NCBI GenBank assembly: GCA_011109175.1
Contig: RDEW01000025.1
Span: 31,990 to 95,989 of the forward strand
Length of the DNA: 64,000 nucleotides
Direction: 5' to 3'
Source: Dicyema japonicum
Lineage: Eukaryota; Animalia; Dicyemida
Both the position numbers and the translations under genes were made by a program. Shown here in pieces: positions 1 to 64,000 of the stretch. The notes below the pieces were generated by a model, which was not told where the DNA came from, made no database searches, and worked only from the letters and a program-made list of their open reading frames with translations. The number at the start of each line of letters is the position of its first letter. The stretch's first letter is position 1.

Positions 1-182
1 AATGAATTGAAGAAAGCAAAAAACAGAATCCTTCGACCAAGGAGGCAACGATGTTGGAGCCAACACCTTAACGACTCGTGTGGCAACACTAACTACTACG
101 CTAGCTGGTCTCTTATGATAGTTTAATAATTCATATAAATATTACTTTTAATAATCAGAATATAATAAACATAAATGCCGAC

Positions 183-442
183 CTACCCTCTTCTATAAGT
201 ATTCCCAGAACCTCTCCTATGATCTACAATAAGTCCTTAACACAACCATCTTTATAATCATCCATCCATCTTTGCTTCATAAGCTCTTCCTCTTCCGTCA
301 ACTCAACGACCGCTTCTTTGACTGGCTCATTAGCGTCCTCATATTGCATTTTAAACCACTGTTCGACAGTATAGACTGGGAGAGACGGATAACCTGCACC
401 CAACACAGCTTTCTCAACATCAGATCTTGTCAGTATAAAATT
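183..442 (-). pseudogene. IGBP1: IGBP1/TAP42 (PP2A alpha4) 3' portion, 5'-truncated
   Basis: Spliced translation FILTRSDVEKAVLGAGYPSLPVYTVEQWF...RWMDDYKD|DHRRGSGNTYRRG* matches the alpha4 C-terminus (PFILTR..VFGAGYPSLPTMTV..WDDWKDTHPRGYGNR). There is a 23-nt GT-AG intron at 224-246 and a probable 21-nt intron at 443-463. Upstream of that the frame is closed and transposon-like sequence begins. Confidence 0.85.
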
Positions 443-469
443 CTACAATGATAAAACGAAAACCTTATT

Positions 470-640
470 TATTTCCCGCCTCTTTATGGGAGAAGGCGAG
501 TTCCCGCCTCTTTACACAACAGAGTCGACAATATAGCGCACCATCCTCAAGAATCATAAATTCTTTAGGATAATACTTTACAACGGCCTTAGTTTTAATT
601 TGGTACTATTTTGCAATCTTAGGTATGTCAACCAAAAATT
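470..640 (-). mobile_element. CGGBP1-like/hAT transposase N-terminal zinc-finger fragment
   Basis: Minus-strand translation KTKAVVKYYPKEFMILEDGALYCRLCCVK resembles the N-terminal CxxC finger of CGGBP1-type hAT transposases. Confidence 0.45.
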
Positions 641-819
641 TTAGTTCCAAAATATATTATTAATAGTTAATTAAAAAAAATAGTAAATTAATCAAAATTA
701 TAAGGTTAAAATAATTTTAACTTTATAATTTTAAATTTTAACTTTTTAACCTAATAATTTTGTTTAATATTATAACCCACTTTATTTAACAAACAATAAA
801 AAAGTTAATGTATTTAATA

Positions 820-1100
820 ATCACCAACCTTCCTCGCCTGCCTGTTTGCCAGCCTCCTCAGGCAGGTTCGATTCTGGTTGCTGAAACAACTCCGAGAGCG
901 CCTTGTCCAATTGAACCCTCTGCCCATATGGCATCTCAGGGCTCTGCCACCTATACTCCAGTGTCAGGCTCTCTAGGGTCCGGTTTAACACAGTGGACTG
1001 TAGATAGGCCTGGAGCTTCCTATCTACCCCAACTGCTTCAGATAACCCTCTTTATCGTGTACCACAATGTCCGGTTTTATTGTGCTTGACAAGCACCGAG
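820..1100 (-). mobile_element. RLE-type non-LTR retrotransposon C-terminal remnant (R4/NeSL-like)
   Basis: A GC-richer island whose minus frame contains IKPDIVVHDKEG, the PD-D motif of a restriction-like endonuclease. Confidence 0.4.
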
Positions 1101-1135
1101 GTACGGATAACAATGTCTTTAATATCTTGTCGTCA

Positions 1136-1435
1136 GAATTTCTGATCCCAAAAAATATTTTTAATATCTTGTCGTCATTGTCTTCTGCAGCTAACTTTTC
1201 GATTATCTGTCAGATAATTGAAGATGTTTTAAGTAATTTTGCGATAGATCGCGAAGACGCTGTTTAATACATTCAGAGATTGCATTTCGAAGATAATTTA
1301 TGTGAATCAGGAAGCACTAATCAAAATTAATTGTCAATCAAATGCCTTCTATCACAAAGTAGAAAAACAACATATTTCTGCATGTATTCAACTATTTGAA
1401 AAGTGTCCTTGCTGAGCATTATTTTTGAGAGAACT
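1136..1435 (+). repeat. Segmental duplicate of 3270-3530 plus 5503-5549 (empty-site copy)
   Basis: Near-identical to 3270-3530. It continues caacTAtttgaaaagtgtcc with no insertion, whereas the other copy carries a Tigger element at that TA. Confidence 0.9.
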
Positions 1436-1477
1436 TTATATTCATTGTAAAAATTAATTTTTTTGTAGATAAAATTA

Positions 1478-1582
1478 TCATAAAGTCAAAAAAGTCAAAA
1501 GTTTTAATTTTTTAAGTCAATAAAGTCAATTTTTAGGTCAAAATTTTGCGATTTATAAGTCAAAATAAAAATCGCCCTAATG
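1478..1582. repeat. AAGTCAA-rich subterminal array, probable hAT-type terminus
   Basis: Multiple AAGTCAA/GGTCAA motifs end in aaaatcgccctaatg (TAGGGCGATTTT on the minus strand). Similar arrays lie at 22750-22900 and 39925-39975. Confidence 0.35.
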
Positions 1583-1589
1583 ATGTGAC

Positions 1590-1810
1590 ACCTTCTCGGT
1601 TGATAACCTTCAGCAAACACGTCAACAACGTCATTTTCTCCTCCCACCGAAAACTGCTCCCGGAGTTTGAATCGATAAAAAAGTTCGTTCTTGAATATGT
1701 GTCAACACAAGTTGCGTCCCAGACCATAGATCATCCGGATGTGTAAGGGAAAAGGGTCATTTTGTGAGGTCTCTTTCCATCTCTTCGATTGAGACCCACT
1801 GGTTCAAGCT
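1590..1810 (-). mobile_element. CRE-clade non-LTR retrotransposon fragment (RLE domain)
   Basis: Minus translation [37 protein letters not shown] matches the KRPDGMTxFP..LxWDATCxDT motif. Confidence 0.75.
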
Positions 1811-1983
1811 GTGATGGGAAGCCTGTAGCCTTTATTTATTTAAAAATTTTAAATAATTAAGCCTTTGCAGATTGGATTGCATGTATGTTCCACGTAATAC
1901 GGCAATCCGACTGGTTGCATTAGCCAGAACGATTTTAAATAAAATAAATCTGATAAAATTGTTAATCGAAAATACTAATTAAT

Positions 1984-2928
1984 TTAGTCTGATAGAAAAT
2001 AAATAATTTCCTTGACTAGCAGATCAGGCTGGTCCACGTGCAGTGAATGATATGAATTAGGCAAGTAACCAAGTCTCTTACGTGGAAAGTGAACATTGAG
2101 ATGATCGAGACTCTTACCTCTGAAATAAATAAACCCAAACTTCATAAAAGGCGACAATTCACCCCCCAAAAACAATGCTTCGTTAGGAAATAATCCCTCC
2201 ACGGTGACAGTCTTTTCAAACTGATCCCAAATTATACTTATTTTTCATTATTGAGTCGAAATTACTGTTTAAATAGCAAAATCCATTTTTCTCGATTATT
2301 TTCTTTTTTAAAAAATCTCCAAAAGTTTTGCCTAATTTTTCAGCCAAAATTACTGAAACTTTGTCACCGCTCAATTTTACAGTTTTTGAAGCGATTTCCT
2401 TTAAATTCGCGTTTTTAGCGACAAATGGAAATTGTATGAATCCCAAGGCTTTGACAAACTCGATGACTTTGACGAAACCTTCCATCCCGAATGGACACAC
2501 ATCCAGGACGATTAATTTGTCGACAATATTGCTCTACTGTACATCCTCATACTATACGTGTTCTAAGGAGTAGGTCATGGAAGTTAATCCACCCATGCTG
2601 TGACCCACTAGTGATACTTTGTGATGCCCCAACTTTTGGCGGGTTTTTTCGATGTCTCTGGCCATGATAGGATAATCCATGTAACCATTGTCGGGACTAT
2701 CCCTGATTTCTTGAATCGAATGTGTAAACCTTGGAATTTAGGTTATGAGAATACCTCAAATCCGGAATTAGCCAAATTGTGGGCCACATTGTCCCAGTTA
2801 TTTCTATTACTGAACAATCCATGGTGGATGTAAACTGGATTGGGGTATTTCTGTGGCAAAGATGGTTTATAATGAGAATATGAAAGCTCTAGACTTTTGT
2901 GATTAAACCTTTTTATTAATTTATTCAT
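1984..2928 (-). CDS. ABHD11: ABHD11-like alpha/beta hydrolase with tiny introns and two apparent frameshifts
   Basis: Motifs HGLFSNRNNW, D.RN.GDSP, nucleophile GHSMGG, LIVLDVCP, ALFLGG.S and HSLHVDQPD are present. Introns lie at 2730-2754 (25 nt), 2534-2557 (24 nt) and 2120-2140 (21 nt). Frame breaks occur at about 2700 (G-run) and about 2220. Confidence 0.8.
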
Positions 2929-3034
2929 TTCACATGTATCCGCGTTAATTAATATTTTATGTGGTCTTTAAGATAATAGTATTTATTATTCGATTTTAAA
3001 TGTTAATTATTTATATTTTATTAAATATATAAAT

Positions 3035-3530
3035 AGGTTTCCCGACCATTAACATTGCGCCATGTCTTGCTTCCAAAGACAGAAGCATTCAATCAGCGAA
3101 TCAGTACGCTCAAATGGGTCGATAAAGTCAATAAGGCTTTTATCGATATTCCCTTGCATAAGTTGAACAGTAAAATCATACGAGATTTGTTTGAGATTAT
3201 TCGAGATAATCTATTTTTACTACGATTGCCAAATATATGGGACACAATTATGTCAATACACTTTTGAAAGAATTTCTGATCCCAAAAAATATTTTTAATA
3301 TCTTGTCGTCATTGTCTTCTGCAGCTAACTTTCGATTATCTGTCAGATAATTGAAGATGTTCTAAGTAATTTTGCGATAGATCGCGAAGACGCTGTTGAA
3401 TACATTCAGAGATTGCATTTCGAAGATAATTTATGTGGAATCAGGAAGCACTAGAATCAAAATCAATTGTCAATCAAATGCCTTCTATCACAAAGTGGAA
3501 AAACAACATATTTTTGCATGTATACAACTA
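3035..3530 (+). pseudogene. Rabex-5/RABGEF1-like VPS9-domain remnant interrupted by a Tigger element
   Basis: KDRSIQ.RISTLKWV resembles KDLAIQKRIRALRWV. KNIFNILSSLSSAANF resembles KHIFNAI..PASADDF, and AVEYIQRLHF resembles SNIQYITRF. It needs frame corrections. Confidence 0.5.
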
Positions 3531-5502
3531 CAGTCCGACCCCGAATTGGGGCACCAAGTGCCCCAAAAAGCGGGGTGTCCCAAAAACAGGGGTTTAATGA
3601 AACAGAGATTAAAACATCAAAAATCAATTTTAGAAAAATAATCAGTTAATTTATCCCAGTTATCTTTTTACTTCTTACATTTTCATAAAATTAAGTAAAA
3701 AATTTGTAAAATTCTTTGAGCATTTCAGGAGATATGTAAAAAATTTTCTTCTCTAACTGATCAAGAGAATCTTGCGTTTTTCTTAGAATTGTTTCCATGT
3801 TATCGTTTTCTAAACCTTCGTTGTAAATATTATCAACGAATTTGTCACTTTCCCCATTCAATGTTTCGTTTACGGCATTGTTGATCATTTCTTCTGTAAT
3901 GGTATCTTCAATTTTTACGGAATCACGAATCATTTCAATTTGATTCCAACAATATTTTTTTAAACAAAATTATTTTGTTAAATTAATGAATTTTAGAAAA
4001 ATAATCAGTTAATTTATCCCCAGTAAATCATATTTAAAACTGCCATCCATCCAAAGTGGACCCCGCCGACATTATCGATGTTGCGTTGCCTCTCACGATT
4101 GCAACAGAGATCAACTGGAGTAGCCACCGGGTCTCACGTGCGTCGTGGCTTTTTAGTGTAGCTAAGCGTCCAAGTTTCTTTAGGAAGCGAAGCGATTTTC
4201 CACTTATTCCTTCCAGTTATCTCGACCACTATCGGATAAAACGCGAATCGGTCGCGTAGCGCTTCGTATTCCAACAATTAAATATTAAACTTGGATCAAG
4301 TTTTTCCTAGCTTTTAGAAATTAGCAAATTACATGACGAAGGTTTATTTTGTTTATCAACCGTTTGAATTCATCATCATCCTCCTCATAACACAAATACT
4401 GAATCAGATAATTTGAGTAATGATCTTTAAAGGTCTTGATAATTCCCATATCCAATCGTTGCAAATACGGTGTTGTATTTTTTGGCAAAAATAAAAACTC
4501 AATATTTGAGCATTCAATAGTTTTATGACATCCCACATTATCAAGCAATATTAATACTTTTCTGTTGATTGTATAAAATCTTTCATTTATATTTCCAGTC
4601 ATCCATGCATTTTTAGAGGATGAATATGAAATTCCAAAATCTTTCACATTGAAATTTTTGAGACATCGAGGGTTTTTAAATTTTCCAACAATCGATGGCT
4701 CAAGTTTTTCCCCATGGAAATGCAACAAAGAAGTACAGTGACTCTTTCTTTTCCCTGTTTAAAGCCAAAAGTATCGTCATTTATTCCGACAAAAGACTTT
4801 CGTGGAGTCCTTTTTATATAAAGAGCAGTTTCATCAAATTAAAAACATTTTGTCTTCCATATTGAATAATTTTCTCGTCAAGAATTTTAAAAAACTCATT
4901 GATGTAAGTCAATTCACATGAATTTTTTTCTCCACAAATTGATTTGAATTTAAGTTCATGTCGCTTTTTAAATCTGTCAAGCCAGAAGTTTGAAGCTTTG
5001 AAAGTATCAAATCCAATTTTTGAAGCCGTATATAAGGCAATTTTCTTTATGAAAGGACCTTATATTGATCATCGAATTTAGATTTCTCACAATAAGGCAT
5101 AAGATCCTCATCCTTGTTCAAGAAAAGGTACAATTATTTTTTTTATTCGCGAAATCATGCCTTTAGTAGATTTGTATTTTTTATTATCTGTCTTTCAGAT
5201 AATTTTTTCTTCAATATCAATTTAGCAATCGTTAATTTTGTTTCGTAGTTAATAACCATTCACAATAAAAAATGTAAATAAACGTGTAAATTAAAATTAT
5301 ATATTTATTAATAAAATATAATTTTATTTACTTATAATTTCATTCCCACAATTTTATAGTGCCCAAAATTTCCATATTTTTTATCGATTTTCCATTTTAC
5401 TCTGCCAAAATGTTGTCCAAAAAAATGCCCCAAAATGCGGGGGTGCCCCAAAATCCGAGGGTGCCCCACCCCTGGGGTCTGACCCATTTCGGAGTCGGAC
5501 TG
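3531..5502 (-). mobile_element. pogo/Tigger-type DNA transposon, degenerate, with TIRs and TA target duplication
   Basis: TIRs are CAGTCCGACCCCGAATTGGGGC at 3531 and the imperfect inverse ending GGAGTCGGACTG at 5502. TA flanks lie at 3529-3530 and 5503-5504. The DDE_1 ORF at 4321-4728 has KNAWMT, LILLDNVGCH and FLPKNTTPYLQRLDMGIIKTFK. The N-terminus starts near 5259 and the C-terminus lies at 3691-3933. Confidence 0.92.
4030..4272 (-). mobile_element. CRE-clade 3' end nested inside the Tigger transposase
   Basis: Minus translation YEALRDRFAFYPIVVE...FLKKLGRL...RETRWLLQLISVAIVRGNATSI is a typical CRE C-terminus. Confidence 0.75.
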
Positions 5503-5550
5503 TATTTGAAAAGTGTCCTTCCCCCCCTGAGCATTATTTGTTGAGAGAAN

Positions 5551-5772
5551 AACAAAAAATGTAAATAAACGTGTAAATAAAATTATATATTTATTAATAA
5601 AATATAATTTTATTACTTATAATTTCATTCCCCACAATTTTATAGTGCCCCAAAATTTCCATATTTTTTATCGATTTTCCATTTTACTCTGCCAAAATGT
5701 TGGCCAAAAAAAATGCCCCAAAATCCGAGGGTGCCCCACCCCTGGGGTCTGCCCCAATTCGGGGTCGGACTG
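5551..5772 (-). mobile_element. Second copy of the Tigger 5' terminus immediately after an N join
   Basis: It repeats about 5265-5502 and ends in the perfect TIR gccccaattcggggtcggactg|TA. A single N at 5550 marks an assembly join. Confidence 0.85.
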
Positions 5773-6009
5773 TAGTTCCAAAACTTAGAAGCAGAGATTA
5801 ACTCTTATTCGGACACCTTCATTTTTTGCTCCCGATCGACCATCAAACACTCAGAGTTTTTTTAATACAACTGAGTGAATTTAAGTCCTTGTGCTTTTTC
5901 TAAAGCTAAAATATAAAATATACATAGACCAGGTATCATAGTAGTCAGTGTTGTCGGTCGTGTTATTTTTACATTCTTCGGCCAGTAATACAACGTCTTA
6001 TGTTTTCTG

Positions 6010-6240
6010 CAGTTGAAAATGATACTCTGTGTTTACAATATGCCAGAAATTTGGTTACGTTACATCTCGGTGCATTGAAAAGGAGAAATGCCTTATTTGC
6101 CGGGAGGAGCACGAAATTAGCAGCAATCCATCCAAATGAAAATCGGAGCAGTGCATCAACTGCGATAATGTTGAGCACCTCGCTTGTTATGAAGGTCGCC
6201 CGGTGGCAAAGACCGCTACTCAGGAATTCCACGTCCGCAA
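6010..6240 (+). mobile_element. LINE ORF1 (gag-like) zinc-knuckle remnant
   Basis: Translation CQKFGYVTSRC..KEKCLICREEH......EQCINCDNVEHLA shows three decayed CCHC knuckles. Confidence 0.55.
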
Positions 6241-6959
6241 ACTAACCTTCATGAAAAAAAATTAACTGTTTATAAGAATACTACCAAGCATGTCAGATTC
6301 GTTAAGGCAGAGACGATTCAATCAGTTTGGAAAAAATCTGCGAATTCTACTTGTGAAACTTAAACAGGCAACAATCATTACAAGATATCAATAATATTAT
6401 GTGTCACTAGTATTAACCGAAAAATTCATTTATAATTGAAAAGTCTAGAAATCTAGAATGTTCTAAGAAATTCCTACTGAAAAATAAAGATATGTAAAAT
6501 ACGAAATATTTCACTAATTTATTAATATTTTCTAATAATTTAAATTTAAATCCAATTGAAGCTATTTTACAATTTTTGAGGGAGACTTTTTGAGTAGAAG
6601 TCGGTTGGCAAGCTCTACCGATTCAAATTACTTCAACTTAACTTAAACCTTGTTGTTGAGTGTTAACTTTTTGAATATTTTTTCTTCTATTTTAAAGACA
6701 AAATGTGATAAAAGTTTTTTCTTTTCACTAATATTTAACTGTTTTGGAATGCTATGTTAGGAGGATCTTAGAATAACATTAAAATAAATACGAGGATCTT
6801 AGAATAGAATATAAACTATTTACTAAACGTTGCAACCAATTGGGTAAAATGGTTGTTTCCTGATTAATATGTTAAATAATGCAACCAATTAGGTAAGTAT
6901 TACAATCAATTCTCCTTATATTTTCGGTTAGTATTTACTGTTAATTTTTTAACGATTAG

Positions 6960-7240
6960 AAATAGAGAACACGGCCACCTCTCTCAGCAACCACTTCACT
7001 CGGTGTTTTCACTGATCCTTCACACTTAATGTAGGCTCGCGTTATGCTACTATAGTGTGAGAGTGGTCTGAAATTGATAACAAAAAGCTTCTGATAGTGT
7101 TAATTACTAAAGATTGGAAGTCATTAATCTTTTTTTAGTACATTCTTGATAGGTATATGATGGTCCCACAAGCCTCTCAACCGTAGCTGATGGGTGGAAG
7201 ATCTAATTTGGTGTATATGGTCTAGACTCGATAAGAAAAA
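6960..7240 (-). mobile_element. LINE RT C-terminal remnant
   Basis: Minus frames give ISYG*EACG..KINDFQSLVINTIR, resembling LxYGxExWG..LQxFQ..IR. Confidence 0.35.
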
Positions 7241-8049
7241 TATATTTTATAATTCAAGGAACTCTTTTATAAAGTTGCGTTTTTATTGCCTAAAGGACAA
7301 CATGTTGTCCACGTCGTCCGAAGGTCATGAAAAAGTCAAACGTGACTTTTAATTTTTAATAAGTATGCAATCAATCTGTAAAGTCTTACAGATGTTGAGA
7401 TACGGACATCACCTGAATCTCTGCTCGTAATTCGGGTCTCCGTAAACCCAATTTTATCCATTATACAACTATGCTGAAAAAATAAAAAATATTTACTCTC
7501 CTGTAGAGGGTTTCATAAAATCTAGAACAGGGATTCACACGTTTTTAGACCAGGGACCAAATAGATAATTGCTGAATGAATTCTTAATAAATCGCTAAGG
7601 TTATTCTTGCTCCAATGGAAGAGTTCCATAATAAGGATATAGACGAAAGTGATGCGTATATGATCGTAGGAATTGGGAACATATAGTTACTCTGTTTATT
7701 TCGTTTTAATCTGGCAATCCTAATGCTATTAATAAATACTAAAGTGCTTGAAATATTTAAAATAATTTTCAATTCATTTTCAAAAACACAAAAATGTTCA
7801 ATGTTTTATCAGTTAATATGAAAATAATTCGTAAATCATAAAGTGTGCAAGAAATCGATGGTGACAATTTACAAGCGAATCTCGCTCCCATCATGAGAGG
7901 GAATAGCCATGCAGTCAAAGCGGCCGCTATATGACCATTTGCCCACTTTTTCCCATAATAAATTTGTTAGAAAATTTACAAGGTCATCTATTATCTGTCA
8001 TGTTTAGCAGATGATTCCCTGCATTTTATATTTTGATGCTTATAGCAAA

Positions 8050-8135
8050 TTGCAACGGATCGGGGAGAGTGGAGGAAAACTCGTTCAATGAGATCTCCAA
8101 GGGTCGGACACGACTTAATTGGACAACATACATGC
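8050..8135 (+). mobile_element. RTE-clade LINE 3' terminus
   Basis: ggatcggggagagtggagg...agggtcggacacgacttaa resembles the DRxxWR..SRTRL tail of RTE elements. Confidence 0.5.
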
Positions 8136-8239
8136 TTCTAGCTAATGCCATTACTTAACATGAATTATAAACACAGTCTCATCGATCATAATAAACGTGT
8201 TTATCTATATAACTAAGGATTTTGATAATTTAAATGGGT

Positions 8240-8760
8240 TAAAGTATAAAGAGATAAAGATGAAAGAATATTTGAAAAAAATTAGGAATTAGATTAACCG
8301 TTGAAGCGATTTATACTTTCAATGATTATGATTGACTTCAGGTATCCCATGATGGTTTTGGTACGATGGATCTTATTGAACTTTCAGACTTTGCATGTGA
8401 GTAAATTTGTCCTTCTGCAGTTCATCGTAACAAAATTCTAATTATTCAAAGCATAGCTAAGAATGATTTCTCTCTGTCACATAAGAAAACGATGTCATCA
8501 TAAGTCTTGATAGTGACAAATTTCTAAGACGTCTTATACCGAATGTCTTATATAAAACGAGAATATCTTTTCCAATTAATTGCTGAATCTCTAAAATAAT
8601 TGGAGAGTGGTATACGACAATAATAGAGATAGATAATGGTGAAAAGACTAAGCCGTATGGTAAAACTTGGTGAGCTAATAAACTTGAAGGCGTTGATAAA
8701 TTACAAATGAATAAAAAGCCTAAATAAATTCCTTTTTGAATATTGGACATTTCACTCATC
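8240..8760 (+). other. Unidentified gene-like segment with a 24-nt intron candidate
   Basis: A canonical gtgagt...ctgcag candidate at about 8396-8419 joins VSHDGFGTMDLIELSDFA|FHRNKILIIQS in frame. I recognise no homologue, and stops are present. Confidence 0.25.
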
Positions 8761-11089
8761 GACTTTAATTACACAGCATAGCTAAAGCACGTTGACACAG
8801 TCTTTATATCAGAGGACATTCAACTAAACATCTTCAAAATAAGAATTTCTTACATATGAAAGTCAATCGTCGTTATAACTTTAAATTTTCTTTTAATACA
8901 ATAAGTACCATAAGCACAATCAAATATAAATGGTTCGACACGAACCATTAGTGCCTTCAGCTTGGCAGTGCTCTTACGCCCACACATCCATATTGGCCTT
9001 GCAAAAAGTCTGAACTAGATTGACGGTCACCCAGCATCGTTCATTAAAATAAAAACTTCAGAGGTATCGGTAAGAGCATTTCTTTTTAATATCCAATAAA
9101 TTGTTATAATGTTTGCTATTTTCTTGGTGTCTGCCATCTTAAAGGAATTGCATGAGCTCCACTAAGCACATTAGTAGGAGATCATGACTTGATTTATTGT
9201 AAATGGACTAACTATATGACTCATGGCATTCTTTAGGTTTGTTTCGATTTTCATTTAATCGTTTTCTACGCACTACGCAACACATTTGAAAATCTAAGGT
9301 AATTCACAAGATTTTTTTGTTTGCTAATAGGATTATGGTATTATCGATCTTTAGCTTTTAAGTTCTCATTTTTTACTCTTATCGAGGTTAATTGACTTCT
9401 CGGTGCTAATATCAAAATTGATAGATCTTATAGTCATAAATCTAGTCGATCCAGATGTTGCTGCAGTCTAGATGAGCAGTCTGAATTCCCAGGGCTCGTG
9501 AGGACAGAAAAATGTCGTCCTCATAATTTACAAGGGTATCATTATCGACTACCGGAATAGGAAGGTCAGTCAAATTTTGGTCGGATAGCAGGGAAGATTG
9601 AGGTGATATGAGGGATATCATCTGAAAGAAGTCACAGTGATTAGCGCAAATTTTTAAGACGAACATGTCCCATCAGACCACTAGGAAAGAGGTCAGCCGA
9701 AGTTTCAGATTTCAAGGATTTACATTGAAATATTTTATGCAAGTTTTCTATGAGACTGATCGTAAATCTTGTAGATATCACGAACAGGCACAGTCTTCAT
9801 TTTTCAGACATTGTGTGAGAACTCAGAGTCGATGAAACATGCCAGGGTGATCTGAGAATAGAAATAAAACATTTTTAAACAATACTTAAATGGAATATCA
9901 AGAACGTCGTACTCTTTGAGAGGTCTAGTATTTTCCAATAGCTTAGAGTATGACACAGAAACAAGATCGGCTTATAAGATGCTGGAACGACCTTTTCGTT
10001 TACAGGGTTTCCATATTGCCATAATGGAAGCGTGTATCCATATAATGGGAATAGTTTTTTTTATTTTTTGATATGCTGAATATCCTAGTTAAGTCAGAGT
10101 ATCAAGATATTAAAGTTTTTGAATGTTTTAAAATTTACTTTCAATCTAAATTTAGAGTTATGATCCATATTAAAACGTCAACTCCGAATTGCGGGACGAT
10201 TGAAAACAGCCGATGACCCTAGTAGGTGTACAGTACAAATAAAACATTCAATGCCCAAGCAACCATATGCTAATGGGGTACATAGATGTGATTTTTTACC
10301 ATCTAACTTACATTGTTCTTTTTAGATTTTTGCAGAAATCACAATTTAAATACAAAAAACACGTGAATGTTTTGAATATTAAAATAAATTAATACAGATC
10401 TGGAAATGCTACATGAAAAACTTACAAGTTAGCAGCATTAAGAAACCCAATTCTGATTGTAAAAAGTGATCAATTTTGATATCTTATCTGGCGAAAGCCA
10501 CTTGTAAGATTAGATTGGTCACATAAATTTTACACGAAAACTACTAAATTGAAGAAAGCGAATTTTAATAACATTTTCCCGTCTTACTAGATATTAATAA
10601 AGTAAATTATAGTAAAATTATTCAAAGGTAATCAAAACTAAAAGAATCCTCTTTATCAAAATAACGAATAAATTACATCAGCATCCTGAAAGAAGACATT
10701 TTCAACAACGTCACTTGTACAAGGATTATGAATCTGACCACATGAATGTACTCGTCCAACAAATAATGAATCTTATGGAAATTCTAAATCACATCAATTT
10801 TATTCACCTAAAAATAACAAGTCATTTACTGAGCCAAAATATTCATCCAAAGTCTTTTAAATCGATGCAAATTTACAGTCAGCAGTCCGTCATCTTCAGA
10901 GTCAATAAGGGCCAAAATATAAATACTTGCATATCAACAAGTAAGTTTTATTAGCTGCACTTTTTAAAAAACTATGACATATTTTCCAAAATGTATTTTT
11001 AAATAAAATTATCGTTTAATTTCACCTTTTCATATAAATTTTTATGAAATTAGCTCGTGAGAACTGGAGCCGTACATACATGTTTTCCC

Positions 11090-11850
11090 AACATCTTTGA
11101 ACTCTCAAAGAAGTTGGACAAAACCGTATGATAAAAGTCATTTGAAGATCTACTGATTTCATCGAACCAACACCGTCGTGTATGTTTCTTGTCGGGAGCA
11201 TATTCCGAAAGTGGAGTTTGACTAAACACCATTCTTACTGGAGTTTTGGGTACCCTCCTGGATGATGAATGCGTTCGTATTTGGATCATATTGCGACTCG
11301 GAATGAAATCCATGCCGTCGCGGGGACAAGATTGATGAGATGACCATTTCCCTATTAAAGTCGGGAATCCTCTTATCTGGGACGTCACCTCTACCGACAC
11401 ATTCACACTTGCAATTTGCATCGGAGATCCTCTGGAGCTTGCTCTGCCTCTTAGAAGGCCTTAGAAGGCCAAGAGGTCGAATAAGAAAAATAATCTGTCC
11501 TACCCGAGGATTTTTTGTTTTTTCCAAGCCTTCGATGCTGAAATTCCTGGGTCTTCTAGGAAATCGGTTTTTCACGAACAGGAGATCTCTTTGAGTGCTG
11601 CTGGCTATTTAAACGAACCTTGATCGCCATTCTGAGGGAATTGCCACGCAGTCAGGGTGGCAATTATATTGCCTCTATTGATTGCTTATTTTAATTAGCA
11701 TACTTCCCATAAGATTTGGTGACCTTGGAATCCGCTCTTGAGTAGATGTCTTTTGTTTCTAATGTCGTCGAACTATGGAGATCTGGTCCCGAAACTATTC
11801 ATCACTCTCTCCTTTTCAGGATTCGTTACCTAGCCTGGATGATTTAAGAC
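11090..11850 (+). mobile_element. CRE-clade retrotransposon fragments (zinc finger/RLE, 3' end, then an RT-adjacent piece)
   Basis: DEMTIFPIKVGNPLIWDVTSTDTF is followed by a C-terminal CWLFKRTLIAILRG-like motif and then LPIRFGDLGIR (LPxRxGGLGIR motif). Confidence 0.7.
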
Positions 11851-11929
11851 AGAAAATAAACATACTATGTTCTATATAAGTAGAGAAGCGATTGATAATC
11901 CTATTTAGTGGCCCTGAATAAGAATAGTT

Positions 11930-12330
11930 GTTTGTTAAAGTTGAGTCTATGAATAATAGTCTACCGAATGCCCAAGCAACAAAAGGATAATCTACAGCCG
12001 GCGCGATGGTTTGCTGGTAATGCGTTGCAAAAAGTCATTCAAATTTAAAGGAGTCATCTGAATAAGGGCACGTACATCGTTCATCTTCTTAAGACTTTTG
12101 GTAAAGAATTGCTTCGAATGAGAAATGAAATTAAACACCTGTTTGTACGTCAAAGAACTAAAGGACTACTTGTTACAGGTATTTAACAGATTTGATAAAA
12201 ATTCTAGGTTTTTCTTTACAACAACGATCAGAAGCGAAAAATTGTTGGGTATCAACCAACCGTAGAAACTATTAACTTTCAGCTAGACATTATAGGTTAC
12301 GACTAGCATCTAAAAGTTTTCTATCTCCAC
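11930..12330 (-). mobile_element. Jockey-like LINE RT tail remnant
   Basis: HYQQTIAPAVDYPFVAW is homologous to LYQQTIAPAVEYVSVAW at about 36400. Confidence 0.55.
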
Positions 12331-12339
12331 TAGAAAATA

Positions 12340-12790
12340 TCAGAAGATACACTTCTGACCCTCATTGTAGATTTGTGCGACCAGTACTTGGGGAACATCA
12401 AGAAAGACATGGAACAACTCGACTCGTTCACAGAGGCCAACTAAGAAACTCTTAGGATACTCCTGGTCAAAGAAAATCTCAAACGATAAATTATACAGAC
12501 AGACTGATTGTGGACCAATAAGTCTGAACGTTCTTAAAATCTGCTGGCGTTTTTTTGGACATATTCTACGATGAGTCAAGAAACACCCAATGTTGCTATG
12601 GAAGAATTTTTCGGCTATAGTGAATCTTCTACATTTAGAGGACTTCCAAGAAGTTGTCTTCCCAGGACATCTGTTGAGGATTATGCAGTGATCGGGGCCG
12701 ACTGATTGATGCAGACGATCTGGACAAAATCAGGAGACAAGCACGACAACAAAAGTGATGGTGAAGGCTAACGAAAATGATAGTCGAAAA
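12340..12790 (+). mobile_element. RTE LINE 3' remnant
   Basis: AMEEFF..FRGLPRSCLP..DADDLDKIRRQA is homologous to the 61171-61788 ORF. Confidence 0.6.
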
Positions 12791-14019
12791 ACATGGCACT
12801 GGCGGAATCATAAACAGTGTTTACTAGTAAAGCGGATGTGCTTTAATTAACTAACACTCATGTTTATAGCCATTTTCTTAAGCTCACTCACATACTAGCA
12901 GTAGTGAATCTGCCACTGTTGTGATCGGCCAAGTATTGCCAGGCATTCCATGTAGCTTGCTAAGTACCTAAAAGAATACCTGCCTCTCCCATTCTTTAGT
13001 GTCAGTTACCACAACGCTCTCGATATGGCAAGAATTATATTCTTCTAAGAAACGTTCCTGGTGACACGCTAGTAAACTTTGAACAAAATTCAAACTCTTA
13101 TATGCAATACGATTTTGGGTTAGGAAATGGGCTTATCTATTTAATCTCAGCACTGTCGAAAAGACGAAAATGCAAAAGGCCATTCAACTACAATCAAATA
13201 ATACTGAAGGTCAACAATAAAAGAGAAATTAAAAAATTTAGCTCAAGAAAATCTCGATAGGAATCAGGAATCAATTCAATTTAAAGCTACATAACTCTCG
13301 AATATCGTAGATGGGAAACCTTCGGGATTAGACACATGTATGCAAAATTTGGTCACACTTGTGATTGCATTGCGCATCACTATGAATTTTCCAACTTTCT
13401 CATACCACTTTCACATTTAGGTGGTTTTTTTCATCTATAATGTATTTATTTTCATTTCGTGGTGAACGTGCAAACCTGATGACTTCTGGTTTCATATAGT
13501 GTAGACCTTTATATTTAGTAACTCCACCAAGCATTGCACCATCCATTTAATACTCTCATCCACTTTATCAAAAAGTTAAAAGTTAGTTTTTTCAAGATTT
13601 AAGTAATTTTAACAGATTGAATATTACAAGGTTGTTCAGTGTGAAATTATCGATTTTATTTGTCCGCAATCGGTTTTTTAAGAAATGAGGAATTTTTTAT
13701 ACGTCACCCAAAATGAGGTAATATTGAAATTTTCTTAATATCAAAGCATGTTGGGAACAATCCAGACAGGAGTTTTTGGAAATCAATCCGGCGTTATAAA
13801 ACTACACGGGTAGGCAACTAAGTTTAAAGAAAGTTGAAAAGTTTAATTTTCTAAATTAGTGTTAACATGATATTATCGATATAAATCAATATCGTTAGGT
13901 ACAATTATTTTCTTAGGGCCCATTATATTTCTCGAGTGCAAACCAAATTGACTATAAATTGGTTGAATCGTTTATAATATCTAAAAAATCACTAAAATAT
14001 ATATTTTTGATTAGATTTA

Positions 14020-14935
14020 TGTCTTCCAAATTCCAACAAGGAGATCCCCATTGACCCATGTTATTCTGTCTTGCATCAAAAGAATCAATGAACTTCCACA
14101 TTCGCCCTCTCAACTTGTGGTATCTGAATGATGTTGTTCTTGAAGGATCCCAGATAAGAGCAACCTCAACGTACAGATGCTTGCATATGTCTTCAAGACT
14201 GCTCTCTATTTTCACCCAATATAACCAACTGGTACACTTTAACGGGATCTTCCGTTTCGACAGCAGAGCGTATCTTCAAAGGAATACTCATGGAAGAAGG
14301 TAACACTGCCGGTCGCACTCGGAAGGTTTGGAATTAGCAGCTCTGTAGATATTTCTCTCCCTGCTTATTTTTCGTCGCTAATGACCTTTAATAATCTTGT
14401 CAAAAGAAATTCTATATTCCTTCCCGAATTCTCTACTGACCAGAACGTCGGTCATGCACGTGAGGCCTGGAGTCGTACCTATCTGTTTTCTTCACCTTTC
14501 GTTAACTGTCAACGGGCTCTGTACGATCCGTATGCCGGAAGTCATTTGAAGATCAGCTAGTATCATCTAAGCAATATCGCCGTTCTTGTTTGTTGTCGGA
14601 GACGTCTTCCGAGAGCAGTGCCTGGCTCAACGCTATTTTCTCGAGTCTTGGATACCTTTCTGGATGATGAATGCTTCCGTATTGGATTTCATTACGATTT
14701 GGATTTAAAGTCTGTGCCGCATCCATGCAGATGTGAACATCAGATTAACTGTTTTTGTCTGCACTCTCTCTCCTGCAAAAAGAATGGAGGCAGATCTCAC
14801 AAACACGTGATTTTAACGAATTTTTAGGAACCTTTGAACGATGCCGGACACACTTCTATGCTAGATCCAGTCAGTCTTTGAAACGTGACAAGAAACGACC
14901 CGATGGGATGACCATCTTCCCCTTTGAAGTCTGAA
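14020..14935 (+). mobile_element. CRE-clade retrotransposon: RT, CCHC finger and RLE
   Basis: QQGDP..PMLFCLA, NLWYLND (YLDD), CRC..HSLSCKKNGGRSHKH and KRPDGMTIFPFEV appear in order. Confidence 0.8.
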
Positions 14936-15039
14936 AACTTAAGAAAATACTTAATGTGACTACTAGAAACTCAAGTTATGTGAGTCTAATGATTCCACAA
15001 CTGTCTCTATACTCGAACAAACAATATCAAAATTAAAGC

Positions 15040-16345
15040 AATCATAATTCTTAAATTTTAGCAAAAAGTTTAACCTAGCAGATTTTTCACGAAAATCTCC
15101 GGTTGAATTCCGTGTAAAAAATCCATAAAATCGAAGCTTATCAAACAAATATTAAGAGACCAATGATTATGGGCAGACTCGTAAAGAACAGGGATTAAGG
15201 CATCCAAAAATAGATCAGGGTAGCGATTAATTAAATTTACCATCCATTCTTGGCGTGAAAAACTATGAACCTTCTCTACAATCTGAAATTACAAAACATA
15301 AACTTGAAAACAAATATCCCCATAAAAAGGTGTCCAAAAATTAACAAACTCACACCACAAACCAATCGGCACAAGAGTCACATCTACAATTTTAAATAGA
15401 GAGGCAATTTCGTCAATAATCAGAACCTAAATTACTAAAAACCAAACAAACCCCACTTCTAGAACATTTCTTGGGGAAAATCCTCATCAAATACTCCAAA
15501 ACAACGCTGAATAAACGAGGATCCTTCTCCACAAACTGACGTGTACACAGCGACAGCTTCAATCACACCAAATCAAACCTCAGTGTGAAAGGCGCATAAA
15601 CACCTACTTTTGTGAAGCGGCAGTATAATATTCTTCAGTAAGTTGATATTTTTCTTCCTCAGTGGGAGAATAAACCCATAAATTATGCATTGAAGGAGCA
15701 TCAGGAGCTCCGGCATCCCGTTGAAGGTCTCCCCGTCGTACAGGAACCTGGTTAAGCCAAATTTTACCATAAAATGATGTTCGTAATGTCATCCAGCAGG
15801 TAAGTCCTAGTAGAAACGAACTTAGAGAAGATCTTGTGCAGAATAATCTGCAAGTACTTCCGTTCATTCCAATCCATAGAATCCATCATCAAAATGAGAC
15901 GCTTAGAAAGAGTTTTAAAAAGTTTTGAATTGATGACTGACATGGGCAGATAGAGATCCAGGAATATGAAAAAGTAATCATAAACGAGCTGGTTAGATGA
16001 GACAAAACTACCTCCAGGTGTAACCACGCGGGTCATTTACGCTCTCGGGAAGTTCAATGTCGATTCCATTGAAATACTCACATTTTGGGAGAGTTCGGAT
16101 TATGTTTGATTTGAGCATTTTTAAAGATTCTAAGATGAATTCTATCTCCATTATAGAATGCATATTTTGGGCACAAAAGTCTATGAGTTCCAGAAGAAGA
16201 TGTTCTTTTTTTACCTTTTCTTCTATCATAGTGTTTTTTTAAAATCATAGACGACGGAACATTTCTTGAGTTTAATTACATAACTCTCTTCTTTGTCTGA
16301 CTCTTTCATTTCCATAATGAATTCCTCTTCCTCTATCTTATTCAT
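15040..16345 (-). CDS. PPP2R5: PP2A regulatory B56 (B') subunit with five tiny introns and homopolymer frameshifts
   Basis: ATG is at 16345. Motifs are KLKKCSVVYDF, DP[A]WLHLE|LVYDYF, DWNERKYLQIILHKIFSKF, NGMPELL..L..II.GF.LPL, LPLHK, QFVEKDP and HW. Introns lie at 15989-16011, 15748-15767, 15557-15578, 15427-15451 and 15283-15303. Single-base losses occur in an A7 run (about 16235) and a C3 run (about 16032). The exact C-terminus is uncertain. Confidence 0.88.
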
Positions 16346-16546
16346 TTCTATGGTAGATAAAACTGGTTAATTGGTTGCAAAATAAATATTTGAAATTATA
16401 CCTTTTCTTTTTTAACCACCGGGAGAAAAAATTCAAATTTATGAAAAAATTATTGTTTTCTTAATTCATAGAAAATAAATCTAAATTAATTGAAAATCAT
16501 TTATGTAATGTAGTAAAATAATTAAAATTAATTTAATAAAGATTAT

Positions 16547-17058
16547 GTACAACTCCCTAAAAACATTTCGCATAAATATCCTCATGAGTTATCTGGAGGA
16601 CAAAGACGAAGAATTTGTATTGCAAGTACGTTGGCACTAGAACCTTCTTTTATTGTTTGTGACGAACTAGTAGCCGCCTTCGATGTCTCCGTAAAAGCAT
16701 AAGTGATTAATCTCTTAATTAAACTCTATGAAGTACTTTGATTAACCTATCTCTTTATTTCCTACGATCTAAAGGTGGTGAATTTTATTGCCAAATGAAT
16801 AGCTGTCATGTACCAAGAGCGACTTATAGAAAAAGGAAGTGTAGAGGGATTATTCCATACGTTCAATCATCCTTATACCCAAGCCCTCTTATCGTCAATT
16901 GCTACTACAAACCTTACCCATAAGAAATTATTTTACAAGGTGATATCTCTAGTCTAATGGAACTACTTACAAGATGTCATTTCCACTCTAGATGTTGGAA
17001 AAGACAACAATTTTTAAAACAACAGGGACATTTTTACTGTCATCATTCCGTTCAGTAA
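16547..17058 (+). pseudogene. oppF: Bacterial oligopeptide/dipeptide ABC transporter ATPase (OppF/DppF/AppF-type) C-terminal half, decayed
   Basis: Translation is [56 protein letters not shown]...L*LTYLFISYDLKVVNFIAK*IAVMYQERLIEKG...HPYTQALLSSI...ILQGDI...CHFHSRC...GHFYCH. It contains the signature, Walker B, D-loop, H-loop and the oligo_HPY tail. It has no introns, three substitution stops and at least one 1-nt loss. Confidence 0.9.
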
Positions 17059-17129
17059 TTATCACTCCTTTTTAAGTCGACTATGCCAAATTTAGACACC
17101 AAAAATAACCATAGTATTATTACACTACT

Positions 17130-17735
17130 TGACTTACGTACTTAAATGGAGCGCTTGATAGGTGCACGACTCTATCTAAACCATTTTCCCTCTCCAATAC
17201 CTAATGGCTATAGGAATGGGATGTGTAGCAGACTATGGATGGATTTGTGCCTTTATCCCTTGAGAATCAAGAATCCATTTCCAGGATTAATGAGGTCTAC
17301 CAACAAGTCGTCGTTTCTACCATTGAATATTCCTGCTCCGCCTGGAGATTTGCGATTCACTCTTCGAAAGTGGATCGTTTGAACTCCCTCAGGCGGAAAA
17401 TTATGCATCACGACAGACATCCCCATTGGCGGCCTCGTTTCTGATGAAGCGACGTTGAAGAATGGCAAGAGTTTCCTAAGTTTGTGCAAGGAACTGGGAA
17501 ACCCACTCAAAGAAAAAATGGCCCATGTAGAAAAAATTCGGTCGGTAATAAAAAAGTGCACGCCGATTGAATTCCTTTGCAGAACTAAGGGAAGGCGCTT
17601 CCCGAATGTGGTTGGGTGATCAGAAGACCAGATGAAGAGAGTTTGGATGTTGTTGGAGGCTGGATCACCTAATTAGTTAGTCTGACCTATCTTTCTTGGT
17701 GGTCTAGGGGGTAAATAAATAAATAAAAATAAAAA
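17130..17735 (+). mobile_element. Jockey-like LINE 3' portion with (TAAA)n tail
   Basis: YQQVVVSTIEYSCSAWRFAI is the same family as 36108-36844. It ends ggggtaaataaataaataaaaat. Confidence 0.65.
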
Positions 17736-17769
17736 GGGTTAATGACGAATTTGAGATCTCTATATGAGT

Positions 17770-18200
17770 ATTTGCTTCCTTGAACAAGGCTTCCAGGCAT
17801 GTTTGGACTATGGAAAACTTGTCCGACGGAAAGCTAATATTTGTGATTTTCGTCATCCGCTTATTCACTTGCAGGCGAGGTTTGACAAAGCAGGAATAGA
17901 TGATCGAGGCGTCTCCACCAATCGTTCCGTGGTCGAGGTACCAAACATTAAGAGGGGCTAAGACTTTTTGAATAACGTGGTCAATAGTAATGGAGAAGTA
18001 GAAAATGAAGAGTCCAAGGCATTACCTTGGTGAACACCTATCGAAGAATCACAATGTGATCTCCGAAGATAAGAGAACTCTTAAATCTGTAAGAAAGATG
18101 GACAAATTCGTCTATTTCAGACGTCCTAGAAACACAACTCCAGCGTCCTTCTAAATCCATCTACTCACCTGTCATTTCTTCTGTTGAGATTTACAGGCTC
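17770..18200 (-). mobile_element. CRE-clade RT fragment
   Basis: Minus translation IDHVIQKVLAPLNVWYLDHGTIGG matches the LNxWYLDDGTxGG motif. Confidence 0.7.
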
Positions 18201-18879
18201 AAATAGGCAAATGAAGCCAATGTTCATTATTATTTTCTTAATGATTGCCTTGGAAATCTTCCATTGCTTAGTTTACATGACAATGCCTGAAAACCTTTTA
18301 TGTTTATCTTTCCGGCTCATTCGGCTCATTCGTATCTCTGTCAGTTGTCATGGGAAACAGCCACTCAATTACTTTGATTGTTTTGTTACATAATAAATTA
18401 TTAACATTAAAAAATTACGAAAAAGTTTCATTTTTGGTTAGAATTCTTAATCACGTATGAGGCTATCAGAGGATTTTACCGTTCTATCAGTTAATATCAT
18501 ACGCTTGAACGATATTTCCAAAGGAATAATCATATACCAGGACGTGAACATTTTCAGTGCCACTATTTGATGCTTTCACGAGACGATAGTTAAGTGAAGA
18601 GTTAGATAATAATTGCATAATTATCCTCCTACCGTAAGAATCTCACTACTATTGGAATTTAATCTAAAAATGCTATTGTGTGAACTATCGGATCATAGTT
18701 TCATATGCGCCACATGTGGAAAGATTTTGTTATTTGATTAAAAATGCTATAAAAATATTTTATGTTCGGTTCAAATGTGTATACCTTCTTTAAAATGATG
18801 AACATCAAACAGAAATACCGACCCAACACTAACAGTCACAACTAATTAATCCAAAAAATGAACCTAAGGGAAAATTTAT

Positions 18880-19070
18880 GTGTGTGTCGACCTAATCCAT
18901 CCTCCAATCGTCTATTCCAGGCTTCCGTTTCCGAAGAGAGGTGGAGAAGTAGGGTTGCCCTCATCCATTTTAATCACATGTTTTAGCGTTGCGAGTTTTA
19001 CTTAATTCCTAGGAGGATGAGTTTTCATGATGGTAATCTTTGCCAGTGGATTTGGTCATGGAGAAATTAG
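18880..19070 (+). mobile_element. LINE 3' remnant, related to 24060-24240
   Basis: Both loci share caggcttccg.ttc.gaagagaggt.gagaa and ggatttggtcatggag. Confidence 0.45.
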
Positions 19071-19869
19071 TTAGATACCTTTCAACGACTGTGTCGTACC
19101 AGATGGACTAATCACCCCATGATTGTGATCTGTTTGACGGAATTGGCCTTCGCTGAAAAATCTATTTTTCGGATTCGAACCCACGGCCTTAATATCCGAT
19201 ATCATCAGTTCAACCAAGAAAGCCAAACCTTCAATTATAATGCTATTCTGTCTACACATGAGTTTCGAGGGCATCTACTGCAAATCTAATGTGCTTTAAG
19301 CTGCATTATCCATAATAATTTGGAGAACGTTACATTCTACACACTCACAAATTTAAAAAAATATCAATATCGAATTTTACGTAGCTAATACCTTCAGCAA
19401 ATGGCATTCATTGTGGATCATTTAAATAAAATACTGGGAGATTCCAATTACTGTATAAGATGCCATAACATTAAAACAAAATATAAATTCATCATCTCAA
19501 ATCTGTTAGAAAGGTAGGAAATGTTTATCGGCTTTAAAGAGCTTTGAAACTGCTCTAAGGCTGAGTGTAAATCACAATGTTCGTTAAAACATAGAGATTT
19601 TATATTTCATTATAATTTTTACAAATAAGTTAAAAATGTTAGAATCAAATAAGCTAAAAATTTGGACCTTCGTTTTAACTAGAAAAACTAATCAAATTTA
19701 ATTTAACACGGTGGCTAACCTAATTAATTAATTTTGGCGCAATTATTGATTATTTAAATATTTCTTGTTGTCAATAAATTTCAATTATGCAAAAAATTAC
19801 TAAACAGACGATAATTAAAATATGTAAAAAATTAGAAAACGTTACATAATAATTATAACAATATAGTCA

Positions 19870-21675
19870 ATTGACAACAATGATAACTACAAAGTTGTAA
19901 AACTGGTTCAAGAACTTGAAGATCAATGCAAATTATTGCACAAAGGAACCTTAGATGGAACAATTCGCTCTGTGGTCATTCCTATTCTAAGTATTTGTAT
20001 TTAAAAGTTTCTAGAAGACTTACTTGCCGGCAAACTCTATGATTTAGTATGCAGATTTATAGTGGTTTGACGGTGGCTCATTGATTTAGAACATGGGGAA
20101 AGCCAATAAAAGGCTCTTAATTTTTTTGGTGCCCAGTCTGATACCCATGTTAATGGATCTGATCATTTCATCGGATAAACTGACAGCTATAGACGTATTC
20201 TTATAATTAAAGGTCAGATTCTAAATAATGTGAACTCTATATTATCTCTGTGTCCCAAGCAGCTATATGATTTGTTGAATCACGTAAAACGAAATGTAGC
20301 TTTCTGATTAACTTAGACTAAAACTCCACGATAGTGTTGTCACTTTTGGCGGTTTTTTTATTAAAATATAGAAGATGCGGCATATCAGTCTGAAATCTTC
20401 GAATTATTCATCCATTTTTCAATGGGAGAGTTCTTGGGCGTAGAATTTAGAGATTTAATAACAAATATATCGGCTGACAACTATTTACAGGTAAATAGTC
20501 TTTAAAATATTCAGACTGTCAGGACATGGATGAATTCCATAAACGGGACCGATGGACTCATTAAAAGCGCGAAAATTTGTAATTCCGATGAAAGTTGGGT
20601 AGACTGGAACCCGGAAACTCTGCGATTAATCTGCTGGAACTTAGAAACGGATATTCTTCTTTGCCATATTAGACATTTCCACATAGAAAGTAATTTCCTC
20701 TTAATGTCTTAGAAAACACAGTCAAAATCTGGACTCTGTTTGGTTTATGCATTGACAACCAATTTCTTTAACCTTTGAAGAAAACGATGCTTCTCTCAGA
20801 CTCATTTCCTCTTTTAATGAATCCTGTGAGGCGTATCTACACCAAAAGGCGTGTGATTCTGGGTTATCTGAATGCCCCTTTATAACCAATCACTTATCTA
20901 ATCACGTGGAGGCGACTGTATCAAAGGATAAAGTAAGGAATAAATTAAGACCAGAACGACGATAAAGAAAACATATATGTCCAACAACCAGGAAGAATAT
21001 ATAAATCTGGGTTCAATTTTCTACGAGCTATTAAGACCAGACTCATGCGCATGGTTTGACCTCTTTCTCAATGTAGAGTATCCGTAGACGACAGACTCTA
21101 GGTTCTTCGCAACCTCCAACGCCTATGATGGTATTTGCACGTTTTCTCACTGATATTTGCACGTCTTTCCCAGTGACAGATATTGAATCGGGTGAACCAA
21201 TCGACTTTGAGTCCCGCAACCAAATGTGGATTGATTTAATAGAAAAAACACTCAAACGTGAATTGTAGTCATTCACTAATACTGCAGCCACTTTCACACT
21301 GACACTAAAGAAATTCTCACAAAATATCAAGAACTCCAGAAACAGAGTGAGGAGCTAACGAAGGCTGCCAGAAATCTTCTGGAGAAAATGGAGGTAGATT
21401 TAATTATTGTTGGTAGAAGACATATATTAATCTCAGGTTGAGGGTTAAGGAAGTAATAATGAAGTACAATTCAAAGTATAGGCAAGGTTATTTTAGTCAA
21501 CAAAAATTGGAAGAGAAATTAGCGGATATAATGAGCAAAATGGTTGATGTTACAAATGAGATTATCTCTGTAAGGACTGATATTAGTATAGGTGAAAGCC
21601 CCCGAGGAACTTAGCATGGAGCAAATTAAGGATATCATATTCCGGTATATAGAGGACATTTTCTCAGAATCATGA
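19870..21675 (+). CDS. Unidentified multi-exon gene with a coiled-coil-like C-terminus (frameshifted)
   Basis: GT-AG introns at 20491-20514, 20690-20712, 21394-21416 and 21570-21591 join open frames. The protein ends ...KYQELQKQSEELTKAARNLLEKME|KTYINLRLRVKE...IIS|VKAPEELSMEQIKDIIFRYIEDIFSES* (TGA 21673-21675). The start is uncertain. Confidence 0.55.
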
Positions 21676-22342
21676 ATTTGCTTTTCAAAGTTAAAATCAC
21701 TGTTTTTTGCATATTTAGTGTTATAATATTTGAGAGGTCTTAATTGAATTAAGGGATTGTCTGGGGTTCCGCTGACAGTTTTCTAATCACATAGATTACC
21801 TGATCCTCAGTTTTCATCTGATTAGATATAAAATATCAAAGTAAGCAACGATTGGATTAAAAAGTTCGTTGTCCAGTGAATGGGAATTCTTAACCGCACT
21901 GCACGTAATAGGAAAGCCTTCCGTTTGATAAGACAGTTCTCCGATATATTGGATGTCCTTCATTGAGAGCTTCATTGACGGGTGTCCCATCTTCAGTATC
22001 TCCATATCCTAATACGTCTAATTGCTCTGTTAAATCACAGTGGTTAGTCTAAATCTCACACTTCTTAAAAGGTCTCCAAGGAAACCAATGGTTACAAATG
22101 GCGATACATAAAGTCTAAATCCCTATTGGTGTTAAATAGGCACATTCCTTCTATCTTCTCCTTAGCCACTTGAAAATAGTGTCTTAACTGATAGAAGTTT
22201 CATGTTGAGAACGACAAAACAAAATGCGAAAAGAAAAATAATGTTTTAAAATGCATCACAGGCTTTTGGAAGAACAGAAATCATATTGTACTGTATATAA
22301 ACTATTCATTTAACCATGCATCTCTTACGCATGTGATATATG

Positions 22343-22640
22343 GGGCCCATTCATCTCTTGGAAGAATGTCTTGAAGATCGAGGCTAGCGAAAAAGAGCCT
22401 CCAAAATCACGGAACGCTGGATTTCTGGTGAGTTCCAGCCACCAATGCCTCTTGAAGCCTTGATAAAAATGAACTATGGAACGCGCCGTCGTGACTGCGA
22501 AGGTTTATTCACTCAACCGATACGTGCTTGTGTGGAGTCGAGGGAGAAGCATTGGGCCAAGATGAGGTCCCTACTAGAGCGTGGTGGGATCACGTGATTA
22601 GTTAGTTTGTGTAACCGTGGTCTCTGGTGTTATTATTATT
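22343..22640 (+). repeat. About 290-bp dispersed retro-element copy 1 with (TTA)n tail
   Basis: Aligns end to end with 35658-35950 (minus) and 58880-59166. It ends gattagttagtttgtgtaa...ggtgttattattatt. Confidence 0.85.
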
Positions 22641-23039
22641 TCCAAACATAGATGCTATGAAACAGCCATCGTTTTAAAAAGCAAAAGTAGTACATTTTTA
22701 GACAGGTCACTTAATTCGTTAACGCACCAGAGATTGTTTATTACTGAGGCAACATAAGTCAATAAAGTCAATTTCAATTCAGAGTTAGGATTTAGTCTAA
22801 AAATGATGATTAATTTAAAAAATGTCAAAAAAAGGTTTCTATAAAAATTTTTGGTCAATTAAGTCAACTTTTTAGATTATTAAATCAATTTTTTTAATTA
22901 GGTCAAAATTAAATACAAATTTAACTAATTACATCATAATTTTAAGCATCGAAATAAATTTAAAATAATCGGTGTGACATTCCTGTCTTTTTTCAACAAA
23001 TCTTTACCCGTAACCTGCAATAAACAATTTGTTGTGAGT

Positions 23040-24040
23040 AAACACAGGGAAGCACGAAACATTCTTCACGAATAAATATATCCACAAAAAAAACAATTGA
23101 ATATTGTTCCAAATAATTTCTTGAGAAATTTTTGCAACAGACGGAAGCATTTGTATCCGCAAACATTTCACTCTATAAATTGAGGAATCAAGCAATTATC
23201 AACATATTCGAAAGTATTGGGCATTCATTTCCTTCAGAGTTTACTTGCCGCAATATATTAGAAATTTTAGCTCAACAAATGATATCCAAAATAATTAATT
23301 TAATTTCAAATGAGAAAGTTAGTTTGAATAATTTTTTAAGGTTTTTTTGATTGTGGACGAAACTGATGTTGGGAGAAACAAATTTGTTAATTTTCTAGTT
23401 GGAACGTTGGCAAAATCTGCAAAGCTTTTACCTAATAGATTGTATAAAAATTGATTTCTTTCCGAATTTGTCTATTATCAGTCAAATTATTGATGACACT
23501 ATTCGGAAAATTAATGTTATTCCAGTCTTTACCATTTTACATGTTTTGCTCATTTAGTGCATAATTAATAATAACAGCCTTTTCACGAGAGCAATAATAT
23601 TGATTGCTTGTTATTAAACACTTGTTGTAAATAACAATTATCAAAGACAATTGTTTAAAGAAATTGGGTAACCACCAGAACCAATAGTTACGAGATAGGG
23701 GAGCTAGCTTAAGGTTGTTTCTTACTATGCTACAAACCTGCCGAATTTTATTCAAATGTGCACTTCTCTAGAAAGAGATTCTTTGCTTATTAAAAGAGCG
23801 AAAGAATGTATATTTAATGGACAACTTCATGAAGATATAACGACGATAATATCACAATATTCACCTTATTACATTTTCTTTATGATTTAAAATCTACCAA
23901 TTTTACTATAAAGCATACAATTATTTGAAAAAATTGGATTTTAAAGAAGACGTATGTGGAATAAAAAATTATATTAACAATAGGATGAATTCTAATGATA
24001 TCACAAAAATAATAAATTTCGATGATCATTCCATTTAAAA
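23040..24040 (+). mobile_element. CGGBP1-type hAT transposase remnant
   Basis: Translation gives EAFVSANISLYKLRN..FPSEFTCR..IVDETDV..KFVNFLVG, then EIG*PPEPIVTR*GS*L..YYATNLP. Confidence 0.65.
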
Positions 24041-24279
24041 CTCAAGGAGAATATCTGCTTGTACCGACCAAAGCCATCTTTTAATGGTATATTACAGGCT
24101 TCCGCTTCGGAAGAGAGGTCGAGAAAAAGAAGAAATATGTCCATCCTCTTCTATTTTCATTACGGACATCATTTATTCTTCGGCGGAATAGTTTTCATAA
24201 TGTAATCTTTACCATAGGATTTGGTCATGGAGCGATATGAAGTTAATAATTAATTTAATAAAATATATTGACATTAAAA

Positions 24280-24830
24280 TCTATTCTTTACAACATATTG
24301 TGTTAATAATAGTTGTTCTCTTAGTTTTGGCCTCCATTAAAGGAATCCCCTTGAAACGAAAGCCATTCTCATTTCCACACCCACAGTAAATCCTGAGCTT
24401 GATATTGGACAGGCGTTCTTCCGAACTATCCAAATATGGACCCCGAAGTCTCCGAGTACCTTTCCGAATACAGTTTAATATACTCGCTTTGGAGACTTCT
24501 ACAGACATATGACCATCGAAGTGGAATTTCTGAATCTACTTGGGGTCTGATTTCTGCGCGTTAAAAAGATATTCATGAATGTCACTGATTATTCGAGCGA
24601 GTTTCAGTAACTATTTTTAGACGGAATGTGTCAATAAAACATAGAGAACTGCACTTTCCGTGACGGAAGTCAAAAAACTATTTCTGAAAATAAGTTCTAT
24701 TTCTTGGAGAGTCTAAATCAGCATTCCCAATCGTCGGAAATTTTTTAAACAACAAAAATCTACGATCAGAATTGGTTTTGTCTCAAAACCCCACATTTGT
24801 CTTGTTATTGAAGGAATACTGTTTAATTAG
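24280..24830 (-). mobile_element. Non-LTR RT remnant (RTE-like)
   Basis: Minus frames give LRQNQF, FFDFR and YLDSSEERLSNIKLRI..TK..IINTI. Confidence 0.4.
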
Positions 24831-25989
24831 AAGTTACCAGAATAACTGAGTGTCGACCATTTTGATAACAACCAGATTGAATTCAATAACAAAAATACGA
24901 CACAATACTCAACTATAAATATGTGTCACTTTTGCACTTTCCGCAGGGGCATATATCAGCTATGATTGCGATTAGGCAGAACACACACTTTATAAAGAAC
25001 AATTCTTGTTTTTTTGCATGTAGAGAGAGAACCAAGGAATATGCTCTTCACTTCTTTGTTTTCTTTTTCTTGCATTTATGTCCTTTACAGAGGATCCAGT
25101 TCTGCAATTAAGTAAGTATTCACTTATGACAGGATCACTCGTCAAGCCAAAGCATATTGATGTGTGGAACCTTTAACCGAATTTACAGCATCTGGATTCG
25201 TACTTGCAACTTTAGTGTATTCAGGGTTAATAAAAATAAAGGAACACGAGAAATGAACATTGTCTCTCTACAAGTAAAAATTTTCTGGTTGTGACCTTGG
25301 ATGGAGTTGTCTCGAAATGCGCAAAAACTCACCACCTGAACATTCGACCAATTAATTGCTTATAAGACGCACATAATCTTTAGTTTTTATTCTAATCAGG
25401 ATTAAACCAGGTGATTGAGAGATACTGCATATACGCCAGATACTTGGTGAGAAGGACTACATATAAAAATGCAATTGGAAGAACCAGGATTATCCTCCGT
25501 TGAGGATCATTGTTAGTGATAATGATACCTTTTAGTTCTAGTAGTCCTCTTATATCCCCCGTACACACGTATGGCTCAATAAAACTAGGAAACTTTTTTA
25601 TACATCTTTAATTTACAATCTTTATTCATAGAAAAAAGAGCATTTTCTAAGAATCCTCTTGACGTTAATTTCTTAACGATTTTCTAATTATTTTAGACAA
25701 ATTTAATAAATTTTAAGTTAATCTCAAATCTGTTTAATAAACATTTCATAATTCAAGGTGGCGCCAACAATGCCATTGTTCCTTTTTTAACCTTTTGGCT
25801 CCAGGGAGCTTGAATTGTTAGAGTGCGTCATGTGATTCACTATTTCTGGTGGCGCCAGATATAATCCCAAATTACATCAAAAAAACATAATCAACAACCA
25901 TCCAGAGGAGTTCCCCTTGGACAGGATTACTTCAAGTCCGATTGCTGAGGGAGGCTGAGATCACCTGATTTTTTTATTCTGGCTGTGAT

Positions 25990-26340
25990 GGTGTTTTATG
26001 GTTCAATAAATTTAATATTGCAGAGAGGCCTGCTTGGAAGGTTGAATCATCATAACAATCCATTAAGAAGGGAAACAAGTGTCTGCATCCACATTGAGGA
26101 GATTATTGTTAACCCAAGATACACCGAGAGAAGTAAACAAATAATTAAGTGTATCCAGTTTCCACTGTCACAGAAAGAGTCCTTCAAATGTCCCACAAGT
26201 CTATCCAGTAGCAGCATAAAAAGGTAAAAGACGTCCATTCCTTGCTGTTGTGGAAACCCATCCAGTGGAGTGGGGGAGAGCAAATGATCCTTTTACATGC
26301 CAGCCAGTTCTGAGCGCTACCTGAGACAAGTGAATCACAT
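25990..26340 (-). mobile_element. LINE 3' remnant homologous to 37590-37730
   Basis: It shares ccactggatgggtttccacaacagcaaggaatggac..ttttacc with 37600-37650. Confidence 0.55.
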
Positions 26341-27339
26341 ATAAAGAACAGTTATAAGGACAAGGAATGTTCTTAAAGTAATTTTTGGGTGTGAATCCCT
26401 ATAGACAATCCGGTTAACCATTAAGGTATTCACTGTTGACTAGGTCACTCGTCAAACCAATAAGACCATTGGGCAACAAATCAAACATTCAATTGTCCTA
26501 CAAAATAAAGCAAAATCTACTTCGATGGAGAGGATCCTTGATTTACCCAACTTTAAAGAAAAAAATTCCACATTAAAATCTCTCTCCGATAAATCCATAT
26601 ATATTGGCAAATCGGGTTGATATCAACATATAATTACCGAAAAAATGAAACTACAAACGTTTAGAAAAGACTTACTTTTAAAAAACACGACAAAGACGAG
26701 AATAAAGGTAAATGGCAACCGTCTGGAGTTTTAATATCAGTTTTGTAGTGAAACACACATTGATATGTCTCTTAATAGTATGAAAATATTCGACATTGAA
26801 TGACACAAAGATGGATGAAAGAGTCGGGACATCTAGTCAGTTGCGCTCCAAAAGACTCTAGAGACTAGACATTTGTTAATAAAAATGGAATATCGACGCC
26901 ATACGACGAGAAACTTCAAAAAGAGTAGAAAAATATGTTGGCTTAATTATTACCTTTAATGTCAGAGACCTATAAGTTTTAAGTGAATAAGGATCCATTG
27001 CTGGATTATATCATCTTTGGAAAATAATTGACTGAATAAACAAACAACCACGTGTTAATTGTCAATCTAAAGATTAATATTTCAACAAAAGTGAGCATTT
27101 ATATTTTGTTACAGATTTGAAACAAAAGGTACATGTCAAGTTTTATACATAGCGATAAGTGCTAATAATAATAATTAAAGACACTTCTTTTTGTATTGTA
27201 TTTATTCGAGGGGTCAATAAAAACTTTGATTTTATTGAAGAATTAGGAGATATGCTTCCATTGAAAGAGAGTCACATGTGAGGAAACATTTAATGAACTG
27301 GAAATGTGTATTGAACAAATTGGACTGGATTGGTAAAAA

Positions 27340-27760
27340 TTTGTTCAGTCGCAATAAGGACACGATTTGTGACAGTTGTCAATCCACCTCTTCACACAAT
27401 CAAAACAGCACAGTTTAGTGCAGCAATATCTGAGAAAATGATTGCAATGTTGGCTATTTAGGAATATAGATAAACTCACTTTAAAATATTAACTTACCCA
27501 ATGTGCAGTCGCCAGGTCAACGGTTTCGTATTTGGAGGGATTTTTCTTGATAATTGAATTGAGGTATCCTTCTTTTAGTTCGGTTAAAAAAGGTGCAAAG
27601 CAGAAAAAGGCGTATCCATAAGGAATTTTAAATTTCTAACAAATGTGCTTTTGCTAAAAAATTTTGTTAGATTAATAGTGTAGCTTTCGATTCCATTTAA
27701 TTACAATGGAACGAGAGTTATAGTATGGGAGTCAAGTCTAGTACAAACTTTAAATATCTC
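27340..27760 (-). pseudogene. TRIM37-like MATH and RING remnants
   Basis: GYAFF...LKEGYLN resembles the TRIM37 MATH end (GYNRFF..LANEGYLN). CTKLCCFDCVKRWIDNCHKSCPYC resembles the TRIM37 RING (CSKLCCFSCIRRWL..QCPHC). Confidence 0.35.
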
Positions 27761-28059
27761 TTTGCATAAATGAGCTTTTTTGTTTGTGGTCTGGTGCCTT
27801 TATGTATAAATCATTATGTGCCGTCGTATTTACCCGTTAGTTATTTCATAGGATTTTAAAACATCTTTACTTTATTTAAAGTGTAAACAAAATATTTTAT
27901 TTGAATTAAATATTTTATTTATTAAATTCTAATTTATTGATAACATTTCCACGCTATATTTTATAAATATAAGATCACTAACCCTGCTAAACAGATATAA
28001 GATCACTGACCATGTTAAACAGACAAAATCCTTTCCATATTGACTCAAGAACACAATAT

Positions 28060-28530
28060 TGCCATACCGGTTTCACTAAATTGACCAATCTTATTTCAGA
28101 TAAAATGTTGGAATGAAACGCGATGATATGCTATTGATAATACTGAATTTAAGTGGATTTTACGTTTTCCTGGAGTTTTCTGTCTTTAATAAAAAAGTAA
28201 AAACTTTATTGGAGCATTTATTCATCGGGGTTGGTCCACCGGTATCATTACGGACTAATAACGGAAAAGAGTTCCGTAATTCAATTATGATGATTGGAAT
28301 GTCAAGTTCATTCACGGGAGGCTCAGACATCATAATTCAGAGTGTCAAGTTTAACGTTATAACCAATCGATCGACTGCCGGTTAGTCAAAACACTCTTCG
28401 AAACAAGATCAACTAAGTGGGTCGATGTTTTGGAAAAACCCTTTATAATTATAATGTGTCTAGTCATCGTACGACGGGAAAATCGCCTTTTAAATTATTT
28501 TGCGGTTCTCCTGGTTTCAATGTTGCTGCA
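28060..28530 (+). mobile_element. Ginger/KRAB-A-type rve integrase remnant
   Basis: GPPVSLRTNNGKEFRN, VKFIHGR.RH.NS...V.R.NQ and W..VL...YN.S.H.TTGKSPF are present. Confidence 0.65.
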
Positions 28531-29299
28531 TAACTGCAGTGTCAAATTCTGAAAAATATAATAAAGAGGTTAGCGTATCTGATGCGATTTATACTTTTAT
28601 GTAGAGCCAAATCAGAATATTTGTAACTAAGTGGCATTTCAAATTGAATTTTGGCAAACACGAAATTGAAACAGTAGGGGTTATTTTGCAAAGAGAATCA
28701 GATCCTTGATCAGGTTGAGTGGTAAATACCAAAAAGTATATATTTGTCAGTAAACCACAACAACGATAACTAGGTCTATATTTTGACTTAACCACACTCT
28801 ACAATAAATGCATGTAAAAACTCGAAAATAGCTACTGTCAAGTTTCTTTTTAATCAATAATTCATTTAGTAATAAAAAATTAATTCTAAGAAATTAAAAG
28901 TTAGGGAACTTGATTGGTCATGCTGTTTCCTGTGACGACAGCTATCGATATACACTCTCATTAGATCCAATCTCACATGGATCCTTGGTGACCCTTAAGA
29001 TCGTTGAGCCAAGGAAAATCACAACTTATGGAAGTAAAATCATATTAGACTGAGCATTCGTGTCCTTGTTGATCCTAGAGTCGGTAGATGAAATGAAGAA
29101 ATCAGATATTTTTACAGTGGCAGCTTTGAAATAGTAATAAAAAATAATTAGTTTGAAATATTTGAGGAAAGATTCAATAAAAAGCTGTTGTTAGAAAATT
29201 CGCCAAGATATTTTCTAAGAAACAAACTTAGATGGAACTGAAGTAAATCCGAGAGCTGACTAGGTTCATATATGTGAACCAAAAATATATATCATCATT

Positions 29300-29990
29300 G
29301 AAACATTGTAGAAAAAATCACTATGTCCATGCATACAACAATTGGTTGGTCAATGTATATGTGTGTTATTGCTCACCCAACATCTAAGAGGAAAAGTAGA
29401 TTTGTAAAATTTAAAATAAACGTGTTAAAAGAATGGCTTTTGAAATTGGCGAAAGTCACTTACAAAAAGAAAAGTATAACCGAGGCCTTATATAACGCGT
29501 TCATACAACCAGTCCTATTATATAACTCGGGAACAGGGGTAACATCAAAAACGGACCTTGACACACTAGACACATTTCATAGAAATCAATTGAGAAAAAT
29601 TGCGGGAATCAAATGGCCAAAGATTATCAAAACGACAATCTCTACAAATTATGTAAATGCAAACCGATAAGCAGAGAAGTAATTATCTCACACTGGCGAC
29701 TTTTCGGACTTGTTCTGAGAATGGACTAAGTGATTCCTTGTAATCAAATCATCGAAGATTACTATTCAAATCACGGAATTGGATTTCGTGGTCGGCCAAG
29801 ATGCACGCTTCTCATCTGCCTGAATAACGATTATGCACGAATTGGCGGTCAACTCAAAACTGGAGACGATCTTGAGGATATTTGTAAACGCGCAAGGAAC
29901 TGAGCTAGATGGAGAGGGCTGACTGGGAGGATAGTAGAGTGTACGGCACAAGCGAAACCCTAGGCATTTTACATGCTTATGGCAACGCGG
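29300..29990 (+). mobile_element. RTE LINE 3' portion
   Basis: LYNAFIQPVLLYNSGT..LDTFHRNQLRKIAGIKWP is homologous to 61171-61788. Confidence 0.8.
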
Positions 29991-30339
29991 GAGTAACTAA
30001 CCGAGGCCAGATGTTAAGTTGTTTTTTGTAATTACATAAAAGTCAATGAAAATATTTCAGAATATAGAAAGTTGGTTTATCTCCATAAAAGTGAGGAAAT
30101 AACCAAAGATTCAATGATATGTAAAGTCCATCATCTGAAATGAGTCATCACTGTTCGCCATCCACTGCAGAGATAACACCTGTAAGCTAGTTGCAAGCCA
30201 GATTTTTTATCTGAAAAAATTTGAAATAAAGTTTGCAATTTCTTCATAATTAAACACAGCATTTTTAGCTGATTAATCGAAACTTTACAAAATTTTTTGT
30301 TTTATCGGTAGAGAGGGTTGATGACTATATTGTAGACTA

Positions 30340-30700
30340 ACCAGATTTAGAGGATGTCCCTCGGAAGAAAGTATTCTGATTAGTCGATTGGAGAAAGAAG
30401 CTGGTTTCAAACGACCCGATCATTGAAGCTGAGAGGTATTAAGGATAGCATTCGAGACATGCCACGGGTGGTCATAATAATTTTTTATTTTGTTGGGGAT
30501 TTGCACATAGCCTGACAGATATTCTGGAATGTAGGCTTGGGAGAGGAACTTCAGTAATGCGGTGAATTTTTGATTCACAGTGAAGTTGATCAATAAAGGT
30601 TGATATGGGTGGGGAAAAGAACAGTCCAATTAATGTATTCACTAATTTAGCATAATTACGTTTCATATTTTTATAATTTATTCTAAAAAAATAAATTATC
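30340..30700 (-). mobile_element. Jockey/I-type LINE remnant (family of 56680-58145)
   Basis: It shares gatgtccctcggaag...ctgattagtcgattggag with about 56855-56905 and about 59625-59680. Confidence 0.6.
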
Positions 30701-31069
30701 CCAATTAATCTCACAGTTGTCAGATGTACATGATTAAATTATTATTTTAACGAACCTCAAATCATAATGGTCATAAAGATGATAATTATTAGGGCTTAAA
30801 TTGTACTATTAGGACAAAAAATAGGACATTGTGCTATTTCAAAAATAAACTTGTCCTAAAATAAGAATAATTATTAACATTAGTGAAAAATAATATTAAA
30901 TGTAATTGTGTCGTGACAATTTGTAATCCAGAGAAAAATCGATTTGTATTTTAGTCATCTCAAAACGTGTCACAAAGAAGAACCAAGAATCTTCAGAGTC
31001 TGTTAAGCAGGGGTTCTAAATAAGTTAATAAGGGAATTCACCATATCATCAGTGACGCGATCTGACTTG

Positions 31070-31200
31070 GCAAGATTTGCTGAAACATACGACTTTATTT
31101 CTGACAATCAGCTTGGAGCGAAAAGATGTTTAAGGTTATTAAGGAACAGACTCAAATCAGTCTATGTATTCATCGGGAATATAGAGTTTGAATTAATGTG
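31070..31200 (+). mobile_element. R4/Dong-type RT remnant
   Basis: ETYDFISDNQLGAKR...KEQ resembles the NQLG..R.C.G.KEQ motif. Confidence 0.35.
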
Positions 31201-33489
31201 ACAAAACATTCAAATAGATTTGCCACAATTTTTATTTAAAATTTTTGAATGTTGTTGACTTGCTCGTTAGATTATTGATTTCATCAGAAGTCTGGTACTA
31301 AGTGGTAATTCAAATTGAATTTTAGCAAACACGAAATTGGAACAGTAAAAATATCAAGGAGTATTTTGAAAGGAGAATCATTTAATTAGTTAGAGGAGAA
31401 TTCATCATCGAACCATTTTGAAAAAAAAATTAAAATTTATTCCATCTGAATAAATTTTCTTTGGCTTTGTTTACTTTGAGTGATTTTTGGAGTTCCATAA
31501 TGTTTATGATCATTCCAAGCCGCATTTATACTTATCATTAGGAGAGACTTAAAATGTAATGCTTCATATAATATATTAAAATTAATGACTGACTCCTTCT
31601 TTTCAAAAGTTAGTTTTTTATGTTTTTTATATGTTTTTAAGTGAATATTTTGTGTAGAACAGATCAGTTAATATTTCTACTGTAGTTTGTTTCAAATCCA
31701 AGAATTTAGTTTGTTTATTGATTTTTTTATTTGTTATTATGAATAATGTTTTACGTTGATTATGGATCTCTGAGTTTAACAGAATATAATGTATACGTGA
31801 ATAGTATTATTAATTCATTCTACGTTCACTACCTTATATAGTAAACATTCGTAACATTATATAATAATCTATTATGTAATAATTATCGAATATGCCTGAT
31901 ATTCTGACCCAAAGTCAGACGAAATTCTAACCATAAGATAGTACATTCGATACTCCTCGCTCATAAACATTGTATATCCGATGTTTCTTGACTGTCATTC
32001 TTTCTATCCACACGAGATGCAATGAAAAAGAGCTTTATCATTACCGTAATATAACAATTCATTATTTAGGAGATATTTAAATTAATGGTAATCATAAGAT
32101 GGAAATTTAATTATTAAACACACTTTTGCTAATTTTTAGGAAGCTCATGACTGTCAAAAACGCGTCACTATGCCAAAACGCTCACAGAGCTCAACCACTT
32201 TCTAATCGAGCCCAAAATGGAAATAAAAATAAGAATAAAAACACAAACAGTAATTATCTTTTTTCTAAATTTTTAAATTAAAAGATTAATAAAATTAAAC
32301 ACAGTCTGACGGAAATATATGAAAAATCTAAAAATGCTACAATTTGCTAATAATGTCGTAATTTTATTATATAACTTTCTTATAATTTTTACGAAAAAGT
32401 CGTTTTAGTTAATTTTATAACTGTCTAAGCTTTCATTTTTAAGACTACGTATAAATAGATTTCGAATGGATTTTGATCTTCTTTACTTGCAATGATATAG
32501 GGATGTCATATTGGTTAATATTAACCTTTTTCATGAATATTTTCAGATTTCAAACTTCAGTATTTAATTTGGCTATCAATAAACATGTTAGTCTCGAAAA
32601 ATCAAAATATCCGTAAATACTGAAGTTATTCGAATTAACATATTTAAGACAAAGACAATTAATCAGCCAAGATATTGCTTTAAACTTTCAAAAACGAGCC
32701 TTAAAAATTTGCCTATTTCTGCAATGCAGATCCCTGAGTTGAAGAACAGACATTGGTGACTTTGGAAAGTTTGCATTAGAAATTTTCAGGTCTAGTTGCG
32801 TAGAAGATCGAAGAGAAGTGAATTATGTTATCGTTTACTGAAAATTGAGAATGATTCTGATTTATACTCGAGTTCTGTGGGAAAATGGAATTCCCCCAAT
32901 CAGTTACTTTTGTAGTTACCATAATACCATAATTTATAGAGATGGGTTTTAAGTTAATCTCCTTAAAAGTTAATGTGAATGATTTGGTTAATCTTAAAAT
33001 ATATGGATTATCTCTTTGTAGGCTCAACATGATCAGTCCACTTTAGGAGATTTCAAAACAACCAGAGAAATCGAAACATGAATATTTGTAAGGCTTGTTT
33101 TTAATAAACCACATATCCTAGTGGTAAGATATACCTGTAACACTGTTCCTGAGTTTTAATTCCCTTTGTTGAGTACTTGGTCGATTTCTCTTCCTTTCCT
33201 CTCTTCCTTTACCAATGAGATCGCAGGTCGATGAGATTGTTAAACGTGTGGATCGAGAGAGGAACATCGGGAAAAGATGAAGACTTTATTCGAAATTCTT
33301 ATCGGGATCACGTGTTAATTAGTGTCGATTTTTGACTGTGGTTTTGGGGTGTTTAATTAAATAAGAAACAAAGATTGATCCCCCAAGCCGATTATTAACA
33401 ATTATGATGATATACAAACTACCTAAGATACGGCAGTAGATGAATCACTTCAAAAACGCAAAACAAGTCATTTTCGGTTTTGACAGAAC

Positions 33490-33770
33490 AGTTTATTAGG
33501 GACGTCACCATGCACCGACACGTTTGCCTCTTGCAACCTACTCCAGAGTTCCTCTGGAGCCTGTTCTGCCGCTAAGAGAACAGAGAAATTAAAAAATGAC
33601 AAAGTACACGGTAGTACCCAATAATTTTTTTGTTTGTCCCACTCGTCATTGAGACGTCTGGTTCCCTTGCGCTTGCGACGCTGTAATTCTTGAGTTGTCT
33701 AGGGAATCGGATCGCTACACGATCAGGAGACCCTCATGAGCGCTGCTGGTTTTGAGCGATTTTTTGACAA
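33490..33770 (+). mobile_element. CRE-clade 3' fragment
   Basis: DVT.CTDTFASCNL..SSGA..A, PLVIETSG and DPHERCW are present. Confidence 0.7.
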
Positions 33771-33984
33771 TCTCTTTCCTTCCAAATGATAATTTTCTAT
33801 TTGTTTATTTTGCTATAATTTTTTAGTCTTGCTCTACTGTAAAAAATGATAACTTTTTTCTATTATGGTGGTTGGCTTTTGAAAAAATCTTGTCCTTAAA
33901 AATGATGCGTTTTTTAAAAATAACTCAGATTTTTTTTCAACCTTTAAAGAAATTTTATTATAAAATGAATAAAAATTAAATTAA

Positions 33985-34420
33985 GGCATCTGAATGGCCA
34001 TGCTATTTCCCCTAACAATAGCCAACGAGATACGTTCTCGGAACCAACCAGTCTCTCGCGGATCCTTGGTCACAGCTTGAATCATGGAGCCGATCTTACG
34101 AACCAACTCATCTGCTTAATGGCCAAGGATTCCTGACGTTTCCACCGCGAAATGGAACAAAAAATACTCCTCCGAAATTCTCTGGTACTTCCTCCTTGAA
34201 GCATGTCCTGGTCTGAAGCAGAAGCAACCAAATTAGACGGGGAATAAGTATCAACACACGTCGCGTCCCAGATCAGGTTTCGTCTGTTGGCGAATGGAAA
34301 AGTCGTCATCCCATCAGGGCGTTTTCCATCGTTTCGGGAAAGACCAGCAGGTTCTAACAGGCAATGGTGTCCAGCAGAGGCAAGGAATTCTTTAATGTCA
34401 TGTTAAGACAGGAGTGCCTG
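33985..34420 (-). mobile_element. CRE-clade 3' fragment
   Basis: GKRPDGMTTFPFANRRNLIWDATCVDTYSPSN is followed by ERISLAIVRGNSMAI. Confidence 0.8.
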
Positions 34421-35149
34421 GGGAAACGACCCGCACTCATTTTGCAAGACAAGGGACTCCAGATATACCTGAAATAAGTTTTATTCAGTTCCCCCGGTCG
34501 TAGTGGGACGTATCTTTCCAAGTATGTGTAAATTTGGATGCATTTGATAAAAAAGTAAAATTTTACTTTCAACTTGACTTGAATAAATAGGAAAATTTTT
34601 TCTACACATCACAGCGGATAAAATCTACCACGTGAAGATGACCGAACTGATAAAACAGGAAATTTAAAAGCATGTGATTTGAGGGGAAACAAAATACTCC
34701 ATGAATTAGTATTTTTGTCTTATAAATGGAGCGATTCGAAAGTTACATTTTTGTTCCAACAAATTATAACGCTGTAAATTGGTGACACCAAATACAAAAC
34801 ACCTGTCTGTATATGAGCCTTCACGGATATAATGGGATTAAACTCCATCATGTTGGTTCGAATTTGTATTCCTCTTCAAAATTAGTGTTTTCATTGTTTC
34901 TTGTGTGACCTTTTATCATTTCGATTATAATGTAATGAAATTCCTCACATTCATTATTACACAATCTGAAGGATTATCCAAAAAAATATTCAAAAAAGAT
35001 ATACAAGCCTTAAGACATGAAAGTTATACGTTAACCGTGATAAGTAACTCTTCATCGTCAATGAAATTATTCTACCTAGCCTACATTATGGGTGCGATGG
35101 ATGCTTCTCTCCTAAGAGAAAGATCTGATCTTTAAACAAGAAACTGAGA

Positions 35150-35600
35150 GACTGTCTAAGCGAAGACGAAGACAAGCTGATAGTACCAATTATCAAGATT
35201 GTAGAGATTGGATCAACGATTTCAGGAGGAGATCATAGATCCAGGACACCTACATAAAACTGGGAGAAACGTTTTGAGAAAATTAAAAAAGGAGAAGGAT
35301 CCAGGTGTGGAGTCCAAGTCTTAAGATAGGACCGAATACTCTGAGCTCGATATGGAGAGCGTTCGAGATCCTTATCACCGAGTTTCGACGTCCCCTGGTC
35401 GGTCTGAGATCACCTAGTTTGATGAGATGTTCTTCCTATATAACCCAGTGGTCCGACGGCAGTAATAATGAAGACCAGAAGTTCTGAATTGCTAATCTCA
35501 GTAGATCTGCGATATGGTATCTTGTTTTCTTTGAGCGTCGTAGACACATTTCGTAGACACTAAATCGTGTAAACTCTTATTATAGGTTTGACCTTTGTGT
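35150..35600 (+). mobile_element. Ty3/gypsy integrase-like remnant
   Basis: There is only weak resemblance (PGHLHKTG, WSPSLK) to the integrase zinc finger and core. Confidence 0.25.
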
Positions 35601-35657
35601 TCCTTGGATGTAAGTGAGAGATTCATCGTACGTGTCTTGGGTTATGGATTTATTTTC

Positions 35658-35950
35658 AATAATAATAATAACACCAGATACTACGGTACACAAACTAACT
35701 AATCACATGATCCCTGCACGCTCTAGCAGGGACCTCATCTTGGCCCGATGCTCCTTCCTCGACCCCACACAAGCACGTATCGGTCGATTGACTGGATCTT
35801 CGCAGTCCATGGTTCATTCGTATCATGGCTTCAAGAGGCAGTGGTGGCTGGAACTCTCCAGAAATTTAGCGATCCGTGATTTTGGAGGCTCTTCTTTGGC
35901 TAGCCTTGATCTTCAAGACATTTGTCCAAGAGATGAATGTGTCCCAGATA
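35658..35950 (-). repeat. About 290-bp dispersed retro-element copy 2
   Basis: Its reverse complement aligns with 22343-22640. The tail appears as aataataataataac on the plus strand. Confidence 0.85.
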
Positions 35951-36107
35951 TTACATTTATTTACTACACTATCAACCTAGTTTTTTTAATAAATATTATT
36001 TATAAAAACAAATATTTTATTTAGTAAAATTTCAATTCAATATTATTATTGTTTGCTGTTATAAGTATTAACCTAACGATTATTAGGTTCTTATTCAATA
36101 CATGCTT

Positions 36108-36844
36108 ACAAACGATTACTACCGAACGGGGCACCCCAGGGGTCTCCACTTTCACCAATTCTATTCAACTTATTCCTACACGACCTACCTAATGATGGAG
36201 ACGAAGATTCCCTGCTATTATCCTACGCAGACGATGTAGTCATTGCAATACGGAACCGCTCGACTCAAGTCGCATCCTTTAAGACTCAGGCTAATTGAAC
36301 ACTCTCTACGATTGGATTGTTGTCAATCGACTTACAATTTCTGCAACCAAGTCCAGTCCGGAGGACCCCAAGGAACATGGACTTTTCTGTTTCTACCCTC
36401 TACCAACAAACAATCGCGCCAGCCGTTGAGTATGTCTCCGTTGCATGGAGATTCGCGCTATCGGAGACTATGGTCCACAGAGTCAACTTAATACACCAGA
36501 AAACACTCAGTATGCCTTTCCCACGTAATGGATCAACAGTCGACCACTACTCATGGAAGCTAAGATCCGTAGTCGTGGCTCCGGATTTCTTCGCGTCTGT
36601 GAGGAAGATGGAAACCCGTTTCGCCTGATCCATTCCATGGCAAGAGAAAAATGATTGGATAAGAAATTCCCCTCCCCGATCGGATTCCTCTGCAAGACCG
36701 AGAGAAGGCTCTTCCGGAAAGTAGTGGGGACAATGTAAGATCACAGACGTCGAATGGCACAATTGATTGCGAAGGACTGGTTACTTAACTGTTTGACTCT
36801 TTTGTCTTTCTTTCTCGGTGTTCCTGGGGTTATTAAAATAAATA
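36108..36844 (+). mobile_element. 5'-truncated jockey-like LINE with 11-bp target-site duplication
   Basis: RT motifs GAPQGSPLSPILFN and YADD are present with a (TAAA)n tail. AATACATGCTT flanks it at 36097-36107 and 36845-36855. Confidence 0.85.
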
Positions 36845-37249
36845 AATACATGCTTCACGAAATAAGGCTCTAAATGAATTAATGAAATTTTTTTTGAATA
36901 TTAGATCTAAAAATAAAAAAATGAACAATGCCGAATTTGTAAAAATTATGTTCTTCTTCAATACATGCTTCACGAAATAAGGCTCGGAAACGGCAGTATA
37001 ATAGTCAGTTTAAGTATATTTTTTCTAATGGTTATTTATCCTTTGCCGTTTCAATGTAAAACGCCAATCCCGACTAATAAATTGTTTTGGAATTTAATTA
37101 TGGAGAATTTCAAATATTTGATATTTCGAGATAGTGCAGTGTCATAAATGTCGGACCGAATTCAGATGATCACGTTTTTTCAATTTTATTATGAAATGGT
37201 ATCTATTTTGATCTGCAAGAATTAGAACGCAATAGAAGTTACTTCTCAT

Positions 37250-37730
37250 AATCGCAAACCCAATGTTCTGGAAAATCCATCGTGTCATTCTAGGCTCCCT
37301 TCCGCAATCCTGTAAACCGCTCGATTAACCTGATAAACTCAGACGTGCTCGTTCCACAAATGGCAGACGTTCAACGGAGATCTGCTGGAATGCGAACCAA
37401 TCCCCAATGCCGCACTACTTCCTCCTTTATATAGAACCCCTGCGCAAGATTCGCGTTAGAGAAAGTGTTCGTGCGTGTTAAATCCTAAGCAAGATACCAC
37501 CCTTGGCTCCACGGCATGGTAGTGGCTTTATGTGATCCGCCTGCCTAAGGTGGCGCTTAGTGCGAGGATAGTACGAAAAAGAATCATTGCTCTTCCTCAC
37601 TCTACTGGAGGGTTTCCACAACTGCAAAGAATGGACTTCTTTTACCTTTATGCTGGTTCCGGATGGACTTGTGTGACGTTGGAAGGACTCTGTTTCTGTA
37701 ACAGTGACTCTATTTCTAATACACTTAAAT
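37250..37730 (+). mobile_element. I-group LINE 3' remnant
   Basis: It is GC-richer, has a decayed EKVFVR..HG motif, and is homologous to 25990-26340. Confidence 0.45.
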
Positions 37731-38059
37731 AGCTGTTTACTTTTACTTTATTGTGCTGCGTGCAACATAACAAAGAGATTCCTTGTTTGGGGGTGTCGAC
37801 GATACAGGCATCCATTAGAGGACTAAAATAATAGAATGGTTAGCTTTAAAGTAAAAATATCTGTGGACGAAAGTTCTTACGTCACCATATTATGAGGCAA
37901 TCTTATGCAACGAAGTCATAAGTCGATAGGAACACTGCAATTAATGGAACTTTTAGATCTTGGCACAGCTGAACCCTATTTATTTGTGATCTCATGTGCT
38001 CAATAATTCTTAAAGAACCGAAGGTGTTTGAAAATGATGAAAGCAATTTCTTCCACCAA

Positions 38060-38330
38060 AAGTATCATCAAGGACTGGGCGGGAAGTACATTGGCTTTTG
38101 ATAGATTAAACGTGGCACGTGTCGCTGTTTTCAGGTTGAGGCTCCTGACAGGTATATTTCGTTTATAAGCATAAAGTCGGAGATTATACGAGGAATTGTT
38201 CTACGATTTGCATTGTCGAGGGAATAGTGCCCGTATTTTAGTAGATTGTGCATAACCAAGAAGTTTTTACTCTCACTTTTCCTAAGTTCATCAAGGTCGT
38301 CTTCCATTTTCATCTGTCACCAATTTTGGC
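38060..38330 (-). mobile_element. RTE LINE remnant
   Basis: KMEDDLDELR matches KTGDNLDELR in the 61171-61788 ORF. Confidence 0.45.
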
Positions 38331-40149
38331 ATAATCCTGATCCAGAAAGAAAGGAAATGTAGTTTTTTGCTGCCCCACTTTCATTTTGGCTAAAAATCTC
38401 GTTCATAACAAGGTTCCACTGTATCACCGAAAAATAAGATATTACACGTGTACCGTGCAAACTAACGAAAAATTTTTCAATATTAAAAATAAGAGGGCTC
38501 AGGGCGGTTCTCTGAGAACGATTTTTAGGAACAATTCCAGCGTGCCTGTCAATGTTTTACAAACGACTTTTATTTTTTACGATTCCGAAACTATCCTGCT
38601 AATTTCTATCACGTGGAAGGTATTAGCTTCAAGTTAGCTTTAAAGACCTTCAAAGGAACTTTCCGATTCCTTTTTGAAAAGTGATCTTTACATGAAGCAC
38701 TTAAACTCAAAGTGGATGGAAGCTATTAAGCTTTTCGCCAAAGATCGTGTATTGGCTTCTCTTTAATGTCGACTTTAAAGATAGTTTTTATCTTACGATA
38801 GGAATTCAAGAATAAGTGATTCCTTGTATCAAGTCTGTTCACTTTTAATTTTTATTTTCTATCAGTTTTTTTCTTTCAAAAGTAGTTCCATGCAGTTTTG
38901 CAACTTTGATTTTAATAATCAAATGATCCAGTCATTCCACAAATTCTCTCAGCTTCATTCAAACAATTTAAAAACCCACGATTGGTGCAACAAATTAATT
39001 GTTAATTAAATAAAGTTTTAAACGAATTATAATGCAATCTTATTTTTATGTCTGTTAAGACAATAAAAAGTTTAGGATTTGAAGGAAAATAAACTATCTC
39101 ATCGACAAATTGTTAAAAAATATTGCAAAAAGATTAATTTAGGGATCATTTAAGTACAATCTCTTTATTCAAAAAAGTACTACTTGTTTTTTTATGAAAA
39201 GACACGAACAATAATTCAGACTTAGCTGCCTACAACCCGTATCAAAGTGCCTCAAAATCATGCTCGGAGATCAAAATGAGAACACACTGTCCTACCCTCC
39301 AGGATTACATAATGATGTATCGTGTTAAAGTTATTTTTGATATCGATCTTGAAGATACATATGGGATACTTCTGTAATGTGGTGAAAAAATACGCACAGT
39401 ATGAACTGATGCTTCACAGAAATGGTTAAAAGTTGAAAGTTTCATAGAAATGGTTAAAGTTGAAAGTTTATACAGCAATTGATAAAGTTGAAAGTTTTTG
39501 AAATTATCATTAAAGGTCACGTCTTAAAGGCCACATAAGTAAGTCCTAAAAGGGCTAAATATATGCAAATACGTACCCCAAAAAAGTCAGATCAAGTGAG
39601 GTTAAATACTAATAATTCGTTTCCCAAAGAAACTCAAAAAAATGCTTATTTCAGGCCTAAATTTTAAATTATAATAATATGAGATTCGCTCAAATAATCA
39701 GTAGCGCTCAAGAGGATCTCCTGTTCGTGTAGAATACTATGTATAAGTTTTATATACGAGTTTACATCCTCTAACCTGCTTTCTATATCTTCTTCACAAA
39801 TATTGTATAAAAATCAAAGGATATTTTAATGCCGCTGATTTTTAATTTTTCGATGACGATCAAAAAACAAAGAGAAAATTTTGTTGAAATCTTCTTTAAG
39901 TTATTCTGACAAGATGGGGAAGTTGGTCAAAATTTTGGATTAATAAGTCAAAAATAAAAATCGCCTTACTAATGACTTCTTTGCTAATTCTTCCAATTGT
40001 TTTAAAAGTTTTAAAGGTGATAGGGATGAATCGGAAATATTATCTAGGACGGAGTACTAAATAGAATATCTGAGATAACATTCTGTGAGTGAAAATAGTT
40101 TTCCTGCTATTAATATTTTAATATATCTGGGATACAAAAATAAAATTAG

Positions 40150-40390
40150 GTTAATAATCCTGAAACCAGTAAATCAATCTTTGAAGTATATCATAGTTGA
40201 TTGAATAAAAGTTTAAAGTGATCAAGGTATTTTGGGAATTGCATCAGCAAATGGTCAGATCGTAAGACTCTCTTCTCCCAGTGTAGGTGATCAACAAGGT
40301 GGTCCAGTTCATCTCCAAAGCAGACAAGTCTATTTTGAACCTTTATTCATGTTATATCAGCTGACATGGGCAAAACGGTTAGTTTGAGAA
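40150..40390 (+). pseudogene. Possible MIOS-like WD40 remnant
   Basis: DQGILGIASANGQIV..H..RQ..LTW resembles MIOS LLAVGQANGRVV..HARQCNTLAW. The match is short and interrupted by stops. Confidence 0.25.
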
Positions 40391-40599
40391 GATGCAATTC
40401 CTTTGAATTCCATCTATTCCGTTTAAGGCAGTCCTCTCAAAAATTGAACATTTCTGAAATGTTTATTGAAAAAATTAAATTTAACAGAAAAACGGACAAT
40501 GAAGAAAATTATCATACTTTTAATTTTACTTTGATCGGCAGTCAAGAGAAGTATAAAAGCTATTAAGTTTTAAATCGGCGCTATTAGACACTGTCAACC

Positions 40600-44543
<3,944 letters not shown>

Positions 44544-44659
44544 TAATTTAGACTCTTTATTTTTTGGTTTTTTGTTGAATTTTTTTTTACTTTTATCAAT
44601 ACTTTTTTTATTAGTCGAATTTTTTATTTTATTATTATATTAGTCGAATTTTTTTTAAA

Positions 44660-44830
44660 CAAAAATTTTTTAAACAATTAAACAAATGTCAGTTGAGGAA
44701 GCCTGCTGCGTGGATTGCGAACGAGTTAGTCGAATTAAATTATAAGTTATTGATTATTATAAAGATTGTCAGGCCACACTCAGCTTTCTCCAGTCGGTCT
44801 CATGGTGGGATGCAAGCTCGATTTAGTCGG
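44660..44830 (-). mobile_element. CRE-clade 3' ends
   Basis: 44665-44725 is a near-identical inverse copy of 54617-54690. Confidence 0.7.
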
Positions 44831-44953
44831 CGATATTATAATTTAATACATTATTAGGATTGATTCAAAAATTTTAGTGATTCAGTTTGATTACTGAATT
44901 TCATAAGCAAAAAAGTCATATTTTCATATATTGGAAATTTTTTAAGACAATTA

Positions 44954-45030
44954 CAGTAAAGTCCTCAATTTGGCCAATTTATGGCTAAAAGTTTACGTCA
45001 GGGGTTCAAAAAGGCCAATTCTCAAATTGG
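44954..45030 (+). mobile_element. pogo/Tigger-like terminal fragment
   Basis: TA|CAGTAAAGTCCTCAATT resembles pogo-type TIR starts. No partner end was found. Confidence 0.3.
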
Positions 45031-45719
45031 CAACTCATTATTAAAAAATAAATTTGTTGAAAGCAAAATTACTACTCGCTTCTAGACTTTCTACTCTTAG
45101 AAGAGGAGTTGTTGACCTGAAACCCATCCGTTTCCCCTTCACCTGGGTTGCTGGAACGTTATCTAACTGATTAGCTAATTCCATCATATGTTTGCTGCAA
45201 CTAAATCTTTTTCTATAGTGCCCATTCCACATTTATACTTCACCAACATGATCTCCAACGTCTTATGAACAGTTACATTAACTAATCGTTGATAGTAATT
45301 AAAAAAACAAGAAATGTTTTTAACTGTTTTCTCTTGCGTGTGAGTCCTATTTAGACGATCCGGATCAGCAGTGAAGCATTCACTGATGACGACGCCACTC
45401 TTCACTCCCTAAGTATCGTAGATGGGTGGAATCTTCAGCAAGAATGTAAACCTGTGGCAATCAGGACTCTGTACGGCACTCATGACACTTCGACATTCAA
45501 GATATTACCTTTTAGTTAAGAACTATTAGCTCTTAGTATGAGATATGGAATTTAATTATGAATATAGTAGACGAGAGCTACGTCACAGCTCAATCAATTA
45601 ATAACAAAACAAAGTGGATGATTCATCGTCCTAAAAATATAAGAAAAAAGCATTTACTGAAGATTTTTGAGAAGATTCGACAAAAATTAGTAATATTTCG
45701 TCCAAAAAATTAGGTATGT

Positions 45720-46090
45720 TCATTTTCACTGGCAGTATCGCAACTACTGTTTAGTGTGTACATATTTAATCGCTAAATTTAATTCGTGCCCCCTCTCTTG
45801 TCGATGCAGCAGTGGCTGCTTCTCTAGGAATACTATATACGAGGTCGTAAAGCGCTCTCTTGAAGTGGCTAGATTTCTGTACGCTCTGAAACCGGTGGAA
45901 GATAGAAAACATCTAGATGGGATCACAGTCTTCCCATTCTCTGATGAGAAATGCCTGATCTGGAATTGGGCGAATATAGACATCTTTTCTCATTCAAATT
46001 ATCAGATTCCGCACAGCATTTTAAAAACTCTTACTACCTGGTCGAAAAGTTCTATCCTTCTCTGGGAAACTCTCAGTATCAAAGTTCTTT
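45720..46090 (+). mobile_element. CRE-clade CCHC/RLE fragment
   Basis: Translation gives LSCRCSSG.FSR...KHLDGITVFPFSDEKCLIWN. Confidence 0.7.
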
Positions 46091-46299
46091 TGTGATTAAA
46101 TGCACTATTTTTATTGTCAGAAGTAGTAAACTCAATTTATTAAGAAAAAAAGTGAGCACTGCCAAAAGGTTTCCAAATGTCAAAACTCACAACATGTGAC
46201 TTTTGAAGGCTCTTGCCTCAATTATTTCCCAGTTGAAACGAAACATGGGATTTCGCAAGATGTCCTGGCTAATAACCAATTAATATTCCCTCGGAAAAT

Positions 46300-47200
46300 T
46301 TCTTGCCTCAATTAGACCAGATGACCACTTGGAGACACTAAGCTTCGAAATCTTCAATAATGATAAAATCAAGCTTATCAGACGGTAAGCAAGCAAGTTC
46401 ACAGTTTTCCAGTTTACCACGATCCAAAAATAGATATTTCAGACCGCGTCAAACAAACACTGGAAAGTCTCAATCCGGTTTTACAAACCATTTATAAATA
46501 ACATGATCATAACCAAGTACTTAATGGACACACTGAGCACCTAAAGTGTAACATCCTCATGTCATGAAATAAGTCATCTGGCATGTGTTCCGATGAGCTC
46601 TTCGAAATTTGATGTATTTAAACAAAGACTAGCGCCTGCATCACTGAATTTGGTTGCTCTTAATGTATAATAAGTGAGGTTTTGCATGTTCGACTTGAAG
46701 AAAGGAGATCAAGAAGACCCTATCTTTTCCTAGACTTGAGAAGAACAGTTATGGCTTCTTCAGTCCGAGAAAGCTTTCATCCGTCGACCAAGCAACAAAA
46801 GATCTTATCTTTCCAATTGTTTTGTGTGTTCTTAATCATTTAGGCGAAAGCATATTTTATCGCTCTAAAGAACGGGAACATATACCAAGAGTTTTGCAAG
46901 TAATAACATCTTATTAAGTGTTGTTGACCTCATTTTCATATGATTACCTTCCGTCTAATCAAGAGACCCAATAACACAATAGACGTTGTCTTCCAATTAA
47001 ATCGAGATTCGTACCTTTTTCCTGTATTGACCAAATGAATTATAGATCCAACAGAAGCTACTAGGATTTAATAAAGTCGAGCAGATAGTCTTCTCCAACC
47101 AATAAAATAATTCCTTAGCGGTAATTCTGACAATTTTTTTAAATAAAATCCTCAACATTGTTGTTTCCCATTTCAAAAGGTGCGGCAACAACTAGTTCTC
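46300..47200 (-). mobile_element. Ty3/gypsy RT-RNase H remnant
   Basis: Only weak motifs are seen: SIKYL and FVAWSTDESFLGLKKAIT. Confidence 0.3.
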
Positions 47201-47429
47201 TTAGAAACTGAACTTTTCTTTTTACATTCACAGAATTTTAACCAAAAAACACACGCTTGGATCTTTTTTAAAGGAGATTTGAGTTTATTTCGACAGGTCA
47301 CTCATCATGATAAATAGTTCATTGACCTGATCATATTCTCTATGACACTGACCCACTGACAGACTAGATTGCTGTTTGAGGTAAAAATTTTAATATTTAT
47401 AATGGGAGATTTTTTGTTTAGTAGTTTTT

Positions 47430-47760
47430 ATTCTCAGGTTTACCCGCTGGTAGATGACTCGGAGACTACCTTCGACAGACAAACAAGGAGGATTCTAGCA
47501 CAACTACGTTCTGGGCACTTGCTCCTAGAGAACTAATCGGGCTCTTGGCTTTCTCGGACCAGTTATCATTGATTCTTACAAGAAGTTTTCCCTGCCAGGA
47601 TAAGGTGAATTTAGAGAACTGTGCAAGCGTTCAGCACTTGCTGTTTGACGCTTGAGGACAGTTGGTCTCCTACAATATAGAGAGGTCTAGTTAAGCAACC
47701 GGCATTGATACGTCCCACTGTGGTCTCCTTGGTGAGGCTTGGGTAATTCAACTAACTAAG
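47430..47760 (+). mobile_element. I/jockey-type LINE 3' remnant
   Basis: SETTFDRQTRRILAQLRSGH matches the E..LPR.TR..LAQLRSG motif. Confidence 0.65.
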
Positions 47761-50599
47761 CAATGTGCAAGTGGATCATGTTCACGTTTATTTGAATTCG
47801 TTTTATTGAGAAACTCTGAGTCAACAGTTTCCGATCTACTTTGATATGCTCTTGGTTTTATGTAAAACTGGACATGTAAGAATCGTGATTCATATACGTG
47901 ACATTCGACTTAGTTTACAAGAATCTCAGTAGATTTTTCGAGCTGAAATCTCGGAAATTTAAAACTCTGACTGGTAACTTTATCAGCGTTCAGAGAGGAC
48001 GTGTTTGTGTTGAAAATTTAAAATTAATCTACGGGTTCCTTCGAAAGGTGTCTCCGTGGAGTATCGCTATCCCCTCTATTGTTAACTTATTATTCCTTGA
48101 CTTAGCTTCAGCGGAAAATATCCTTGCACAGAATGCAATAAAACCTGAATTAACTACACGTTTTAATAAGCGTGAATATTTATAGTCAGAAAATTCATCT
48201 TTCACCCTGGACAAGGACTTTGAAGATGAACAGTCGATCTCAAACCAAATCTTATCAAAATCCCCTTACGCGGAATTTAAATATTTTGATAATTTACTAA
48301 ACGCTTCTCAGTATTATAGAAGATGTAAAACGTCCAATTCTAGAAGCTATATATTCTTTAGTAAAATCATCAAATCTCACATATTTTCTATGTACAGTTA
48401 AACATTTCTAATCTCCTATTTTTTATAGTCAAGTAAATTCCATAATTTTTACTGTAGTTTATTCATAAACAATTCTTGACGTTTCATTCAGACTCTCAAT
48501 TCAAATACCTTCATTTTTTGATTTATTTAATAACCAGCGATGTACGGAAAGGTGTTGAAAGTTAATTAACATTTAATTAAAATATATTTAGTTCCCATAT
48601 TCGAAGTGAGACATTCAGAAGGACTATAAGAACATTTGTGATAGTTAAAATAACTCCAAAATAAATAAGAAAATCCTCCAACCCATTAATAAAAACTACA
48701 TAAAACAGAATGAACAAATAAAATAACAAAATCACAGTTCTACTCTAGTCCAATTGACTTTCTGCATTTAACCAAATTAATAGTAATTTTCATCCCAGTA
48801 AGTACTACAGATCACACTAATGGATTACTAGTCTAATAATAATGACACTCAATACTCTGAATAATTATCCAATCACGTGCCTTTGGATATTTATGCTTTC
48901 CCTTCAAGACAGCCTTATTAAAGAAACATCCGACTTGTACAGAATTTTTATTAGTATTTTTTGGCCATAATTCCACCGTGTCGTGGAAAATTAGTTCAAG
49001 TAAATCGTAATAGCACGTGGGATGACTCCTCACTTCCGATTTTTTACCAATTAGGGTTAATAGTACAATAAAGCATCCAATGTACTGCCATTGTGGGTCT
49101 TTGAAGGCTGTCGTGGAGGAGATTATGAAGAGCAATCCTTAATGAAACCTCGACTTTCAATGTGAGAGAAACTATCTTATTTTCTAACCATCGAATGATG
49201 GATTCCTCAAACATGGGGCCGAGAAAATAGCAACGCGAATTAATTATTAAAAATACATTCTTTGGAGTGGTAGAAGATGTGGAGTCAGTGATATTTAGGG
49301 TAGAGTCCGGTTTGGCACGTGAATGTTTTTTGTGATATCCAGATCAACATCCTTGTAAGATTGATAATGAAAAATACATTGACATAATTTCATCAAAGTC
49401 AGTTGACTTCCTACCACAAAAAAGGCCAAGATTTGAACATATCCTGAATATATGGAGGTTTGGAATGATATTGACATGATTCTGCCTAATTATTTTATGA
49501 TTACTTTCAGTTATTAGCTTCTTCACATGCCTTGAGACATCCAAAGTTACAATACCTTAATGACACGTGATATTAAATGTATAAATTTTATTTTAATAAT
49601 AGACCCTCGTGAGCGCTGCTGGTTATTTGGGCGAATCTCGCTCGTTATCCTGAAAGGAATTAGCCACGCAGTCAGGCATTACTCTATTTTTTTAAATTAA
49701 CTAAAATTATCTTTATGGATAATAGATTTTATAAATATATATAAGTATTAATCAGAATACCTATGACATAGAGACTCGTCACGTCCTGACTAATCTTTTC
49801 ATTTATTTATAACTTTCCAGGTTGAAACTTTTCAGTCTAAGGATGAATTGATTCCGCAACGGTAGGACTTGTGATAAAAATGGAAGATGGTAAAACTACA
49901 TCTCTACCTTTCTTTGGAAGCTGAAACATGTAACGGTCTATTGGTGTTGCATTATGTCAGCACAAGCAGGCATTCACCCATGGGTTTTTTCTTTGGATTA
50001 GTTAGTTGCCACTGCTTTAATAAATATCCACGTCTAATATTGTCCGGAGACGAAGATGTTGCATTCGCCAATAAATGATAAAGGCATGTATAGCAACAAA
50101 GTGCATAACCAACTCGAATTTCGATCAACTAAGTGTTTAATTTCCATAACATTATGTTTATCCTGTTTATTGATAAATTTAAATACATTCGGTCTTTAAG
50201 CAAATGTCAATTTCTTTCTCTTATAGTCATAAATCAAGAGAGTTTATAGGTTTATCGCTGATTGAACTAGACTGAAAAAACTGTAGATGTTTCGCAAACA
50301 CAAAGATCTAATGAATATTGACGCCAGTTCATTTTCTGACAGATTTTTTATTAACCAACTACCATGAATGTAGGTGTCTCTACACGTTTTGAAATTACAG
50401 CTATATGGTTATTCCTTTTTATTAAGTTGTTTGGCAGTTTTTACACAAGTAAAAGTGGATATGACATGTTTTCAGATCAATATTATAGAGCTTTCATATA
50501 GGTTGATCTAAGAATTTTAGGAAATATGTGAGACTAAAGAGATAGTTGATTGATTTTAGCTTTTGCATTCTCGGAATACCTAATGACTTGCGAAGAACT

Positions 50600-51050
50600 T
50601 TGTTCAGTTTTTGTGCTTATATTGTCGCTGGCGAATGTCGTTTTTAGTTGTTCTTTTGTTCTGAGTGTCCCTTGATACCGCCATAGGTAGGGGAGTGTCT
50701 AAATACTTTTAGTTTTTGCGTTGAAATTTTAAAGGCTTTCCGGAATGATCTTTCTGAGCAGAGAAAGGATTAAATTCTTTTCAGACCCAAGAATCCTAAA
50801 TTGAAGAACTCGTATTTTGAGGTGTTCTGAGTTAGGTTAAGGCTCTCCAGTTGAATTATTAGTCTTCTTAAATCCTCAAACACAACTATAGTGGAATGGT
50901 TGACTTGCCATAGTGCAAGTGTCACCACATGTTCAATGATGTGGTTTAGCATCACGGTTGATTCCTACACTGAATAGACATGGGCTCAGTTAATCTCGAT
51001 GTTGGACTCCCATGAATGAGGTAATAAATTATTCGTCGTGGGCCAGTCTT
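50600..51050 (-). mobile_element. RTE-like RT remnant
   Basis: There is a decayed QG..SP.LFN/FADD region (TEPMSIQC..LNHIIEHV..VFEDL). Confidence 0.3.
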
Positions 51051-52159
51051 GAAGCTTTTCCATAAGAGTTAGGTAGATAATTGTATATTAAGGGGCTGAG
51101 CTGCAAAGCAGTTCAAGAATTATATTACAGTGTGGTGTTGGAGACATTTTTTAATATTAACACTAAAATCAAATCGAGAATATTGTTTTTTGTGATTGTT
51201 GTAATGGAGGTTGGAAAACCTTCGGATTTGCCGACCACTACTTGGGCTTACTGTCATTGTTTAACAAACGTGGGAAAATTGATTTCTTGTTTGCATTGAG
51301 GCATATCAGCAAAAAGCAAATCCCATTGCAAAAGAACAATTGGGTGGGAACAAGCTTTTGTGACTTGTTTTCAGTAGTTTTGCAGAAAATATTCTGTTAA
51401 CTAGTTTTGTGATAACCGACACAAATCGGACGCCAGCTATCCGCTATCCGAACTCTGAGAAATGAGGTTCTGAAGATGTCCAGTTATAGAAGCCAGCTGT
51501 TTGGAGCAATAGAGAAAATCCCATCTTTTATACAAATCAAAAGGGGTTTGTTGATCATCTGGGAGACTTTGGAATCGAGTGAGCTTTGTCTGGGACTTTT
51601 CATACGAATTCACTGAACATTTTGATCTGCAAGAATTCACACATGGACTCCAACTTAAAACGTTTGAAGTGTCTTGTAATTTATAATTGTCTCATTTCGG
51701 AGACAATTCATGTTTTTACAGTTTTTTTGATCTAGAGATGTTCTTTGGACTCGACCATTATGGCCACAAGAAAATTTTTGGATATTTTATTTCACTAGTG
51801 ATGTTGACGATATCTCCTTTTTTTGCTTCTGGGATATTTATAGTGTGCAATTGGTAAACCAAAAATTCGGACCCAATCCTCGTGATCGCCAGAACAGACT
51901 GTTTTGATTGATATAAAGCAACCTAGGGAATCTTAATGATTAGTCTTTGTTGGGAAGTAAGGTTTGAAATAAACTTCACTCGGTTCTAATGGTCAGAGGG
52001 TACTTGTGCAGAAAGCAAATTGGAGTTGGGGGAGTCGTAGTTCTTGGTAGAAAACATGTGAACATTTGACTTTATTCCCATCATAGTAAGATCTGAGTTT
52101 TGATGATTCTAAATTTTGTATTATTACTTTATTTAAGGAAACATTTTGACAAAAAAATA

Positions 52160-52760
52160 TTTAAATATTAATCCTTGGCAGATAGGATTGCTTATCCGTT
52201 TCTACGTAATACGACAATCCCAATTCGTCGTCTTAGCCAGAACGATTCGCGAGTTCTTCCTATTATTTCAAAAAGGCCGCAGTGAAGGATCCTACGGCTC
52301 CCGACGGTTCCATACCAACTAATGTGAATCGGTTATCAGTCTCCAATGGCTGGGTTCTGTGAGTAAATGATGGATCCATAGATTTATTCCTTTGCATGTA
52401 AAAGTTGATAGGTATAGTGAATTGATTCGGTGGAGCTTTAGCCACGACAGCACAAATCTCAATGAAGTATTCTCCACAGCCTGGGCTATCGTCTATCGGT
52501 AAAGTTTTTGGGCGGATTCGGTTAGATTGAAATGAGTTTTCTTTACAAATGCATGTGAAACATTTAGTTTCTGTAAGTTTTTATGATGGTTTGCTTGGAG
52601 TGGGTCATGAACTTCATTATTTTGCAATGTGTTACCCGAGAATACTCGCACATGAACAGAAATCCGCAGGATACTTAGAGGCGTTAGTTGTCAATCTGTC
52701 GCACACACTGTCCAGCTACATTTGAATCTTAGGAAAAGTTTGTTATGATAAAAGTTATTC
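52160..52760 (-). mobile_element. CRE-clade 3' portion
   Basis: FTLVGMEPSGAVG..AAFLK and ESFWLRRRIGIVVLR are present. The terminal segment is related to 1860-1935. Confidence 0.6.
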
Positions 52761-53749
52761 ATAAAATAAATAGGAAAGGATTTATTATAATAACATTGCT
52801 CTTTTAATAATATTAAAAATAAATTTAAAAAAAAAGGGTTAGGTTATGATTTTGTCTGATGTTGAAAGTTTATCCCCAATTGGATAAAACACATTAATGA
52901 ACTTGGAATAAACTCTATAGCATATGTTTCAAATAAGGCGGAGAAGACGAATCGGGGACAGAATATCAGTACTACTTGGTATCTTCTGAATTGAGGATGA
53001 TTTCTTTTAAGAGAAAAAGACATTTGATTGCACGGAGTTACCCAGCTATGACGCTTGTTGTGCTAAAGCACTCAATTCAACCTTGGTAAGATTGTTCATT
53101 TAAGCTTTATAGTGGAGTCACTTCGTTGTTTTTGTGAATATTACATGTCACTGAGATTTCATTTTCTTTCCAACTGGTTATTTCGACATGCTATTCTGAC
53201 AGCTGCATTCTCTCTCACTGTTTGCTGGACACTATATTCGATTTAAACTTAGTATTTGAGGTATAATTAATGTTTAATGATACTATTTAAAATTAATCCA
53301 TTGCATTTTTTCTTATATTGCAGAATTGGGTGAGATTTTGCACCACAAGTTAAGAATAAGGAATTCTACGCTAGTTTGACACAGCGGGGAGAATTCCACA
53401 ATGGAGTGTCTGCTGGACTGAGGATTTCTCAAAATTCCAAACTATCGACTTAATACTCCTTTAGATTGATTCTGGCTGGATTTCGACCACATACTCAAAA
53501 CAGGGAACGTCACAACTTGAATATTCTGGAATTCTTTTGGATTGAGGCTGAATGGACATTTACAAGATATTACATCGAGATTACAGCATAATACCTTAAG
53601 ATTGTTAGTCCTATATGTATGTACGGTAATATTCTATGTACTATGTCTGTGTTGCTTGGAATAGCTGGGGAAGGTTATTTTTTGTGTTATTAGTAGGTTT
53701 GTGATATGAATGTTACTTCCCTGCTAATGTACACAGTGCATCACTCCTT

Positions 53750-54300
53750 AGTGGTAGTTGAACGATTTAGTTTTCCAATCCAATCAGCAGCAACCAGTTG
53801 ATGACGTTTACACATCATGGGACACAATAATTTCAAGAGTTCAAAAAAGATGGGGATCCTCAAGACCTTTGCTAGATCTCCAATATCTTCACTTTCTCAT
53901 CTCAAATTATTATTATACAAACAGTATATTCTACCGATAATGGAACATGCATTTATGGCGTGGATTACATCCTTGTCAATATCCACGCAGAACAAAATTA
54001 GAGGTCATACAAAACCAATGCATCCGGATCCTTCTTAAATGTGACAAATGACGCCTACGTCAGAAATGAGGAACACATTAAATCTCAANTCTCAAAAAAA
54101 TTATGGAACATCTCGGTGACGAACAAAATAAATTCTTGAAAATGGTGCGATCTTCTGGTAATCCCCTTGAAGATGAGTTTCTTGTCTACCAGAAGTATGC
54201 TCGCAAATTTGAGATCAAACCTTTAACCTTTTGGACGATCATAAAAAATTGCAAAGTCGAAACAAAGGAGGACGCACTGATACCGGGATCACTTAATTAG
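53750..54300 (+). mobile_element. Jockey-like LINE RT tail
   Basis: KLLLYKQYILPIMEHAFMAW is present, with an N join at 54090. Confidence 0.65.
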
Positions 54301-54439
54301 ACGATAACCTTTTCTTCTTTCCTTTGTTCCCGGGGTTATAATTATTAGTGGATTTGAGTTATAGGAAGTTCAGAGTATGAGGAAAATAAATAGTTCATTC
54401 GAGATCTGTGGGGACTAACAATATTCACTGTCTTTATTT

Positions 54440-54690
54440 TTAGAACTTACTGGTGATGACTGGGTGAAGAGGGAAGCCAGCAAGGAGTACAGGCCCTTCG
54501 ATGAAGGGTCATGTTATTTCAACAACTTTTCATTTAAACTTAATTAATTGAAAAGGGATCAACGAGAAGGGTTATGGCTAAGCAAAAGATTGGAATAGCC
54601 ATACTCCGAGGGAACTCGTTCGCAATCCACGCAGCAGGCTTCCTCAACTGACATTTGTTTAATTGTTAAAAAAATTTTTCTTAAATAAAA
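54440..54690 (+). mobile_element. CRE-clade 3' end
   Basis: IAILRGNSFAIHAAGFLN* is followed by an AT-rich tail. Confidence 0.7.
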
Positions 54691-54813
54691 AAACAAAAAA
54701 AACTTAATTAATTCTGTGTTAAAAATAATTTATTCATTAATTCGTTAATCGATTGATTCAAATTCATTCATTTATTTTAACAGCGAGATTTTCTCATGAG
54801 ATGTTGTGATTTT

Positions 54814-55756
54814 ATGCTTAGACACAAATTTAATAAATTAATTCTAAGCATGACCCTTGTACTTTAATATTTAATGACTAGTCAATCCTTCTTATTTTTT
54901 TATTTCACACAAAAAACATCTTCAATGATTATTATCAGGTAAAATACAAGTTTCTGTTTGTCGTTATTTCAGGTTAAATAAACTTATTATTGATAGAACC
55001 GAACAACGTGCAGAGAAGAAATGCCATAAGGAAAACATGGGGAAACGTAAGGCTATTGGAAAAATTAAATTCTAAAATTTTTTTCTTCGTCGGACAAAGT
55101 AGGAGTAGGAAAATGTCGTTGATTGAGAACGAACAAAAATTGCATAAGGACATTGTCATTAGTAAAAATTTTATCGAAGATTACCCTAATTTGACCCTAA
55201 AAGTGGAAAATGCATTCTCTTGGGCATTGAATGAGTTTAGAGACTTTGATTACTTTATTAAAATCGACGATGACGTCCTTTTGAATGTCGAAAATTTTTT
55301 CCTTTTCCTAACAAAAGCATGTCCAACAATTTAACTCCAGAAGTCCATTCATATTCTGTTCATTGAACACTGATCCAAAGCCAATTAGAGATCCCAAAAG
55401 CAAGTGGTACCCTTTATCTTTATTAAGGTTTATTAGTGAAGATCAATATCCTAATTCAACTTACCCAGATTTTTGTGGTGGACACACGTATTTGATATCT
55501 AAGCAGGCCATCCCTCAAATTTTGAATAACTGTGGAAACCTAATAAAGCTATATTTGGTGGACGTTTATTCCACTGGTAAAATTATTGGCTGATTTAATA
55601 GGATTTTGCAGATTTGAAAATAATATCCCACTACTTGTGCACCCTAAATTTATTTTAAACTATCCCAATATTTGCAGATTTAAGGATTATGCGACAAAAC
55701 TAAATCATTCAGAAGAATCTCTAAAGGATTTATTTAAAAAAATAAAGAACTGTTGA
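54814..55756 (+). CDS. GT31 family beta-1,3-galactosyltransferase-like protein
   Basis: It has a hydrophobic N-terminal anchor, KFLFVVIS|EPNNVQRRNAIRKTWG, F.EDY.NLTLK, FIKIDDDVLLN, RDPKSKW|F, YPDFCGG..Y and DVYSTG. Introns lie at 54973-54996, 55407-55427 and 55577-55601. A frame break at an A-run occurs near 55316, TGA is at 55754-55756, and the start is uncertain. Confidence 0.88.
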
Positions 55757-56679
55757 TAATCACAAGTTCATAATTAGAGACAGTTATTTTGGTTTTAACG
55801 AGGATTGGTTTGCTTGATTGTAATAATTATGCGGCATGTCAAATATAGTGTTCCCGACAATAGCGTCAATAATTTTTTTACAGTAAAAATAACCTTTTTT
55901 AAATTTTCATATTATAATCACCTCAGAAAAATATTCTAGTTAATTTATCGTCTTCATAAAAAAAGCTTAAATAATTTAATAGAATTAGTTTAAATTAGAA
56001 AAATAAGTTTGGCTTGAAGAGTGACGACGTCATCAGTGAAAACTTACTTCACTGCGGCGAAACAGAATTGTCTGAAGAGCATTCTTTGGTTCTCCTTCTA
56101 CGTTAGCTATAACAACTGTTCTTTACTTAAATAAAGTGTGTGTTCTGCTTAAGCAGAGCCATAGCTGATATGGCTTCGCGAAAAGTGCGATAGTGCATAT
56201 TTCAGGGCAATATTGATTATATATTATTCATAAAATAGGTCAAAGTAGGAAATTTGAGAGGAAAAAAATATTATTTGTATCTCAGTGAGCTGAAATAGGT
56301 CAAAAAGTCTAGATATCTAGTGAAATCTTTTTTTACCGTCATTATTAGAAATAAATTTGTTGATTGGCTAATTTGAAATAGTTTATGTATTGAGAATGGA
56401 CATAAAGGAGAATTAGTAGGAAAAGTGTCAATTTCATGGACAGTTTACACTGTAAAGTAATTGAGTTCGAATCTTTATGAAAACCAACCAACGAAGATAA
56501 ATTACTTTCAAATAATTTTATCCTATAACTTTCATCCTGTTCTATAATGGGTTAAATCTCGCAAACAAGTTGATTTAATTCAGGCCAAGCTAAACTATTT
56601 ATTAAGAGACTTCTCCATGTCAAAAATAGCCTCACTAACTTGTAGGAGGCAAGCAGATATTAAATAGGACGGAGAAGAT

Positions 56680-58145
56680 GTTGGTCGCTCCCATAGATCG
56701 GTCAGTCCCGGTATGTAGATCAATATTGTGCCAATTAATGATATTCAAATAGGTTATTTGTTGTCAACACGTGGAGGTTGCAAAAGGAACAGAGGATATC
56801 GTATGCTGGTAGATATTGGTAGTGCCCACATCGTAGGCTAGCAAAGTTCACTCGGACATCCCTCGGAAGAGGAGATTCCTATTGGTCTATTGGAGGAGGG
56901 AGTCGGTGTAGTATTTTATTGTTTCCGAGTCTTCGGATGCTTCTCGTAGAAAAAAAACGTGCATCTGTTTCAGACGACTATTGTCATTGGGGTTGGAAGG
57001 GATGGATGATAACATTCAAGACAGGTCACTTGTCATAATAATTTTTCTTTTGTTGCATAGGAAGTGGCAGGGATGTTCTAGGCTGTAGGCTTGGGAGAGG
57101 AACTGCAGGGCTCTCATTTCCAGATGGTGTCCAATTGGGAGGATCTTTGATTCCCAATGTAGATGTAGATGATCTGAACATTCATTAATTGTCCTGAGCG
57201 CGATGTTTGTATTTTTTGTAGTTTGTCAATTGAAGTAAGAGAGGCAGAGGTTGACCAGCAAGGACTTGCATAGTTAATAGTTGTTTGAATGAATTGTTTA
57301 TATATGATGGTTAGGGCTTCTTTGCTTTAGCCGAAGGAATGGCCTGACAAAGCTTTAAGTAAGTTGATCATGCGAGATGTCTAACATGTTTAGAGAAAGT
57401 TAGTAGTTGGTCAAAAAAAACTACAAGTATTTTGAGGTGTTTCGTAACGGTGAGTGTTTTATAATGAATTGTTAAAATTGGTTAAAAATTTAGTTGGCGA
57501 CGGTTGGGCGTTAATAATGTGACGGTGAATTTCTATGGAGAGGGGGATAGGTGGTTTGCTCCAAGCCACTCTTCAAGAGTGTTCAAATGGTTCTGAACAT
57601 CCTTCTCTGCTTCGTTAACGTCTATGTCTTTAGAGGTGATAATCAGGTCATCCGCATACGATAGGAGAAGTGTTTTGGAATTGGTTGGAATATCGCTCAT
57701 GTGCAAGTTAAATAAGGTAGGTGACAAAACGGAGCCAGGGAACTCCATTTGGAAGGACTCGGTAGTAAGATAGACAAGACATAATTTCAGCCCGACCAAT
57801 TCTTACAGAAAGGAAATTTGTTAGCCAATTCTGAAGACGTGGATGAATTCGATATGCAAGAATTTTGTTACTTAGGACCCGCCTTGATGTTCGATCAAAC
57901 GTCTTGGTTAGGTCAATGATAGTCCGTTTGGGAGGATTATAATTGTTGAAACCATCAGCGATATGTTGAGATATGGTAGAGAGATGTGTTGATGTTGAGT
58001 ATTGTGGACGAAGCCATGTTGAAAATCAGGGAAGGGAAGATACTTCGATTTTAGGAATACAACACGTTCAACAATTTTCGATACTACAGATAGTAGTGAA
58101 ATTGGTCTGAAAGATCCCGGATCCGAAGGAACTTTCTTGAGCTTA
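56680..58145 (-). mobile_element. Jockey/I-type LINE: RT and 3' end, decayed
   Basis: DPGSFRPISLLSVVSKIVER, FQHGFR, GSVLSPTLFN, SYADDL and PRDVRVNFASLRCGH are present. Confidence 0.85.
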
Positions 58146-58879
58146 AGGATTGGGATTATTCATATTGACTGTTTTTTTGCTACTTTGTGGACATTGTTCA
58201 AAACATACATGTACTACAACACAAAAGATAGATTCCGGCTGGGTCGAGAATCCTGAACAGCTCTTTTCATTGGACATGGCATCTGCTCAAAATTTCTGTA
58301 TGATTGTAGATAATTCGATAGTGTATGGAATAGAGGGCAGCTCGGTAAACTAGCCTCTTTAAGAGTTTCCGTTGTAATTCGATTAAGAAATTTTCAATGG
58401 GCTGGATTTTGTGTTCTGGTCCAATTAACCTTATTGCAGTCTTTTCGATTGCAGATAGTTTCAATGAGGAAAGCATTTGCAACACGGAAATCAAATTAAT
58501 AGTTAATTCTTTGTAAACTTTTTTTCTTTTTTCTGTTATTTAATGACTTGAATCTGTAAGAAAGTAAAGTTAAATAATAGATTTAGGTCAATATGAACTA
58601 CCTATTCATGTGCAAAATGAAGAGGTAATGAATCATACCAATTGAGATTGCTAAAGACACCAGATTCAAGCAATCCAAAAATAGTCCCCGAAAATTTTGT
58701 CAAATGTTTTTTCAAAGACATAATTGACTATTCTCTGAAACCTGGTGCCTTATAAACTAAATCTGTTTAATGCAAATTAACTAAATGACTAAAAGGTAAT
58801 CGATATCGTTATAATGCTTTGAATTTATTATTATTATTACAACATTCGTAAAACCATAATATCTATAGTTTTACTCGTC

Positions 58880-59166
58880 TTCTCTTGGACAAATATCTTA
58901 AAGATCAAGGCTGCCGAAAAAGAGCCTCCAAAATCACGGAACGCTGGATTTTTAGAGAGTTCCATCCACCAATGCCTCTTGAAGCCTTGATACGAATGAA
59001 CCATGGAAAGCGCCTCGTGACTCCGAAGATCCAGTCACTCGGTCGATACACACTTATGTGGGGTCGAGGGAGGAGCATCGGGCCAAGATGAGGTCCCTGC
59101 TAGAGCGTGCCGGAATCACGTGATTAGTTAGTTTGTGTAACTGTGGTCTCTAGTGCTATTATTATT
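58880..59166 (+). repeat. About 290-bp dispersed retro-element copy 3
   Basis: Aligns with copies 1 and 2 and has a (TTA)n tail. Confidence 0.85.
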
Positions 59167-59360
59167 AACTGAGCGATTCACCCTCGTGTGCAATCTCTCT
59201 CAAGTCTTCGAGATGCTCTCCACGTCTCAGTTTTCTTTTGACGTACTGGAGATCCCCTATCTCAAAAATGTACTTTTGGGCGTCCACTACAATGCGGTCA
59301 TTCAGATTAATTGTGTATCTGCCTGTCCGCAATCGATTTCGATTTCTAGAATACAATTTC
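59167..59360 (-). mobile_element. RTE LINE 3' remnant
   Basis: KRKLRRGEHLEDLREIA resembles KNLKTGDNLDELRSLA. Confidence 0.45.
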
Positions 59361-59749
59361 TTTAGGTGTTCAAATAAGTTACAAATGGAATCCTCTCAAA
59401 GCATGGTTAAGCACTTTAAGACTGGACAGTGCTCACGTGGATAAATTCCCAAATTAAAGAGTTCGAAAATTTTAATTCTCTAAAATAGTGCAAAAATGAG
59501 ATTTTGGAAATCAATTCGGCATTAGGCTCCACGTGGGAAGGCCTCCAAGCTACCTCATCCAGTTTACGTACATAGGTCGGTAGAGAAAGGTAGTTCCCAC
59601 ATCGTAGACTAGTCTGGTTTATCCCGATGTCCCTCGGAAAAGGAGATTCTGATTAGTCGATTGGAGGATAGGGACGGCGTAAAAATTACAAATACGTACA
59701 ATATGTGAAAAACTCGCCGTGGCTGTTGCCATTCCGAAATTTTCCTTAG

Positions 59750-60190
59750 TTGATGGCTTCACCAATATAATAGCGTTATTTTTCGTTGGGTTTTTAGAAG
59801 TTCCGTTATCATTTTGGATATACCATCTTCCACGAATGTGATAATCCTGAAATTTTCGTTACCAGCTTTGACTTTAAATTTTATTTTTCGTATACGCATG
59901 ACATCTCCTAGTAAATTGACGGGGGACAAATAATTTTTTGTTTCAAGATTAAGGAATAAGCCGACTTTGAACGTTCATTGACTACTATGCTATATAATTT
60001 CGAATCTTAATTGTCTTATTCCTATAACAATCTCTGTTTTGTCGTTTTCTTGATTCAACGATGATTTGGAAATAATGATATCTGCCATTGTAGCTACTAT
60101 TCCCTAGATTCAAAAGATTTTATCACCCACTTTAATCTTAACGGATTCAGTATTGTGGAAATGTCGTTACTGCATATTTATTACTTCCAT
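59750..60190 (-). pseudogene. Possible POT1-like OB-fold remnant
   Basis: KIKVGDKIF.I.GIV...IISKS and FKVGLF..NYLSPVNLLGDVMRIRKIKFKV resemble the POT1 OB1 (LKGGTIVNVYGVV..LSKG; LTCLLFSGNYEALP...GDIVRFHRLKIQV). In-frame stops are present. Confidence 0.35.
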
Positions 60191-60299
60191 GTTTAGATTC
60201 TTTGGTAAACCCAGCACAGTCACAATTAATTAATGATTAATTAATTTTCTACTGCATTAATGCCATATTGGTCAATTATGTAAGACATTTCACATTTAA

Positions 60300-60990
60300 T
60301 TTGTCCCTTCTAGACTCTACTCATGTGATCACAAACGATTCCACCATATCCCGGTACTGTCCTTCAAAATTCTACGGAGGAACTTGATCGAGGCCTCATT
60401 CTTCAAAACTGATCGAGATTCCTCCACGTGGATACCTTTTCTCACAAGTTGGTTTTCTGGTTCTTTGCAGAAGCGAAAGAACACTGACTTTCGAGGACGT
60501 TATAGCTTCTGAGTGTAGTCAGACGTATCAGGTTCTAGAGGAGAGCCAAAGACTTGCTGCATATCGTTCCAGTTGTCTCAATAGCATTTACACAGAACTT
60601 GAACCGGTAGACAAACCTTTGATATCTCATCCTTTTAGACTTCCATGCAGCGGGTATTGTCTTTATTGGGCTTCTGATGATGTTAGTGGAAGATAAGGAG
60701 TCAACACGCTGCGTACCACAGTATTGGTTTCACGTTCTGACGGAAAGATTCCTTTTCATTTTGGCCATTTTTCATCTCACAGGTCCAGCTTAATGGAGTA
60801 AAGTTCGGAAGGCTAAAGTACCTTTTTGTTGAATCTTTCAGTGATCTCTTCACTTCTAACGCTCCTCGATTCTGTTGATTGTAAAAGACCATTCTCTGAT
60901 CGCCCTGAACATCTACCTGCAAAGGATCTGGAGGTAACCCAGAGAGGAAGATTGATAAACTACCTGAAATTGCATTGGAAATGAACAATT
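60300..60990 (-). mobile_element. RTE-like RT N-terminal remnant
   Basis: TIPAAWK, LESQC.F and EV..SL...KNG are present. Confidence 0.45.
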
Positions 60991-61099
60991 GAAGAAGATT
61001 GACAATTTTATTAGTTTCTCTGGTTACACGTGATTTTTCATGCCATGAAAGTCCGCTAAATAATAATGATAACTATCTGTTTGGACTGTTACTTGATAT

Positions 61100-61800
61100 C
61101 GAAGGTTAAAACAACAAAGTAGAGCTGGAATTCAAAAGTTTATAACATAACCTTGAAATGTTGAGTTTAAGTGATAAAGAGTTCTCGGAGACTGATTATT
61201 CCCATTAATTATCAATTAATTATAAAATTTTTTTTAAATGTAAGAATTTCCTGGTTAACTTTGAAAACATTTATCTCATGTTATGTTGGAATTGACATCA
61301 GATGCAGGCTTTACAACGCCTTTATGAAACCGATCCTACTGTATAACGCTGGGACATGGGGAAGTTCCTTCAACGAACTATTGAAACTGGATTCGTTCCA
61401 TAGAAGGCAACTAAGAAGCTTACTCGGAATGGAGTGGCCACGTAGAATATCAACCACTGGTATCTACAACAAGTGTATGTGTTTTTACATCAGCAAGGAT
61501 GTGATAGACGCCCGGTGGAGGCTATTTGGGCATGTACTAAGAATGAACCCGGACGCACCCGCTAACAAAGCGATGGAAGATTACTTTGACAGATGCGAAA
61601 AACCCTTCCGCGGACGACCTAGATCGACACTTCCGACTGCCCTAAACAAAGACTTAAATCGTGTGAGAAAAAATCTAAAGACGGGAGACAACCTGGACGA
61701 ATTGAGATCACTCGCATTCGACAGAGGAAGATGGAAAAGACTAACTATAAATATTGTTTCTTTGAGTGTTGCACATGCGGGGCTATAATCATTATGGCTT
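61100..61800 (+). mobile_element. 5'-truncated RTE LINE with an open 3' ORF (61171-61788)
   Basis: Translation includes RLYNAFMKPILLYNAGTWG..LDSFHRRQLR..WP..WRLFGHVLRM..PANKAM..RGRPR..DRGRW. Confidence 0.9.
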
Positions 61801-63309
61801 TCGTGAAAGTGCCTTAATAATAATATGTATTCATTTCTTTCTTTAACATTCTTGTTTTAGAAGTACCAGATTTATGCTTATAATTCAAATATGTTTTCAA
61901 AGAAACTTGACCCAACCTCGTTTAGGTTGGGAAATCCTCGGGAACAGTGTGGGTTTCTTGAACCACTCGGAATTGCCATCGGTCGCAGAAATTTTTACGT
62001 TTTTTGGTAGCTGCCGTCTGCTTTTTTTTATGCTAACAATAAATATGAATTCAAATATTATGAATTGATGTCCAAAGATCATAATAGTACATGAGTAGAT
62101 CCCAATAATACAAGTAAAGAAGCCTTCCATGTCTCGGATTAATTGCCAAGATTATCTTTAAATAAAGTGAGTTCTTCCTAAGCTGAGATGAGTAATGGAA
62201 ACATTACTAGTGAGATATTGAGTCGCCTTGATGTTCCCACGTTATTTTTGAATTCCCGTGATGTCTCGTCGTTACCAGTTCTGTCAACTAAGTGTCAGCT
62301 GATAGTACTCTTATCTTGTATATTGAATCTTGATCAAGAAAGTTAGTCTAAATTTCCATATATCTTCGACGGTGGTTTGTGTTGAAATCTCGTGACATGT
62401 AAAATTGTGGCGCAGTTGAATTTTTGAAAGATCCACTGCGCCATCTGTGGAGACATACTCCGTCTGATGTTGATCCTTAGCTCTGAAACCGAATTAACTA
62501 AGTAAAGACATGTATCCCTGCACTTGATTCAAAACAATCAATGCCAAACTTTTGTAGAGTAGCAGTAAGATGACTAGCCGTAGATTTTCAAATGGCTCTG
62601 CCCTGTAGGATTTTGAATGAAAATTAAGAAGCTTTATATCCGCGGTTATGAAGAATTTGTAGCGAACATGTCTTTCAGTATATTTTCAAAAAAAAGTCTG
62701 TCGTAATTTAGCTGTTCTAGACAGATTTGGGTCCTGGACTACATTTGTTCTTTTGCATTGCAGGGATCACTGAAATTATTTGCTACTGAGAGTTTTTTTC
62801 CTAAGAAAATGGTTCGACGTGAACATTCTCATTATGGAATTTACTTTAAAGTGGTGGTCAGCAATGATTTATGTGAGCTGTAGCATATTCGGTACCTTCC
62901 GTCCTAGTCTTGAATTTCAGATTATTACTTTTTTCGATTCATAATGCCGTATTGACGATGACATTTCGCTGTGTTGAATTTGTACGCCTGGTTTATAGTT
63001 TTTTTATGGATGCCAATTATATAATAGAGAGATATCACGATATTTGCCTGAGGTCCTATGAGTTTGATGTGAATACAACAGGCATATACTCGGCTGGGTC
63101 GTAGAAATTTGATCGTCTTGTAAAATTCAATTCTTCCCTCCCTTCCTCAACCATTCTGTCAGTCAAGTTTCTCACGTGATCCTGAAATGCTCCAAGAGAG
63201 ACTTCAGCTAGGCACGATGTCCCTCCCTCGAGCCCACGCTGGTATGCATTGACCGTATAATTGATTCCTCTTAGTTGCAACGACACGTTCCTTGATTACT
63301 ACGTATTAA

Positions 63310-63650
63310 GGATTTGGGATAAGGCCTGCATCGACACCTTTTCCCAGTCGACACTTGCTGGTTCCGCGTTGAAAGCTGGGGAGGCTGCTCGGACTTTCGA
63401 GAATTTCAAAATAAAAAAATACGATAGCCTCTCCACAAGATTCCATGTACATCCCGTTGTTGTAGAGACGAGTGGAGTCTTCGGGCCAAAGACGATCTCT
63501 TTTCTAAGATCGCTTGGGTCAATTGTTTCGAAAGTCAGTAATGAGCGTGGGAAACCTAATGTTTGTTCCAAAGGATTTCTCTGGCATTTGTTAGGGGAAA
63601 CAGCCATTCTCTTCTATCAGCTAGATTATTTTGATTTTCTTGTTTCATAA
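63310..63650 (+). mobile_element. CRE-clade 3' fragment
   Basis: Translation includes IWD.ACIDTFS..AGEAA..KIKKYDSL..HPVVVETSGVFGP. Confidence 0.85.
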
Positions 63651-63879
63651 TCAATTGTTTTTAATTAAAAAAATAACTAACAATTAAATTAAATTCTTTT
63701 CCTTATTGATGAAGAGCGGATTCGAGAAGCAGCGATTCGGGAGGTTTGACTGTATATTAAATCTCGAATGAAAAATGTCACACGTAGCGTTCCAAACGAC
63801 ACAAATAGGATCTGGGACTCCACTAATAGGATCTTTTGGAATCCATTTTTATTCATCTTTCGCGCTATTTTCATGTGTC

Positions 63880-64000
63880 CGTTTATACCCCATAATTTGC
63901 CCCACACATAACGAGAAAATATTATTAATTGAGCACAGTTCGCCACATAGGTGGATTCATTAACTTGTATCGCGAAATTTTTCATGGCATTAACTTTTTA
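63880..64000 (-). mobile_element. hAT (Buster/Charlie-type) transposase fragment
   Basis: FAIQVNESTYVANCAQLIIFSRY matches FALQxDESTDxSNCAQLLVFVRY. Confidence 0.75.

Follow-up and report, generated by a model that had tools for sequence, protein, structure and literature searches.

Introduction

DNA of endosymbionts is known from animal nuclei, in the form of Wolbachia pseudogenes in insects and nematodes and of Cardinium-related genes in the mealybug Planococcus citri, and most of these insertions are pseudogenised (PMC7050614, PMC5664097). Hosts from which the Cardinium clade has been reported so far are arthropods, nematodes, a marine copepod and freshwater mussels (PMC6387759, PMC9918034). 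Among the genes of these bacteria is oppF, whose product belongs to an ATPase subfamily with an oligo_HPY C-terminal extension that also comprises OppF/DppF of E. coli and Rv1281c/DppD of M. tuberculosis (8z21, 8z1v, 8j5q, 8wd9). In Cardinium and its relatives, oppF is the last gene of an oppABCDF operon, downstream of which lies a tRNA-synthetase gene.

Dicyemids are marine spiralian parasites of about 30 cells. They are extremely reduced, and their germ cells develop within another cell. Dicyema japonicum is a parasite of the octopus. No report of a bacterial symbiont of dicyemids or of a bacterial gene transfer into them was found in the literature searched. The published genome of D. japonicum has a GC content of 36.7%, consists of 49% repeats and harbors many LINE copies (PMC6736024).

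Here, we present a computational analysis of a stretch of 64,000 nt from this genome (contig RDEW01000025.1, positions 31,990 to 95,989), referred to as the window, in which a bacterial OppF/DppF-type ABC ATPase fragment had been proposed from the letters alone. The window has a GC content of 35% and abundant repeats, which agrees with the published genome, as do the 2019 dates of the sequencing runs. The fragment belongs to the same protein family as the OppF proteins of Cardinium hertigii and further Amoebophilaceae and shares their clade motifs (29 protein letters, not shown); it is 54-61% identical to them at the amino acid level and, over 469 nt, 69% identical at the DNA level. Unlike these proteins, it covers only about residues 144-330; its frame is broken by three stops and a frameshift, 12 codons are deleted and the H-loop His has become Tyr. 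In addition, it lacks oppABCD neighbours and is flanked by a eukaryotic B56 gene on one side and by a repeat on the other. The proteins of E. coli and M. tuberculosis share the subfamily and the C-terminal extension with it but are functional, full-length and far more distant than those of the Amoebophilaceae type. With the insertions known from other animals it has in common that DNA from a lineage of intracellular symbionts resides in a host chromosome in pseudogenised form; in contrast to those cases, the host is a dicyemid and a single 0.5-kb fragment is known so far.

Results

Identity of the fragment

Positions 16541-17058 of the window (plus strand) are the C-terminal ~170 residues of an OppF/DppF-type ABC ATPase, about residues 144-330. 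Translation of 16547-16927 in frame 1 yields the motifs named in the first-pass annotation (31 protein letters, not shown, together with HPYTQALL; a longer excerpt of the same reading has 56 letters), and the tail ILQGD..RCHFHSRCWK..GHFYCHH is read in frame 3 from 16927 to 17058. The approximately 170 codons with ABC motifs and an HPYTQALL tail that had been described at this place are reproduced, with the tail in another frame. The features of the locus are as follows.

15413..16345, minus strand: 5' part of the host gene for a PP2A B56 regulatory subunit, divergent; Pfam PF01603 on four ORFs, E 2e-12 to 6e-6
16541..16927, plus strand: OppF-type pseudogene, first frame, from DYVQLPKN through ABC signature, Walker B, D-loop and H-loop to HPYTQALL; corresponds to about residues 144-272 in Cardinium OppF and is 59.7% identical to the C. 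hertigii protein over 129 aa
16589..16603, plus strand: ABC signature LSGGQ, intact (translation and alignment)
16649..16666, plus strand: Walker B FIVCDE, intact (translation and alignment)
16700..16702, plus strand: in-frame stop TAA; Q in 5/5 aligned relatives, no variant in read-derived contigs
16739..16741, plus strand: in-frame stop TGA; G, N or A in relatives
16763..16765, plus strand: H-loop codon TAC (Tyr); catalytic His in relatives (ISHD/IAHD)
16796..16798, plus strand: in-frame stop TGA; Q or H in relatives
16924..16927, plus strand: frameshift from frame 1 to frame 3; about 5 nt lost ('ER' of KKERIIL in relatives), no indel in read-derived contigs
16927..17058, plus strand: OppF tail in the second frame (IILQGD..RCHFHSRCWK..GHFYCHH) up to the TAA stop at 17056-17058; about 12 codons gone after ~17019
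17293..17600 and beyond, plus strand: edge of a very high-copy repeat, recognised by a jump in depth; 235 nt past the stop codon of the fragment

Several searches agree on this assignment. The Pfam model ABC_tran (PF00005) matches with an E-value of 1.7e-7 and 32.4 bits (cut-off 25). The model oligo_HPY (PF08352) matches on two pieces (E 1.5e-5 and 0.074, 25.7 and 13.9 bits), each of which scores below the cut-off of 27.1 because the frameshift splits the domain; the C-terminal extension itself is present, with HPYTQALL and the Cys/His tail aligned in full to relatives. The family markers in the ABC signature and in Walker B are intact, and the top solved-structure matches are ATPases of the OppF/DppF/DppD type. 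In a tblastn search of the whole 64-kb window with Cardinium OppF, the fragment is the sole match (E 1e-45), and with full-length relatives the match spans residue ~144 to the C-terminus. From the tblastn, Pfam and structure matches it follows that the observation is real and far beyond chance, and the proposed prokaryotic, OppF-type nature of the fragment is borne out by all of them together with the motif translation.

The remainder of the gene is not found nearby. Upstream of 16541, there is no similarity to residues 1-143 of three relatives, which comprise the N-terminal half with Walker A and Q-loop. No trace of oppA-D, of the N-terminal half of oppF, of the tRNA-synthetase gene or of 20 other neighbour genes of three relatives was detected in the 64-kb window, and these searches revealed no second remnant of the donor of the fragment there.

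Decay of the reading frame

The state of the gene was read from an alignment of the fragment to five close relatives. Neither an intact reading frame nor the catalytic His of the H-loop is left: there are three stop codons and one frameshift, and His is replaced by Tyr. The frame changes at 16924-16927 because about 5 nt coding for 'ER' are lost, and the alignment reveals an internal deletion of about 12 codons near 17020. Three stops (TAA, TGA, TGA) had been annotated at positions normally occupied by Q, G and R; the stops as well as the Q and G positions are correct, but the third position is Q or H, and not R, in the closest relatives. The frameshift, the deletion and the loss of the H-loop His go beyond the defects annotated earlier. 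That the piece had decayed in place, as suggested there, agrees with this whole set of defects and with the presence of the stops in read-derived contigs. The fragment is a dead pseudogene piece of the OppF family and not a working member of it; it is probably without function.

The substitution pattern was compared with that of C. hertigii. Lineage-specific nucleotide changes number 82 in the fragment vs 23 in C. hertigii, i.e. approximately 3.6-fold more, counted where two outgroups agree. The fragment-specific changes are spread over the codon positions as 34/21/27, a distribution which does not discriminate because Cardinium, conditioned in the same way, shows one that is just as even, so that only the rate asymmetry was used.

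Two other sources of the stop codons were considered and rejected. Alternative codes with TGA as Trp or TAA as Gln do not fit TGA codons where relatives have G and Q/H; nor do tiny introns fit a homology that passes straight through the stops.

Two variations within the fragment were observed in the read-derived contigs described below. Position 16583 differs between two runs of one sample, with T in X3 and C in X1 and in the window, T turning the His of YPHE into Tyr; this looks like a neutral variant segregating in the pooled animals. The segment 16702-16809, in the H-loop part, shows a slight excess of depth (150-200 vs 135 in X3, likewise in X1), for which either an allelic bubble or a diverged further copy in another place could account.

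Physical linkage to host DNA

The fragment is physically continuous with host genes. The evidence of linkage consists of assembled contigs, not of raw long reads. Logan contigs from runs X1 (1532 nt) and X3 (2081 nt), two separate assemblies of one sample which is possibly the source of the genome assembly itself, each extend unbroken over 16000-17398. Both lead from B56 through the fragment into the ~1000-copy repeat as a single unbranched piece with identical stops. A third contig of 261 nt, from run X5, which carries another organism label and comes from another study (2015), covers 16320-16580 with 0 differences and reaches 34 nt past the left junction if this is put at 16547, or 40 nt if it is put at 16541. 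Its source is probably the same dicyemid species within another sample, e.g. host tissue. The proposed junction with eukaryotic DNA is confirmed on both sides by the contigs of X1 and X3 and on the left side by that of X5.

Between the read-derived contigs and the window there are differences at 16029, 16233 and 17280 but none at any stop or at the frameshift, and therefore the defects are not polishing errors. Disappearance of the stops on polishing had been named as an observation that would speak against an integrated relic; they persist in the read-derived contigs. So far, the insertion extends over about 0.52 kb, with its left end at 16541 +/- ten bases and its right end between 17058 and 17292.

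The divergent neighbour on the minus strand is borne out as a B56 gene by PF01603, and with ~196 nt between its start and the fragment the distance of about 200 bp given earlier is accurate. At each of the three differing positions, all of them homopolymer sites, the contigs of X1 and X3 have one extra base (G, T and C, respectively); the low-coverage run X6 has the extra base at 16029 and 16233 too and no coverage at 17280. The window thus contains 1-nt assembly deletions at these sites. Since those at 16029 and 16233 break the B56 frame, the overlapping ORFs are artefacts and not the result of tiny introns. Of the "tiny-intron B56 gene" in the first-pass annotation, the gene stands, and two of its apparent frame breaks are 1-nt assembly errors. 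Within the first exon, the segment 16054-16107 has ~5x the flank depth in three runs and an A>G difference at 16074; it is a short sequence that recurs at other places of the genome or the sample.

On the other side of the fragment, depth rises roughly 1000-fold from 17293. Contig depth in the Logan contigs is flat by construction and carries no local depth; summed over contigs in X3, it goes from 135 in the flank to over 100,000 in the repeat, of which dozens of variant copies are present. Within the window there is no further copy of this repeat, and a Pfam search of its ORFs gave no match. It is probably a 5'-truncated LINE, judging by a motif read by eye that is similar to the C-terminal part of a reverse transcriptase; the ORF 17235-17444 resembles the region just past the reverse-transcriptase domain of LINEs. 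A separate feature of the window is the hexamer CACGTG, which occurs 24 times vs about 6 times expected from base composition and is absent from the fragment and its single-copy flanks (16350-17292).

Phylogenetic position of the donor

Different strategies were applied in the search for the donor. A scan of 185,579 species genomes, one per bacterial or archaeal species, with the 51-aa first piece as query gave at least 80 loci, which were re-scored with the whole read-through of ~171 codons and an X at each break. The best among the loci listed is an Amoebophilaceae metagenome-assembled genome (MAG) with 166 bits, vs at most 149 bits for the other listed loci. An exhaustive search of representatives with the 51-aa piece mostly returned fused double-ATPase proteins, whose scores are inflated because two stretches matched, and was of no help concerning the donor.

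Searches seeded with OppF of the Amoebophilaceae MAG and of Cardinium led to 166 relatives. Among 316 proteins, the top matches of the fragment are Cardinium-group OppF proteins with 186-190 bits and the amino acid identities given above, namely P0274, P0235 (C. hertigii), P0242, P0271 (Cardinium of Tipula) and P0281 (Cardinium of Culicoides). The rest of the Amoebophilaceae-type clade follows with scores only slightly below this group. At the DNA level, the alignment to oppF of C. hertigii is continuous over its 469 nt (E 1e-47), that to the basal MAG P0246 is shorter, and other clade members align in short patches only. The motifs YVQL, RCW, RCWK and ILQGD are found in 70-152 of 154 clade members vs 0-1 of 213 others, and the fragment carries all of them.

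For the trees, 16 of the 80 listed loci, mostly from Chitinophagaceae and other Bacteroidota, were left out as non-orthologous, as they are devoid of the oligo_HPY tail. A careful maximum-likelihood tree of 113 rows places the fragment in a 50-row Amoebophilaceae-type clade (support 99/95) and groups it with four Cardinium-group rows (100/85). In a focused tree of 65 rows it is basal to a 25-row clade which contains every named Cardinium (96/94). A quick tree, unlike the careful ones, put it with the HJW.8 subgroup of Amoebophilaceae. We trust the careful trees over the quick one; the placement nevertheless shows instability. The branch of the fragment is very long, and several alternatives stand unrejected in AU tests: a position outside the clade as a whole (p 0.33 and 0.45), one not within the Cardinium group (p 0.47) and a grouping with Amoebophilus (p 0.27). 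Membership in the Amoebophilaceae-type OppF clade appears well supported by trees, scores and motifs, and the Cardinium lineage is favoured as donor but unproven.

The earlier suggestion of an AT-rich bacterial source, perhaps an endosymbiont, fits the nearest relatives, which are AT-rich intracellular Bacteroidota (Cardinium/Amoebophilaceae). Likewise, protein searches and phylogeny lead to Amoebophilaceae OppF, in agreement with the view that the homologues are prokaryotic and not eukaryotic.

Discussion

The fragment is bacterial in ancestry, it is a pseudogene and it is linked to host DNA. With high confidence, we regard it as a non-functional relic of bacterial DNA in the nuclear genome of the host animal, with the Cardinium lineage as the most probable donor. 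It is a real, decayed insertion from an AT-rich, probably intracellular, bacterium and is presumably old. The donor would have been an Amoebophilaceae-type bacterium, most probably of the Cardinium lineage of obligate intracellular symbionts. Such a bacterium may have lysed within a cell, and a piece of its oppF may have been joined into a germ-line chromosome break by end-joining, landing ~200 bp upstream of B56. For Wolbachia such a course of events is well documented, and the mealybug genome is a reported case with Cardinium-related genes (PMC7050614, PMC5664097). Only the C-terminal half would have survived or ever been inserted, and neutral drift would since have produced the three stops, the frameshift and the 12-codon deletion and removed the H-loop His. 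The further proposal, that the fragment is a fossil dating from a time when Cardinium-type bacteria infected the dicyemid lineage, and the first trace of a bacterial endosymbiont in Dicyemida, is put forward tentatively, with a chance which we place a little short of even.

The same relic may instead stem from a donor that was no symbiont of dicyemids, such as a bacterium of the Amoebophilaceae type that inhabited the octopus kidney or co-resident ciliates or occurred freely in the urine, and whose DNA was taken up and integrated. The AU tests leave the fine placement loose enough for such a source, the clade includes many environmental MAGs and a MAG labelled Bdellovibrionales, and the literature searched yielded no link between dicyemids and endosymbionts. 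However, all named members of the nearest group (Cardinium, Amoebophilus) are obligate intracellular bacteria. In transfers of this kind, germ-line integration is generally observed far more often from intracellular bacteria, which also counts against a non-symbiont donor, and we consider one rather unlikely, though it deserves consideration. A different question is whether the piece has been co-opted, as part of the B56 promoter or 5' UTR or of a non-coding RNA. Its position ~196 nt upstream of the B56 start would allow this, and the X5 contig, which runs at 16320-16580 from the B56 coding start into the fragment, would suit a 5' UTR if X5 were RNA. The longest X5 contig, with 53 kb, suggests DNA, however, and the stops, the indels and the segregating C/T at 16583 all match neutral drift, with no sign of constraint, so that co-option seems improbable.

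An assembly chimera or contamination, in which a piece of a living, co-sequenced bacterium was wrongly joined to host contigs, would be conceivable insofar as samples of dicyemids are obtained by pooling from octopus kidneys and full cleaning of them is impossible (PMC6736024), and assembly indel errors do occur nearby in the window. Against it stand the unbranched contig over both junctions in two separately assembled runs, the bridging of the left junction by X5, a truncated gene whose three stops and frameshift are all in the reads, and the lack of adjoining opp or other donor genes. We give this explanation hardly any credence; junction-spanning contigs, truncation and stops bear out the integration that had been proposed in place of contamination.

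The inserted relic is of an ordinary kind, a transfer from symbiont to host, in an unusual host. Functionally, one dead piece of 0.5 kb carries no evident weight. The relic suggests that the dicyemid lineage encountered a Cardinium-type symbiont and thereby provides a testable lead to a Cardinium-like symbiont that dicyemids may have harbored in the past or may harbor today. If the fragment is indeed the fossil of such an infection, more remnants, or even a living symbiont, may yet be found in the genome and the reads, and the known reach of Cardinium/Amoebophilaceae symbionts would extend to dicyemids.
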